Origin: an uncultured Acidobacteriota bacterium
Lineage (GTDB): Bacteria; Acidobacteriota; Terriglobia; JAIQFV01
Reading direction: 5' to 3'
Assembly: GCA_964537865.1 (NCBI GenBank)
Contig: CAZIDA010000001.1
Location: 1 to 47,026 of the forward strand
DNA length: 47,026 nt
Under the pieces are notes generated by a model. The model was not told where the DNA came from. It saw nothing but the letters and a program-made list of their open reading frames with translations, and did not search any database. A program made the translations under genes and the position numbers. Each line of letters starts with the position of its first letter. Positions within the stretch are counted from its first letter, which is position 1. Below, one piece after another: positions 1 through 47,026 of this stretch.

Positions 1-257
1 ATTCTCACGTTCTGCCGGCAACAGTTGAACCAGTGAGAGGAATTGAAAATGTCACGCCAGCCTCCATCAAGGCGGGCGTGCGGGTCTTCTCGTAGGTTGT
101 GCTCCCGTTCAATGTCGCAGAACATTAACGTACTGCCTTGTGGGCCGGAAGAGATTCCAGAGGAGGAGGATTGCCAAAGAAGTGGCTAGTGAACAGAGTT
201 CCATCAGAAACTCTATCCCGACCCTATTCCGGTGTCAACCGGATTTCCGACCCGTTT

Positions 258-286
258 TTGTCCGCACTGAAGACATCTGATATACT
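258..286 (+). promoter_or_regulatory. candidate sigma70-type promoter for thrC
   Basis: TTGTCC (258-263), 17-nt spacer, TATACT (281-286). It is followed by a purine-rich RBS (ACGGAGAAAGGAAA) and the ATG at 323. Motif match only. Confidence 0.3.
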
Positions 287-322
287 CTCGTTTTTTGATT
301 ACGGAGAAAGGAAATCATAGAC

Positions 323-1486
323 ATGAACCACGTCACGCATTTGGAATGTTCCTCCTGCAAGAAACATTTTCCTCCGCAGAAGATTTATAACCTCTGTCCC
401 GAATGCAAACTGCCGCTGCTGGTGCGATACGATCTGACGAAAGCTCAAATCACTCGCGAGGGCTTGGCGACGCGCGCGAAGACGATGTGGCGCTACCGGG
501 AAGTGCTGCCGGTGGTCAACGATGAGAACATCGTGTGCCTCGGTGAAGGATACACCCCGCTGTTCCACTGCGGTTCTTTGGGGAGCGCGATCGGATTGCG
601 AAATCTCTTCATCAAAGACGAATCGCCCAATCCCACCGCCTCGTTCAAGGCGCGCGGCATGGCGGCGGCCATCTCCATGGCGAAGGAATTAGGAATCAAG
701 AAAGTCGTTGTTCCCTCGGCGGGCAATGCGGCCAGCGCCATGGCGGCCTATGCGGCCCAAGCCGGGATGGAAGCGCACATCTTCATGCCCAAGGATGTTC
801 CGCAAGCAAACTTCATTGAGTGCAAATCTTTCGGCGCACAGGTGACGCTGGTCGACGGCCTCATCAGCGATTGCGGACGCATCGTCGCCGAACGAAAAGA
901 CAAGGAAGGTTGGTTCGATGTCTCCACGCTCAAAGAGCCGTACCGGATCGAAGGCAAGAAGACCATGGGCTATGAGCTGGCGGAGCAGTTCAATTGGAAT
1001 CTGCCCGACTGGATTTTCTATCCCACCGGTGGCGGCACCGGGTTGATCGGCATGTGGAAAGCTTTCGATGAAATGGAAGCGATGGGATGGATCGGCTCGA
1101 AGCGTCCCAAGATGGTGACGGTGCAGGCCAGCGGCTGCGCGCCCATCGTCAAGGCGTTTCACGACGGCGCTGCCAAGGCGACCACTTGGCAAAACGCGCA
1201 TACCATTGCCGCCGGTTTGCGAGTGCCGGGCGCCATCGGCGACTTCATCATGCTCGACATTCTGCGCCGCAGCGGCGGCAACGCCGTCATGGTGGACGAT
1301 GCGGATTTGAAGGCCGCAGTGAAAGAGATTGGAAAGCATGAAGGAATTTTCTGCGCTCCCGAAGGCGCCGCGTGTTTGCCGGCCTTGAAAAAACTTCAAC
1401 GCGATGGTCTGGTTCGGCCCGATGATCGCGTGGTTCTGTTCAACACCGGTTCCGGATTGAAGTACCTCGACGTGCTGGGAGACTGA
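323..1486 (+). CDS. thrC: threonine synthase
   Basis: 387-aa ORF. N-terminal Cys4 zinc ribbon (CSSCKK..CPEC), PLP-lysine motif [15 protein letters not shown], and glycine loop [11 protein letters not shown], as in PLP fold-type II threonine synthases. Confidence 0.85.
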
Positions 1487-1495
1487 TTCGCCATC

Positions 1496-2704
1496 ATGGC
1501 CACCGAACGGCTCTATTATGCCGACTCTTTTCTGCGCGAATTCGAAGCGCATGTCCTTTCTGAGCGTGAGGTCGGCGGCAAGCTCCATGTCACTCTGGAT
1601 CGAACTGCGTTCTATCCCACCGGCGGCGGTCAACCTTTCGACCAAGGCTCGCTCAATGAAAGCTCCGTCGTCGACGTGATGGAAGAAGAAGCGAGCGACG
1701 AAATCATTCACGTCGTCGATGCCCCGGTGAAAAGCGATCGCGTGGTCGGGCGAATCGATTGGGCGCGGCGACTCGACCACATGCAGCAACACTCCGGACA
1801 ACACATCCTCTCGGCCGCGTTTATTCAAGTTTGCAATGCCCCCACAGTCAGCTTCCATCTCGGAAATGAAACCTGCACCATCGATCTGCAAACGCAGCGC
1901 TCGATTCCCGACGATCTTCCTAAGGTGATCGATCTGGCTAACCAGATTCTGTTCGAAGATCGTCCGGTGCGCGTCTTGAATGTGACGCGCGAGGAGGCCG
2001 CCGCTTTGAATCTTCGGAAGGAATCAACGCGTGAAGGAATCCTGCGCGTCATTGAAGTCGCGGACTTCGATCGCTCCCCGTGCGGCGGCACTCACGTCAG
2101 CCACACCGGTCAAGTGGGCGTGATTCTGCCTCGAAAGGTGGAGCGCTACAAACAAGGCTGGCGCGTTGAGTTTGTATGCGGTGGGCGGGCGCTCAGGCGC
2201 GCGCAGGGCGATTTCGACGTCCTAACTCAAGTGTCGAAAACGCTGTCCTCTCCGGTGGATCAGATTCCCGCGCTCATCGAGAAACAAGTGGAAGAATCAA
2301 AATCGGCGCGGCGAGAACGACTGAAGTTGTTGGATCGCGTGGCGGAGTTCGAAGCGCGGGAACTTTTAAGGGAAGCGAAAAACGTGGGCGCGGTACGGGC
2401 GATCTTCAAGCAATTCGACGGCGTCGAAACGGAATACGTGAGACTGCTGGCGCAGCATGCCACGTCGACGCCGCGCGTGGTGGCTTCCTTTGTGGTGCTC
2501 ACCGAGAAACCGCAGTGGTTGATTGCCACGTCGGTTGATGTGGGCGTCGATGCGGGCAAAGTGTTCAAAGCGGCGGCGCAACAGTTTCCCTTGCGTGGCG
2601 GCGGATCGAAGAATATGGCTCAAGGCTCGCTCGAAAACGCCGCATCTATCCCCGCGCTGTTTGAATTCCTCGAAAACAATCTCAAGAAGAAGGAATCCGA
2701 TTGA
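1496..2704 (+). CDS. AlaX-type alanyl-tRNA editing protein (alanyl/threonyl-tRNA synthetase SAD domain)
   Basis: 402-aa ORF starting 10 nt after thrC. Zinc motifs HMQQHSGQH (HxxxH) and CGGTH are typical of the tRNA_SAD editing domain. There is no aminoacylation core. Confidence 0.8.
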   Translation: MATERLYYADSFLREFEAHVLSEREVGGKLHVTLDRTAFYPTGGGQPFDQGSLNESSVVDVMEEEASDEIIHVVDAPVKSDRVVGRIDWARRLDHMQQHSGQHILSAAFIQVCNAPTVSFHLGNETCTIDLQTQRSIPDDLPKVIDLANQILFEDRPVRVLNVTREEAAALNLRKESTREGILRVIEVADFDRSPCGGTHVSHTGQVGVILPRKVERYKQGWRVEFVCGGRALRRAQGDFDVLTQVSKTLSSPVDQIPALIEKQVEESKSARRERLKLLDRVAEFEARELLREAKNVGAVRAIFKQFDGVETEYVRLLAQHATSTPRVVASFVVLTEKPQWLIATSVDVGVDAGKVFKAAAQQFPLRGGGSKNMAQGSLENAASIPALFEFLENNLKKKESD

Positions 2705-2705
2705 A

Positions 2706-3698
2706 ATGACCTCGTCGAAGGTGTTGTTTGTTTTCACCGGGGGCACGATGTCGATGAAGTTCGATCCCGAAGTTGGGGCCGCCGTGCCGGCTTATTCGGG
2801 CGCCGAAATCTTGGCGATGACGCCGAATCTTTCAACGGTGTGCGATTACGAACTCATCGATTTCGCGCGGCTTCCCGGCCCGCACATGACTCCCGAAAAA
2901 ATGTTCGAGCTGTCTCAATTGCTCAACGAACAACTGTGTCGCCCGGAGATTGCTGGCGCGGTGGTCACGCACGGCACGGACGCGCTCGAAGAGACCGCAT
3001 ACTTCTTGGAACTGACGGTCGACTCCTCTAAGCCGGTGGCGGTAATCGGCGCGATGCGGCACAGCGGCGAAATCGGATGGGACGGCGCGCACAACATCGT
3101 GTCGGCGGCCCGCGTCGTTCTCGATGCCGACGCCGTCGATCGCGGCGTGATGGTGGTGATGAACGATGAAATCGTGACCGCGCGCGAAGTCACCAAGACC
3201 CACACTGAAGCGTTCGACGCCTTCAAATCCCCGGAGTTCGGCCCCATTGGCTTGGCCGATAAGGATCGCATTATGTGGGTGCGGGGAAAATTCTGGCGAA
3301 AAATTCTTCGCCCCGAAAGCCTGGAGACGCGCGTCGATATGTTCAAGATGTACGTCGGATTCGATCCGCGCTTGATCGATTACGCCATCGACACCGGCGT
3401 TCAAGGTCTGGTAATCGAAGCCATGGGGCGCGGCAACATTCCTCCGGCGGCGTTCGCGGCTGTAAAGCGCGCACTTCAAAAACCGATGCCGGTGGTGGTG
3501 TGCTCCCGTTGCACACGAGGACGCGTTCTCGATACCTACGGTTATGAGGGCGCCGGAAAGCAATCGCGCAAATTGGGCGCCATCTTCGGCGGCAATCTCC
3601 CCGGACAAAAAGCGCGAATCAAATTGATTCTCGCGCTCGGCCAGACGCGCGACCTCAACGAGATTCGAAATTTCTTCGAAGAAGGCATCTATTTTTGA
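2706..3698 (+). CDS. L-asparaginase (type I-like)
   Basis: The track ORF 2523..3698 overlaps the upstream gene, so I placed the start at ATG 2706 (MTSSKVLFVFTGGTMSM). Catalytic TGGT motif, HGTDALEETAYFL motif, and GRGN motif in the C-terminal domain. Confidence 0.85.
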   Translation: MTSSKVLFVFTGGTMSMKFDPEVGAAVPAYSGAEILAMTPNLSTVCDYELIDFARLPGPHMTPEKMFELSQLLNEQLCRPEIAGAVVTHGTDALEETAYFLELTVDSSKPVAVIGAMRHSGEIGWDGAHNIVSAARVVLDADAVDRGVMVVMNDEIVTAREVTKTHTEAFDAFKSPEFGPIGLADKDRIMWVRGKFWRKILRPESLETRVDMFKMYVGFDPRLIDYAIDTGVQGLVIEAMGRGNIPPAAFAAVKRALQKPMPVVVCSRCTRGRVLDTYGYEGAGKQSRKLGAIFGGNLPGQKARIKLILALGQTRDLNEIRNFFEEGIYF

Positions 3699-3720
3699 TT
3701 CGGCTTGGAGAAGGACTGCC

Positions 3721-4035
3721 TTGACTCAATCACGCATCGAGATTTTCGAAGAGACGATCCGGCAATCGCCCACCGATTCGTTTGCGCATTATGCGTTGGC
3801 GATGGAATACGAAAAGGTCGGACAATTCGAGGACTCCGTCGCGCTCTATCGCAAGATTATCGGATTTGATCCGGCTTATGTTCCGGCCTATCAGATGTGC
3901 GGTCAGCTCTTCATGCGGCTGGGACGGCACGACGAAGCGCGCGAGGTGTTGAGCGCGGGGCTCGCGGCGGCTCAGCGAACGTCGAACCCAAAAGCTACCC
4001 AAGAAATTCAAGGTTTGTTGGAGGAACTGAGTTGA
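3721..4035 (+). CDS. small TPR-repeat protein
   Basis: 104-aa ORF with a TTG start. It has helical-repeat TPR-like patterns (AHYALAMEYEKVGQFEDSVALYRKIIGFDPAYVPAYQMCGQLFMRLGRHDEA). Confidence 0.55.
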   Translation: MTQSRIEIFEETIRQSPTDSFAHYALAMEYEKVGQFEDSVALYRKIIGFDPAYVPAYQMCGQLFMRLGRHDEAREVLSAGLAAAQRTSNPKATQEIQGLLEELS

Positions 4036-4126
4036 AGCCTCTCAGTTTCCGGATCCCCGAAGAACTACTTCACACATTGCAGTTCCGAATATCTATTATC
4101 AATTTTGAAAGCGAAAGCGTTGAGTC

Positions 4127-5539
4127 ATGTCTCTTCCCATTCCGGAAGACAGTGCCCCCGGTGAAACGGCTTCGCAGGCGCCACTAGACGATCAAGAGCG
4201 CGGTCTGAAGCGGCAATTGTCGGAGCGCCAGTTGACCATGATCGCGATCGGCGGCGCCATCGGCACCGGACTTTTTCTTGGCAGCGGCGTGGCCGTTCAA
4301 TTGGCGGGGCCAGCGGTCCTGCTCACGTACTTGATGGGCGCGTTGATCGCCTTGATTGTGACGTTGGCGCTGGCGGAGATGACGGTGGTGCGTCCGCTGG
4401 CCGGTTCGTTCGGCGTGCATGCCGACGAGTTCCTGCATCCGTGGGCCGGATTCTCGGTTCGTTATTCCTACTGGCTGGCGCAAGTGATCGCCATCGGCAG
4501 CGAAGTGGTGGCCGCCTCCATCTATTGCCGCTACTGGTTTCCTCACGTTCCCGCTTGGCTTTGGATTGTTGTCTTTTCCACATCCATGGTTTACGTGAAC
4601 TCGCGGACGGTTTCGCGGTTTGGGGAGTTCGAATATTGGTTTGCGATGATCAAAGTGGTGACCATCGCGGCGTTCTTGATTACGGGATGCGGTTTGATCT
4701 TTGGCGGGCGGCAGGGCGTGGCTCTATCGTTTCACGACTTTTCGAATCACGCGATTATCTTCCCGCACGGATGGGCCGGCGTGTGGCTGGCGTCGAGCCT
4801 GGTGATGTTCAGTTTTCTGGGAGTGGAGATTGTCGCCGTGACTTCCGGGGAAGCCAAAGACCCGGGCAGGAGCATTCCCAAAGCAATGAAGGGAACCGTG
4901 GGCCGCTTGGTTCTTTTTTATGTGGGCGCCATTTTCATCTTGATCATGATCGTGCCTCACGCGGAAATTGGAATTCGCGAGAGTCCTTTCGTGACGGTCT
5001 TTCGAGCGGTGGGCGTTCCGTATGCCGGCGGCCTGATGAACTTCGTGGTGTTGACGGCGGCGCTGTCTTCCATGAACACCAACCTCTATCTGACCTCGCG
5101 AATGTTGTTCTCGCTTTCGCGAAGCGGATTTGCGCCCCCGCTGTTCGGCCGAGTCACGCCCAGCGGCGCGCCGCGCAACGCCTTGCTGGCTTCCACCGCG
5201 GGACTCGTGGCGGCGGTCCTGATGGCGCGATTCTTTCCCCAGAATGCTTATCTTTCGATGGTGGGCGTGGCGCTCTTTGGCGGCATCTTCGCGTGGATGA
5301 TTATTCTGCTGACGCACTTTTCCTTCCGGCGCAAGATGACCCGCAGCGTGGTCGCGGGACTGCCCCTCCGCCTCCCCGGATACCCTTGGAGCGGCGCGCT
5401 GGCGCTGGCCGTATTGATCGCCGTCACGCTCTCGAGTTGGTGGGTGCCGGAGATGCGACCCATGGTCGTGAGCGCCGGACCGTGGTTGATCGTGGTGACG
5501 ATGTTCTATTTCCTTTGGAGATGGGTGAGAAGAAAATAG
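4127..5539 (+). CDS. amino acid permease (APC superfamily)
   Basis: 470-aa hydrophobic multi-TM ORF. It carries the N-terminal APC signature LKRQLSERQLTMIAIGGAIGTGLFLGSG. Confidence 0.85.
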   Translation: MSLPIPEDSAPGETASQAPLDDQERGLKRQLSERQLTMIAIGGAIGTGLFLGSGVAVQLAGPAVLLTYLMGALIALIVTLALAEMTVVRPLAGSFGVHADEFLHPWAGFSVRYSYWLAQVIAIGSEVVAASIYCRYWFPHVPAWLWIVVFSTSMVYVNSRTVSRFGEFEYWFAMIKVVTIAAFLITGCGLIFGGRQGVALSFHDFSNHAIIFPHGWAGVWLASSLVMFSFLGVEIVAVTSGEAKDPGRSIPKAMKGTVGRLVLFYVGAIFILIMIVPHAEIGIRESPFVTVFRAVGVPYAGGLMNFVVLTAALSSMNTNLYLTSRMLFSLSRSGFAPPLFGRVTPSGAPRNALLASTAGLVAAVLMARFFPQNAYLSMVGVALFGGIFAWMIILLTHFSFRRKMTRSVVAGLPLRLPGYPWSGALALAVLIAVTLSSWWVPEMRPMVVSAGPWLIVVTMFYFLWRWVRRK

Positions 5540-5568
5540 GGAACTGAAAAAGGAGCAAAAGACTCACT

Positions 5569-5602
5569 GGAGAGCGCTACGATTCGATCGGAGAGGTTGT
5601 GG
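5569..5602 (+). repeat. tRNA-Ala-core-like fragment upstream of tRNA-Ala
   Basis: GGAGAGCGCTACGATTCGATCGGAGAGGTTGTGG aligns with the D-arm to variable-region core of the adjacent tRNA (GGGAGAGCGCATCGTTCGCAACGATGAGGTCGTGG, 5672..5706). No acceptor or T arm is present. Confidence 0.45.
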
Positions 5603-5653
5603 CCTTGAAAAACTCCCCGACATCCATTATCATCATGCCCGCTTCTGAGACGT

Positions 5654-5730
5654 GGGCCGCTAGCTCAGTTTGGGAGAGCGCATCGTTCGCAACGATGAGG
5701 TCGTGGGTTCGAGCCCCATGCGGTCCACCA
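5654..5730 (+). tRNA. tRNA-Ala (anticodon CGC), CCA encoded
   Basis: Full cloverleaf read by hand: acceptor GGGCCGC/GCGGTCC with the G3:U70 Ala identity pair, D arm GCTC-AGTTTGGGA-GAGC, anticodon arm CATCG-TTCGCAA-CGATG, T arm GTGGG-TTCGAGC-CCCAT, then discriminator A and CCA. Confidence 0.95.
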
Positions 5731-5790
5731 TTTGAAGCAAATTCCAAAAGCCAAGTATCAAAATCCAAACAATAAAATCGAGAATGCGCT

Positions 5791-5866
5791 TGGGGGAAGC
5801 GGGAGAGCGCTCCGATGGCATCGGAGAGGTCGTGGTAAGGCAAATTCCAAGTATCAAAATCCAAAA
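5791..5866 (+). pseudogene. degenerate partial duplicate of a tRNA-Ala gene (anticodon loop would read GGC)
   Basis: GGGAGAGCGCTCCGATGGCATCGGAGAGGTCGTGG (5801..5835) keeps the D-arm 3' half and an anticodon stem-loop CTCCG-ATGGCAT-CGGAG. It lacks the T arm and the acceptor 3' strand. The AT-rich tail GCAAATTCCAA(AAGC)CAAGTATCAAAATCCAAA after the real tRNA (5737..5769) is repeated at 5840..5866. Confidence 0.5.
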
Positions 5867-5888
5867 GCAAGCCGATTCTTTCCTTTGA

Positions 5889-6455
5889 TTACTTTCGTTT
5901 CTTTATCGCTTCCGCAAAGACCACGCGGCGGCCTTCCGGATCGGCGCATTCCAACGTGCGATATCCCCACGGCACGTCCCGCGGTGGGCCGAAAAACTGG
6001 ACGCCCTTCCTTGACAGTTGTTCATAGATGCGGTCCACGTCTCGGACGATGAAGTAGATTTGCCCATACAAGGGTTCTTCAGGCGGCCGTCCTCCCAATT
6101 GAGCGACCCAGTGATAGGCGAGATTGTAATCTTGAAAATGAATTGACGTGTCGCGGCTGGAACGAAGCGTGAGCACTCCGCGGCTGTCGTCATGATAGGC
6201 GAATCCGGGCTTGGGCGCGGAAGGTCGGCGCTTTTCGGGAGCAAACGGAAATCCCAGAGTCTCTCGATAAAAGAAAGCCGCCGCATGCGGATCTTTGGTC
6301 GTGAACATCAAATGAACTTCCTCGATTCCCATCCAGCCCGGCTTGTCAGAGATGGATCGCGTTCGAACCGCCGTCTTTCCCGCGGCGCGCTTCTTGGAAG
6401 ACTTCTTCGATTTTGAAACCTTTTTAGCCGCCCGAACTTTCTTCTTCTTCGCCAT
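5889..6455 (-). CDS. VOC (glyoxalase/bleomycin-resistance fold) family protein with a lysine-rich N-terminal tail
   Basis: Start moved to ATG 6455, which is preceded by GAGGTGG. The beta-alpha-beta-beta-beta module patterns are HLMFTTKDPHAAAFFYRETLGFPF and IYFIVRDVDRIYEQLSRKGVQFFGPPRDVPWGYRTLECADPEGRRVVF. The N-terminus is MAKKKKVRAAKKVSKSKKSSKKRAAGK. Confidence 0.7.
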   Translation of the reverse strand: MAKKKKVRAAKKVSKSKKSSKKRAAGKTAVRTRSISDKPGWMGIEEVHLMFTTKDPHAAAFFYRETLGFPFAPEKRRPSAPKPGFAYHDDSRGVLTLRSSRDTSIHFQDYNLAYHWVAQLGGRPPEEPLYGQIYFIVRDVDRIYEQLSRKGVQFFGPPRDVPWGYRTLECADPEGRRVVFAEAIKKRK

Positions 6456-6805
6456 GATCCACCTCGGATGAATTTCTCGATGAAAGTGAAAGGCCGCTTT
6501 CAAAAAGGACGAGCCCTGCTCGGCGTCTCAGCGGTAGTTCGTCACGCATCAACTCAATGGATTGCCTATCAAAACACAATGAAGCCACTAAGAATTTACT
6601 TCAAAAGGAAACAATGACACTTGCGAAACTGAAGAGGAGCCCCGCGCTAAAGGGAATAGGGTCCAAACCAAACCCGCCAAAACATCCTGAATCTCCGGCA
6701 TGCGTGGCGCTAGTGTATCCATTTTCATAACGTTTGGCAAATTCTTTGAGGATTTCTTTGAGGATTTTGGGTTGGCGCCCGATGCGGCCCTTGCCGGGTG
6801 ATGGG

Positions 6806-8143
6806 TTAGGACTGCTTCTTGTGGATCCGTTTGCGGGCCCAGTCCACCTTCTCTCGGAGGCTTTTCTCGAGTCCGGAGTCGGTGGGGTCGTAGTACTCGC
6901 GATCCTTCAAATTCTCGGGAAGACATTGCATGTCGGTGATTCGGTCGTCGAAATTGTGGGCGTATTTGTAGCCCTCGCCGTAACCCAATTCCTTCATCAA
7001 GCGCGTGGGAGCATTGCGGATTTGGAGCGGGACGGGTTCCGCCAACGTCTCCGTGGCGTCTTGTTGCGCGGAGGAATACGCCGTGTAGATGGCGTTTGAT
7101 TTCGGCGCCAGCGCCAAATAGACCGCCACTTCCGCCAAGGCCAGGTTCCCTTCCGGCATGCCAAGAAAATCCACCGACCGCATGGCCTCCATGGCCAGCG
7201 TGAGCGCTCGCGGATCGGCCAGGCCGATGTCTTCGGTGGCCATGCGGACCATGCGCCGAGCGACGTAAAGCGGATCTTCACCTGCCTCCAGCATGCGCGC
7301 CAGCCAATACAGCGCGGCGTCCGCATCGCTGTTGCGAACCGATTTGTGGAGCGCCGAGATGATGTTGTAGTGTTCTTCGCCGCCTTTGTCGTAAAGCAGC
7401 GTCTTCTTCTGGAGCACGGATTCAATATCCTGTTCCGATATTTTCTTGGCGCCCTGGCCGTCTGGGGCGGCGCCAACGACGGCGGCTTCGATGGCGTTGT
7501 AGGCGATGCGGGCGTCACCGTTCGCAAAAAGAGCGATGCGCTCCAAACTGGAAGCGGCGATCTCGATCTTCTCTTGCCCAAGGCCGTAACGGGAGTCGGT
7601 GAGCGCGCGCTCCAACAGCGCCAGAATCTCTTCGATCGTCAGCGGATGCAGCACGTACACGCGGCAGCGCGACAGGAGCGCGGAAATCACTTCAAACGAG
7701 GGATTCTCCGTGGTCGCGCCGATGAGGGTGATGTTGCCTTTCTCCACGTGCGGCAGAAAGGCGTCCTGCTGGGCTTTGTTGAAACGATGGATTTCGTCGA
7801 TGAAGAGAATGGTCCGCGAGCCGTATTGGCGGGCCTGCTCCGCCTTCACCATGACTTCCTTGATCTCTTTGATGCCCGCAAGCACGGCGCTGAAGTTGAC
7901 GAAGGTGGAGTGAGTTCTTCGGGCGATGATTTGCGCCAACGTGGTTTTGCCGACACCCGGCGGTCCCCAGAAGATGAGCGAGGTGATTTGGTCTTTCTCA
8001 ATCTGGATGCGGAGCGGCTTGCCGAGGCCGATCAAATGCTCTTGCCCGACAAAATCTTCCAGCGCTCGCGGGCGCATTCGATCCGCCAGCGGACGCGTGC
8101 GATCCGTGAGCGTCTTCTCGTCCGCTTCTGGCGCATCCTTCAT
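6806..8143 (-). CDS. rarA: replication-associated recombination protein A (AAA+ ATPase)
   Basis: Walker [10 protein letters not shown], Walker [13 protein letters not shown], and the conserved MgsA C-terminal region ([27 protein letters not shown]). The track ORF runs to 8341. ATG 8143 gives a typical length of about 445 aa, but the start is uncertain. Confidence 0.85.
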
Positions 8144-8442
8144 TTCGGAAAAAAGATCCACGAGAATCCTTTCAAGGTTGCCGACCCCGCCGATCTTTGG
8201 GGCGTCGGAAATTCGCGGCTGCCGTTCGATCAACCTCGCATGCGAGAGTATACCAGCAAAAATTTCTCGAATAGCAATGAATAGAGCCGAGACGGGCTGC
8301 CTCCGCTGCTCGAGGGAGGCGCCGTTCCCTGATTTCGTCAAGCGGCATTGGTATGTAAAATTTTGTAGACAGCGCGCCCGTGGACAACCAGTGGGCGAAC
8401 CAATGGCTTCCCATGAAGTGGTAAGCGGTGGAGGTGATGATC

Positions 8443-9051
8443 ATGAAGAAGCGAGTTTGGACCTTAATCGAAGTGGCTGCGACCATTCTCATGTTGGGTA
8501 GCGTCCTGTGGGCGGAAAGTCCGATGACCAATTCGAAGAACGGGCCGCCGCGGGGAAACTCTCCGGCGAGTCAGAAAGTTTCTACCGAGAGCGCTGCTCC
8601 CACGACCGCGCAAATCGCGGCATCGGTTCGCCACCAACTGGCGATGCTGCCTTGGTATAACGTGTTCGACTGGCTGGATGGAAAGGTCACGCCTCAAGGA
8701 GAAGTGATTCTCCGCGGGCAAGTGGTTTTACCGGTGACGAAAACGGACGCCGAAAACAGCGTTCGCCATCTCCCCGGCGTGACGGGCGTAAAAAACGACA
8801 TCGAAGTCTTGCCGGTGTCCATCGTTGACGATCGGCTTCGAATGGCGCTTTACCGTTCGATTTTCAAATTTGATTCGCCGCTCTTTCAATACGAAGTGAG
8901 GGCCGTTCCGCCCATCCACATCATTGTGAAGAACGGGAATGTCACGCTGAAGGGTTACGTGGCCAACAAGATGGACAGCCAAATAGCCTACACCGACGCC
9001 ATGGAAGTTCCCGGCGTGTTCGGAGTGGCCAACGATCTTAAGATCGGGTAA
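8443..9051 (+). CDS. secreted protein with two BON domains (OsmY-like)
   Basis: ATG 8443 follows GGAGGTG by 7 nt. It has a signal-peptide-like N-terminus and two BON-like modules (..[35 protein letters not shown] and ..[35 protein letters not shown]). Confidence 0.75.
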
Positions 9052-9096
9052 CGCGGGTCCCGCGAAGAGCGGAGCCGACTCGAAGGCGAAACCCGG

Positions 9097-9130
9097 AAAG
9101 GCGCGCCGTGTTTCAGACGCGCCTTTTTTT
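9097..9130 (+). terminator. rho-independent terminator after the BON gene (between convergent genes)
   Basis: 9-bp stem AAAGGCGCG / CGCGCCTTT with a 12-nt loop, followed by a T7 run (9124-9130). Confidence 0.7.
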
Positions 9131-9135
9131 ACGCT

Positions 9136-9912
9136 TTAATTTGAGATTTCCTGGCCTTGGATGAAGTTGCCGTGCCAGGTGTGATACCACACTTGCCCGG
9201 TGTATCCGTTCACGCTCAACATCCCATATTTCTTTCCCGTGGCGACGTCGTTCACATCGAAACTATAGAAACCGTAATAAGTGTCCGGAGGATTGACCAC
9301 CGCCAAATTGCGCCCTGAGAATCGGGCAGCCAGAAATTGATTGGCGTCTTGCCCCGCTTCTGATGCACTCACGGTCATGGGAGAGTTCGTTCCCGAAGTC
9401 GATCCGAAAACTTCCGAGCGCATGGACATGCCGTTCCCAAGATACTTCGCATTCCACATCATGTTGGGGCCGGGTTCCGGCATCACGGCTCCCGTCCATT
9501 TATCGATGGTCAGTTGAAACGCCTTGTTGGAGGTGGACCGTTCCTCCACGACAACATAGAAGTTGTACTCCCACTCCTCCACTTCATCGAGCGCGAGATT
9601 GGCGTTGTTCAGCGCGGTAAGGTAATTCTGCGCCAACGTGATGGCGTCGGACATTTGAAGCATCTTACCGTCGTTGCGATAACCCTGCTCGCCGCTGATC
9701 AACATGATTGCGCCCATGCCGTTGCTCATCCGGCTTGTCGCGTAACTGCTTCCCATCCCAAACCCGCTTCCCATGCCGCCGCTTCCTGTTCCGCCGCCTC
9801 CCATCCCCCCGGGACCCATCTGAGCGCGCCACAAGGAAGGCGAAATGACCATTAAACCCACAGCGCCTACCAAGACAAAAAGTGTGATAAACCGTTTGCT
9901 GAATATTCGCAT
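9136..9912 (-). CDS. secreted Gly/Met-rich protein with two PepSY-like modules
   Basis: ATG 9912 is preceded by GGAGAGG. A signal anchor (FITLFVLVGAVGLMVI) is followed by MGPGGMGGGGTGSGGMGSGFGMG. Two modules end in ..FQLTIDKWTGAVMPE and ..GMLSVNGYTGQVWYH, which is PepSY-like topology. Confidence 0.55.
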   Translation of the reverse strand: MRIFSKRFITLFVLVGAVGLMVISPSLWRAQMGPGGMGGGGTGSGGMGSGFGMGSSYATSRMSNGMGAIMLISGEQGYRNDGKMLQMSDAITLAQNYLTALNNANLALDEVEEWEYNFYVVVEERSTSNKAFQLTIDKWTGAVMPEPGPNMMWNAKYLGNGMSMRSEVFGSTSGTNSPMTVSASEAGQDANQFLAARFSGRNLAVVNPPDTYYGFYSFDVNDVATGKKYGMLSVNGYTGQVWYHTWHGNFIQGQEISN

Positions 9913-10201
9913 AGGAACCTCTCCGTTGTTACTGACAAAAATTGGAAAGCCAGACGACCTTCTTACCTTCTGCGCGGAAGGCGGCCTACTTCTCCGAGAT
10001 GAAATCAATTTCGGATAAGCAATTGCCAGGCCAATTCTCCGGACAAATCTCGGGCAAGTATCCACGGCTAAACAAGGACTTACGCCCTGAATCTTTGGAA
10101 GACGTGTTTCATTCAGCGATTGATGAAACGGTAGTATTGCGATATGGTGTTGCGGCGTTCGAGAAGAAGAAATATTCCGTGGGGAAACTGGTCTCCATCT
10201 C

Positions 10202-10269
10202 TTCCCCGAAGGGGACGCGTCCTCCAGCCCAGGGTTGTCCGCCGGCCCTTTCGGCGGACTACCCTGGGT
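10202..10269 (+). repeat. structured intergenic repeat, family A, copy 1
   Basis: TTCCCCGAAGGGGACGCGTCCTCCAGCCCAGGGTTGTCCGCCGGCCCTTTCGGCGGACTACCCTGGGT. It contains the hairpin CCCC-GAA-GGGG and a long hairpin CCCAGGGT-T-GTCCGCCG...CGGCGGAC-T-ACCCTGGG. It is nearly identical to 13503..13569. Confidence 0.8.
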
Positions 10270-10361
10270 ACAATTCTAATCGAAGCGATAACCCCACCGG
10301 GGTTATGGCCAACACAGGACCATTCTCGGAGAAATCGATTTTGATTTTGAGTTGAAAAGGA

Positions 10362-10979
10362 TCACCGCCCGTAGCTGGCCATGGCGGCCGGCTTCAATTT
10401 GGCGTTAAAGCCGATGGCGTAAGGACAAAAGATGTTGGCGCGGCGCGCTCGGTTTTGATTGGGTCCGCCCAGATAGTAAGCGTTGATCTTGAAGTGATAA
10501 TCATCGACGGTGCCGGCGAGTGAGCCGTCGGCGGTGTAGCCCCACGCCTGCGAACGCTTCTTGTCGTTGACTTCCAGAATGATATAAATGGCGTTGGGCT
10601 TCATGTCGCCGATGTCGGTCCGGCTGGGTTGCGAGACGCCTTTCAGTTCGCCCCAGCCCGTGTGCGAATGAAAATCGCCAACCAGAGAAAGGTGCGGCAT
10701 GTTCTTCAGAAAACTTTCCATGCGCTTCTCGGCGCGCGTATTTTTTCGAACGCTCAGATGCGTGCGGCTCGCCGTCTGATGCGGCACCGCATGCTCGATG
10801 ATGAACATGCTGTTCTCGTTGCGATAGCCGATCAACTGCCCGTAAGTTTCTTTCTTGTAGACTTCGATGGCGGAAATGAGCAGGCCCCAAAAAGCATTCG
10901 CGGAGATGTACGCTTCGATCGTTTGAGGCGGTCGAATCGGCTCAATGACGGATTTTGTTTTTCTGAGTTCGCTGCTCAC
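10362..10979 (-). CDS. JAB/MPN (JAMM) domain metalloprotease-like protein
   Basis: Motifs: E in VYKKETYGQLIGY, then FHSHTGWGELKGVSQPSRTD (HxH...SxxD, with a longer spacer than the canonical Hx HX7SxxD). The track ORF extends to 11171 but would overlap pxpB. GTG 10979 is my best guess for the start, and it is uncertain. Confidence 0.55.
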   Translation of the reverse strand: MSSELRKTKSVIEPIRPPQTIEAYISANAFWGLLISAIEVYKKETYGQLIGYRNENSMFIIEHAVPHQTASRTHLSVRKNTRAEKRMESFLKNMPHLSLVGDFHSHTGWGELKGVSQPSRTDIGDMKPNAIYIILEVNDKKRSQAWGYTADGSLAGTVDDYHFKINAYYLGGPNQNRARRANIFCPYAIGFNAKLKPAAMASYGR

Positions 10980-11060
10980 GATGAACCCACAAACTTGTGA
11001 GATAATTCTTGCGCCGAGAAATTGGGATGCCCTTATAGCACAAAAAGGAGGGGCCGCGAA

Positions 11061-11738
11061 GTGAATTTTTTTCAGGTGGGGGAAGGGGCCGTTGGCGTGG
11101 AATTTGGCCCCCAAATTGATGTCAAAATGAACCGGAAGGTCCTCCATCTGGGCCGGTCTTTGGAGGGTCAAAATTGGCCGGAGATTGAGGAAATTGTGCC
11201 GGCTTATTCCTCGGTGACCATTTACTTTAATCCGCTAGAAACAAGCGGTTTAACCATCCTGACGCGGCTTCAAAAGTTGCTCTCCGAACTGCCGAAAGAT
11301 GCCGGCGAAAGGTCTCGGCTTCACGAGGTTCCAGTGGCTTACGGGGAAGAGTTCGGGCCGGACTTGGAGAGGGTGGCGGGCTTGAACCAAATCTCTGCCG
11401 AAGAAGTGATTCGAATCCACACATCGACCGACTTTCGAGTATTCATGTTGGGCTTCATGCCGGGATTCCCTTACTGTGGAATCGTTCCCGAAAAATTACG
11501 AGCTCCGCGTCTGGCTTCTCCTCGAACGCGAGTGCCCGCGGGCTCGGTTGGAATCGCGGCCGCGCAAACGGGAATCTATCCCATGGAAAGTCCGGGAGGT
11601 TGGCAACTGATTGGCCGAACGCCGCTGAAGCTTTTCGATCCGCAAGCGAGCGGCGATTCGATGTTTCGTTTCCACGCCGGAGACACCATCCGATTTCGTT
11701 CCATCTCCCCGGAGGAGTTTTATGACAAAGCGCATTGA
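11061..11738 (+). CDS. pxpB: 5-oxoprolinase subunit B (KipI / allophanate hydrolase subunit 1 family)
   Basis: GTG 11061 lies 9 nt after AAGGAGG. Family motifs: [53 protein letters not shown]. Confidence 0.8.
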
Positions 11739-12486
11739 TTTGAATTGCGACATGGGTGAAAGCTTCGGCGCTTGGAAGAAGGGCGTCGACGAAGAGATCA
11801 TGCCGTTCATCACCTCGGCCAACATCGCCTGCGGATTTCACGGCGGCGATCCGGACATCATGCGGAAGACGGTGGAATGCGCGGCGCGTCATGGCGTGGG
11901 AGTGGGCGCGCATCCGGGATACCCGGATCTTTCAGGTTTTGGGCGGCGCGAGATGAATGTCTCCGCTCGAGAGGCCAGGAATTTCGTGCTCTATCAAATC
12001 GGCGCGCTGGCGGCCTTTGCTCACGCCGCGGGCGCGCGACTGACCCACGTCAAAGCGCACGGAGCGCTTTACAATCAAGCGGCGCGCGACCCGAATCTGG
12101 CCCAAGCGTTGGCGGCGGCCGTCAAAGAGTTCGATCCTTCTTTGATCTTTGTGGGAATGGCCGGTTCAGAGTTGATTCGCGCGGGCGAACGAGAAGGTTT
12201 GCGCGTCGCCCACGAAGTGTTTGCCGATCGAACTTATCAGCCCGATGGTTCGCTGACCTCTCGAAAGCTCCCCAACGCCTTAATCCGCGACGCCGAGGAA
12301 GCGGCGCGGCGCGTGATCCGCATGGTCACGGAAGGGAAAGTCCGAGCCGAGAACGGGGAAGACATTTTTGTGCGAGCCGACACGGTGTGCATTCATGGAG
12401 ATTCACCGGTGGCGCTGGAATTTGCCAAGACGATTCGGAGAAGACTGCAGGAACAGGGAATTGAAACGCAATCCATGGCCGCGTGA
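11722..12486 (+). CDS. pxpA: 5-oxoprolinase subunit A (LamB/YcsF family)
   Basis: [21 protein letters not shown]...[12 protein letters not shown]...VGAHPGYPD is the canonical LamB/YcsF signature. It overlaps the pxpB end by 17 nt. Confidence 0.9.
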
Positions 12487-12495
12487 GACACCCGA

Positions 12496-13428
12496 ATGCC
12501 GCCGACACTCGAGGTTCTAAAGCCCGGGCTTTTGACGACCGTGCAGGATTTGGGGCGCTACGGCTATCAACGCTTCGGCGTCTCAGTGGCCGGCGCGATG
12601 GATTCGTTTTCGCATCGCGTCGCCAATCGCTTGATGGGAAATGAAGAGAACGCCGCGACTCTTGAATGCACGATACTTGGACCGACGCTCCACTTTCTAG
12701 CCTCAACCACCATCGCCGTGGCCGGCGCGAATCTTTCCCCACAGATGAATGAACGAGCGCTTCCGATGTGGCAAGCGATGCGAGTGAACTCCGACGACGT
12801 TCTTTCGTTCAGCGAATGCCGCAGCGGCTGTCGCGCCTATTTGGCCGTGGCCGGCGGCATCGATGTGCCCGTGGTTTTGGGAAGCCGCTCCACGCATACG
12901 CGCACCTGCCTGGGCGGCTTCGAGGGACGCGCTCTCAAACGCGGCGATCTCCTTTTCACCGGGGAATCAAAGTCCAAGCTGATTGCCGCGACCTTCGAGT
13001 TACTCGATTATGATGAAATTCTCTCGTCTCGACGAATCCGGCTTCTCAAAGGCCCTCAATTTGGAGATTTTGAACCGCGCTCAATTGAAGATTTTCTTGG
13101 AAGGACGTACCGCGTCTCCTCAACTTCCGATCGCATGGGATTGAGGTTGGAAGGACCGAAACTGATCCACCGCAATGCGGCGGACATCATCTCAGACGCC
13201 GTGCCCTTGGGAACGGTCCAGGTTCCGGCGAATGGCCAGCCCATCGTGTTGGGCGCAGATCGTCAAACCACCGGCGGCTATCCCAAAGTCGCCGTGGTGA
13301 TCGCCGCGGATTTTCCCGTGATCGCTCAACTCAAGCCCCAAGACGAAATCCGATTTGAGCTGGTGTCGCTCGATGAAGCTCTGAAGGCGCTGAAGTCTCT
13401 TGAAGAGAAAATTCAAGCGGTGCGTTGA
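12496..13428 (+). CDS. pxpC: 5-oxoprolinase subunit C (KipA / allophanate hydrolase subunit 2 family)
   Basis: LEVLKPGLLTTVQDLGRYGYQRFGVSVAGAMD and GTVQVPANGQPIVLGADRQTTGGYPKVAVV are family motifs. Confidence 0.85.
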   Translation: MPPTLEVLKPGLLTTVQDLGRYGYQRFGVSVAGAMDSFSHRVANRLMGNEENAATLECTILGPTLHFLASTTIAVAGANLSPQMNERALPMWQAMRVNSDDVLSFSECRSGCRAYLAVAGGIDVPVVLGSRSTHTRTCLGGFEGRALKRGDLLFTGESKSKLIAATFELLDYDEILSSRRIRLLKGPQFGDFEPRSIEDFLGRTYRVSSTSDRMGLRLEGPKLIHRNAADIISDAVPLGTVQVPANGQPIVLGADRQTTGGYPKVAVVIAADFPVIAQLKPQDEIRFELVSLDEALKALKSLEEKIQAVR

Positions 13429-13502
13429 GCGCCTCTGTTCCTTGCGCGCTAGGACGACCATGATGAAAGGAATGGCTCGATGCATTTGAGTCGAACATGC
13501 TT

Positions 13503-13569
13503 TTCCCCGAAGGGGATGCCTCCTCCAGCCCAGGGTTGTCCGTCGGTTTTTTGGCGGACTACCCTGGGT
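13503..13569 (+). repeat. structured intergenic repeat, family A, copy 2
   Basis: TTCCCCGAAGGGGATGCCTCCTCCAGCCCAGGGTTGTCCGTCGGTTTTTTGGCGGACTACCCTGGGT has the same architecture as 10202..10269. The one arm substitution gives a T:G pair, which is a wobble only in plus-sense RNA. Confidence 0.8.
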
Positions 13570-13890
13570 CCTGAATCCCTGCGCGGATGCCAACCTCGCA
13601 GAGGTTGTGGAAGAATCGCCGGCCATTTTTCAACACGGTCGCTGAGGGGACAACCCTCACATCTTATCCTCGGCATGTAGATCCGCTCTCAACCAACCCG
13701 AAATTTCTCTTTTCTCCTCCGGATATTTTTGTTAGAGTCATTTCGTTTCGCCCCCCCATGCAGCGATAGTGTTCTCTTAACAATCTACCCCCCGTATAGG
13801 TTTTCTCAACGCATACAACTGAAGTTGTCGCGCTGAAGGTCCGCAACCTCTTTCTGTCTCGTGCGCTTCAGCTTCGACTGGGAGGCGATC

Positions 13891-16800
13891 ATGAACGGCC
13901 CAAGAAGAAACATCTCAAGCTCCATCCGCGTCTTGATTTTCCTTCTGTTCAATATCTTCAGCTTCAATCCGCCGATCCTTGCCGACGATCTGGATACGGC
14001 CACGCTTCGCGGCGTGGTGTACGACGAAACCGGTGGCGCTTTGGTGGGCGCGACGGTGACGGTGCAGGAAATCTCCACGCACTTGACCTTGACCCTGAGC
14101 ACCGACAGGGCGGGGCAGTTCGCGGCGACGCAGATTCCTCCCGGTGAATATCGTATGGAGGCGGCGGCGCCATCATTTCGACGTTACGCGAGCGAGCCGA
14201 TTCGACTTTTGTCCGGACAAACCATGGATCTGAAAATCACGCTTCATGTCGGCAGCGTGGAGCAAACCGTTGTCGTGACCGCTGAGGCGCTGGCTCTTGA
14301 TCTTTCCAAAACCGTCGTGGGCGGCTCGTTGACGCCCCAAGAAATCGATCTGCTGCCGCTCAACGGTCGCGAGCCGCTGGACTTGGTCTTCCTCTTTCCC
14401 GGTGTGACGGAGGAACCTTTCGATACGCGTGATGCCGCACGACTGGCCAATGGGCGCTCGTTGAGCGACACGCCGATTGAGGCCGGCGTCTTCTCCTTGT
14501 CCGGCGGTCGCGCCTTCTCGAACAATCTGACCGTCGACGGTTTTGACAACAACGATGACCGGGAAGCGCGGGAGCGGATCAGCTATTCGCGGGAAGCGAT
14601 CGATGAAGTGCAGGTCATCACCAATCAATTCTCGGCGGAGTACGGACGCGCATCGGGAGGGCGCGTCAATCTGCGCACCCGCTCCGGCGCCAATCAGTTT
14701 CATGGCCGCGGCTTCTTCTACTTTCAGGACGAGAGCCTGAATGCCAACAGTTTCTTCCGCAACGCCGTGGGCGAGCCGCGAGTGCCGTATCAAAGCCGGG
14801 AGGCCGGATTTTCGCTGGGCGGTCCGGTGAAAAGAGACCGCCTGTTCTTCTTTGCCTCGTTCGAGCGCGACGACCGGCCCGACAGCACGGAAATCAATTT
14901 GCCGCTGCCGTTTCAAACCAATTCTCGCTACCCGCTTCCTCAGCCTAATGCTCAACTCGGAACAACCATCTATCGCCCTTCCGGTGGCGCACCGCCCATC
15001 GTGGGCGGGCGCTTCATCGATGAAGTGAACACGCCGGCGCATCGCAATTTTTTGATGGGGCGCATGGATGTGATCGCCGGTGAAAGACATAATTTTTCCA
15101 TCAAATATGATTTTTCGAACGGAGCTTCGCTGACTTCCTTCGGGGGCGGCACTCGATTTCCGACCACCGCGGTGGCGCGAGGGCGCGACAGTCAGTCTTG
15201 GGCCGTGAGCGAGAATTTCGTGGCGCGCTCGAATCTGATCAATCAAGCGCGCTTCCAATACTCCCGCCTCCTGCCTTCGAGCTTGGAGCAAAGCCTGCAG
15301 CAACCGGTTGCCATCGTGGTGAACGGAACATCCGGATTCGGCGCCGGGGGTTCGTCGTCCACCTCGGTCAGCAATCGCCGCGGCCAGCGCGTGGAAACGC
15401 GGCATCAAGTGGCCGACAACCTGAGCTGGGTCAAGGGACGTTCCAGCGTCAAGTCCGGATTCGATTTGCAGCGGATTCAGTCGCGCGATTTCGATTTGTT
15501 CGAAATGAACGGCATCTACACCTTCTCCAACGTCGCGGATTTTTTGGACAACCAACCCAGCCGATTTCAGCAGGCCGTGGGAAATCCGCAGGGGGAGATT
15601 TCGAATACGGTGGTGGGCGTGTACTATCAGCAAGACCTCCGGCTGCGTCCGAATTTTTCTTTGAATGTCGGATTGCGATACGACGTGGAAACGGTGCTGC
15701 CGCACGAGCGCAACAATTGGGGACCCCGCTTCTCCTTTGCCTGGGACCCGTTCAAGAGCGGGAAAACGGTGGTGCGGGGCGGATTCGGCCTCTTCTACAA
15801 TCGCGTCTTGCTCCGCACCTTCGGCGATTTCGCCGGCCAATCCGGATTGCGTTTCGTGGATTTGCGCACGGCGGCGGATGTGCAACGGCTGTTTCCGAGT
15901 CTTTCTTCCGCGGACGCGGCGGCCTTTCTCTCCAATCTCTTTCCAAACATTCTTCCCAATACGCAGGCGATCATCGATGCGGCGTCGCCGGCCACGGACA
16001 CGCGTCGAGTCTCGCCGAACTTGCGCATTCCGTATTCCGAGCAGGCGTCGTTCGCCGTGGAGAGAGAACTCCAAGGAGGTTGGACGGTCGAAGCGTCGTA
16101 TCAATTCAATCGCGGCGTCAAGCTGTGGCGCGATCACAACATCAACGCCCCCATTCCTCCGCCGGAAGGCTGGATCAATTATCTGACCAGCCGAACTTTT
16201 TCTTTGAAGCTGGATACCACGACGTACGCCAATGTTCGATTTGATCTGGGCACGAACTCCAGCGTGCCCACTCCGAATGGGCGCGTGATCACCACCCCGG
16301 TGGTGTTGGGATTGAACGCTCCGACGATTCTTTCGGGGTCTTCCACGGCGCGACTCTCGCGATTGATTTTTGAAGCGGTGCGGCCGTTTCGCCGTTTCCC
16401 GGATCTTTTGGGAATCGATCAACTGGAATCGTCGGGCAGCTCCACCTACAACGGCTTCACGCTCGCCGTATCGAAACGGGCAAGCCGCAGCGCTTCGTTC
16501 CACGCTTCGTACACGCTCTCCAAACTTTTCGAAGACACCTTCATCAACACCGCGACGCCACAGGACGAATTCAATTTGGCGGCGGAGCGTTCGCTGGGAA
16601 ATACCGACCAACGGCACCGCTTCGTCTTTCGCGGAATCTTTGAGGTTCCCAAGCTTCGAATCACCCTCGCGCCGATTTTGATGATCAGTTCCGGCCGACC
16701 GTTCACGATCGGCAACGGAGGCAGCGACCGAAATCTTAGCGACCGGGCGACGGACCGCCCGAATTTGATTCAAGCCCTGCTCGATCGACCGGAGCTCACC

Positions 16801-17112
16801 AGCGGCCCGGGTGTTCCTTCGAGCTTCGATCCCTATCAGTACTTCGCGCTGGCGACGATCGGAAGCAGCGGAAACTTGGGTCGAAATATCGGCATCGGAC
16901 CGGCGCAGCATCGCATCGATCTGGGAATCTCAAGGCGGATTAAGCTTTCGGAACGCGTCAGTCTCCGCCCGCAAGTAGAAATCTACAACGTCTTCAACAA
17001 CGTCGTCTTTTTCGTGAATGGCTTTGTCGACATCAACGACAGCGATTTCTTGCAGCCGCGCGCCGCCCGACGCGCCCGCAGCATGCAGTTGTCGTTGCGA
17101 GTGGATTTTTGA
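13891..17112 (+). CDS. TonB-dependent outer-membrane receptor with N-terminal carboxypeptidase-regulatory-like domain
   Basis: ATG 13891 follows GGGAGG. A signal peptide is followed by LRGVVYDETGGALVGATVTV (CarboxypepD_reg-like), a plug region (DGFDNNDD), a long beta-rich body, and a C-terminal ...LSLRVDF with terminal Phe. Confidence 0.8.
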   Translation: MNGPRRNISSSIRVLIFLLFNIFSFNPPILADDLDTATLRGVVYDETGGALVGATVTVQEISTHLTLTLSTDRAGQFAATQIPPGEYRMEAAAPSFRRYASEPIRLLSGQTMDLKITLHVGSVEQTVVVTAEALALDLSKTVVGGSLTPQEIDLLPLNGREPLDLVFLFPGVTEEPFDTRDAARLANGRSLSDTPIEAGVFSLSGGRAFSNNLTVDGFDNNDDREARERISYSREAIDEVQVITNQFSAEYGRASGGRVNLRTRSGANQFHGRGFFYFQDESLNANSFFRNAVGEPRVPYQSREAGFSLGGPVKRDRLFFFASFERDDRPDSTEINLPLPFQTNSRYPLPQPNAQLGTTIYRPSGGAPPIVGGRFIDEVNTPAHRNFLMGRMDVIAGERHNFSIKYDFSNGASLTSFGGGTRFPTTAVARGRDSQSWAVSENFVARSNLINQARFQYSRLLPSSLEQSLQQPVAIVVNGTSGFGAGGSSSTSVSNRRGQRVETRHQVADNLSWVKGRSSVKSGFDLQRIQSRDFDLFEMNGIYTFSNVADFLDNQPSRFQQAVGNPQGEISNTVVGVYYQQDLRLRPNFSLNVGLRYDVETVLPHERNNWGPRFSFAWDPFKSGKTVVRGGFGLFYNRVLLRTFGDFAGQSGLRFVDLRTAADVQRLFPSLSSADAAAFLSNLFPNILPNTQAIIDAASPATDTRRVSPNLRIPYSEQASFAVERELQGGWTVEASYQFNRGVKLWRDHNINAPIPPPEGWINYLTSRTFSLKLDTTTYANVRFDLGTNSSVPTPNGRVITTPVVLGLNAPTILSGSSTARLSRLIFEAVRPFRRFPDLLGIDQLESSGSSTYNGFTLAVSKRASRSASFHASYTLSKLFEDTFINTATPQDEFNLAAERSLGNTDQRHRFVFRGIFEVPKLRITLAPILMISSGRPFTIGNGGSDRNLSDRATDRPNLIQALLDRPELTSGPGVPSSFDPYQYFALATIGSSGNLGRNIGIGPAQHRIDLGISRRIKLSERVSLRPQVEIYNVFNNVVFFVNGFVDINDSDFLQPRAARRARSMQLSLRVDF

Positions 17113-17128
17113 CAGCTTGCCGGGGACC

Positions 17129-17163
17129 TGGCGCAGACCCGCCGCAGCGGGTGTCTGCGCCAC
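17129..17163. repeat. palindromic element, family C, copy 1, at a convergent gene junction
   Basis: TGGCGCAGACCCGCCGCAGCGGGTGTCTGCGCCAC has a 10-bp outer stem TGGCGCAGAC/GTCTGCGCCA plus an inner CCGC/GCGG stem. It lies between the stop of the TonB receptor (17112) and the stop of the minus-strand gene (17166). It is nearly identical to 46406..46440. Confidence 0.75.
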
Positions 17164-17165
17164 GC

Positions 17166-18290
17166 TTATTGCGGCGGGGCGGGAGTGTACTGGAATTCTA
17201 TCGGAGAAGTTTTGAGCGCGTGCGTGGTCGTGACCACGCCGATGACGCGATATTTTCCCGCCGGCACAGGCTGATGATTCGAATCGAGTCCGCGCCATTC
17301 ACCGGTGAACTCAAGTGATTCACCGGGCATCAAAGCCTTGCTGCGCTTGACCTGCGAGAAGTAGCGGCGTTCACTCCAGCGCCACAGGGGTTGATCCGTC
17401 CCTTCCGGAAGAATCCAAAAATCAAACGACTGATCGTTGTCGAAAGTCAGCGGAATCATCTTGTCGTACGGGTTCGACACTTTCAACTTCAAGATGACCT
17501 TGCCCGGTTCCACTTGATCGAACAGCTCCAGTCGCGGGCCGCCCGGCGCGTATGGATTCTCCGCTTCCGGTTTTGGGGGCGGCTCTGTTCCGGTGGTTGC
17601 GCCCGGCTGCGCGGCGCCGCCCGCGGCCGTTTCAGGCGCAAGAGCGTTCGTCTCCACCTTGGCGATCGAAAATGTTTCGACGCCGAATTGAGTGGTGATT
17701 CGCGCGGAGATGATTCCCACGCCGTATTTGAAAACAATCTCGTCGGTCGGAGGGAGCGTAGAATCTCCCGGCCGTCGCGGTGAAGCCGGAGGAAATTCGG
17801 CGCGCAAGATGTGAAGATCCACTTGTCCGGAATTATTTTCACCGGCCTCGAAAGTGACGGCGTGGGCTCCCTCCTCCGGATATAATTCCACGTCCTTTTC
17901 ATTTTCGAGCGCATAGTATCGCTGGCTCCTTCGATCGTATCGAAGAATAGGAATCTGCATCGGCGCGCCCGTCACAAAGGGGAATCGGTTGAAGAGGTAG
18001 TAGGATCGAAAATTCTTGATCATCATCTTCAGGATTTCAACGGTCACCGGTTTGGAGCGCTTCTGGCCGTCGAATGCGACGTTGTATGTCCAGCGAATGC
18101 CGCCCTTGAGAGGAAGATAATCTTCGATCAAATGCAGCCCCTTGCTGGGTGGGGGCTCCGGCGGTTCTTGATTCAACGGAGTGGGAGTAGACTGTGAGAA
18201 TCCCCGGGGAATTGGCAGCAACAGAAGAAGAAGGAAAAAGACCGGCAGTCCCCACCTGGAATGAACCGGATGACGCCGAGCCGCTCGCAT
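17166..18290 (-). CDS. secreted hypothetical protein with a C-terminal BsuPI-like (proteinase-inhibitor fold) domain
   Basis: Start moved to ATG 18290 to avoid overlapping ribBA. It has a signal peptide (GLPVFFLLLLLLPIP) and a Pro/Ala/Gly linker. The C-terminal pattern LKLKVSNPYDKMIPLTFDNDQSFDFWILPEGTDQPLWRWSERRYFSQV..LMPGESLEF is like the BsuPI family. Confidence 0.55.
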   Translation of the reverse strand: MRAARRHPVHSRWGLPVFFLLLLLLPIPRGFSQSTPTPLNQEPPEPPPSKGLHLIEDYLPLKGGIRWTYNVAFDGQKRSKPVTVEILKMMIKNFRSYYLFNRFPFVTGAPMQIPILRYDRRSQRYYALENEKDVELYPEEGAHAVTFEAGENNSGQVDLHILRAEFPPASPRRPGDSTLPPTDEIVFKYGVGIISARITTQFGVETFSIAKVETNALAPETAAGGAAQPGATTGTEPPPKPEAENPYAPGGPRLELFDQVEPGKVILKLKVSNPYDKMIPLTFDNDQSFDFWILPEGTDQPLWRWSERRYFSQVKRSKALMPGESLEFTGEWRGLDSNHQPVPAGKYRVIGVVTTTHALKTSPIEFQYTPAPPQ

Positions 18291-18309
18291 TGCGCGCCAA
18301 GGCTCGTCT

Positions 18310-19488
18310 TCAATCGGTTTCAAAAGAAACTTGTTCCTCGATGGTGATGCCATAGCCTTCCAAGCCGACCAATTTGCGGGGGTGCCGCGTGAGGATGCGG
18401 ATGCGATGCAAATTCAAGCTCGAAAGAATCTGCGAGCCGATGCCGATCTCGCGTTGATTCATTTGCGCGCTTTCGCCGTCGCTGCGATTCTGGGCGTGCC
18501 CGTGGTAGGCGATTTCATATTTGCCGTCGGTCTTCCGCAGTCCAAAGCCGCGACCGGTCTGGTGCAAATAAACGAACACGCCTTTGCCTTCCTGGGCGAT
18601 GCGGCGCAGCGCCGCCTCGATGTCTCTTTGGCAGTTGCAGGAAGTGGATCCCAGCACGTCGCCCGTCAGGCAATGCGAATGGACGCGAACCAACACCGGC
18701 CCGCCGTTTTCGATGGCGCCCTTGATGAGCGCGATGTGGGTTTCGCCGTCGATCATGCTTTCGAACGCGATCATGCGGAAGTCGCCGAACTTCGTCGGCA
18801 AGGTCGTCTCCGCCACCGGATGAACGTAGCGCTCGGTGCGCATGCGATACTTGATGAGATCGGCCACCGTGATCATCTTCAACTGATGCAGCCGGCAGAA
18901 CTCCACGAGCTGCGGCACGCGCGCCATGGTCCCGTCTTCATTCATGATTTCGCAAATCACGCCCGCGGGTTTCATTCCGGCGATGCGCGCCAAATCGACC
19001 GAGGCCTCCGTTTGCCCGGCTCGCACGAGCACGCCGCCCAAACGCGCCCGCAGCGGAAAGATATGACCCGGTCGCGCCAGGTCGTTGGGCTTGGTGGCCG
19101 GATCGATGGCCGCCAAAATCGTATGGGCGCGATCCGCCGCCGAAATGCCCGTGGTCACTTTGTGTTTCGCTTCGATGGAAACGCAGAAGGCCGTCCCGTA
19201 ATTGGAAGTGTTCTCGGTGACCATTATGGGGATTTGAAGCTCATCGAGGCGCTCCGGCGTCAGCGCCAGGCAGATCAATCCCCGGCCATATCGTGCCATG
19301 AAGTTGATGGTTTCCGGCGTCACCTTCTCCGCCGCCATGGTGAGATCGCCTTCGTTTTCGCGGTCTTCATCGTCCACCACGATCACCATCCGCCCGGCCT
19401 TGATGTCGTCGACGGCTTCTTCGACGGAGGCGAAGTGCGGTTGCAGCCGATCGTCGTTGATGGATAGGATGTTCTTTGAACTCGTCAT
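18310..19488 (-). CDS. ribBA: bifunctional 3,4-dihydroxy-2-butanone-4-phosphate synthase / GTP cyclohydrolase II
   Basis: [16 protein letters not shown] (DHBP synthase) and [20 protein letters not shown] (GCH II zinc site). ATG 19488 is preferred over the TTG at 19506. Confidence 0.9.
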
Positions 19489-19549
19489 GCGTTGATCCAA
19501 CCTCAAAACTTAGTCTTGTGAGAACCCCGACTGAAATGCCGATTCTAGA

Positions 19550-20245
19550 CTAGAAGCCCAGCCGCCGCAACTTTTGCACGCTCCAGCGGGGCGCTCTTTT
19601 CGCCGGTGAACTCTCTCGCGGCAGCACGATCTTTTCGAGCATTTGCTGAACGTACTTCGCCACCACGTCGAATTCCAGGTTCACTTCCTGCCCTCGCGTC
19701 AGGCTTTTGAAATTGGTGACCTCAAACGTGTGCGGGATGATGGCGATGACGATGCGAAATCCGTCCCGCCGCCGCCCGGCGACGTCTTCATTCAGCTCCG
19801 CGATCGTGAGGCTGATGCCGTCGATGGCGATGGACCCTTTGAACACGGCGAGCGGCAGGAACTGCCGGGGCACTTGAAATTCGAACATCCAAGAATCTTG
19901 GAGCGGCGTGGCGCCCAGGTATTTTCCCACCGCATCGACATGTCCTTGTACGATATGACCTCCGAAGCGGTCGTTCGCGCCCATCGGCCGCTCCAAATTC
20001 ACCGAGGTTCCGGGTTTCATTTTGGAGAAGGTGGTGCGCTGAACCGTCTCCGTCGACAATTCCGTGAAGAACGATTTCTTGCCGAAGCGAACGACCGTGA
20101 GACACACGCCGTTCACGGCGATAGAGGAGCCGATCTTCAGATCGGCCAGCGTCTTGTCGGCGCGCACCTCCACCACTTTGCCGCGCGTGCCGAGCGGTTT
20201 GATGCTCGCGATGCGTCCGCACTCTTCGATGATTCCGGTAAACAT
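19550..20245 (-). CDS. ribE: riboflavin synthase alpha chain
   Basis: The canonical N-terminus MFTGIIEECG and the internal duplication (SIAVNGVCLTV / SIAIDGISLTI). Confidence 0.9.
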   Translation of the reverse strand: MFTGIIEECGRIASIKPLGTRGKVVEVRADKTLADLKIGSSIAVNGVCLTVVRFGKKSFFTELSTETVQRTTFSKMKPGTSVNLERPMGANDRFGGHIVQGHVDAVGKYLGATPLQDSWMFEFQVPRQFLPLAVFKGSIAIDGISLTIAELNEDVAGRRRDGFRIVIAIIPHTFEVTNFKSLTRGQEVNLEFDVVAKYVQQMLEKIVLPRESSPAKRAPRWSVQKLRRLGF

Positions 20246-20258
20246 GAGTCCGTTCCTC

Positions 20259-21383
20259 TTAGGGATGAAATTTCTTGGCGTATCCGGTGAGCAAAACGTC
20301 CTCGCCGATTTGTTCGACCGTTAAATCCGACAAAGAGGCCGCTTGCTTCAGGGTTGAAAATCCTCGCCCGCCCACGACTGGGACGTGTTCCGATCCGCCC
20401 AAAATGCGGGGCGCAATGAAGAAATAAAATTTGTCGACCACGCCGCATCGGATGGCGCTCCAGTTGGTGCTTCCGCCGCCTTCGATCAAGAGGCTCTGAA
20501 TCTCTCGTCGCGCGAGAAGCCGGAGAATTCGCCGCCAACTTTTCACGTGATCGTGGCTCAGACACTCTTCCACCCACGCGCCTCTCCTCTCGATGGAGCG
20601 GCGTTTGGATGGCGAATGATCTTTGGCGCAGAGCAGGAGCACATCGTCGCTCACCGTCGAGAGCAACTTCGCGCGCAGGGGAGTTCGCAGATGCGGATCC
20701 AAGACGATGCGCAGCATCGGCCGTCGCCGCGGCAGTTCGGAGCGATCCGTCAGTTGCGGATCGTCCATCAAAACCGTGTTGACGCCGACCAGCAGCGCGT
20801 CGCTCGCATGTCGAATCCGGTGAACGCGCTCGCGAGAGGGCAGAGAAGTGATCCACGTCGTCGAACCGCGCTTCTGTCGCGCCACCGCGATTTTTCCGTC
20901 CAGCGTCATGGCCGCTTTCAAAATCACAAACGGCGTTTGGGTGGCAATGAATTTGACGAACGCTTCGTTCAGCGTCGCCGCTTCGCTGGAGAGCCCGCCG
21001 ACTTGCACTTCGATTCCGGCGGACTTCAATCGGCGGAATCCTTTTCCGGCGACGCGCGGGTTGGGATCGCGCATGGAGCAAACCACGTGCCGGATGCCGC
21101 TGCGAATGACAAAGTCGGCGCACGGAGGCGTCCGGCCAAAATGTGAACACGGCTCCAGATTCAGATAAAGCGTAGCGCCTTTCGCGGCTTGGCCGGCTTT
21201 CTCGATGGCGACGACTTCGGCGTGCTTTTTGAGATCGTACTGATAGAATCCCTCGCCCACCACGCGGCCGTCTTTCGCCACCACGGCGCCGACCAAAGCG
21301 CCCGGCGATACAAGCCCTTCGCCGCGCTGGGCCAGCGTCAGCGCTCTCGAAAGAAATTCTGCGTCGCGAGATTCAAGAGTCAT
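20259..21383 (-). CDS. ribD: bifunctional riboflavin-biosynthesis deaminase/reductase
   Basis: Cytidine-deaminase-type zinc motifs HAEVVAI and PCSHFGRTPPC, then the reductase domain (KAAMTLDGKIA, LIEGGGSTN). Confidence 0.9.
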   Translation of the reverse strand: MTLESRDAEFLSRALTLAQRGEGLVSPGALVGAVVAKDGRVVGEGFYQYDLKKHAEVVAIEKAGQAAKGATLYLNLEPCSHFGRTPPCADFVIRSGIRHVVCSMRDPNPRVAGKGFRRLKSAGIEVQVGGLSSEAATLNEAFVKFIATQTPFVILKAAMTLDGKIAVARQKRGSTTWITSLPSRERVHRIRHASDALLVGVNTVLMDDPQLTDRSELPRRRPMLRIVLDPHLRTPLRAKLLSTVSDDVLLLCAKDHSPSKRRSIERRGAWVEECLSHDHVKSWRRILRLLARREIQSLLIEGGGSTNWSAIRCGVVDKFYFFIAPRILGGSEHVPVVGGRGFSTLKQAASLSDLTVEQIGEDVLLTGYAKKFHP

Positions 21384-21433
21384 GAGGATGTTCGGGCAAA
21401 GCCGCCTCCTAGCGTTTGCTCAAGCGCGCCCAT

Positions 21434-22384
21434 TCACTCGAAGAGAGAATCAACAAACTCTTCCGCATCGAAGGGAATCAAGTCGTCGATCTTCTCGCCG
21501 ACTCCGACGTATTGAATGGGAATGCCCAGTTCTTTGGCGATGGCCACGACGACGCCGCCCTTGGCAGTGCCGTCGAGTTTGGTGAGCACGATCCCGGTGA
21601 CCGAAGCCGCCTTGGTAAATTCGCGCGCCTGCTGCACGCCGTTTTGTCCGGTGACGGCGTCAATCACCAGCAGCACTTCGTGCGGTGCGCCGGGCACTTC
21701 ACGCGACGCCACGCGCTTCATCTTTTCGAGCTCCGTCATCAGATTATGCTTGGTGTGAAGACGGCCCGCCGTATCGACAATGAGCACGTCCGCCTTTCCG
21801 CTCTTGGAAGATCGCAGCGAATCGAAGAGCACCGAGGCCGGATCGGCCCCCGGCTTGGTGCGAATGATTTCGACGCCCGCGCGCGTTCCCCAAATTTCCA
21901 ATTGCTCGATGGCGGCGGCGCGAAACGTGTCGGCCGCGCAGACCTTCACGGAGAGTCCTTCGTTTTTGAATTGATTTGCCAACTTGCCGATGGTGGTGGT
22001 TTTGCCGACGCCGTTCACGCCCACCACCAAAATGACGTGCGGCTTTTGGCTCATCTCCACCGGCCGCGCGCTCTCGCGACGCACAATTCCCAACAGCTCG
22101 CTGCGAATCAGGGCCTTGACTTGCGCGGCCTCTTTCAATTCCTGACAGCTCGCTTGGTCGCGGATTTTTTCGATGATGTGAGTGGTGGTGGCGGGTCCGA
22201 TGTCGGCGCCAATCAGCGCCATCTCCAGCTCTTCCAGCGTGCTTTGGTCGATCGCTTTCTTGAGCGTAAAGATTTCTTCGATGGGCGTGTTGAGAACGTC
22301 GCGCGTCTTGGTGACCGCCGCTCTCAGCTTGGAAAAGAAGCCTCCCGCCTTGGCGGAACTCGATTTGTCTTTGGTGAACAGCAA
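21434..22384 (-). CDS. ftsY: signal recognition particle receptor FtsY (short form)
   Basis: TTG start at 22384, 8 nt after AGGAG. SRP-GTPase motifs [32 protein letters not shown]. Confidence 0.9.
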
Positions 22385-22456
22385 TCTTCTGACTCCTGAG
22401 TGGAAGCGACGGACGCGCCGCGTTCATGCGCTGAAAATTTCAGCCGGTCCCATCTC

Positions 22457-23573
22457 TTATGCCGCCGACGCGCGGCCCGAGCCGTTTCGTTTTGCCAACA
22501 GGTACGCCTTGATGAAGCGGTCCAGGTCGCCGTCCAGCACCCGATCCGTGTCTCCCATTTCAAACTTGGTGCGATGATCTTTCACCAAACGATAGGGGTG
22601 AAGCACGTAGCTTCGAATCTGCGATCCAAACCCGATGTCCAGCTTCGCGTCTTCCAATTTCTGGTTCTCTTCGCGCCGTTTCTCCAATTCCAGTTCGTAC
22701 AGTTTGGAACGCAGAATTTTGAACGCTACGTCGCGGTTCTTGTGCTGCGACCGCTCGTTCTGACAAGTCACCACAATCCCACTGGGAAGATGCGTGATGC
22801 GCACGGCGGAGTCGGTGGTGTTGACGTGCTGCCCGCCGGCCCCGGTGGAGCGAAACGTGTCGATGCGGAGGTCCTTCTCCTCGACCTTGATTTCAATGGT
22901 GTCGTCAATCTCCGGGGATACAAACACGGATGCGAACGACGTGTGGCGGCGCTTGTTGGCGTCGAACGGCGAGATGCGCACCAAACGGTGGACGCCGATC
23001 TCTGAGGTCAGCAGGCCGTAGGCGTTCTGACCCAGCACGGAGAAGGTGGCGCTCTTGATGCCGGCCTCTTCACCTTCTTGCCGATCGAGCATTTCCGTGC
23101 GGAACCCGCGACGCTCCGACCAGCGTAGATACATGCGGAGCAGCATTTGCGCCCAGTCCTGCGACTCCGTGCCGCCCGCGCCCGGATGAATGGTGACGAT
23201 GGCGTTCAAGGAATCGTTCTCGCCGTTGAGCAGCGTTTCCGTTTCAATGACGGCCAACTCGTTTTCCAGCTTGGTCAATTCGGATGCGATTTCCGATTCC
23301 ACCGGCTCGCCTTCGCGCGCCAGTTCGAAATAGGCGGAAAGGTCGTCGGTGGCGCCGCGCAGCCGCGCATCCAAGGTGATTTGATTCTCCAGCCATTTGC
23401 GTTGCTGCAGGACTTTTTGGGAATTCTTCGGATCGTTCCAAAAATCAGGTTGGCTGACTATGCGTTCGAGAGATTCGATCTCTTGTTGCCGGGCGGGGGC
23501 GTCAAAGAAAACTCCGGATATCGTGGATGCGAGCTTTCAGCTTTTCAAAGTTGTGCGACAACTCTTCAATCAT
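22457..23573 (-). CDS. prfB: peptide chain release factor 2, requires a programmed +1 frameshift
   Basis: Frame 0 runs from ATG 23573 for 23 codons (MIEELSHNFEKLKARIHDIRSFL) into CTT TGA C (23507..23501). The +1 frame continues DAPARQQEIE..PDFWNDP.. into track ORF 22457..23374. SPF motif (RISPFD) and GGQ motif (GAGGQHVNTTDSAV). Confidence 0.92.
23501..23516 (-). promoter_or_regulatory. RF2 autoregulatory +1 frameshift site
   Basis: On the minus strand the sequence is CGGAGTTTTCTTTGAC: an SD-like GGAG lies 3 nt before the slippery CTT, followed by the in-frame TGA and then C. The layout matches the E. coli prfB site. Confidence 0.85.
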
Positions 23574-23685
23574 CGTTCAAACACCTTCTCTCCGATGCGT
23601 CGAACCTTCGAGCACGTATTTTACGGGAAGACGAAAGAACGTGTCAAACCGGGGACTGCCCGAGAATAGAGGGCTTGGACGCTGG

Positions 23686-23771
23686 GGTAGCCGGGATTCG
23701 CCCGGTCTTTGGCGAATCCCGGACGTCCGGGAGGCTCTCCGCCTGCGGCGAAAGCATCCCAGCCACCACAT
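23686..23771 (-). repeat. structured intergenic repeat, family B, copy 1
   Basis: GGTAGCCGGGATTCGCCCGGTCTTTGGCGAATCCCGGACGTCCGGGAGGCTCTCCGCCTGCGGCGAAAGCATCCCAGCCACCACAT has nested inverted repeats (CCGGGATTCGCC/GGCGAATCCCGG and an outer GGTAGCCGGGAT/ATCCCAGCCACC). The second copy is at 34000..34102. Confidence 0.8.
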
Positions 23772-23857
23772 TATTAATTTATGCCCTAGAGTGCGACCAA
23801 GGCTCCGAGCCAGTTCTGAAACATGCAAACGCTTCGCCTGTCACACCGGTGTCAACT

Positions 23858-24556
23858 CTACTTGGGCTCTTTTTTCGCGGCTCCGGGCTTGGACGAAGTT
23901 GCTTTGGGATGAGCCGGGGCAACGCCCCCCGCGGGCTTCAGATAAACGCGCCGCATCACCACGTTTTCCAAAGGCCGGTCGCCGGAGTCGCGCTTCAATT
24001 CCGAAATCCTTTCGGCCACCTGCAGCGACGCGGCGTCGGTCAACTTGCCGAAGATCGTGTATTGACCATCCAGCCAACTCGGCGTGCCAACGCAAATGTA
24101 GAATTGCGTGGAAGCGCTGTTGGGATCGGTCTTTCGCGCAGCCGCGACAATTCCCGGCGCGTGATGCAGCTCCGGATGAAATTCCGCGGGAACGGTCTCT
24201 TCATTAGGTTCGCCCATCCCCCATTTCGACTTGTCCGGATACTTGCTCATGATGTCTCCGCCCTGGATCATGAAGTTCGGAATGACGCGATGGAACTTGG
24301 TGCCGTTATAAAATCCTTGGCTCACCAGTTTTTTGAAGTGCGCCACCATCTTCGGAGCGGCGATGGGGAAGAGTTCCATCGTCATCGTTCCAAAGTTGGT
24401 TTGAATGACCACCAAATCCTTGTCCGCCGTTTCGAGCCGCTGAACCACCGCGGGATTGGGCGCGTGGGCGTTGGCAATGGTTGGCGCTTGCGCGCACAAA
24501 ATCCCCGGTAAAAGAACACTGAGAAAGACAAAAACGTAACGTAATCTGTTCATCAT
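23858..24556 (-). CDS. secreted cyclophilin-type peptidyl-prolyl cis-trans isomerase
   Basis: ATGATG at 24556 follows AAGGAGAGG. It has a signal peptide. Cyclophilin motifs are FYNGTKFHRVIPNFMIQGGD and STQFYICVG. The C-terminal tail is Lys/Pro/Ala-rich. Confidence 0.85.
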   Translation of the reverse strand: MMNRLRYVFVFLSVLLPGILCAQAPTIANAHAPNPAVVQRLETADKDLVVIQTNFGTMTMELFPIAAPKMVAHFKKLVSQGFYNGTKFHRVIPNFMIQGGDIMSKYPDKSKWGMGEPNEETVPAEFHPELHHAPGIVAAARKTDPNSASTQFYICVGTPSWLDGQYTIFGKLTDAASLQVAERISELKRDSGDRPLENVVMRRVYLKPAGGVAPAHPKATSSKPGAAKKEPK

Positions 24557-24923
24557 CGACAACCTCTCCTTTGTTGCGGGATCGTTGAAACCGACTTCTG
24601 AAATCTTCGGATCGTCCAGCCGCTTCAATTTTCGGCGCTCCTGAGGTGGGAAGAGAGACTGAGACCGCGCCGTTTCGGACTTGCGCTCGCTGCGACTTTC
24701 GGGCCTCAGCGCGCGACCCGTTGATCAGAAGCCGATATTGTGCCGTTGACCGGCGGAATAATCAAGTCTATCGCCGACAAAACGCTGAGAGGTTTCGGAG
24801 CGCGTCCGCTCAGGCGGACTCGGCATTGCTACCCAGCTTATCCCGGTTGGATTCAAGCAAGGGGTGAGACTGTGCTATAGTGTCGCTTTTCGTGACCTTA
24901 AGAAATCAAGGCGGGGAGGACCT

Positions 24924-25415
24924 GTGGTATTTGAAAAGATCAAAGGAATGCTCGCAATAAACCAATCGGGCACGGCGGACTGGAACGCTCGCCCCGATGC
25001 CTCGCGCATCGCGGTGTGCGTGATCTTGCTTGAGATCGCCGAAGCGGACAACATCCTGACGCCGGCGGGCCGTGAGCAAATCATGAAGTTCTTTGAAGAG
25101 CACGCGCGACTGTCGGAACAATCGACGGAAGACTTGCTGAAGCTCGCCGAAGAAGTCCGCCATCAATCCATCGAACTGTTTCAATTCACGCGCTTGATCT
25201 CCGAGAATTTTCCGTTGGAGGAAAAGCTGAGGTTGGTGGAGACCATGTGGCGCATCATCTATCTGGATGGGCAACTGGACGCAGAAGAAGACTACTTGAT
25301 CCACAAACTTTCGACCTTGTTGGGGCTGCGTCACAGCGAATTGATCGAAGTCAAGTTGCGCGTTCTTCAGAGCGCGAACAGGCCCGAATCGCCGGGCAAT
25401 TCCAGCGACAGCTAG
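24924..25415 (+). CDS. TerB-like (tellurite-resistance TerB / DjlA N-terminal fold) protein
   Basis: GTG 24924 follows GGGGAGG. The helical pattern IAVCVILLEIAEADNILTPAGREQI ... RLVETMWRIIYLDGQLDAEEDYLIHKLSTLLGL is typical of the TerB family. Confidence 0.55.
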   Translation: MVFEKIKGMLAINQSGTADWNARPDASRIAVCVILLEIAEADNILTPAGREQIMKFFEEHARLSEQSTEDLLKLAEEVRHQSIELFQFTRLISENFPLEEKLRLVETMWRIIYLDGQLDAEEDYLIHKLSTLLGLRHSELIEVKLRVLQSANRPESPGNSSDS

Positions 25416-25539
25416 CCCGACAGCGGTTGCCTCTATGGGCGAGTAGCGGCAACACCGGCATCACTATTCTTGGTTGCAAAGCAAAAGCTGTGTTAGTATG
25501 AGCTCATCTTAACCTAGCAGGAAGCGAGGACCTTTCAGA

Positions 25540-25746
25540 ATGGATACCAAAAGGTTACTAATGGTCGCAAGACGTATTGAGAGCTTGGAAAGTGAAATTA
25601 CAAAGCTGAAAGCGGAAGCCCGCGCCATTGTTGCGGGACAAGGTGGAGGCGTGGGGCGCGTGAAGCGAACCATGTCAGCCGCCGCCAAACGAAAGATCAG
25701 CGAAGCCATGCGACGACGGTGGGCCGCGATTAAGAAGAAGGCCTAA
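25540..25746 (+). CDS. small basic coiled-coil protein, function unknown
   Basis: 68-aa ORF with a coiled-coil N-terminal half and a basic C-terminal half (KRTMSAAAKRKISEAMRRRWAAIKKKA). A strong terminator follows it. Confidence 0.5.
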   Translation: MDTKRLLMVARRIESLESEITKLKAEARAIVAGQGGGVGRVKRTMSAAAKRKISEAMRRRWAAIKKKA

Positions 25747-25792
25747 AGCGAGTCCAAACCAACATTCCTTAACCCCCCAATAGGAGTTTTGA

Positions 25793-25826
25793 CAGGGAAA
25801 CCTTTTTTCGGTTTCCCTGTTTGTGC
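25793..25826 (+). terminator. rho-independent terminator
   Basis: 10-bp stem CAGGGAAACC / GGTTTCCCTG with a 7-nt loop, then TTTGTGCTT. Confidence 0.7.
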
Positions 25827-25844
25827 TTGAGTCTGATCCGAGCA

Positions 25845-26224
25845 TGGTGGAGGCGGCGGGAGTCGAACCCGCGTCCGAAAATGATCGACTTCGAAAGACT
25901 ACATGCTTAGCCCGTTCAGCTCTTCCACTCCGGCCTGCGCCGAAGCAGAAAATCTCGCCCGCCTTCTATTGAACGCGCAAGAGCGAAGGCCGGCCAGCCT
26001 TGAGTTTTCGTTTCCGGGTTCAGGCGGCCCCGGAACTTATCCCGCAAAGTCGACGCCCCATTCCCGCGCGCGGGCTCGCGGGGTGGAACGCGCTACTTAA
26101 AATTAAGCAGCGAGGGCCAATTCAGTGTTGGCAGTTGTTGGTTTGCCACGTGTTTTACGAGGTGCGTGACGACCTCGGCATGCCTTTCGAGCTTCACGAT
26201 TCCCGTCGAAACCGTATCGCCCCC
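25845..26224 (-). ncRNA. ssrA: tmRNA (SsrA)
   Basis: On the minus strand the 5' end is GGGGGCGATACGGTTTCGACGGGAATCGTGAAGC.. and the 3' end is ..GGACGCGGGTTCGACTCCCGCCGCCTCCACCA. The acceptor has a G3:U pair. The internal tag frame GCC AAC ACT GAA TTG GCC CTC GCT GCT TAA (26132..26103) encodes ANTELALAA. Confidence 0.9.
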
Positions 26225-26329
26225 AAACTCTCAAAGATCAAATCGATTCTGACAAGAGACTAGCATGGGGGAAGAAGGGAGTCAAGAGATTGAGCCGCTG
26301 CCCATCGCCGCATCGCTATCTGCCTTTTT

Positions 26330-27532
26330 TCAGAAATGAACCCACAGTTGCGCGAAGAACAGATTGGCGAGTTGTTGAAACTCGCCCTGGTTTGAAGAAG
26401 CAAAAAGCTGGCCGCCGACGGAGAGGTCGGTGTTGGAGGTGAGGTTGTATTTGGCGATCGGCATGAAGAAGACGCTGGGGCCTTGGACGTCCACCACAGT
26501 GTAAGCCTCCAGCCGGAACAAGGGCGTGATGTCGCGGCCCACGCCGCCCGAAAGAAAATGCCGGTGCAGTGTGTAGATCTCATTTGTGAAGTGAAGCAGC
26601 GTCGACGGATTGAATGGAGAACCGGTCTCGATTCCCGGCGGTTGTCCTTGGTTGTAGAAATACTCGCCGACGACGTACAAACCATTCGAAAAAGCATAGT
26701 CTGAGCCGAGGGTGAATCTCAAGGCGTTCTGATCCGGTTTTCCGCGATGCCAGGTGTAAGTGAGTTCGCCGCGCAGTCCGGCCCCTCCGAGTTGACCCGC
26801 AAAATCCGCGCCGCCCATCCAGTTTTCGCCGAAGCGTCCCACGAAGACGGCGGTGTCGTAATTATGAATCGTCGCGGCGAGCCGCATAGCACTCGTAGAT
26901 TTGCGAAATCCGTCCTGCGGGGCGTACACTGCTGTCCATCGCACGCCCCGGGGCAGACTCAACTCCAACTGCGCGGCGTCGACCCCCAATCGCTCCTCGC
27001 TTTCAATCTGAAGCGGATTTAGAGGATTGAAAACATCGGCGGGGCTCCAAAAGCGCGCCGTGCCCCAAGCGATACGCTGACGCCCCACGGTTATCATCGC
27101 CGCTCCCTTCTTGACGGTGACGTAGGCGCGGTAAAGCGAAGTGTCCCAGTAAACATGCTGCTCGTTCAAGATGGTGTGATTCAAATCCAGATAGGTGAAA
27201 TCGAAGCGTCGGCTGGTCAGCGCAAAGTCTGGTTGAGAAATCAGATTGCCGAAATGAGCCTCGTTGTCGAAATCGACGTGAAATTCGAAGGCGTCGCCTT
27301 TCTTGGCGTCGAGGGTCAGGCGCAGGCGGTTCAGACTGTCGCCATAGGAATCCTGAGTGAACAAAGAATGCGACGCCGTGAAAAGACTTTTGTAATAGCC
27401 GCTGAAAAGATATTGCCAGGAAGAAGAGGGCACGGTCGGAGCAGGGGATTGAGCGCGCAGAGCGACATGAGATGCGGAAAAAAGCAGGATGAAACAAATG
27501 ATCGCCTGTATCCCGCGCGGTTGGGCGCTCAT
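26330..27532 (-). CDS. putative outer-membrane beta-barrel protein (last gene of the ABC cassette)
   Basis: Signal peptide (AIICFILLFSASHVALRAQ), alternating beta-strand-like pattern rich in aromatic residues and Gly, and C-terminal ..AQLWVHF with terminal Phe. The start overlaps the ABC ATPase stop by 4 nt. Confidence 0.6.
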   Translation of the reverse strand: MSAQPRGIQAIICFILLFSASHVALRAQSPAPTVPSSSWQYLFSGYYKSLFTASHSLFTQDSYGDSLNRLRLTLDAKKGDAFEFHVDFDNEAHFGNLISQPDFALTSRRFDFTYLDLNHTILNEQHVYWDTSLYRAYVTVKKGAAMITVGRQRIAWGTARFWSPADVFNPLNPLQIESEERLGVDAAQLELSLPRGVRWTAVYAPQDGFRKSTSAMRLAATIHNYDTAVFVGRFGENWMGGADFAGQLGGAGLRGELTYTWHRGKPDQNALRFTLGSDYAFSNGLYVVGEYFYNQGQPPGIETGSPFNPSTLLHFTNEIYTLHRHFLSGGVGRDITPLFRLEAYTVVDVQGPSVFFMPIAKYNLTSNTDLSVGGQLFASSNQGEFQQLANLFFAQLWVHF

Positions 27533-28215
27533 AGCGGTTGGACTTCGTCTTTCTCCACGCGGCCGTCCCGAAGCCGGATCATCCGCCGGGCGCGCTTCAT
27601 AACCAAGGTGTCGTGCGTGGAAAAGAGGAAGGAGATTCCTTCCTGCCGGTTCAGTTGCTCCATCATGTCCAACAGCAGGCCGGCGTTGGTGGAATCGAGG
27701 TTGGCCGTGGGCTCGTCGGCCAGCACTAAGCTGGGGCGCGTCAGAATCGCGCGAAGCACCGCCACGCGCTGTTGCTGCCCGCCGCTCAGTTCGTTGGGGC
27801 GTTTGTCTTTCAGCGACTGCAGGCCGACTGTGCGCAACAGATCGAGCGCGGTCCTCACGCGCTCTCTCTTCGCGATGCCTTGCAGGGTGGGAATGAATTC
27901 TAAATTCTCAAGGACCGAAAGAACCGGGAAGAGGTTGTAGGCTTGAAAGACAAAGCCGATGTGATGCAGGCGAAAATCCGCGAGTTGGTTAGCCGTCGTG
28001 CGGGTGACGTCCATGCCGGCGATACGAATGCTTCCGCTGTCGGGGCGGTCCAGCGCACCGATCATGTTCAGCAACGTCGTCTTGCCGGAGCCGGAGGGAC
28101 CGGCCAGGACGGCGAAATCGCCGGCCCGCAGGGAGATCGTCACGCCGTCGAGCGCGTGAACCTCCACGTGATTGCGATACGTCTTGGAGACATTTTCGAT
28201 TTCCACTAACGCCAT
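27529..28215 (-). CDS. ABC transporter ATP-binding protein (LolD/MacB-type)
   Basis: Start at ATG 28215 (MALVEIENVSKTY). Walker A GPSGSGKTT, signature LSGGQQQRVA, Walker B LVLADEPT. Confidence 0.9.
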   Translation of the reverse strand: MALVEIENVSKTYRNHVEVHALDGVTISLRAGDFAVLAGPSGSGKTTLLNMIGALDRPDSGSIRIAGMDVTRTTANQLADFRLHHIGFVFQAYNLFPVLSVLENLEFIPTLQGIAKRERVRTALDLLRTVGLQSLKDKRPNELSGGQQQRVAVLRAILTRPSLVLADEPTANLDSTNAGLLLDMMEQLNRQEGISFLFSTHDTLVMKRARRMIRLRDGRVEKDEVQPL

Positions 28216-28225
28216 GAAGACCTCG

Positions 28226-29452
28226 CTAAATATGACGCATGGCTTGAACCGGCTCCAGCCGCGAGGCGTGTATGGCCGGATACAACGCCACCAACAGCAC
28301 AACGCCCAGCACCGCCACAACGCCCCACACCACATGGCCGATCACGACTTTCGTATACACGATGGTGGACGTGATTCCGATAGCCGCGGTGCCGGCGGCC
28401 CAAGAGGACAGGTCCACGCCACGAGTGGCGAGACCGAGCGTCGATCCACATCCCAGAAGAAATCCCAGCGCGATTCCCACCAGGCCCAGCAACAATGCTT
28501 CGTTCATCACCAGACCGACGATTTGCCGGGGCTTCGTCCCCAGCGACATCATGACCCCAAACTCGTGCACGCGCTCGAACACCGACATCAAGATCGTGTT
28601 CAAAATGCCGATGGAGATCACCGCAAAAAGGATAAGTCCCATGATGTACAGGAAGGCGTCATCCAATTGAATAAACTGTTTGAGAAACGGCTCCACTTGT
28701 GACCACGCAAGAATCTCCACATCGTCCCCGGTCAATTCCTTCGCCAGCGTCTGCTGCGTCGCGTCGACCTGCTGAGAAGTCTGCAACAACAAGACGGCCT
28801 GCGTGACGCCATTCCCCAGTGCGAAGAGCTCTTGGGCGTCGGAGCGAAGCACGTAGACCATCCCTTGATCCAGGTCGGGCGAGCCGGACCGGAAAATTCC
28901 GACCACCCGAAACTGATCGGCCCCCATGGAGCCGTCGGCGGCCTGAACCAGAAGAACGACTTTGTCCCCGATCCCGGCCTGCAGCGTCTTGGCCAGCCGC
29001 GCGCCGATCAGAATGGGATGATGCGTGGATGGATCAAGGTACGTTCCTTGGATGAGGGCGCGATGAATCGTGGTGACGGTGACTTCCTGTTGCGGGTCGA
29101 CGCCGACGATGGCGACACCGGCGGAATTCTCAGAGGTGGAAATCAAGCCGTCGCCTTGAACGCGCGGGGAATAACCGCGCAGGTTGGGCAATCTTTGGAT
29201 AATGGAGCGGACTTCTTCGGGATGAGGCAGCGTCTTGTTCAAGCCCGGGTTGTCGCGGTATCCCTTTCGTTCAATCTCGATGTGCCCGATGTGGGCGCGG
29301 ACAGAATTGTCGACCATCTGTTCATGGAAGCCGTCGGCAAATCCCTGCAATAAAATGAAAAACGCCAGGCCCAACGAAATCGCGCCGATGGTGAGGAGCG
29401 ACCGCCGCCGATAGCGCCAGATGTTTCGCCAAGCCATGTGATAGAAGAGCAT
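28226..29452 (-). CDS. ABC transporter permease (FtsX/LolC/MacB-type)
   Basis: 408 aa: an N-terminal TM segment, a large periplasmic domain, and three C-terminal TM segments with FtsX-like motifs (ILNTILMSVFERVHEFGVMMSLG). Confidence 0.85.
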   Translation of the reverse strand: MLFYHMAWRNIWRYRRRSLLTIGAISLGLAFFILLQGFADGFHEQMVDNSVRAHIGHIEIERKGYRDNPGLNKTLPHPEEVRSIIQRLPNLRGYSPRVQGDGLISTSENSAGVAIVGVDPQQEVTVTTIHRALIQGTYLDPSTHHPILIGARLAKTLQAGIGDKVVLLVQAADGSMGADQFRVVGIFRSGSPDLDQGMVYVLRSDAQELFALGNGVTQAVLLLQTSQQVDATQQTLAKELTGDDVEILAWSQVEPFLKQFIQLDDAFLYIMGLILFAVISIGILNTILMSVFERVHEFGVMMSLGTKPRQIVGLVMNEALLLGLVGIALGFLLGCGSTLGLATRGVDLSSWAAGTAAIGITSTIVYTKVVIGHVVWGVVAVLGVVLLVALYPAIHASRLEPVQAMRHI

Positions 29453-29464
29453 AGACGCGCTTTC

Positions 29465-30235
29465 TCAGAATCGCTGTTTCAAATTCTCCTGCGTATAAAT
29501 TCTGTTGGGGATGGGGCAATCGAACTCCAGCTTCTGAAACTGCAGGGTGGTTTCGTGCCCCGCTTTATTGATGGAGACCATCTTCCACAGCAGAGGGTAA
29601 GGACGGCCGTCGACGGAGCGAATGTCATCGTAGGTCAGAACTTTCTGAAGCTTGTCCTTGTCGCTGTAAAACTCCTCTTTGCGGGGGAGGTCGTCGGACT
29701 TCCGGATGGCCAGAACCAGTTTTCCCCACACCACCGGAGCGTCCGGCTTGGGCGTTGAGATGATGCGATAACAGGGATCGCCGTCGACGGTGACTTCGCC
29801 GTCCAGGCGATGCGTGTAGTCGGTCGGCAGGCTGCTTTCCTTCACCAGATCGTCGTTCGTGAAGTCGCTGCCCATCCACGATTGAAGCATCAGCGAGGGC
29901 GGGATTTTGATGTTTCGCTCGACCTGCGGCAAATACATCCACATGTTCGTGCCGATGCGGAGCGTGCCTGTGCCGGCTTCCTTGGCGGGCGCCGTGATCC
30001 GAATAAATGTTTTGTCCGGATTGACCTGCCAGAAATTCATTTGAAGTGTTCGTTCCCATTCCGGCGTGCGAACCGTCATCAAGGCTTTGCCCTGCAGCGT
30101 TTTTCCGCGCAGCGCTTGGTCGCTCTTTTTGACAATCTCTAAAGCGGTGGGTACGGCCGAGAAGGAAACGGCAGCGACCCACATCAAACAGCATCCGATC
30201 AGAACAAAAAAGCGCGTGCCGCGATTCACCATCAT
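29465..30235 (-). CDS. LolA-like outer-membrane lipoprotein-sorting protein
   Basis: Signal peptide, then the LolA-like family pattern (ALEIVKKSDQALRGKTLQGKALMTV.. MWMYLPQVERNIKIPPSLMLQSWMGSDFTNDDL). Confidence 0.65.
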   Translation of the reverse strand: MMVNRGTRFFVLIGCCLMWVAAVSFSAVPTALEIVKKSDQALRGKTLQGKALMTVRTPEWERTLQMNFWQVNPDKTFIRITAPAKEAGTGTLRIGTNMWMYLPQVERNIKIPPSLMLQSWMGSDFTNDDLVKESSLPTDYTHRLDGEVTVDGDPCYRIISTPKPDAPVVWGKLVLAIRKSDDLPRKEEFYSDKDKLQKVLTYDDIRSVDGRPYPLLWKMVSINKAGHETTLQFQKLEFDCPIPNRIYTQENLKQRF

Positions 30236-30244
30236 CCTCCATTT

Positions 30245-30886
30245 CTATCGAAGCGCATTCTCTCCGGCAGACTCGGGCGGCTTCGACAATCCCCGAATCA
30301 AGACTTCCATAAAGGCCGCGCCAAGCTTGGCGGGATCAAGGCTCGGATCGAACCAAGCCTGCAGAAACAGGCCATCGATGGCGCCGACCAAGACGGCGCC
30401 CACCGCCTCGGGCTCTGCGTTCTCGGAAAACTCGCCTTGCTCGATTCCGCGACGAATGATGGCGGCAATGAAAGTCCGGAACATGGAATAGCAGTCGCGA
30501 AACATGGCGCCGATTCGCTCCCGGAGTTCCGCCGTGGCCGAAGCGGACCAGAATTCAAAAGTGAGTGGAAACAACCGCCGCGCGTCTTCCGCTAGGTTCA
30601 CCAGCGAGGACATCAACCGGCGGAGCTCTTCGGTGGGCTTCTCTTCGAATTTCGAGACCCGCGACTCCATCTGACTGAAGGCCTGCTTCATGTACTCGTC
30701 AAAGACCGCAAAAAAGAGATCCTGTTTGCTTTTGAAATATTCGTAAACGGTCCCTTTTCCCACGGAGGCGCGTTCCGCGATTTCGTCGATGGTGGTGGCA
30801 TTATACCCCTTCTCCGCGAACAGCAGGGTAGCCTGCTGAATGATGGCGGATGCCTTGTCTCTTCGACCTGCAGGATGTGTGCTCAT
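30245..30886 (-). CDS. TetR/AcrR family transcriptional regulator
   Basis: N-terminal HTH: ATLLFAEKGYNATTIDEIAERASVGKGTVYEYFKSKQDLF. Confidence 0.9.
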   Translation of the reverse strand: MSTHPAGRRDKASAIIQQATLLFAEKGYNATTIDEIAERASVGKGTVYEYFKSKQDLFFAVFDEYMKQAFSQMESRVSKFEEKPTEELRRLMSSLVNLAEDARRLFPLTFEFWSASATAELRERIGAMFRDCYSMFRTFIAAIIRRGIEQGEFSENAEPEAVGAVLVGAIDGLFLQAWFDPSLDPAKLGAAFMEVLIRGLSKPPESAGENALR

Positions 30887-30910
30887 TACAGTATCAATTG
30901 CTGTTTGTTC

Positions 30911-30964
30911 TCGACTGACCAGTCAGTCGGATGGAATTCTAATACCGACCGACTGGTCAGTCAA
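30911..30964. promoter_or_regulatory. probable TetR operator (20-bp inverted repeat pair)
   Basis: TCGACTGACCAGTCAGTCGG (30911-30930) and CCGACCGACTGGTCAGTCAA (30945-30964) are near-perfect reverse complements around a GAATTC-centred spacer. Each arm is itself palindromic. The site is 25 nt upstream of the TetR start. Confidence 0.55.
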
Positions 30965-31613
30965 TTAGAAAAGGCAGTGACGTAGAAAGGATTGGCAGTT
31001 TAGGCATGAATGGAGACTTCCTTCTCCAGTTCCGCGAGAATGCGGTGATTCAGATCCGAATAAGTGATGACGAGCGATGCGGCCTCGGGAGTGGATGCGT
31101 TGAAGATTTGGACGAAGTCATCGACGAGGCGATCCATGCGATCCAAGATGCGCTGCGCCTTCTCGGAGGGAAGTGCAGCCACATCGAGAATGCCGGCGGT
31201 TGGCGAGCGCTTCCAGAATAGTGCGATCCTTCAGCAAAGTCCGTGACAATGTGGATGGTGCAAAGAATTCGATTGCAATGAGGAGGCTCAGAAAATATGA
31301 TTGGAGACGAACAGTTACTCCGAGGCGGACTTTGAACTGAAGTATCGCGATAATGTTGTGATTCATCCGCCGGCGCCACGGATTCTCGAAGCACGAAATA
31401 AACTCAGCGGCCAACGAGAATATCCTTGAGACACTGATTGCTCACCGTTGAATTGCCTTACCGCAGATGCGATTTCTCCGAGAGGCTTTGATCGAGGACG
31501 CAAGAGCTGAGCCGAAATTCATTCAACGACTTATCGAAGCGGCCGGGGTGTTTGCGCCGATTTGATTCTCGGACGAAGTCGGCGATTCTATTGTTTAAGA
31601 GAAAGGAGGAACC

Positions 31614-32033
31614 ATGAGCGACCGCAAGTATCGACAGCGTGGCTACCAGGATTCGGGTCGAGGCGAAAAGCCGGCGACCAAAGCGCCTTCACCGAAATCC
31701 GAAAGCTTTGGACCGCGGACGCCGAACATGCCCGGGAAGCGCTCCGTCGTTCGATGCGCCGGGTGCGGCGTCATTCTTCCCGCCGAATCGGATTACTCCG
31801 GACAATGTCCACGTTGCGGCTTCGAATTGCATAGCTGCAAACAGTGCACGCATTTCGAGCCGTCGGCGCCGTTGGAGTGCACGCGCCCCATCACCGAGCG
31901 AATCGGAAAGAAAGACGCGCGTAACAATTGCGCTTTTTATGAACCGCGTGTGACGGTCGAACGCGAAACCTCGTCCGGGTCGTCCCGGCCTAACGATGCC
32001 CGCAAGGCGTTCGACGATCTCTTCAAGAATTGA
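31614..32033 (+). CDS. Cys-rich zinc-ribbon protein, function unknown
   Basis: Strong RBS GAAAGGAGGAACC before the ATG. A basic disordered N-terminus is followed by CAGCG..CPRCG..CKQC..C..C cysteine pairs. Confidence 0.65.
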   Translation: MSDRKYRQRGYQDSGRGEKPATKAPSPKSESFGPRTPNMPGKRSVVRCAGCGVILPAESDYSGQCPRCGFELHSCKQCTHFEPSAPLECTRPITERIGKKDARNNCAFYEPRVTVERETSSGSSRPNDARKAFDDLFKN

Positions 32034-32101
32034 GCTTGAAAATCAAACGCGAGCGGTTCTGATTTTCGAAGGCTCCTCGCATCGTTTCGCTTCCGTTCGC
32101 A

Positions 32102-32131
32102 TTGACAGTATTCTTGAGGGTGAGATATAGT
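32102..32131 (+). promoter_or_regulatory. candidate sigma70 promoter for tRNA-Leu
   Basis: TTGACA (32102-32107), 18-nt spacer, TATAGT (32126-32131), about 20 nt upstream of the tRNA 5' end. Confidence 0.5.
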
Positions 32132-32150
32132 GCCATCCGCTTGGTCGCGT

Positions 32151-32238
32151 GCAGGAGTGGCGGAATTGGCAGACGCACCAGACTCAAAATCTGGCGGATC
32201 TCTGATCCTTGAGGGTTCAATTCCCTCCTCCTGCACCA
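32151..32238 (+). tRNA. tRNA-Leu (anticodon CAA), class II long variable arm, CCA encoded
   Basis: Acceptor GCAGGAG/CTCCTGC, TGGCGGAATTGGCAGACGC D region, anticodon arm CCAGA-CTCAAAA-TCTGG, variable arm CGGATCTCTGATCCTTG, T arm GAGGG-TTCAATT-CCCTC, then A-CCA. Confidence 0.95.
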
Positions 32239-32405
32239 GCCGATTCAAGAATCACATTTCCCCGAATGATTCCGGATACTGAAGTTGAAGGTTGGGATGT
32301 CCGTTTCATGTCCAAATTGAATGCTGCTTCTTCCGCACTCAGACGTCAACCTTTGGAATATCGTTTTGTTGTCTTCATGAGATCGGCGTAAAATGCCGAG
32401 GAAAC

Positions 32406-32603
32406 ATGAAACAGGCCAAGAAATCTAAAGGCGAGTTGATCGAGAGAGAATCTGTTCCTGACTTGCCTGCGTATAGTGAGGATGGGGTGGATCTGACTCT
32501 GATCCGATGGATGCTTTCCCTTTCGCCTGCCGAACGGCTGGAGACACTGCAGCAGAATGTGCAATCACTTTTGAGGCTGCGCGGTGACCAAACCGAGACC
32601 TGA
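32406..32603 (+). CDS. small protein partner of the downstream nucleotidyltransferase (antitoxin-like position)
   Basis: ATG 32406 follows GAGGAAAC and gives 65 aa (MKQAKKSKGELIERE..LIRWMLSLSPAERLETLQQNVQSLLRL). It overlaps the next ORF by 20 nt. Confidence 0.5.
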   Translation: MKQAKKSKGELIERESVPDLPAYSEDGVDLTLIRWMLSLSPAERLETLQQNVQSLLRLRGDQTET

Positions 32604-33111
32604 CTTCTTAAGAATACTGGAAGTGTTGACCGCGCATCACGTTGATTTCATCGTGGTGGGTGGCGTGTCTGCTGTCCTTCATGGAGCCCCCGTCGCCACC
32701 TTTGATTTGGATGTGGTCCATTCACGTCAACCGAAAAACCTTCATCGCCTGCTGCGAGCCTTGGAGGATTTGGGATCTCGCTATCGAGGTGTCGGAAATC
32801 GATCGGTGAAGCCACGGTTGGCTCACTTGCGTACTTCCGGTCATCAATTGTTGATGACGCGAGCGGGTCCGCTGGACCTTCTGGGAGAAATTGGCCACGG
32901 AAGCAGATATGAAGGATTGCTCTCTGAAACAACTGAATTGGAAATACAAAAAGGCGTCAAAATTCGCGTCTTGAATCTCGAGGCGCTCATCCGAATCAAA
33001 ATGGAGACGGCCCGCGACAAGGACAAAGCAGTCATCGCCGTCCTGAAGCAAACCTTGAAGGAAAAAATGAAAAACGGAAGACGGAAGATGGATCCTGTAA
33101 ACGGTTGTTAG
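32584..33111 (+). CDS. minimal nucleotidyltransferase-fold protein (MNT-like)
   Basis: hG[GS]x(9-13)DhD pattern: VVGGVSAVLHGAPVATFDLDVV. The C-terminus has IRVLNLEALIRIKMETARDKD, as in small NTase family proteins. GTG start at 32584. Confidence 0.65.
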   Translation: MTKPRPDFLRILEVLTAHHVDFIVVGGVSAVLHGAPVATFDLDVVHSRQPKNLHRLLRALEDLGSRYRGVGNRSVKPRLAHLRTSGHQLLMTRAGPLDLLGEIGHGSRYEGLLSETTELEIQKGVKIRVLNLEALIRIKMETARDKDKAVIAVLKQTLKEKMKNGRRKMDPVNGC

Positions 33112-33310
33112 AATTGTCTTCTTGTTTGGCAGGCCGCGTTGTTATATCCTGATTTCGGAATTTGATTTGGTCCGCCTTTTGGCGGCGAAAATTCGAAGAC
33201 CCCCCAACAATACTTCCATTTGGAATGCCCCCTGATTTTGTGCGTCTGTCTTAATCAGTGGGGCGAACCACTTTCTTTGAACCAACCCCCGTGAGCACCA
33301 AGGAGGTTTT

Positions 33311-33922
33311 ATGCCAGATAACAAGGTGGAAGAACTGAATGCAACAAGCATTGAAGAACGCATCGAGAAACTGAAGAAGCGAGCCAAAGAGGTGTGCGGA
33401 TCGGAAATGGTGTCGGGATTTGCGGACGACTGCCCGCCCGAGTTGGAAGAGCAATTTTGGAAGCAAGTTATTGCCTACCATGAATCAGAAGAAGCGCCGT
33501 TCTTTGACGTACTGTTAAAAGCAGGCGTGAGCTTGCCGGCGCCGCAGCAACTGGACGATCAACAACTCACGGTCAAGCTGTGGGAAGTCATTCGCGCTCT
33601 GGCCATGTTGGGCGCTTTCTTGGAATTTACAAATCACTTGAGCGACCGGGAACTTTACGCGATGTTGTGGAACGACATTCTGCGTGAGCCGACCATGCTC
33701 CAACCGGAGGACCCGGATTTCGCCTGTCATATCGACGTGCTTGGTTCAGGCAGCGAGGAAGACACCTCTCTCTACTTGAAATACTTTGTAGACGCCGGCG
33801 AACGTCAGCGTTGGGCCATCCAGTTTCCAGAAGACAAGATCCCGGCCCACGTCGATCCGCCATACGATCGCGACCGCCATTTGCCCAAAGCACACGAACC
33901 GTCGGAAATTTCGAAGCAGTGA
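33311..33922 (+). CDS. acidic hypothetical protein
   Basis: 203-aa ORF preceded by AAGGAGG. Codon usage is coding-like. I could not assign a domain. Confidence 0.6.
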   Translation: MPDNKVEELNATSIEERIEKLKKRAKEVCGSEMVSGFADDCPPELEEQFWKQVIAYHESEEAPFFDVLLKAGVSLPAPQQLDDQQLTVKLWEVIRALAMLGAFLEFTNHLSDRELYAMLWNDILREPTMLQPEDPDFACHIDVLGSGSEEDTSLYLKYFVDAGERQRWAIQFPEDKIPAHVDPPYDRDRHLPKAHEPSEISKQ

Positions 33923-33999
33923 GGCCGGCAGATTGGATCTCAGAGTTCGTTCCGCATGGCCATTCATTTCTCCTGCTTCGAAAATAGGTGTGATGCTTT

Positions 34000-34102
34000 G
34001 GTAGCCGGGATTCGCCCGCTGTTTGGCGAATCCCGGATATCGCTGCGATTCGGACATCCGGGATGCTCTCCGCCTGCGGCGGAAGCATCCCGGCTACCAC
34101 AT
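34000..34102 (-). repeat. structured intergenic repeat, family B, copy 2
   Basis: It has the same ends and arms as 23686..23771, with a perfect 12-bp outer stem GGTAGCCGGGAT/ATCCCGGCTACC and a 17-nt internal insertion (ATATCGCTGCGATTCGG). Confidence 0.8.
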
Positions 34103-34107
34103 CATTT

Positions 34108-34362
34108 TCATGTCCTTGGGTGGTCACCGCGGCGACCAGGAGCAGCCATCAAGGAATAACTCGTGCTGCGCCCACCGGCACGGTCTTTGATCAGGATGCC
34201 GTGTTTGATCAAGGCGAGAATATCGCGGTGATCTGTGTCCTGAGAGCATTTCGCCAGCTTGGCCCATTTTAACGAGGTCAGCTCTCCATCAATGCCATCG
34301 AGCATCATCTCCACCACGTCCTCAACGCTGCGATGGACCAGCACCAACCCGGCAACATCCAT
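34108..34362 (-). pseudogene. C-terminal fragment of a Fic/DOC-family protein (winged-helix tail only)
   Basis: KWAKLAKCSQDTDHRDILALIKHGILIKDRAGGRSTSYSL matches the usual Fic-family C-terminal wHTH tail (..S..TA.RDL..L...G.L...G.GR.T.Y.L). No Fic HPFxxGNG core lies upstream. Confidence 0.45.
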
Positions 34363-34392
34363 TCCCAGCCGTCGCGCAACTGAGGAGCGAAC

Positions 34393-34776
34393 CTACCGGA
34401 TCATTTGCATCTTCACGTCTGTTCTCAGTTTCGCCCATGTTCGTTCAGCCGTGACCACGGTAAGGCGGCGCGCCAGGCCTAAAGCGAGACAACTTCGGTC
34501 CCCGATGGATAGCCCCAATTTCCTTGTGGTCAGGCGCAGGGCAGCAGCGAGATGGGCCATGTCGGCATCAAAGGGGATGATCTCGAGATTCAGTAGATCA
34601 AGACTCTCGCGTGCTTCCTTCTCAGATAACCCGGCCTCCATCAACTTCCCCATCACTTCGCAGAAATTAACGGCGCCGATGACGGAGTCGGCCAGTACCG
34701 TTTCGACCCTGTCGTGGCCGGTCTCTCGATTGAGCAATGCGAGAACGGCCGAGGCATCCAGCACGTATTTACTCAT
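34393..34776 (-). CDS. vapC: PIN-domain toxin VapC
   Basis: [15 protein letters not shown] (first acidic residue of the PIN fold) and C-terminal GDRSCLALG. The start overlaps the vapB stop by 8 nt. Confidence 0.85.
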
Positions 34777-35017
34777 GAGCGGCCTCAACGCGGCGCTCGT
34801 GGGTTAGTTCGTGCACTAACGATCTGCCCTTCTTGACCTTCCGCCGCACCATCGCTTGCGCCCGTCTGAGCGCTTCCACGCGCGTCAGGATGCGCAGCTC
34901 ACCTTCCACCACACGGATGGTCACCTCATCGCCGATTTTGAGGCCGAGGGTGCGTCGATGTTCAGCAGGAATGACCACTCTTCCGCCCTCTGTGATCTTG
35001 GTCATGATTCCATTCAT
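34769..35017 (-). CDS. vapB: AbrB/SpoVT-type antitoxin VapB
   Basis: ATG 35017 is 9 nt after AAGGAGGTG. It has a swapped-hairpin motif, [32 protein letters not shown]. Confidence 0.8.
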
Positions 35018-35058
35018 GCGAATTGACACCTCCTTTGGAATATGTCATTCATAAATAT

Positions 35059-35086
35059 AATACCATATTTTGTGGATTATGGTATT
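35059..35086. promoter_or_regulatory. 9-bp inverted repeat upstream of vapBC (possible operator)
   Basis: AATACCATA-N10-TATGGTATT in the AT-rich region about 45-70 nt upstream of the vapB start. Confidence 0.35.
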
Positions 35087-35229
35087 TCAGTCCATTGGGT
35101 TTGTTGGACTCCGTTCAGGAAGATCTTTCCCCATTCCGACTTTCCGGAAAAAACCACCCGCACAAGCCTTCCCTGTTGTAGAATGGCAGATTCTAATTAG
35201 CGAGTGAAAGGGACCGGACAGAATAACCA

Positions 35230-36249
35230 ATGAAAGCCGGATTGATGATCAAGAACGGCCTGAAGCAGTTGCTGCACGGCTTTCAGCGTCCGTTCATGAT
35301 GATGTTCGAGACGACCTTGCACTGCAACATGGCGTGCGAGTATTGCACGGTGTGGTCGAACGATCGCAACGAAAAGATCATGACCAAGGAGCAGGCCTTC
35401 CGACGCATCGACGAAGCCATCGACTTGGGAATCTTTGCGCTCAGTTTTTCCGGTGGAGAACCGCTGCTGAATCCCAACACCGCCGATTACATTGTCTACG
35501 GGGCGGACGGCGGCCTGTTCGTCTCCATGCCCACCAACGGTCTGGCGCTTCGGAAGTACGCCACGGCGCTTCAGCGCCTCGATCTGCTGGAAGTTTCCAT
35601 CGACACGCTGGACGAAAAGAAATTCGCCAAGCGTCGGGGTCTCGATTCACTGAAAAACATCATCGAGCAATTGGATTTTCTGATCGCGCATCACCGCCCC
35701 CGCGACATTCAATTGAACGCGGCGGTCAACCTGGAAAATCTCGACGACCTGCCGTCGCTGGCGGCGTTTGCCGATGAGCGCGGCATTCATCTTCACACCG
35801 AAGCGGTTCACAACGTCATGCGCTACGGTTTGGTCGAAGGCGATGGGGAGATGAACCCGGAAGAAATTCGGAAGGTGGAGCTGTTCCTGCATCAACTCAA
35901 GAAGCAGCACAAGTCGGTGCGGTTCTATTCGTACTATTACAAATTTTATCGAGAAGGCGGATTCAGCCGCCGCTTTCCATGTCGTTCGGCTTCGCATCTC
36001 ATCAATCTCAAGCCGGACGGGGCGGCTCAGTTTCCCTGCGCTTTTGTTATGAAGCATCGAGGCAACGCCAATCAGACGCTCCAGGAAATTTTCAGAAGCC
36101 CGGAGGTCCGCGCTCTCATCAAACAGGAGACCAACGGGATGTGGGATTTCTGCAATGGCTGCAAGATTGGATGTCCTTTCGAAGTCTCTTTGTACACGCA
36201 CCCCCTGTTGGCGATTCAAGGAACCTCCGATTTTTGGGTGGATCGATAG
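35230..36249 (+). CDS. radical SAM protein with a Cys-rich C-terminal (SPASM/twitch-like) region
   Basis: CX3CX2C cluster motif LHCNMACEYCTVW, SFSGGEPLL glycine motif, and C-terminal cysteines PCRSAS..FPC and CNGCKIGC. Confidence 0.8.
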   Translation: MKAGLMIKNGLKQLLHGFQRPFMMMFETTLHCNMACEYCTVWSNDRNEKIMTKEQAFRRIDEAIDLGIFALSFSGGEPLLNPNTADYIVYGADGGLFVSMPTNGLALRKYATALQRLDLLEVSIDTLDEKKFAKRRGLDSLKNIIEQLDFLIAHHRPRDIQLNAAVNLENLDDLPSLAAFADERGIHLHTEAVHNVMRYGLVEGDGEMNPEEIRKVELFLHQLKKQHKSVRFYSYYYKFYREGGFSRRFPCRSASHLINLKPDGAAQFPCAFVMKHRGNANQTLQEIFRSPEVRALIKQETNGMWDFCNGCKIGCPFEVSLYTHPLLAIQGTSDFWVDR

Positions 36250-36451
36250 CCGTGCGGCGCCGGCGTCTTCTTTGCGCCCCAAGATTTTTCGCGGGCCGCG
36301 GCCAGGAAAACATTTCCCTTCCACAGCGGTCGGCTCTCCTGCGTCGGGCGAGCCTCCCCGCGATTTTTCCCCGGTATTGCTTGAGATTTGTTGATGGCGC
36401 TTTGGATCGAACGTCGCTTTCGATGACTTCGGTGGTTTTTTCTGATTGCTC

Positions 36452-38281
36452 ATGCAACCGCGAACAATTCTCATTCTGACGATTGGCTATGGCGCCGGGC
36501 ATAGACGGGCGGCCAGGGCCGTCGTTCAGGCCTGCGAAAAACAAATTCCCGAATGCACGGCTCAGATTGTCGATGTCACTCCGCTTCTTCCCCGATGGCT
36601 GCGCTGGTTCATGATGGATCTTTATTTCTTTTTGCTGCGGCGCGCCCCGAGTCTTTGGCGGCGCATCGAGCGGGTGCAGCGCGATCAAGATCGCACGCTG
36701 CCGCTGTGGGTCGCTCGACTCGTGGCTCATCGGATTCATGAGAAGGTGAAGCAGGCGGAAGTTGCGGCCATGGTGTCGACCGAGGTCGGCGTGAATGAAA
36801 TCGTCGCCGTGCTGAAGCGTCGACGCTATCCGGAGGCGCCGCTGCTGGCCGTCATCACCGATTACGACGTCGATCGGGCTTGGAAGCGGGACGAGGTCAA
36901 CGCCTATGCCGTCGGATCGACGGAAGTGCGCGAGGAGTTGGCTGCCTTTGGCGTCGCCAGTGAAAACATTTTTGTGACCGGCATTCCCATCGACCAACGA
37001 TTTGTTCGTCCGCCGGAAGGACCTCCATCGCCTCGCTGGAAAGTCGGTGTTTCTCCAAGTCCCAAGATTCTCATAAGCGGAGGAGGCGAAGGCCTGCTCG
37101 ACGTGGAGCGGCTCCTACTCCAACTGGACGCCATTGCTCAAACGGGAACTGCAACTGTTCTGGTGGGAAGAAACCACCGACTTCATCGGGCCTTGTTGCA
37201 ATTTGATCGACTCACGCGACTCCAACTCCGAATTGAAGGATGGAGTTCCGACATGCCTCATCTTTTTATGACGCACGATCTGCTCGTGGCCAAGCCGGGG
37301 GGGATCACGCTCACGGAAGCGATGGCGGCGGGCCTGCCCATTCTGGCGTGTTATCCGCTGCCGGGCTCCGAAGAAAAACATTGCGCGCTGGTCGAGAAAT
37401 GGGGAATTGGGTTGTCGGCTCGAACGGATGAGGAGTTCGCGCAAAAAGCGCCGCAGCCTTTGAGGGATCAAATTCTGCGAAAGACGCTCTCTGAGAAAGC
37501 ACAGCAAACTTATCAAAGCCAGCACGGTCAATCTTTGGCCGCGGTGCTGCGGCGGTTGTTGAAATTGCCGATCGACCCGAATGAACAATTACGAAATGAA
37601 TTCAATCAGTGGGCGGAGGCCGGGCGGGGCGAGCAAATGGAGAAGCATCACGCCGGCATTGCGGAACCGGCGCTCGATCGCATGCGCATTCGGCTGGAGG
37701 ATACGGTTTTGGATTTGGGATGTGGTACGGGCTGGGCGGCCCGAAGGATGGCTCGCCGCGCCGTTCAAGGAACGGTGTGGGGGGTCGACATTTCGGGCCA
37801 CATGATCGCGCAGGCCGCCGCCCATCCGCAAAACCCCGCCCACTTGAAATTTCGAACGGCCTCTGTCGATGCTTTGCCGTTCTCTGAAAACTACTTTGAC
37901 AAAATCTTCTCCTGCGAATCTTTCTATTATTATCCGGACCTTCACCGGGCCGCTCAGCAAGTGCTCAGAGTGTTGAAGCCGGGTGGCAGTTTTTATTGTC
38001 TGGTGAACTTATTCAAAGAGAATCCGTACACCCATATCTGGGTCGACCTGCTGAAGGTGAAAGCGCATTTGCTGGGGGAGAAAGATTATCAGCGGCTTTT
38101 TTTTGAAGCGGGATTTGCCCGCGTTAAAACTTTTCGAATTCCCGACAAGAGTCCTCTCGACGAAGCCAACTTTAAGCCGGGATGGGGAATCGAAACCATC
38201 GACAATTTGAAAGACTTCAAGAAAATCGGCGCGTTATTGGTGGTGGCCTCCAAGGGGCTCAGCGAACCGCGGGCCCAATAA
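36452..38281 (+). CDS. fusion protein: MGDG-synthase/UgtP-like glycosyltransferase (GT28-like) plus class I SAM methyltransferase
   Basis: N-terminal ILILTIGYGAGHRRAARAV and LVAKPGGITLTEAMAAGLPIL (GT-B fold, MGDG synthase-like). C-terminal VLDLGCGTGWAARRMA ... LKPGGSFYCLV (methyltransferase motifs I and post-I). ATG 36452 is preferred over TTG 36446. Confidence 0.75.
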   Translation: MQPRTILILTIGYGAGHRRAARAVVQACEKQIPECTAQIVDVTPLLPRWLRWFMMDLYFFLLRRAPSLWRRIERVQRDQDRTLPLWVARLVAHRIHEKVKQAEVAAMVSTEVGVNEIVAVLKRRRYPEAPLLAVITDYDVDRAWKRDEVNAYAVGSTEVREELAAFGVASENIFVTGIPIDQRFVRPPEGPPSPRWKVGVSPSPKILISGGGEGLLDVERLLLQLDAIAQTGTATVLVGRNHRLHRALLQFDRLTRLQLRIEGWSSDMPHLFMTHDLLVAKPGGITLTEAMAAGLPILACYPLPGSEEKHCALVEKWGIGLSARTDEEFAQKAPQPLRDQILRKTLSEKAQQTYQSQHGQSLAAVLRRLLKLPIDPNEQLRNEFNQWAEAGRGEQMEKHHAGIAEPALDRMRIRLEDTVLDLGCGTGWAARRMARRAVQGTVWGVDISGHMIAQAAAHPQNPAHLKFRTASVDALPFSENYFDKIFSCESFYYYPDLHRAAQQVLRVLKPGGSFYCLVNLFKENPYTHIWVDLLKVKAHLLGEKDYQRLFFEAGFARVKTFRIPDKSPLDEANFKPGWGIETIDNLKDFKKIGALLVVASKGLSEPRAQ

Positions 38282-38385
38282 CGGATCGGCGTCCCATGGG
38301 CCAAGATTTACGCGCGACTCAAAGTCTGATATAAAGTGAAATCGCACGGACCGTGCTAATCGTCAATCTGCGTGTGGGAGATTCA

Positions 38386-39153
38386 ATGAAAGAGAAGAAA
38401 GTTACGACATCCAAAGCGGGAGAAGAGCGCAAGAAGTCCACGTGGTCGGAGTCCTTGTGGGAAAACGCCAAGTCGTTTGCCTTTGTGATTGCGGCGGTTC
38501 TTTTGATTCGCGCCGTGGTGGTGGAAGCGACGGTGGTTCCCACCGGATCGATGCAGAACACCATCTTGATCGGCGATCATCTTTTCCTCGACAAAATTTT
38601 GTACGGCCCGGAAATTCCGTTCACCGATATCCATCTGCCGGCCATCAAACACTACGAGCGCGGCGATGTGATCGCCTTCCGATATCCGGTGGATCCGAGC
38701 GTGGTGTTCGTGAAGCGCCTCATCGGAATGCCGGGCGACACCATTCAGATTAAACAAAAGCAACTTTATGTGAATGGGAAATTGGTGCATGAGCCTTGCG
38801 TGATTCACACCGATCCGCAAATTTATCCCGACAGCGAGTGGATTCCCCGCGAGGCCAGAATCCGAGACAACTTCGGACCGGTGACGGTTCCGCCCGATCA
38901 TTATTTCGCCTTGGGGGATAATCGCGACGAATCGCTCGACGGACGCTATTGGGGATTCGTTCCCAAGGCCAACATGGTCGGCGAGCCGATGTTTATCTAT
39001 TGGTCGTACAACGCGCCCACGTCGGTGTGGACCAGCACGGATCTTTCCGATCGCATCAGCGGCGACGTGAGTATCCTGGCGCACTTTTTCAGTCGGACTC
39101 GCTGGTCGAGGATTGGCAAGATCATCAAAAGCGATTGTGGGGAACCGAGATAG
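38386..39153 (+). CDS. lepB: signal peptidase I
   Basis: Catalytic Ser box VPTGSMQNT, Lys box VFVKRLIGMPGD, and GDNRDESLDGRYWGFV. ATG 38386 follows GGGAGA. Confidence 0.9.
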   Translation: MKEKKVTTSKAGEERKKSTWSESLWENAKSFAFVIAAVLLIRAVVVEATVVPTGSMQNTILIGDHLFLDKILYGPEIPFTDIHLPAIKHYERGDVIAFRYPVDPSVVFVKRLIGMPGDTIQIKQKQLYVNGKLVHEPCVIHTDPQIYPDSEWIPREARIRDNFGPVTVPPDHYFALGDNRDESLDGRYWGFVPKANMVGEPMFIYWSYNAPTSVWTSTDLSDRISGDVSILAHFFSRTRWSRIGKIIKSDCGEPR

Positions 39154-39170
39154 AGCGGAATATCGTGACA

Positions 39171-39257
39171 CACTTCTTCACGCGCACGCGTTGGTCCCGC
39201 ATCGGAACCATCATCCGCAATAATTCCGGAATGCCCGAATCAACCAATACCCGGTAG
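39171..39257 (+). pseudogene. relic second copy of the lepB 3' end
   Basis: It translates to HFFTRTRWSRIGTIIRNNSGMPESTNTR*, compared with the lepB C-terminus HFFSRTRWSRIGKIIKSDCGEPR* (39082..39153). It starts 18 nt after the lepB stop and has no upstream coding body. Confidence 0.5.
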
Positions 39258-39266
39258 GTTGGGTAG

Positions 39267-39293
39267 CCACGGTCAGTGTTCTTCTGACCGTGG
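39267..39293 (+). terminator. stem-loop after the lepB-tail relic (terminator-like, weak U tract)
   Basis: 10-bp perfect stem CCACGGTCAG / CTGACCGTGG with a 7-nt loop, followed by GAATTTGGG. Confidence 0.4.
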
Positions 39294-39582
39294 GAATTTG
39301 GGAAGTCTTTGGTTGAAATGTTGATCGGGTAGTCTGAACTGTTTCCCCCCAGCCCTCATTCTTAACTGGTCACGGTTGTTCTGGCTGGAGCGTTGCGTGC
39401 GGCGCCGGTCGGGGGTATATTTCTGAGAGTCGATGTGGTGACAAATGACCGTCGTCAAGATTCACCCGATGAAACTGGCGCCAAGACCTTGGGTCGAAGG
39501 ATACGTCCTTGATCGCCGCCGAGGTGCTGTTTAATGATGGCGGGGCTCGAAATGTTTACGCGCTCATTTTGACTCGCACAAA

Positions 39583-40164
39583 ATGACAACAACAAGCAAT
39601 GGAACAAAAGTATTCATCGCTGGATCACGACGTCTCTCGCGTTTGACTAACGACGTGAAACGCCGAATCGAGAATATCGTCGACAAGGGTTTCACGGTGA
39701 TTGTCGGGGACGCGAATGGCGCCGATAAGGCTGTGCAGCAGTATCTCAGCGGCCGGAACTACAACAACGTGGTGGTCTTCTGCATGGAAGGCGGCTGCCG
39801 AAACAACATTGGAGGCTGGCCAACGCGAACGATCAAGGCCGCAGACGCAGGACGGCGAAACTTTGCTTACTATTCCACTAAGGATCGGGCGATGGCCGAG
39901 GAAGCCGATTATGGGTTGATGCTTTGGGACGGTCAAAGCCGTGGCACACTCAGGGATGTCGTCGACCTCGTTCGGAAGGGCAAACCGGTCGTAGTTTACC
40001 TCGCTCCCAACAAGTCCTTTTACACGCTTCGGCTGCCCGTTGATCTCGCCGCAATGTTAGATCGCTTTGACCCGACTGCGCTTCATCGAATTGACCGCGA
40101 GTTAGAGGCGATCGCGATGAATGGCACACCGAGTCGCAAGGTCGACACCGCGCCGTTCTTTTAG
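39583..40164 (+). CDS. SLOG-superfamily (DprA/LOG-like Rossmann, DUF2493/YspA-like) protein
   Basis: 193 aa. Motifs KVFIAGSRRL, TVIVGDANGADKAVQQYL and MAEEADYGLMLWDGQSRGTLRDVVDLVRKGKPVVVY follow the pattern I associate with DUF2493/SLOG proteins. Recognised by eye only. Confidence 0.55.
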   Translation: MTTTSNGTKVFIAGSRRLSRLTNDVKRRIENIVDKGFTVIVGDANGADKAVQQYLSGRNYNNVVVFCMEGGCRNNIGGWPTRTIKAADAGRRNFAYYSTKDRAMAEEADYGLMLWDGQSRGTLRDVVDLVRKGKPVVVYLAPNKSFYTLRLPVDLAAMLDRFDPTALHRIDRELEAIAMNGTPSRKVDTAPFF

Positions 40165-40282
40165 TGGTCGCGGGTGGCGCGGGCACGACTTTTCGATGGA
40201 CAAGGATTAGTCTGTTATTAAGGGAATCGTTTTTTTTTGCCATCAAGCCGATACAGTAGCCAGAGCGAAGGGCTATGGGAAC

Positions 40283-40972
40283 GTGAAGCCAAGGATGCGC
40301 GTTTTTGCTTATGTGATCAGGACTGTGAGCCGCGGTTATAGGCTAACAGGTTGCGTCCCATGGGTTAGCCGCGAATTGGTTCTATTCGGGCCGTGTAAGA
40401 AGAGGATGCGCCCCGAGATTGGCGAAGACGATTATATCGTTGGAATCTCTCCTGCGGGTGTCGGGAAAAGTCGGCGAGTCTTGCTGTGGATGCGAGTAAA
40501 AGAGAGAATCACTTTTGGGGAAGCGTACCAGCGCGGAAAGAGTAACTCCCGTTTACGAGCAGCCCGAGGACATGCGATCCATATGAGGCCGAAGCGAGGT
40601 CTGGCTTTCCATCCAGGAGATGTAGGGAGTTACGAACACATCCCTGGTGCCCCTCATGGTGATGATTGGGCGAGCTATGTAGAGGGAAAGCGTGATGTGT
40701 TCTTAATCGGCGCTCCAGAGTCCTGGGTCGCAGAATCTCAGGCACCAGTTGTTGACGGAACTTTGTTGAAGCTTCTGAAGATCGGTGCAAGGTGGAAAGG
40801 GCATGCAACGATCGATAACCCGTTAACGGAAAATGCGAGAGGCAGGCATGCCAAGATCGGAGGGAAGACCGCGCGGCAGATCAGGGAGTGGATCGCGGAA
40901 CGAAGTCCCAGTGAGCGAGTTCAACAATCACACTCTCATACACGTTGTGGTAGAAAGTGTGACTGCGAATAG
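40283..40972 (+). CDS. Nmad2-like protein (nucleotide-modification-associated domain 2), tentative
   Basis: 229 aa. VFAYVIRTVSRGY..LVLFGPCKKRMRPEIGEDDYIVGISP..RRVLLWMRVKERITFGEAY and ..GKRDVFLIG.. resemble the Y.V.....F.P......L..CKP.IR.....GD.IVG.. pattern of Nmad2. The start could be GTG 40283 or ATG 40295. Confidence 0.45.
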   Translation: MKPRMRVFAYVIRTVSRGYRLTGCVPWVSRELVLFGPCKKRMRPEIGEDDYIVGISPAGVGKSRRVLLWMRVKERITFGEAYQRGKSNSRLRAARGHAIHMRPKRGLAFHPGDVGSYEHIPGAPHGDDWASYVEGKRDVFLIGAPESWVAESQAPVVDGTLLKLLKIGARWKGHATIDNPLTENARGRHAKIGGKTARQIREWIAERSPSERVQQSHSHTRCGRKCDCE

Positions 40973-41220
40973 CTGTGTAATCGGGCCACGGGTAGTGAAT
41001 GAAGTTGTTGCGCATATCCAATCCGGTCGACCTGCCTCCAGCGAAGAGCATGCTGCACAAGCCGAGGCGTTTTAGCAATCTCTTCTCTCGGCCATCTTTC
41101 TGACCGGCTGGAGCAACATCGCTTTTTAATATTTGTGGACGATTCCGTCCTCACATATAGTCCCCATGGATTGAATACCGGTGGTTGTTTGAGGACAACG
41201 CTGAATCAGTTAGCAAGGAA

Positions 41221-42201
41221 CTATTCAAATCGCCCGTTTTTAAACGCATCGACCCGCGTAAAGCAGTGGAGTTTGAACTCGTCGTGAATGTACGTGCTTC
41301 TCTGCCCGCAAAATAGTTCGATACCGGCGTCCTTGGTTGGCTTTTCCAACAAGAGCTTTCTTGCATCTTGATCTGCGCTTGGCATGCTGTAACCGATAAT
41401 GACGATTCTCCCAGACGATCGAAGGGCGTACCCAGCCTGAGCCCACAGACCGCCCCAAAACCCCTCCCATTCCCTCCCTCCAGACGTTTCTACGTAGAAA
41501 CGCTTATTTCGCGTGGGCGTTATGAGGGCAGGGAGTGCGGCAGCTCGATGAATTCCATGACACAGAGGATCACACAGTTCTTTGGAGTAGCCCAAGAACT
41601 CGAAGTCCAGTGGATAAAGGATGACAGGTCTATCCGGGAGCGAGTTGGGTCCTCCTTGAAAAAAACCGGTTCTCCCGCCGAAGATGGTACCCCACCAATT
41701 TGTGCTTCCGTGCAATTTGAGCACTTTCACCCTGGATGAAGGGATTGTGTCAATTCCAAGTGAAAAACCATAACCATCGCTGATCTCCCAGAGGCCTGCT
41801 TTTTTAAGAGAGCGCTCACAGGCTTGGTCATAGTTGAATGTGATGACAGTGTCGCCAGGGTGAATCCGCTCGTGTGCCAATCGATCATATAGAAGGGCTG
41901 GCCTTTGGCGCAGGGAAGTGAAGAATTCTGGAATACAAAACCTCACGGTGCCTCGTTTGCTTCCGACATCGCGAAACGTAGCGGCGCGTGAACCCGGTGG
42001 GCATTCATCGAGTTCTGTCAGAATTGATTCCAGATCTTCGAGGCCTCCGTAGACTTCATGCAACTCTTCAATGCAGTTGCGCCAAATGTAATCTTCTGGC
42101 TTGTTGTGCAATATCCAGTTGTACAGTTCTCTCCCTAACTCGCTGGCGAGTGGGTAACCTGCATGACGAGACGCCCCGGCACCAAGTATGTACGTAGTCA
42201 T
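41221..42201 (-). CDS. stand-alone SIR2-like (SIR2_2 type) protein, putative NADase effector
   Basis: 326 aa. N-terminal MTTYILGAGASRHAGYPLASEL (Rossmann GAGxS), ITFNYD (catalytic Asn region), KVLKLHGSTNW (catalytic His). It has no additional recognisable domain, and its GC looks lower than the flanks. Confidence 0.75.
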   Translation of the reverse strand: MTTYILGAGASRHAGYPLASELGRELYNWILHNKPEDYIWRNCIEELHEVYGGLEDLESILTELDECPPGSRAATFRDVGSKRGTVRFCIPEFFTSLRQRPALLYDRLAHERIHPGDTVITFNYDQACERSLKKAGLWEISDGYGFSLGIDTIPSSRVKVLKLHGSTNWWGTIFGGRTGFFQGGPNSLPDRPVILYPLDFEFLGYSKELCDPLCHGIHRAAALPALITPTRNKRFYVETSGGREWEGFWGGLWAQAGYALRSSGRIVIIGYSMPSADQDARKLLLEKPTKDAGIELFCGQRSTYIHDEFKLHCFTRVDAFKNGRFE

Positions 42202-42395
42202 TGGGCTACACCCTGCAAGTGGGACAAGCTGCGATGATCACGCATGCAGCACTTTGGAAGGTCAAACCACAGACATAATATGATGCCTGCACCACTTCTG
42301 CCCTCGGATTCACATATTTTCCCAATAACGCCGCATGACGGCGACTCGTCCAAGTTCCATCCAAAGACCCGTGCCCCGCGGAGCGCACTTCAGAA

Positions 42396-43064
42396 CTAAG
42401 CTCGTGACTTCACGATCGCTTCTTTTTGTCCGGTAGGACAGACGTCGAGGAGCGGGCATTCCAGACATTTCGGACCGCGGGCGGGGCAAACTCTTCGTCC
42501 GTGCCAGATGAGTTGATGGGAGAAACTGATCCAGCGTTCCTGCGGTAGAATCTTCATCAAATCTTGTTCGATCTTCTTTGGATCTTCTTGGCGCGTCAGT
42601 CCGAGGCGCTGCGAGAGCCGTTGAACATGCGTGTCGACAACCACGCCGCCGGCGATTCCGAAGGCCGTTCCCATCACCACGTTGGCGGTCTTGCGCGCCA
42701 CGCCCGGCAGCGTCAGCAATTCCTCCATGGTTCGAGGAACCTTTCCGCCGAATCGCTCCACGATCATCTTCGACGCGGCGCGAATGTTTTTCGCCTTGTT
42801 GCGAAAGAATCCGGTGGAGCGGATTTCTTTCTCAAGCGCCGGCTGCGAGACGCGCGCGAAATCCGCCGGCGTTTTGTATTTCTTGAAGAGAGTTTTTGTG
42901 ACGATGTTGACGCGCTCGTCCGTGCATTGCGCCGAAAGAATGGTGGCCACCAAAAGCTGAAACGGATTCGTGTGCAGCAACGCGCAGTCCGCGGCGGGAT
43001 ACATTTGATCGAGCCGTTTCAAGATGATTGCCAGTCGCTCCTTCTTGTCCATGGAGAGGGCCAC
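42396..43064 (-). CDS. nth: endonuclease III
   Basis: HhH-GPD motifs (LVATILSAQCTDERVN, LPGVARKTANVV) and C-terminal 4Fe-4S cysteines C..ARGPKCLECPLLDVC. Confidence 0.9.
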   Translation of the reverse strand: MALSMDKKERLAIILKRLDQMYPAADCALLHTNPFQLLVATILSAQCTDERVNIVTKTLFKKYKTPADFARVSQPALEKEIRSTGFFRNKAKNIRAASKMIVERFGGKVPRTMEELLTLPGVARKTANVVMGTAFGIAGGVVVDTHVQRLSQRLGLTRQEDPKKIEQDLMKILPQERWISFSHQLIWHGRRVCPARGPKCLECPLLDVCPTGQKEAIVKSRA

Positions 43065-43081
43065 CCTTTCACGATCAAAAT

Positions 43082-44260
43082 TTATTCAAACGCCCCCAGC
43101 CCGGTGATGCGTTGGCCGATGATGAGCGTGTGGATGTCGTGTGTGCCTTCATAGGTGTACACCGATTCCAGATTGGCCATGTGGCGAAACACCGGATATT
43201 CGTCGGCAATACCTTGAGCGCCGAGAATTTCCCGAGCGCGCCGGGCGCATTCCAGCGCCATCCACACGTTGTTGCGCTTGGCCATGGAGACGTGCGAGAA
43301 ATCGGCGCGGCCTTTATCCTTCAACCGACCCACCTGAAGCACCAACAACTGCGCCTTCGTGATTTCGACGATCATCCAGACCAACTTTTCTTGAACGAGT
43401 TGATGGCCGGCGATGGGCTTGTCGCCGAACTGTATGCGGCCTTTCGCGTACCGCAACGCCGTGTCGTAACAATCCATGGCAGGACCGAGGGCGCCCCAGG
43501 CGATTCCGTAACGCGCCGCCGTGAGACACGAGAGTGGCGCCTTCAACCCCTTGGCTTTGGGAAGACGATTCTCACCGGGGATTTCGCAGTCCTGCATCAG
43601 CAAGCCGCTGGTGACGCTGGCGCGCAGCGAGAATTTTCCATGAATGTCATAGGTGGAAAAGCCGGGACGGTCTTTTTCGATCAGAAAGCCGCTGATCTCA
43701 TCTCCTTCATCTTCCACTTTGGCCCACACCACCGCCACGTCCGCAATTGATCCGTTCGTGATCCAAAGTTTCTCGCCGTTGAGAATGTAATTCTTTCCCT
43801 TCTTCTTGGCGTGAGTGCGCATGCCGCTGGGATTGGAGCCGAAGTCGGGCTCCGTCAAACCAAAGCAGCCGACCGCGGCGCCGGATTGCAGCTTCGGCAA
43901 CCAATGCGATTTCTGCGCCTCACCTCCGTAAGTGTAGATGGGATACATGACCAACGCGCCTTGGACGCTGGCAAAGCTGCGCAGTCCGCTGTCGCCGCGC
44001 TCCAATTCCTGCATGATCAAACCGTACTGCACCTCCGACATGCCGGCGCATCCGTAGCCTTGTAGATTGGCGCCCAGAAATCCCAGTTCGCCCATCTTCG
44101 GAATGAGATGCTTCGGAAAAGTGGCGTTGCGATTGTGCTCGGTGATGATGGGCAGCACTTCCTTGTCGACGAACTCGCGGACCGTCTTTCGAACCAACAG
44201 TTCGTCTTCCGAGAATAATGAATCGATCTCCATGTAATCGACGCCTTTGAACTGCGACAT
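43082..44260 (-). CDS. acyl-CoA dehydrogenase (glutaryl-CoA dehydrogenase-like)
   Basis: Start at ATG 44260 (MSQFKGVDY..). ACAD motifs GCFGLTEPDFGSNP, WITNG, and C-terminal YEGTHDIHTLIIGQ. Confidence 0.85.
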   Translation of the reverse strand: MSQFKGVDYMEIDSLFSEDELLVRKTVREFVDKEVLPIITEHNRNATFPKHLIPKMGELGFLGANLQGYGCAGMSEVQYGLIMQELERGDSGLRSFASVQGALVMYPIYTYGGEAQKSHWLPKLQSGAAVGCFGLTEPDFGSNPSGMRTHAKKKGKNYILNGEKLWITNGSIADVAVVWAKVEDEGDEISGFLIEKDRPGFSTYDIHGKFSLRASVTSGLLMQDCEIPGENRLPKAKGLKAPLSCLTAARYGIAWGALGPAMDCYDTALRYAKGRIQFGDKPIAGHQLVQEKLVWMIVEITKAQLLVLQVGRLKDKGRADFSHVSMAKRNNVWMALECARRAREILGAQGIADEYPVFRHMANLESVYTYEGTHDIHTLIIGQRITGLGAFE

Positions 44261-44480
44261 GCATGCGCTCCTTCGCGGAATGATTCGCCACACCTTGAGG
44301 GACTGCCTGAAGCCAACGCGTGGAGAGTGTAGACGCAGCCCGACAAAATTTCAACTTTCGCTCCGACCAAGACAGACCTCCGCCCGTTCGTGTTGTGATA
44401 TAATGCCGGTTCTTTTTTGGGATTGGGATTTGATTTTGGAGCGAAACGCGACCGTGTCGCCTCTTCAGAAGAGTTTAACA

Positions 44481-44996
44481 ATGTGGGCTCTTGGCTTCGC
44501 CTGCATCGCGGCGATGAGTTGTCCCGGCCTCACCGCGCCGGAGGATGAAGTGTTCGCGGGGTTTCCTCAGACGCTGGACTCCCATCATCTGCCCGTCCGG
44601 GTTGAAGCGATCGTCAACGATCATCGGATTGTTCAAGGAAAGCCTTTCACCGTGCGAGTGCAATTGAACATCGTGTCCGGATTCCATATCAACTCCAATC
44701 ATCCCAAGGACAAATATCTTATTCCGACGCAAGTGATCATGAAAGGGACGCCGGATTTCATCTTTAAGCCGGCCAAGTTTCCTCCCGCGGTGGAACGCTC
44801 GTTTGAATTCTCAACCGAGAAATTGTCGGTGTTTGAAGGTGAAGTGGAATTGGAAGTGCCGGGCGTTGCCGGGAAGGCCGTTCCTTTAGGTCGGAAAACG
44901 ATCCTTGGCAGCGTGCGTTATCAAGCTTGCGACAACAACACCTGCTATCCCCCTCGTAACCTCCCCTTTGAAATCCCGGTGGATGTGGTTCAGTAA
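44481..44996 (+). CDS. DsbD N-terminal-domain-like (thiol:disulfide interchange) protein
   Basis: C-terminal VRYQACDNNTCYPPRNLPFEIPV matches the nDsbD Y.gC....CYPP cysteine pair motif. The start is uncertain (ATG 44481, with alternatives at 44403 and 44454). Confidence 0.55.
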   Translation: MWALGFACIAAMSCPGLTAPEDEVFAGFPQTLDSHHLPVRVEAIVNDHRIVQGKPFTVRVQLNIVSGFHINSNHPKDKYLIPTQVIMKGTPDFIFKPAKFPPAVERSFEFSTEKLSVFEGEVELEVPGVAGKAVPLGRKTILGSVRYQACDNNTCYPPRNLPFEIPVDVVQ

Positions 44997-45135
44997 GCAA
45001 GCTCCGGGAATCGGATGCTTGCGAAGCTGACGCGTTTCAGACAGAAACGAGGGGACTATTGCAAGGTGCGGCGGGTGGTTGTCCGGAGCGATCGATGGGG
45101 AGGCGGAAATTTTGGAAGGGCAGGAGGAGAATTCC

Positions 45136-46356
45136 ATGAACGGATTCAGTGAAGAGATCACATTGGAGGGACACATCATCGATTCTTGGGTGCTTCCCAA
45201 GGTGTTCGACACGGTGATGGATCTCGGCGGGTCGTTCGACCTCGAAGAGATTCGGGTGGGCCGCCGAAAGGACGAAACGTCTTTCGCGCGTTTGAAAGTG
45301 TCGGCGGAAACCGAATCGCGGTTGAATCGCGTTCTGACCGCCTTGCAGCAGTTTGGGGCCGTCCTGGTTTCGCGCCATGACGTTCGAACGGAACCGGCGC
45401 CCTGCGATGGCGCGCTGCCGGATGATTTTTATTCCACCACGCATTTGCCGACGCAGGTGCGCCTCCGCGGCATGTGGGTGGACGTTGAGAATACCGAGAT
45501 GGACCTGGTCATCGTCGTCGATCCGGTCCCATCGCGGGCTCGCATGATCCCGATGGCCGACGTTCGAAAGGGAGACGCCATTGTGGTGGGGCACGAAGGC
45601 CTTCGCGTCCTGCCCATGGAGCGCTCTCGAGAGCGTGAAATTTTTTCGTTCATGGCGAGCGATGTGTCGCCGGAACGGCCTAAGCGCCTGGTCATTGACG
45701 AGATTGCTCGACAGATGAAGGAGACGCGATCACGCGGCGGAAAAATTCTGGTGGTCGCCGGTCCCGCCATTGTTCACAGCGGCGCCGGACCCGCGTTGGC
45801 CCGCATCATTCGAGCGGGATATGTCAATGTCCTCTTCGGCGGAAACGCCATCGCCACCCACGACGTGGAGAGCGCGCTCCTGGGCACATCGCTTGGCGTG
45901 GCGCTGCGCGACGGTCAGCCCGTCGAGGGCGGGCATCGTCATCACATGTTCGCGATCAACGCCGTTCGCCGCGCGGGATCGCTGCGGGCCGCCGTGGAAA
46001 GCGGCGCGCTTCGAGAAGGCGTCATGTATGAGTGCATCAAGAATCATGTGGAGTTGGTGCTCGCCGGCTCCGTGCGCGATGACGGACCGCTGCCCGACGT
46101 GATTGTGGATATGGGTGAGGCGCAACGACGCATGCGCGCCGCCATTCACGGCGTCGAGATGACGCTCATGATCGCCACCATGCTGCATTCCATTGCCACG
46201 GGGAACATGCTGCCGGCTTCGGTGAAAGTGGTGGCCGTGGATATCAATCCCGCGGTCGTCACCAAGTTGGCCGATCGTGGAACTTTTCAAGCGCTTGGGC
46301 TGGTGACCGACGCCGAACTTTTCATCGGTGAATTGGCGGAAGCGTTGGGCGTGTAA
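45136..46356 (+). CDS. LOR/SDH-like (TIGR00300-type) family protein
   Basis: ATG 45136 follows AGGAGGAG. The N-terminal LEGHIIDSWVLPKVFDTVMDLGGSFDLEEIRVG.. pattern and the Rossmann-like middle region (KILVVAGPAIVHSGAG) are what I associate with this family. Confidence 0.65.
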   Translation: MNGFSEEITLEGHIIDSWVLPKVFDTVMDLGGSFDLEEIRVGRRKDETSFARLKVSAETESRLNRVLTALQQFGAVLVSRHDVRTEPAPCDGALPDDFYSTTHLPTQVRLRGMWVDVENTEMDLVIVVDPVPSRARMIPMADVRKGDAIVVGHEGLRVLPMERSREREIFSFMASDVSPERPKRLVIDEIARQMKETRSRGGKILVVAGPAIVHSGAGPALARIIRAGYVNVLFGGNAIATHDVESALLGTSLGVALRDGQPVEGGHRHHMFAINAVRRAGSLRAAVESGALREGVMYECIKNHVELVLAGSVRDDGPLPDVIVDMGEAQRRMRAAIHGVEMTLMIATMLHSIATGNMLPASVKVVAVDINPAVVTKLADRGTFQALGLVTDAELFIGELAEALGV

Positions 46357-46405
46357 GGAATGATTCGCCCATGGAAACGTTTAGAACAGCTTTCTAAAAA
46401 ATCTA

Positions 46406-46440
46406 TGGCGCAGACCCGCCGCGGGGGGTGTCCGCGCCAC
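46406..46440. repeat. palindromic element, family C, copy 2
   Basis: TGGCGCAGACCCGCCGCGGGGGGTGTCCGCGCCAC differs at 3 of 35 positions from 17129..17163. It again abuts the stop codon of a minus-strand gene at a convergent junction. Confidence 0.75.
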
Positions 46441-47026
46441 TAGAATTTCTCCGCCACGGCTTTCGTTTGCAGGAAGAGCAACAAATAATCGCGCCCGCCC
46501 GCTTTGGAATCCGTTCCGCTCATGTTGAATCCGCCGAAAGGATGAACGTCGACCAGCGCGCCGGTGCATTTGCGGTTGATGTAAAGATTTCCGACGTGAA
46601 AGTCGCGTCGCCCCAGCTCGATGTGGCCGCGATGACGGGAATACAAAGAGCCGGTCAAGCCGTATTCCGTGTTGTTGGCGATTTCCATGGCGTGAGAGAA
46701 ATCCTTGGCGCGCACAGCCGTCAGAACGGGGCCGAAGATCTCCTCACAGGAAATCCGGGCTTTCGGGTTCACATCGCCGAAGAGCGTCGGCTGAATGAAA
46801 AATCCATTTCCAGCCTTCTCATCCTTTCCACCGCCCAGCAGCAGCTTGCCTTCCTTACTTGCCGATGTCGATGTAATTCAAAATGCTCTCGTAGGCCGAC
46901 TGACTGATGACCGGTCCCATGTAATTCTTCCGGTCGCGAGTCGGGCCGACCGTGATTTTCTTGGCGCGTTCCGCGACCTTCTCCATCAGCGCGTCGTAAA
47001 CTTTCTCTTCAGCGACGACGCGAGAG
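46440..47026 (-). pseudogene. pruA: L-glutamate gamma-semialdehyde (P5C) dehydrogenase, 3' part, interrupted by a 1-nt frameshift and truncated by the window edge
   Basis: The downstream frame reads ..[77 protein letters not shown]. The upstream frame reads ..[33 protein letters not shown] and then hits TAA (46857..46855). Removing one base restores [12 protein letters not shown]. Confidence 0.75.

Follow-up and report, generated by a model that had tools for sequence, protein, structure and literature searches.

Three genes with conflict-type domains lie between lepB and nth in the 47,026-nucleotide stretch of acidobacterial DNA analyzed here (the window), and they are probably three independent units within one small islet, not one three-gene system. 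A preliminary description had read them as a single undescribed defense module. The three domain families that it named are upheld, mostly through matches below curated cut-offs, but the system that it built from them is not.

The islet between lepB and nth

All three open reading frames are present as first described (Table 1), and each carries the motifs quoted for it: IAGSR, VGDANGADK and LWDGQSRGT in gene 1, the N-terminal pattern FGPCKKRMRPEIGEDDYIVGIS in gene 2, and GAGAS, NYD and LHGS in gene 3. The public model of gene 2 is 225 residues long and implies an ATG at 40295, which is the probable start. Database searches returned 2126, 70 and 1796 relatives of genes 1, 2 and 3, respectively, and the window copies retain every invariant column of their families, including all 45 in gene 1. 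These are real, conserved genes. NCBIfam models gave nothing useful.

Table 1. Features of the lepB-nth interval, in window coordinates
Feature	Position	Strand	Description
lepB-end pseudo-copy	39157-39257	+	divergent tandem copy of the ~26 terminal lepB codons, in another frame
Hairpin	39263-39294	+	perfect 11-bp stem, GCCACGGTCAG-N7-CTGACCGTGG(G)
PRTase pseudogene remnant	39445-39586	+	directly upstream of gene 1
Gene 1	39583-40164	+	193 aa; intact; probable DprA-like SLOG; antitoxin-position (second) gene of a PRTase-SLOG pair
Gene 2	40283-40972	+	229 aa from GTG; Nmad2-like; orphan
Gene 3	41221-42201	-	326 aa; solitary SIR2-fold protein (SIR2_2/AbiH-like)

On either side lie lepB (Peptidase_S26, E = 4e-47) and nth (HhH-GPD, E = 3e-26), as had been proposed. 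The dip in GC content reported for the region is real but mild, at 0.527 over positions 39154-42395 versus 0.564 and 0.572 on its two sides. The dip is more evident at the third codon positions of gene 2 (0.517) and gene 3 (0.529); the corresponding value is 0.634 for gene 1 and 0.63-0.72 for neighboring housekeeping genes. The copied end of lepB agrees with lepB itself at 15 of 26 residues in a local alignment (HFFSRTRWSRIGKII versus HFFTRTRWSRIGTII), with approximately 71% DNA identity across 58 nt, and it may have been left by an old integration event at the 3' end of lepB. The hairpin sits within a 93-nt stretch (39256-39348) that is 76% identical by blastn to the DNA downstream of an intact phosphoribosyltransferase (PRTase)-SLOG module at locus L112. 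A search with the hairpin pattern gave one match where none was expected, and the hairpin had no match in Rfam. Rfam, promoter and terminator scans of the region produced no signal above background, and a search for repeats revealed no direct repeats on the flanks that could delimit an island, the boundaries of which we infer from composition and the duplicated lepB end only. The lepB-nth gap is best read as a small, horizontally acquired variable islet.

Gene 3 and its solitary SIR2 family

Gene 3 belongs to the SIR2 superfamily, with a predicted SIR2 Rossmann fold, an NAD-binding GAGxS loop and catalytic Asn and His residues. Foldseek aligned its AlphaFold model (pLDDT 93) over the full length to the SIR2 subunit of SIR2-HerA (probability 1.0, E = 1.4e-8), followed by human SIRT2 and SIRT3, bearing out the original assignment. 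The best structural matches were 8sub, 8w9l and 8wld (E = 1e-8 to 1e-6), and the SIR2 of SIR2-HerA (8w9l) was also the sole match in a PDB sequence-profile search, with NYD and LHGS aligned. Residues G7-S11, N123 and H164 are invariant across the family. The SIR2_2 model (PF13289) scored gene 3 at 21.1 bits, just below the 24.5 cut-off, and matched 37 of 42 relatives.

Two known systems resemble gene 3 in different ways. The SIR2 subunit of SIR2-HerA (Nezha) is its closest structural match, but sequence identity is 13-17% and gene 3 has no adjacent HerA ATPase; no HerA-type ATPase was found in the flanks of the islet, nor was one recurrent in 83 loci of gene-3 relatives. Its closest architectural match is AbiH, the single-gene lactococcal abortive infection protein, which is likewise a stand-alone SIR2-like fold of about 330-350 residues with no partner gene. 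In Pfam, AbiH is family PF14253, which shares a clan with SIR2. The AbiH model matched 4 of 42 gene-3 relatives (best E = 4.6e-5), and gene 3 itself was matched by AbiH in neither Pfam nor PADLOC.

Relatives of gene 3 have no conserved neighbor. No neighboring family appeared in more than five of the 83 contexts, and 124 neighbors were distributed over 119 Pfam families, none of which was seen more than twice. Some neighbors are of mobile or defense type (TrwC/T4CP, TIR_2, SLFN_AlbA_2, relaxases and PD-T4-6-like kinases), and many are plain housekeeping genes (prfB, metK, hypD, ribonucleotide reductase and ETF). We suggest that gene 3 would act alone as an NAD+-consuming enzyme, either an NADase or an ADP-ribosyltransferase. 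It is conceivable, as a tentative reading, that gene 3 is the only gene of the three that matters, and that its family is an undescribed, widespread single-gene defense of the AbiH-like SIR2 kind that would sense infection and deplete NAD+, with genes 1 and 2 as bystanders. The roughly 1800 relatives, always solitary, argue for this reading, as do the invariant catalytic Asn and His, the anti-phage SIR2 subunits among the nearest structures, the AbiH matches and the mobile or defense-type neighbors. Against it stand the many housekeeping neighbors and the missing PADLOC match to AbiH, together with the lack of any visible extra sensor domain in gene 3 and of gene-3 relatives in a scan of viral contigs. 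A housekeeping, sirtuin-like role as a deacylase or ADP-ribosyltransferase may apply instead.

Gene 1 and the deletion upstream of it

By its sequence, gene 1 is probably of the DprA-like SLOG type and belongs to a PRTase-coupled toxin-antitoxin clade. The earlier SLOG assignment holds, and gene 1 is not a split-off sensor domain of ThsA. The family matches of gene 1 all fall below curated cut-offs: Pfam DNA_processg_A at E = 1.7e-3 (18 bits versus a cut-off of 29.6; 19 of 26 family members also match below cut-off, best E = 3e-5), PADLOC ShosA at E = 0.014 to 7e-4 across gene 1 and its relatives (the lowest value in a relative) and PsyrA at 0.015, phrog_289 at E = 1.6e-9, and the DprA-like phrog_768 at 0.007. 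The Rossmann-like match begins at residue 6. A PDB sequence-profile search gave no valid match to gene 1; the HhaI methylase matches that it returned were spurious (E > 0.1).

A PRTase gene precedes relatives of gene 1 (36-88% identity) in all six independent contexts available, a small sample comprising L006, L013, L112, L078 and the viral loci L119 and L120. Among close relatives, the PRTase stop and the SLOG start overlap by 4 bp. In PADLOC, the partner PRTase is matched by PsyrT (E = 5e-18) and ShosT (E = 3e-8), and a SIR2 neighbor is absent from five of the six contexts. A PRTase-coupled branch of YpsA/SLOG genes has been noted by comparative genomics (PMC6459960).

The window holds no working PRTase gene beside gene 1, so the pair is a decayed member of the clade and not a functional one. 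What is left is a 46-codon remnant, overlooked in the preliminary description. In tblastn searches with intact partners, PRTase residues 1-23 aligned to positions 39445-39513 (78-83% identity) and residues 172-194 to 39515-39583 (74-78% identity); the two parts are out of frame with each other and joined at 39513|39514. Alignment of the window with L112 DNA resolved a clean, out-of-frame deletion of 443 bp (L112 positions 134-576), and the junction was identical when L013 and L006 were used for comparison. Codons 24-171 are gone, including the PRPP loop LLFDDLIESG, while the ATGA in which the PRTase stop codon overlaps the start of gene 1 is still there. As judged from these alignments, the remnant is a pseudogene of a ShosT/PsyrT-like phosphoribosyltransferase, the putative toxin. 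The window is a metagenome-assembled contig, and an assembly artefact is a possible source of the deletion.

The original unit would have been a two-gene operon, PRTase followed by DprA-like SLOG, of the ShosTA/PsyrTA kind (type IV toxin-antitoxin or abortive infection). The ShosTA toxin is a PRTase that binds PRPP and perturbs purine metabolism and DNA replication, and the DprA-like antitoxin counters the toxin without binding it, via ssDNA and RecA (PMC11961720, PMC12961424). ShosTA and PsyrTA (RqlHI) are both type IV toxin-antitoxin and anti-phage systems pairing a PRTase toxin with a DprA-like antitoxin, and relatives of gene 1 share this two-gene arrangement and order. They differ in detail: ShosA has 328 residues with an N-terminal SAM domain (residues 1-94; PMC12961424), which gene 1 lacks, and the partner PRTase of gene-1 relatives has 194 residues and no helicase, unlike PsyrT. 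The window differs further in having lost the toxin gene. The 443-bp deletion would have destroyed that gene and left gene 1 as sole survivor, and because the toxin gene is destroyed, the unit is presumably dead as a defense or addiction module. Gene 1 would be at most an orphan antitoxin or a DNA-binding protein.

Gene 1 is intact despite the loss of its partner and could have a retained or a new role. One such role, which we consider rather unlikely, is that of an anti-addiction or immunity gene kept to neutralize incoming PRTase toxins of related mobile modules. All invariant residues, the upstream promoter region and the start context of gene 1 are preserved, and ShosA neutralizes ShosT without direct binding (PMC11961720, PMC12961424), which means that an orphan copy could work in trans. 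However, translational coupling of gene 1 to the upstream reading frame is disturbed, and the window module retains 84-88% DNA identity to the intact L112 module; the deletion may therefore be recent, in which case intactness need not reflect selection.

Gene 2 and the question of a single system

Gene 2 is an orphan Nmad2-like protein with neither of the partners found beside its relatives. The Nmad2 model (PF18753) covered residues 22-88 only and scored 19.8 bits, short of the curated cut-off of 26.1, but within the family 26 of 38 members gave a match at E < 0.01, the best of them at 1.1e-6. Precomputed PF18753 matches are listed for several of the database relatives. The Nmad2-like label given to gene 2 at the outset is further backed by its distant relatives (30-40% identity), all nine of which adjoin an Nmad3 gene (E = 1e-22 to 1e-26). 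A PDB sequence-profile search with gene 2 returned no matches. Foldseek comparison of its model with PDB and BFVD gave non-significant matches (best E = 0.12-0.18, TM 0.44-0.52) that were consistently to EVE, ASCH or YTH-type domains, a weak resemblance to PUA-like folds that serves as a lead only. Scanning of viral contigs revealed no relatives of gene 2.

Nmad2-Nmad3 pairs (PF18753/PF18754, "nucleotide modification associated domains") thus resemble gene 2 over its N-terminal 70 residues, but neither the window nor any of the nine contexts of the close, acidobacterial subfamily has Nmad3. About half of the close relatives (five of nine contexts) instead follow an unannotated 326-aa gene at a distance of 1-2 bp. 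NMAD domains have recently been listed among predicted and validated defense-system domains (PMC13092281). Relatives of gene 2 would function together with a partner, either Nmad3 or the 326-aa protein, which has a PD-(D/E)xK-like motif; alone, gene 2 would be a protein that binds or processes nucleic acids or modified bases. A search of the window for traces of the 326-aa partner, Nmad3 and the island genes at L009 found none. The 326-aa and Nmad2-like proteins form a recurrent, translationally coupled pair in integrase-bearing islands. This pair, which is not in the window, could be a new restriction-like system.

The claim of a three-gene system fails, by a standard that the preliminary description itself had set, because homologues of the three genes do not co-localise elsewhere. 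Relatives of gene 1 occurred in 0 of 18 gene-2 contexts, and no relative of gene 1 or gene 3 lay within 10 kb of a gene-2 relative at 13 genome loci. The 83 gene-3 contexts included a single gene-2 relative and a single gene-1-like gene, the latter with its own PRTase. Among 80 metagenome loci of gene-3 relatives, none had a gene-2 relative and one had a PRTase-SLOG pair, and only 30 of these 80 exceed 6 kb, so that more distant partners would escape. The two partial co-occurrences consist of a gene-2 relative 2.2 kb from a gene-3 relative at L009-L011, convergent as in the window, and a PRTase-SLOG pair approximately 0.9 kb from a gene-3 relative at L078. Both are explicable if these families simply gather in one type of island, though they still carry some weight. 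A 193-aa gene and a 294-aa gene at L009, considered as a possible gene-1 homologue with its partner, proved unrelated.

The window itself argues in the same direction. DNA similarity to intact PRTase-SLOG modules stops at about 40180, just past gene 1, and gene 2 therefore lies outside that unit. Thoeris combines a SIR2-SLOG protein, ThsA, with the TIR protein ThsB, and the window resembles it in bringing SIR2 and SLOG families together within 2.6 kb. In the window, however, these families are on separate, non-adjacent genes that point in opposite directions and have different evolutionary partners, the SLOG is DprA-like and PRTase-coupled, and conserved co-occurrence is lacking. The absence of a TIR gene, already remarked upon, holds for the three genes and 12 flanking ORFs (lepB, nth, acyl-CoA dehydrogenase and similar). 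It is highly improbable that the three genes form one split, Thoeris-like module, with the SLOG protein sensing a nucleotide signal and activating the SIR2 NADase and the Nmad2-like protein generating the signal or serving as an adaptor: all three families are confirmed, the genes stand side by side and have a foreign composition, and there is one distant co-occurrence of genes 2 and 3 and one of gene 3 with a PRTase-SLOG pair, but co-localisation is not conserved, gene 1 comes from a different two-gene operon that has lost its first gene, gene 3 is convergent to gene 2, the 118-bp gap between genes 1 and 2 shows no sequence continuity with the PRTase-SLOG unit, and neither a TIR nor another cyclase gene is present.

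There is likewise only a very slim chance that the orphan SLOG was co-opted after toxin loss as a nucleotide sensor for the adjacent SIR2, whether or not the Nmad2-like protein takes part. If true, a split Thoeris-like module lacking TIR would have been assembled anew; a solitary SIR2 family acting as a single-gene NADase defense is the less far-reaching but likelier of these two possibilities.

Together, these results suggest that an apparent new split-Thoeris cluster is better explained by three units that are independent of one another and of which one is visibly decayed. That unit is a clean example of a dying toxin-antitoxin or abortive-infection module, in which the toxin has been deleted and the antitoxin kept. 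The gene identities, the deletion and the partner statistics are shown directly, and every biochemical activity is inferred. As a by-product, the analysis brings out the solitary SIR2 proteins of soil bacteria as a large family that lacks annotation. More generally, conflict-type domains that stand side by side in one genome can mislead.

Composition and flanks of the islet

Three ORFs were confirmed between lepB and nth, and each contains the motifs quoted in the preliminary description, which also noted a GC content below that of the flanks. This was borne out, with 0.527 in the region against 0.564 and 0.572 in flanking DNA; GC3 is 0.517 in gene 2 (Nmad2-like), 0.529 in gene 3 (SIR2) and 0.634 in gene 1 (SLOG), and 0.63-0.72 in neighboring genes. 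The database relatives listed for genes 1-3 number 2126, 70 and 1796, none with an informative name, and the window copies keep every invariant family column. Genes 1-3 are real, conserved genes.

Directly after the lepB stop codon, in another frame, lies a diverged tandem duplicate of the last ~26 lepB codons (HFFTRTRWSRIGTIIRNNSGMP versus HFFSRTRWSRIGKIIKSDCGEP; DNA identity about 71%). This copy hints at an old integration event, in which an element would have inserted at the 3' end of lepB and brought a substitute end with it. No integrase is left at the islet, and a repeat search of the region found no flanking repeats. About 6 kb upstream of the three genes, a DUF2204/DUF6036-type nucleotidyltransferase gene overlaps the end of a small ORF; this segment (32292-33111) may encode a small nucleotidyltransferase-type toxin-antitoxin pair.

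Features of the window and of related loci (L numbers) from other genomes, metagenomes and viral contigs
Feature	Sequence	Position (strand)	Remarks
103-aa ORF	window	32292-32603	
175-aa nucleotidyltransferase	window	32584-33111	DUF2204/DUF6036-type
lepB	window	38353-39153	Peptidase_S26, E 4e-47
lepB 3'-end second copy	window	39157-39257	
Hairpin	window	39263-39294	perfect 11-bp stem
PRTase residues 1-23	window	39445-39513	tblastn
PRTase residues 172-194	window	39515-39583	tblastn
Gene 1	window	39583-40164 (+)	SLOG, 193 aa
Gene 2	window	40283-40972 (+)	Nmad2-like
Gene 3	window	41221-42201 (-)	SIR2, 326 aa
nth	window	42396-43064	HhH-GPD, E 3e-26
Nmad2-like/Nmad3 pair	L024	9989-11455	tight pair
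Nmad2-like/Nmad3 pair	L026	877-2360	tight pair
~326-aa partner gene	L009	11916-12893 (-)	
~326-aa partner gene	L019	9010-9987	
~326-aa partner gene	L022	9016-10002	
~326-aa partner gene	L115	5019-5999	
~326-aa partner gene	L117	5013-5999	
Gene downstream of Nmad2-like gene	L113	2229-3230	
Gene downstream of Nmad2-like gene	L021	10847-11836	
362-aa neighbor of SIR2 gene	L009	9081-10169 (-)	

The SLOG gene and its phosphoribosyltransferase partner

Gene 1 matched Pfam DprA (PF02481) below threshold (E 1.7e-3), as did 19 of 26 relatives (best E 3e-5, all sub-threshold). PADLOC weakly matched the family to ShosA (0.014 to 7e-4) and PsyrA (0.015), and a stronger match was obtained with phage family phrog_289 (E 1.6e-9, residues 6-148), alongside the "DprA-like" phrog_768 (0.007). 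Because of these matches, the earlier SLOG assignment was retained, and gene 1 is predicted to be a short DprA-like member of that superfamily.

Relatives with 78% (L006-8, L013-18) and 88% identity (L112) are each second in a two-gene operon, whose first gene encodes a 194-aa phosphoribosyltransferase (PRTase) and overlaps the second by 4 bp (ATGA). The same pairing was found in a 47%-identical fragment (L078) and on the (pro)viral contigs L119 and L120, whose gene-1 relatives are 36-38% identical, giving a PRTase partner in 6/6 independent contexts. PADLOC matched this partner to PsyrT (E 5e-18) and ShosT (E 3e-8). When the PRTase was searched against the window by tblastn, only two pieces were recovered, in different frames. 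DNA alignment to L112 yielded two collinear blocks (window 39383-39513 with L112 5-133, and 39514-40180 with L112 577-1242) separated by a clean 443-bp deletion in the window PRTase, with an identical junction against L013 and L006. Codons 24-171 are deleted, the PRPP-binding loop LLFDDLIESG among them, and the remnant ORF meets a stop after 29 codons. DNA similarity to intact PRTase-SLOG modules ceases ~16 bp past the gene 1 stop codon, and therefore gene 2 lies outside this unit. On positive evidence, the SLOG gene is a member of a different module, PRTase-SLOG.

Upstream of the remnant, a 93-nt stretch containing a hairpin (39256-39348) is 76% identical to L112 1286-1379, which lies downstream of the intact module there. 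This stretch could be a terminator or end sequence travelling with the module; Rfam gave no match, and no further copies were found in the window or the other loci searched.

The pairing of PRTase with SLOG is already known. ShosTA is a characterized type IV toxin-antitoxin and defense system (PMC11961720, PMC12961424): its PRPP-binding toxin, a PRTase, interferes with purine metabolism and with replication, and its DprA-like antitoxin, which does not bind that toxin, works through ssDNA and RecA. ShosA has 328 residues and a SAM domain, whereas gene 1 encodes 193 residues and no SAM domain.

Neighbors of the Nmad2-like and SIR2 genes

Gene 2 matched Nmad2, the likeness proposed for it, at 19.8 bits, below the cut-off of 26.1; 26/38 relatives match. 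Its AlphaFold model, a confident one (pLDDT 92.9), had no significant structural neighbors; weak matches were consistently to EVE, ASCH, YTH or McrB-N, i.e. PUA-like domains. The longest ORF starts at GTG 40283 (229 aa); the ATG at 40295 is favored both by the family alignment and by the 225-aa public gene model.

No gene-1 or gene-3 relative occurs within 10 kb of a gene-2 relative at any of 13 genome loci. Nmad3 (PF18754, E 1e-22 to 1e-26) adjoins 9/9 distant gene-2 relatives (L023-L031), whose hosts are Planctomycetes, Steroidobacteraceae, other Proteobacteria and one Methanosarcinales MAG. In five of nine close contexts of the acidobacterial subfamily, an unannotated ~326-aa gene ends 1-2 bp upstream of the Nmad2-like gene. 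Its product carries the motif DIEIES...VIVEAKRGW, which we read as PD-(D/E)xK-like. These pairs, often in islands with integrases and methylases (methyltransferases) and a REase-ARP gene nearby, represent a candidate two-gene restriction-like module. Neither the 326-aa partner nor Nmad3, nor any remnant of them, was found in the window. The Nmad2-like genes of L113 and L021 are directly followed by other genes; among the products are a protein of 333 aa, which has a further PD-(D/E)xK-like motif (IVLIEAKFGS), and one of 329 aa, with a Lar-like zinc ribbon and a weak (E 2e-5) likeness to nucleoside 2-deoxyribosyltransferase at its C-terminus.

The gene 3 model (pLDDT 93.0) has a SIR2 fold over its whole length and no additional domain, in agreement with the original assignment. 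SIR2-HerA/Nezha supplies the nearest structure, its SIR2 subunit (probability 1.0, E 1.4e-8), with human SIRT2/3 next, and the NYD and LHGS motifs aligned to PsSIR2 8w9l. AbiH (PF14253) matched 4/42 relatives. The flanks of the islet hold no HerA or TIR gene, confirming there the reported lack of ThsB. L001, L009, L012 and 80 metagenome loci gave 83 gene-3 contexts to survey. One of them (L009-11) had a gene-2 relative nearby, 2.2 kb off and convergent with two genes between, and another (L078) a PRTase-SLOG pair. No neighbor family recurred beyond 5 loci, and 124 non-redundant neighbors gave 119 Pfam families, none more than twice. They include housekeeping genes (metK, prfB, hypD, ribonucleotide reductase) and mobile or defense-type genes (TrwC, T4CP, relaxases, SLFN_AlbA_2, TIR_2, PD-T4-6-like kinases). 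In L009, L063, L064 and L068, the SIR2 relative adjoins a gene for a 362-aa protein that neither Pfam nor PADLOC matched; the copies are 87-91% identical, from one subgroup of closely related loci, and are the only hint of a lineage-specific neighbor.

One system or three units

The preliminary description proposed the three genes as one candidate undescribed defense module, with the SIR2 and SLOG domains of the Thoeris effector ThsA on separate genes. Homologs essentially do not co-localize in other genomes, a result that the description itself counted against the module: gene-1 relatives are PRTase operon members (6/6), gene-2 loci lack the others within 10 kb (0/13), and gene-3 contexts include each of them once (1/83 and 1/83). 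The three-gene system as a conserved entity is not real. Because of these two single co-occurrences, lineage-specific co-option among the three genes keeps a small residual probability, and we regard it as very improbable; the same two loci are compatible with three families inhabiting the same kind of variable island.

The best reading is that the islet is small, acquired and made of three independent units. The first would be a dead PRTase-SLOG toxin-antitoxin module that left an orphan gene in the antitoxin position, and the second an orphan Nmad2-like gene. The third would be a solitary SIR2 of AbiH-like architecture, presumably an NAD+-consuming enzyme that acts alone. All of the components belong to kinds that are known or have been named before. 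What value remains lies in a clear example of toxin-antitoxin decay, in the large uncharacterized family of solitary SIR2 proteins, and in the Nmad2-like genes that are paired with the 326-aa gene at other loci.
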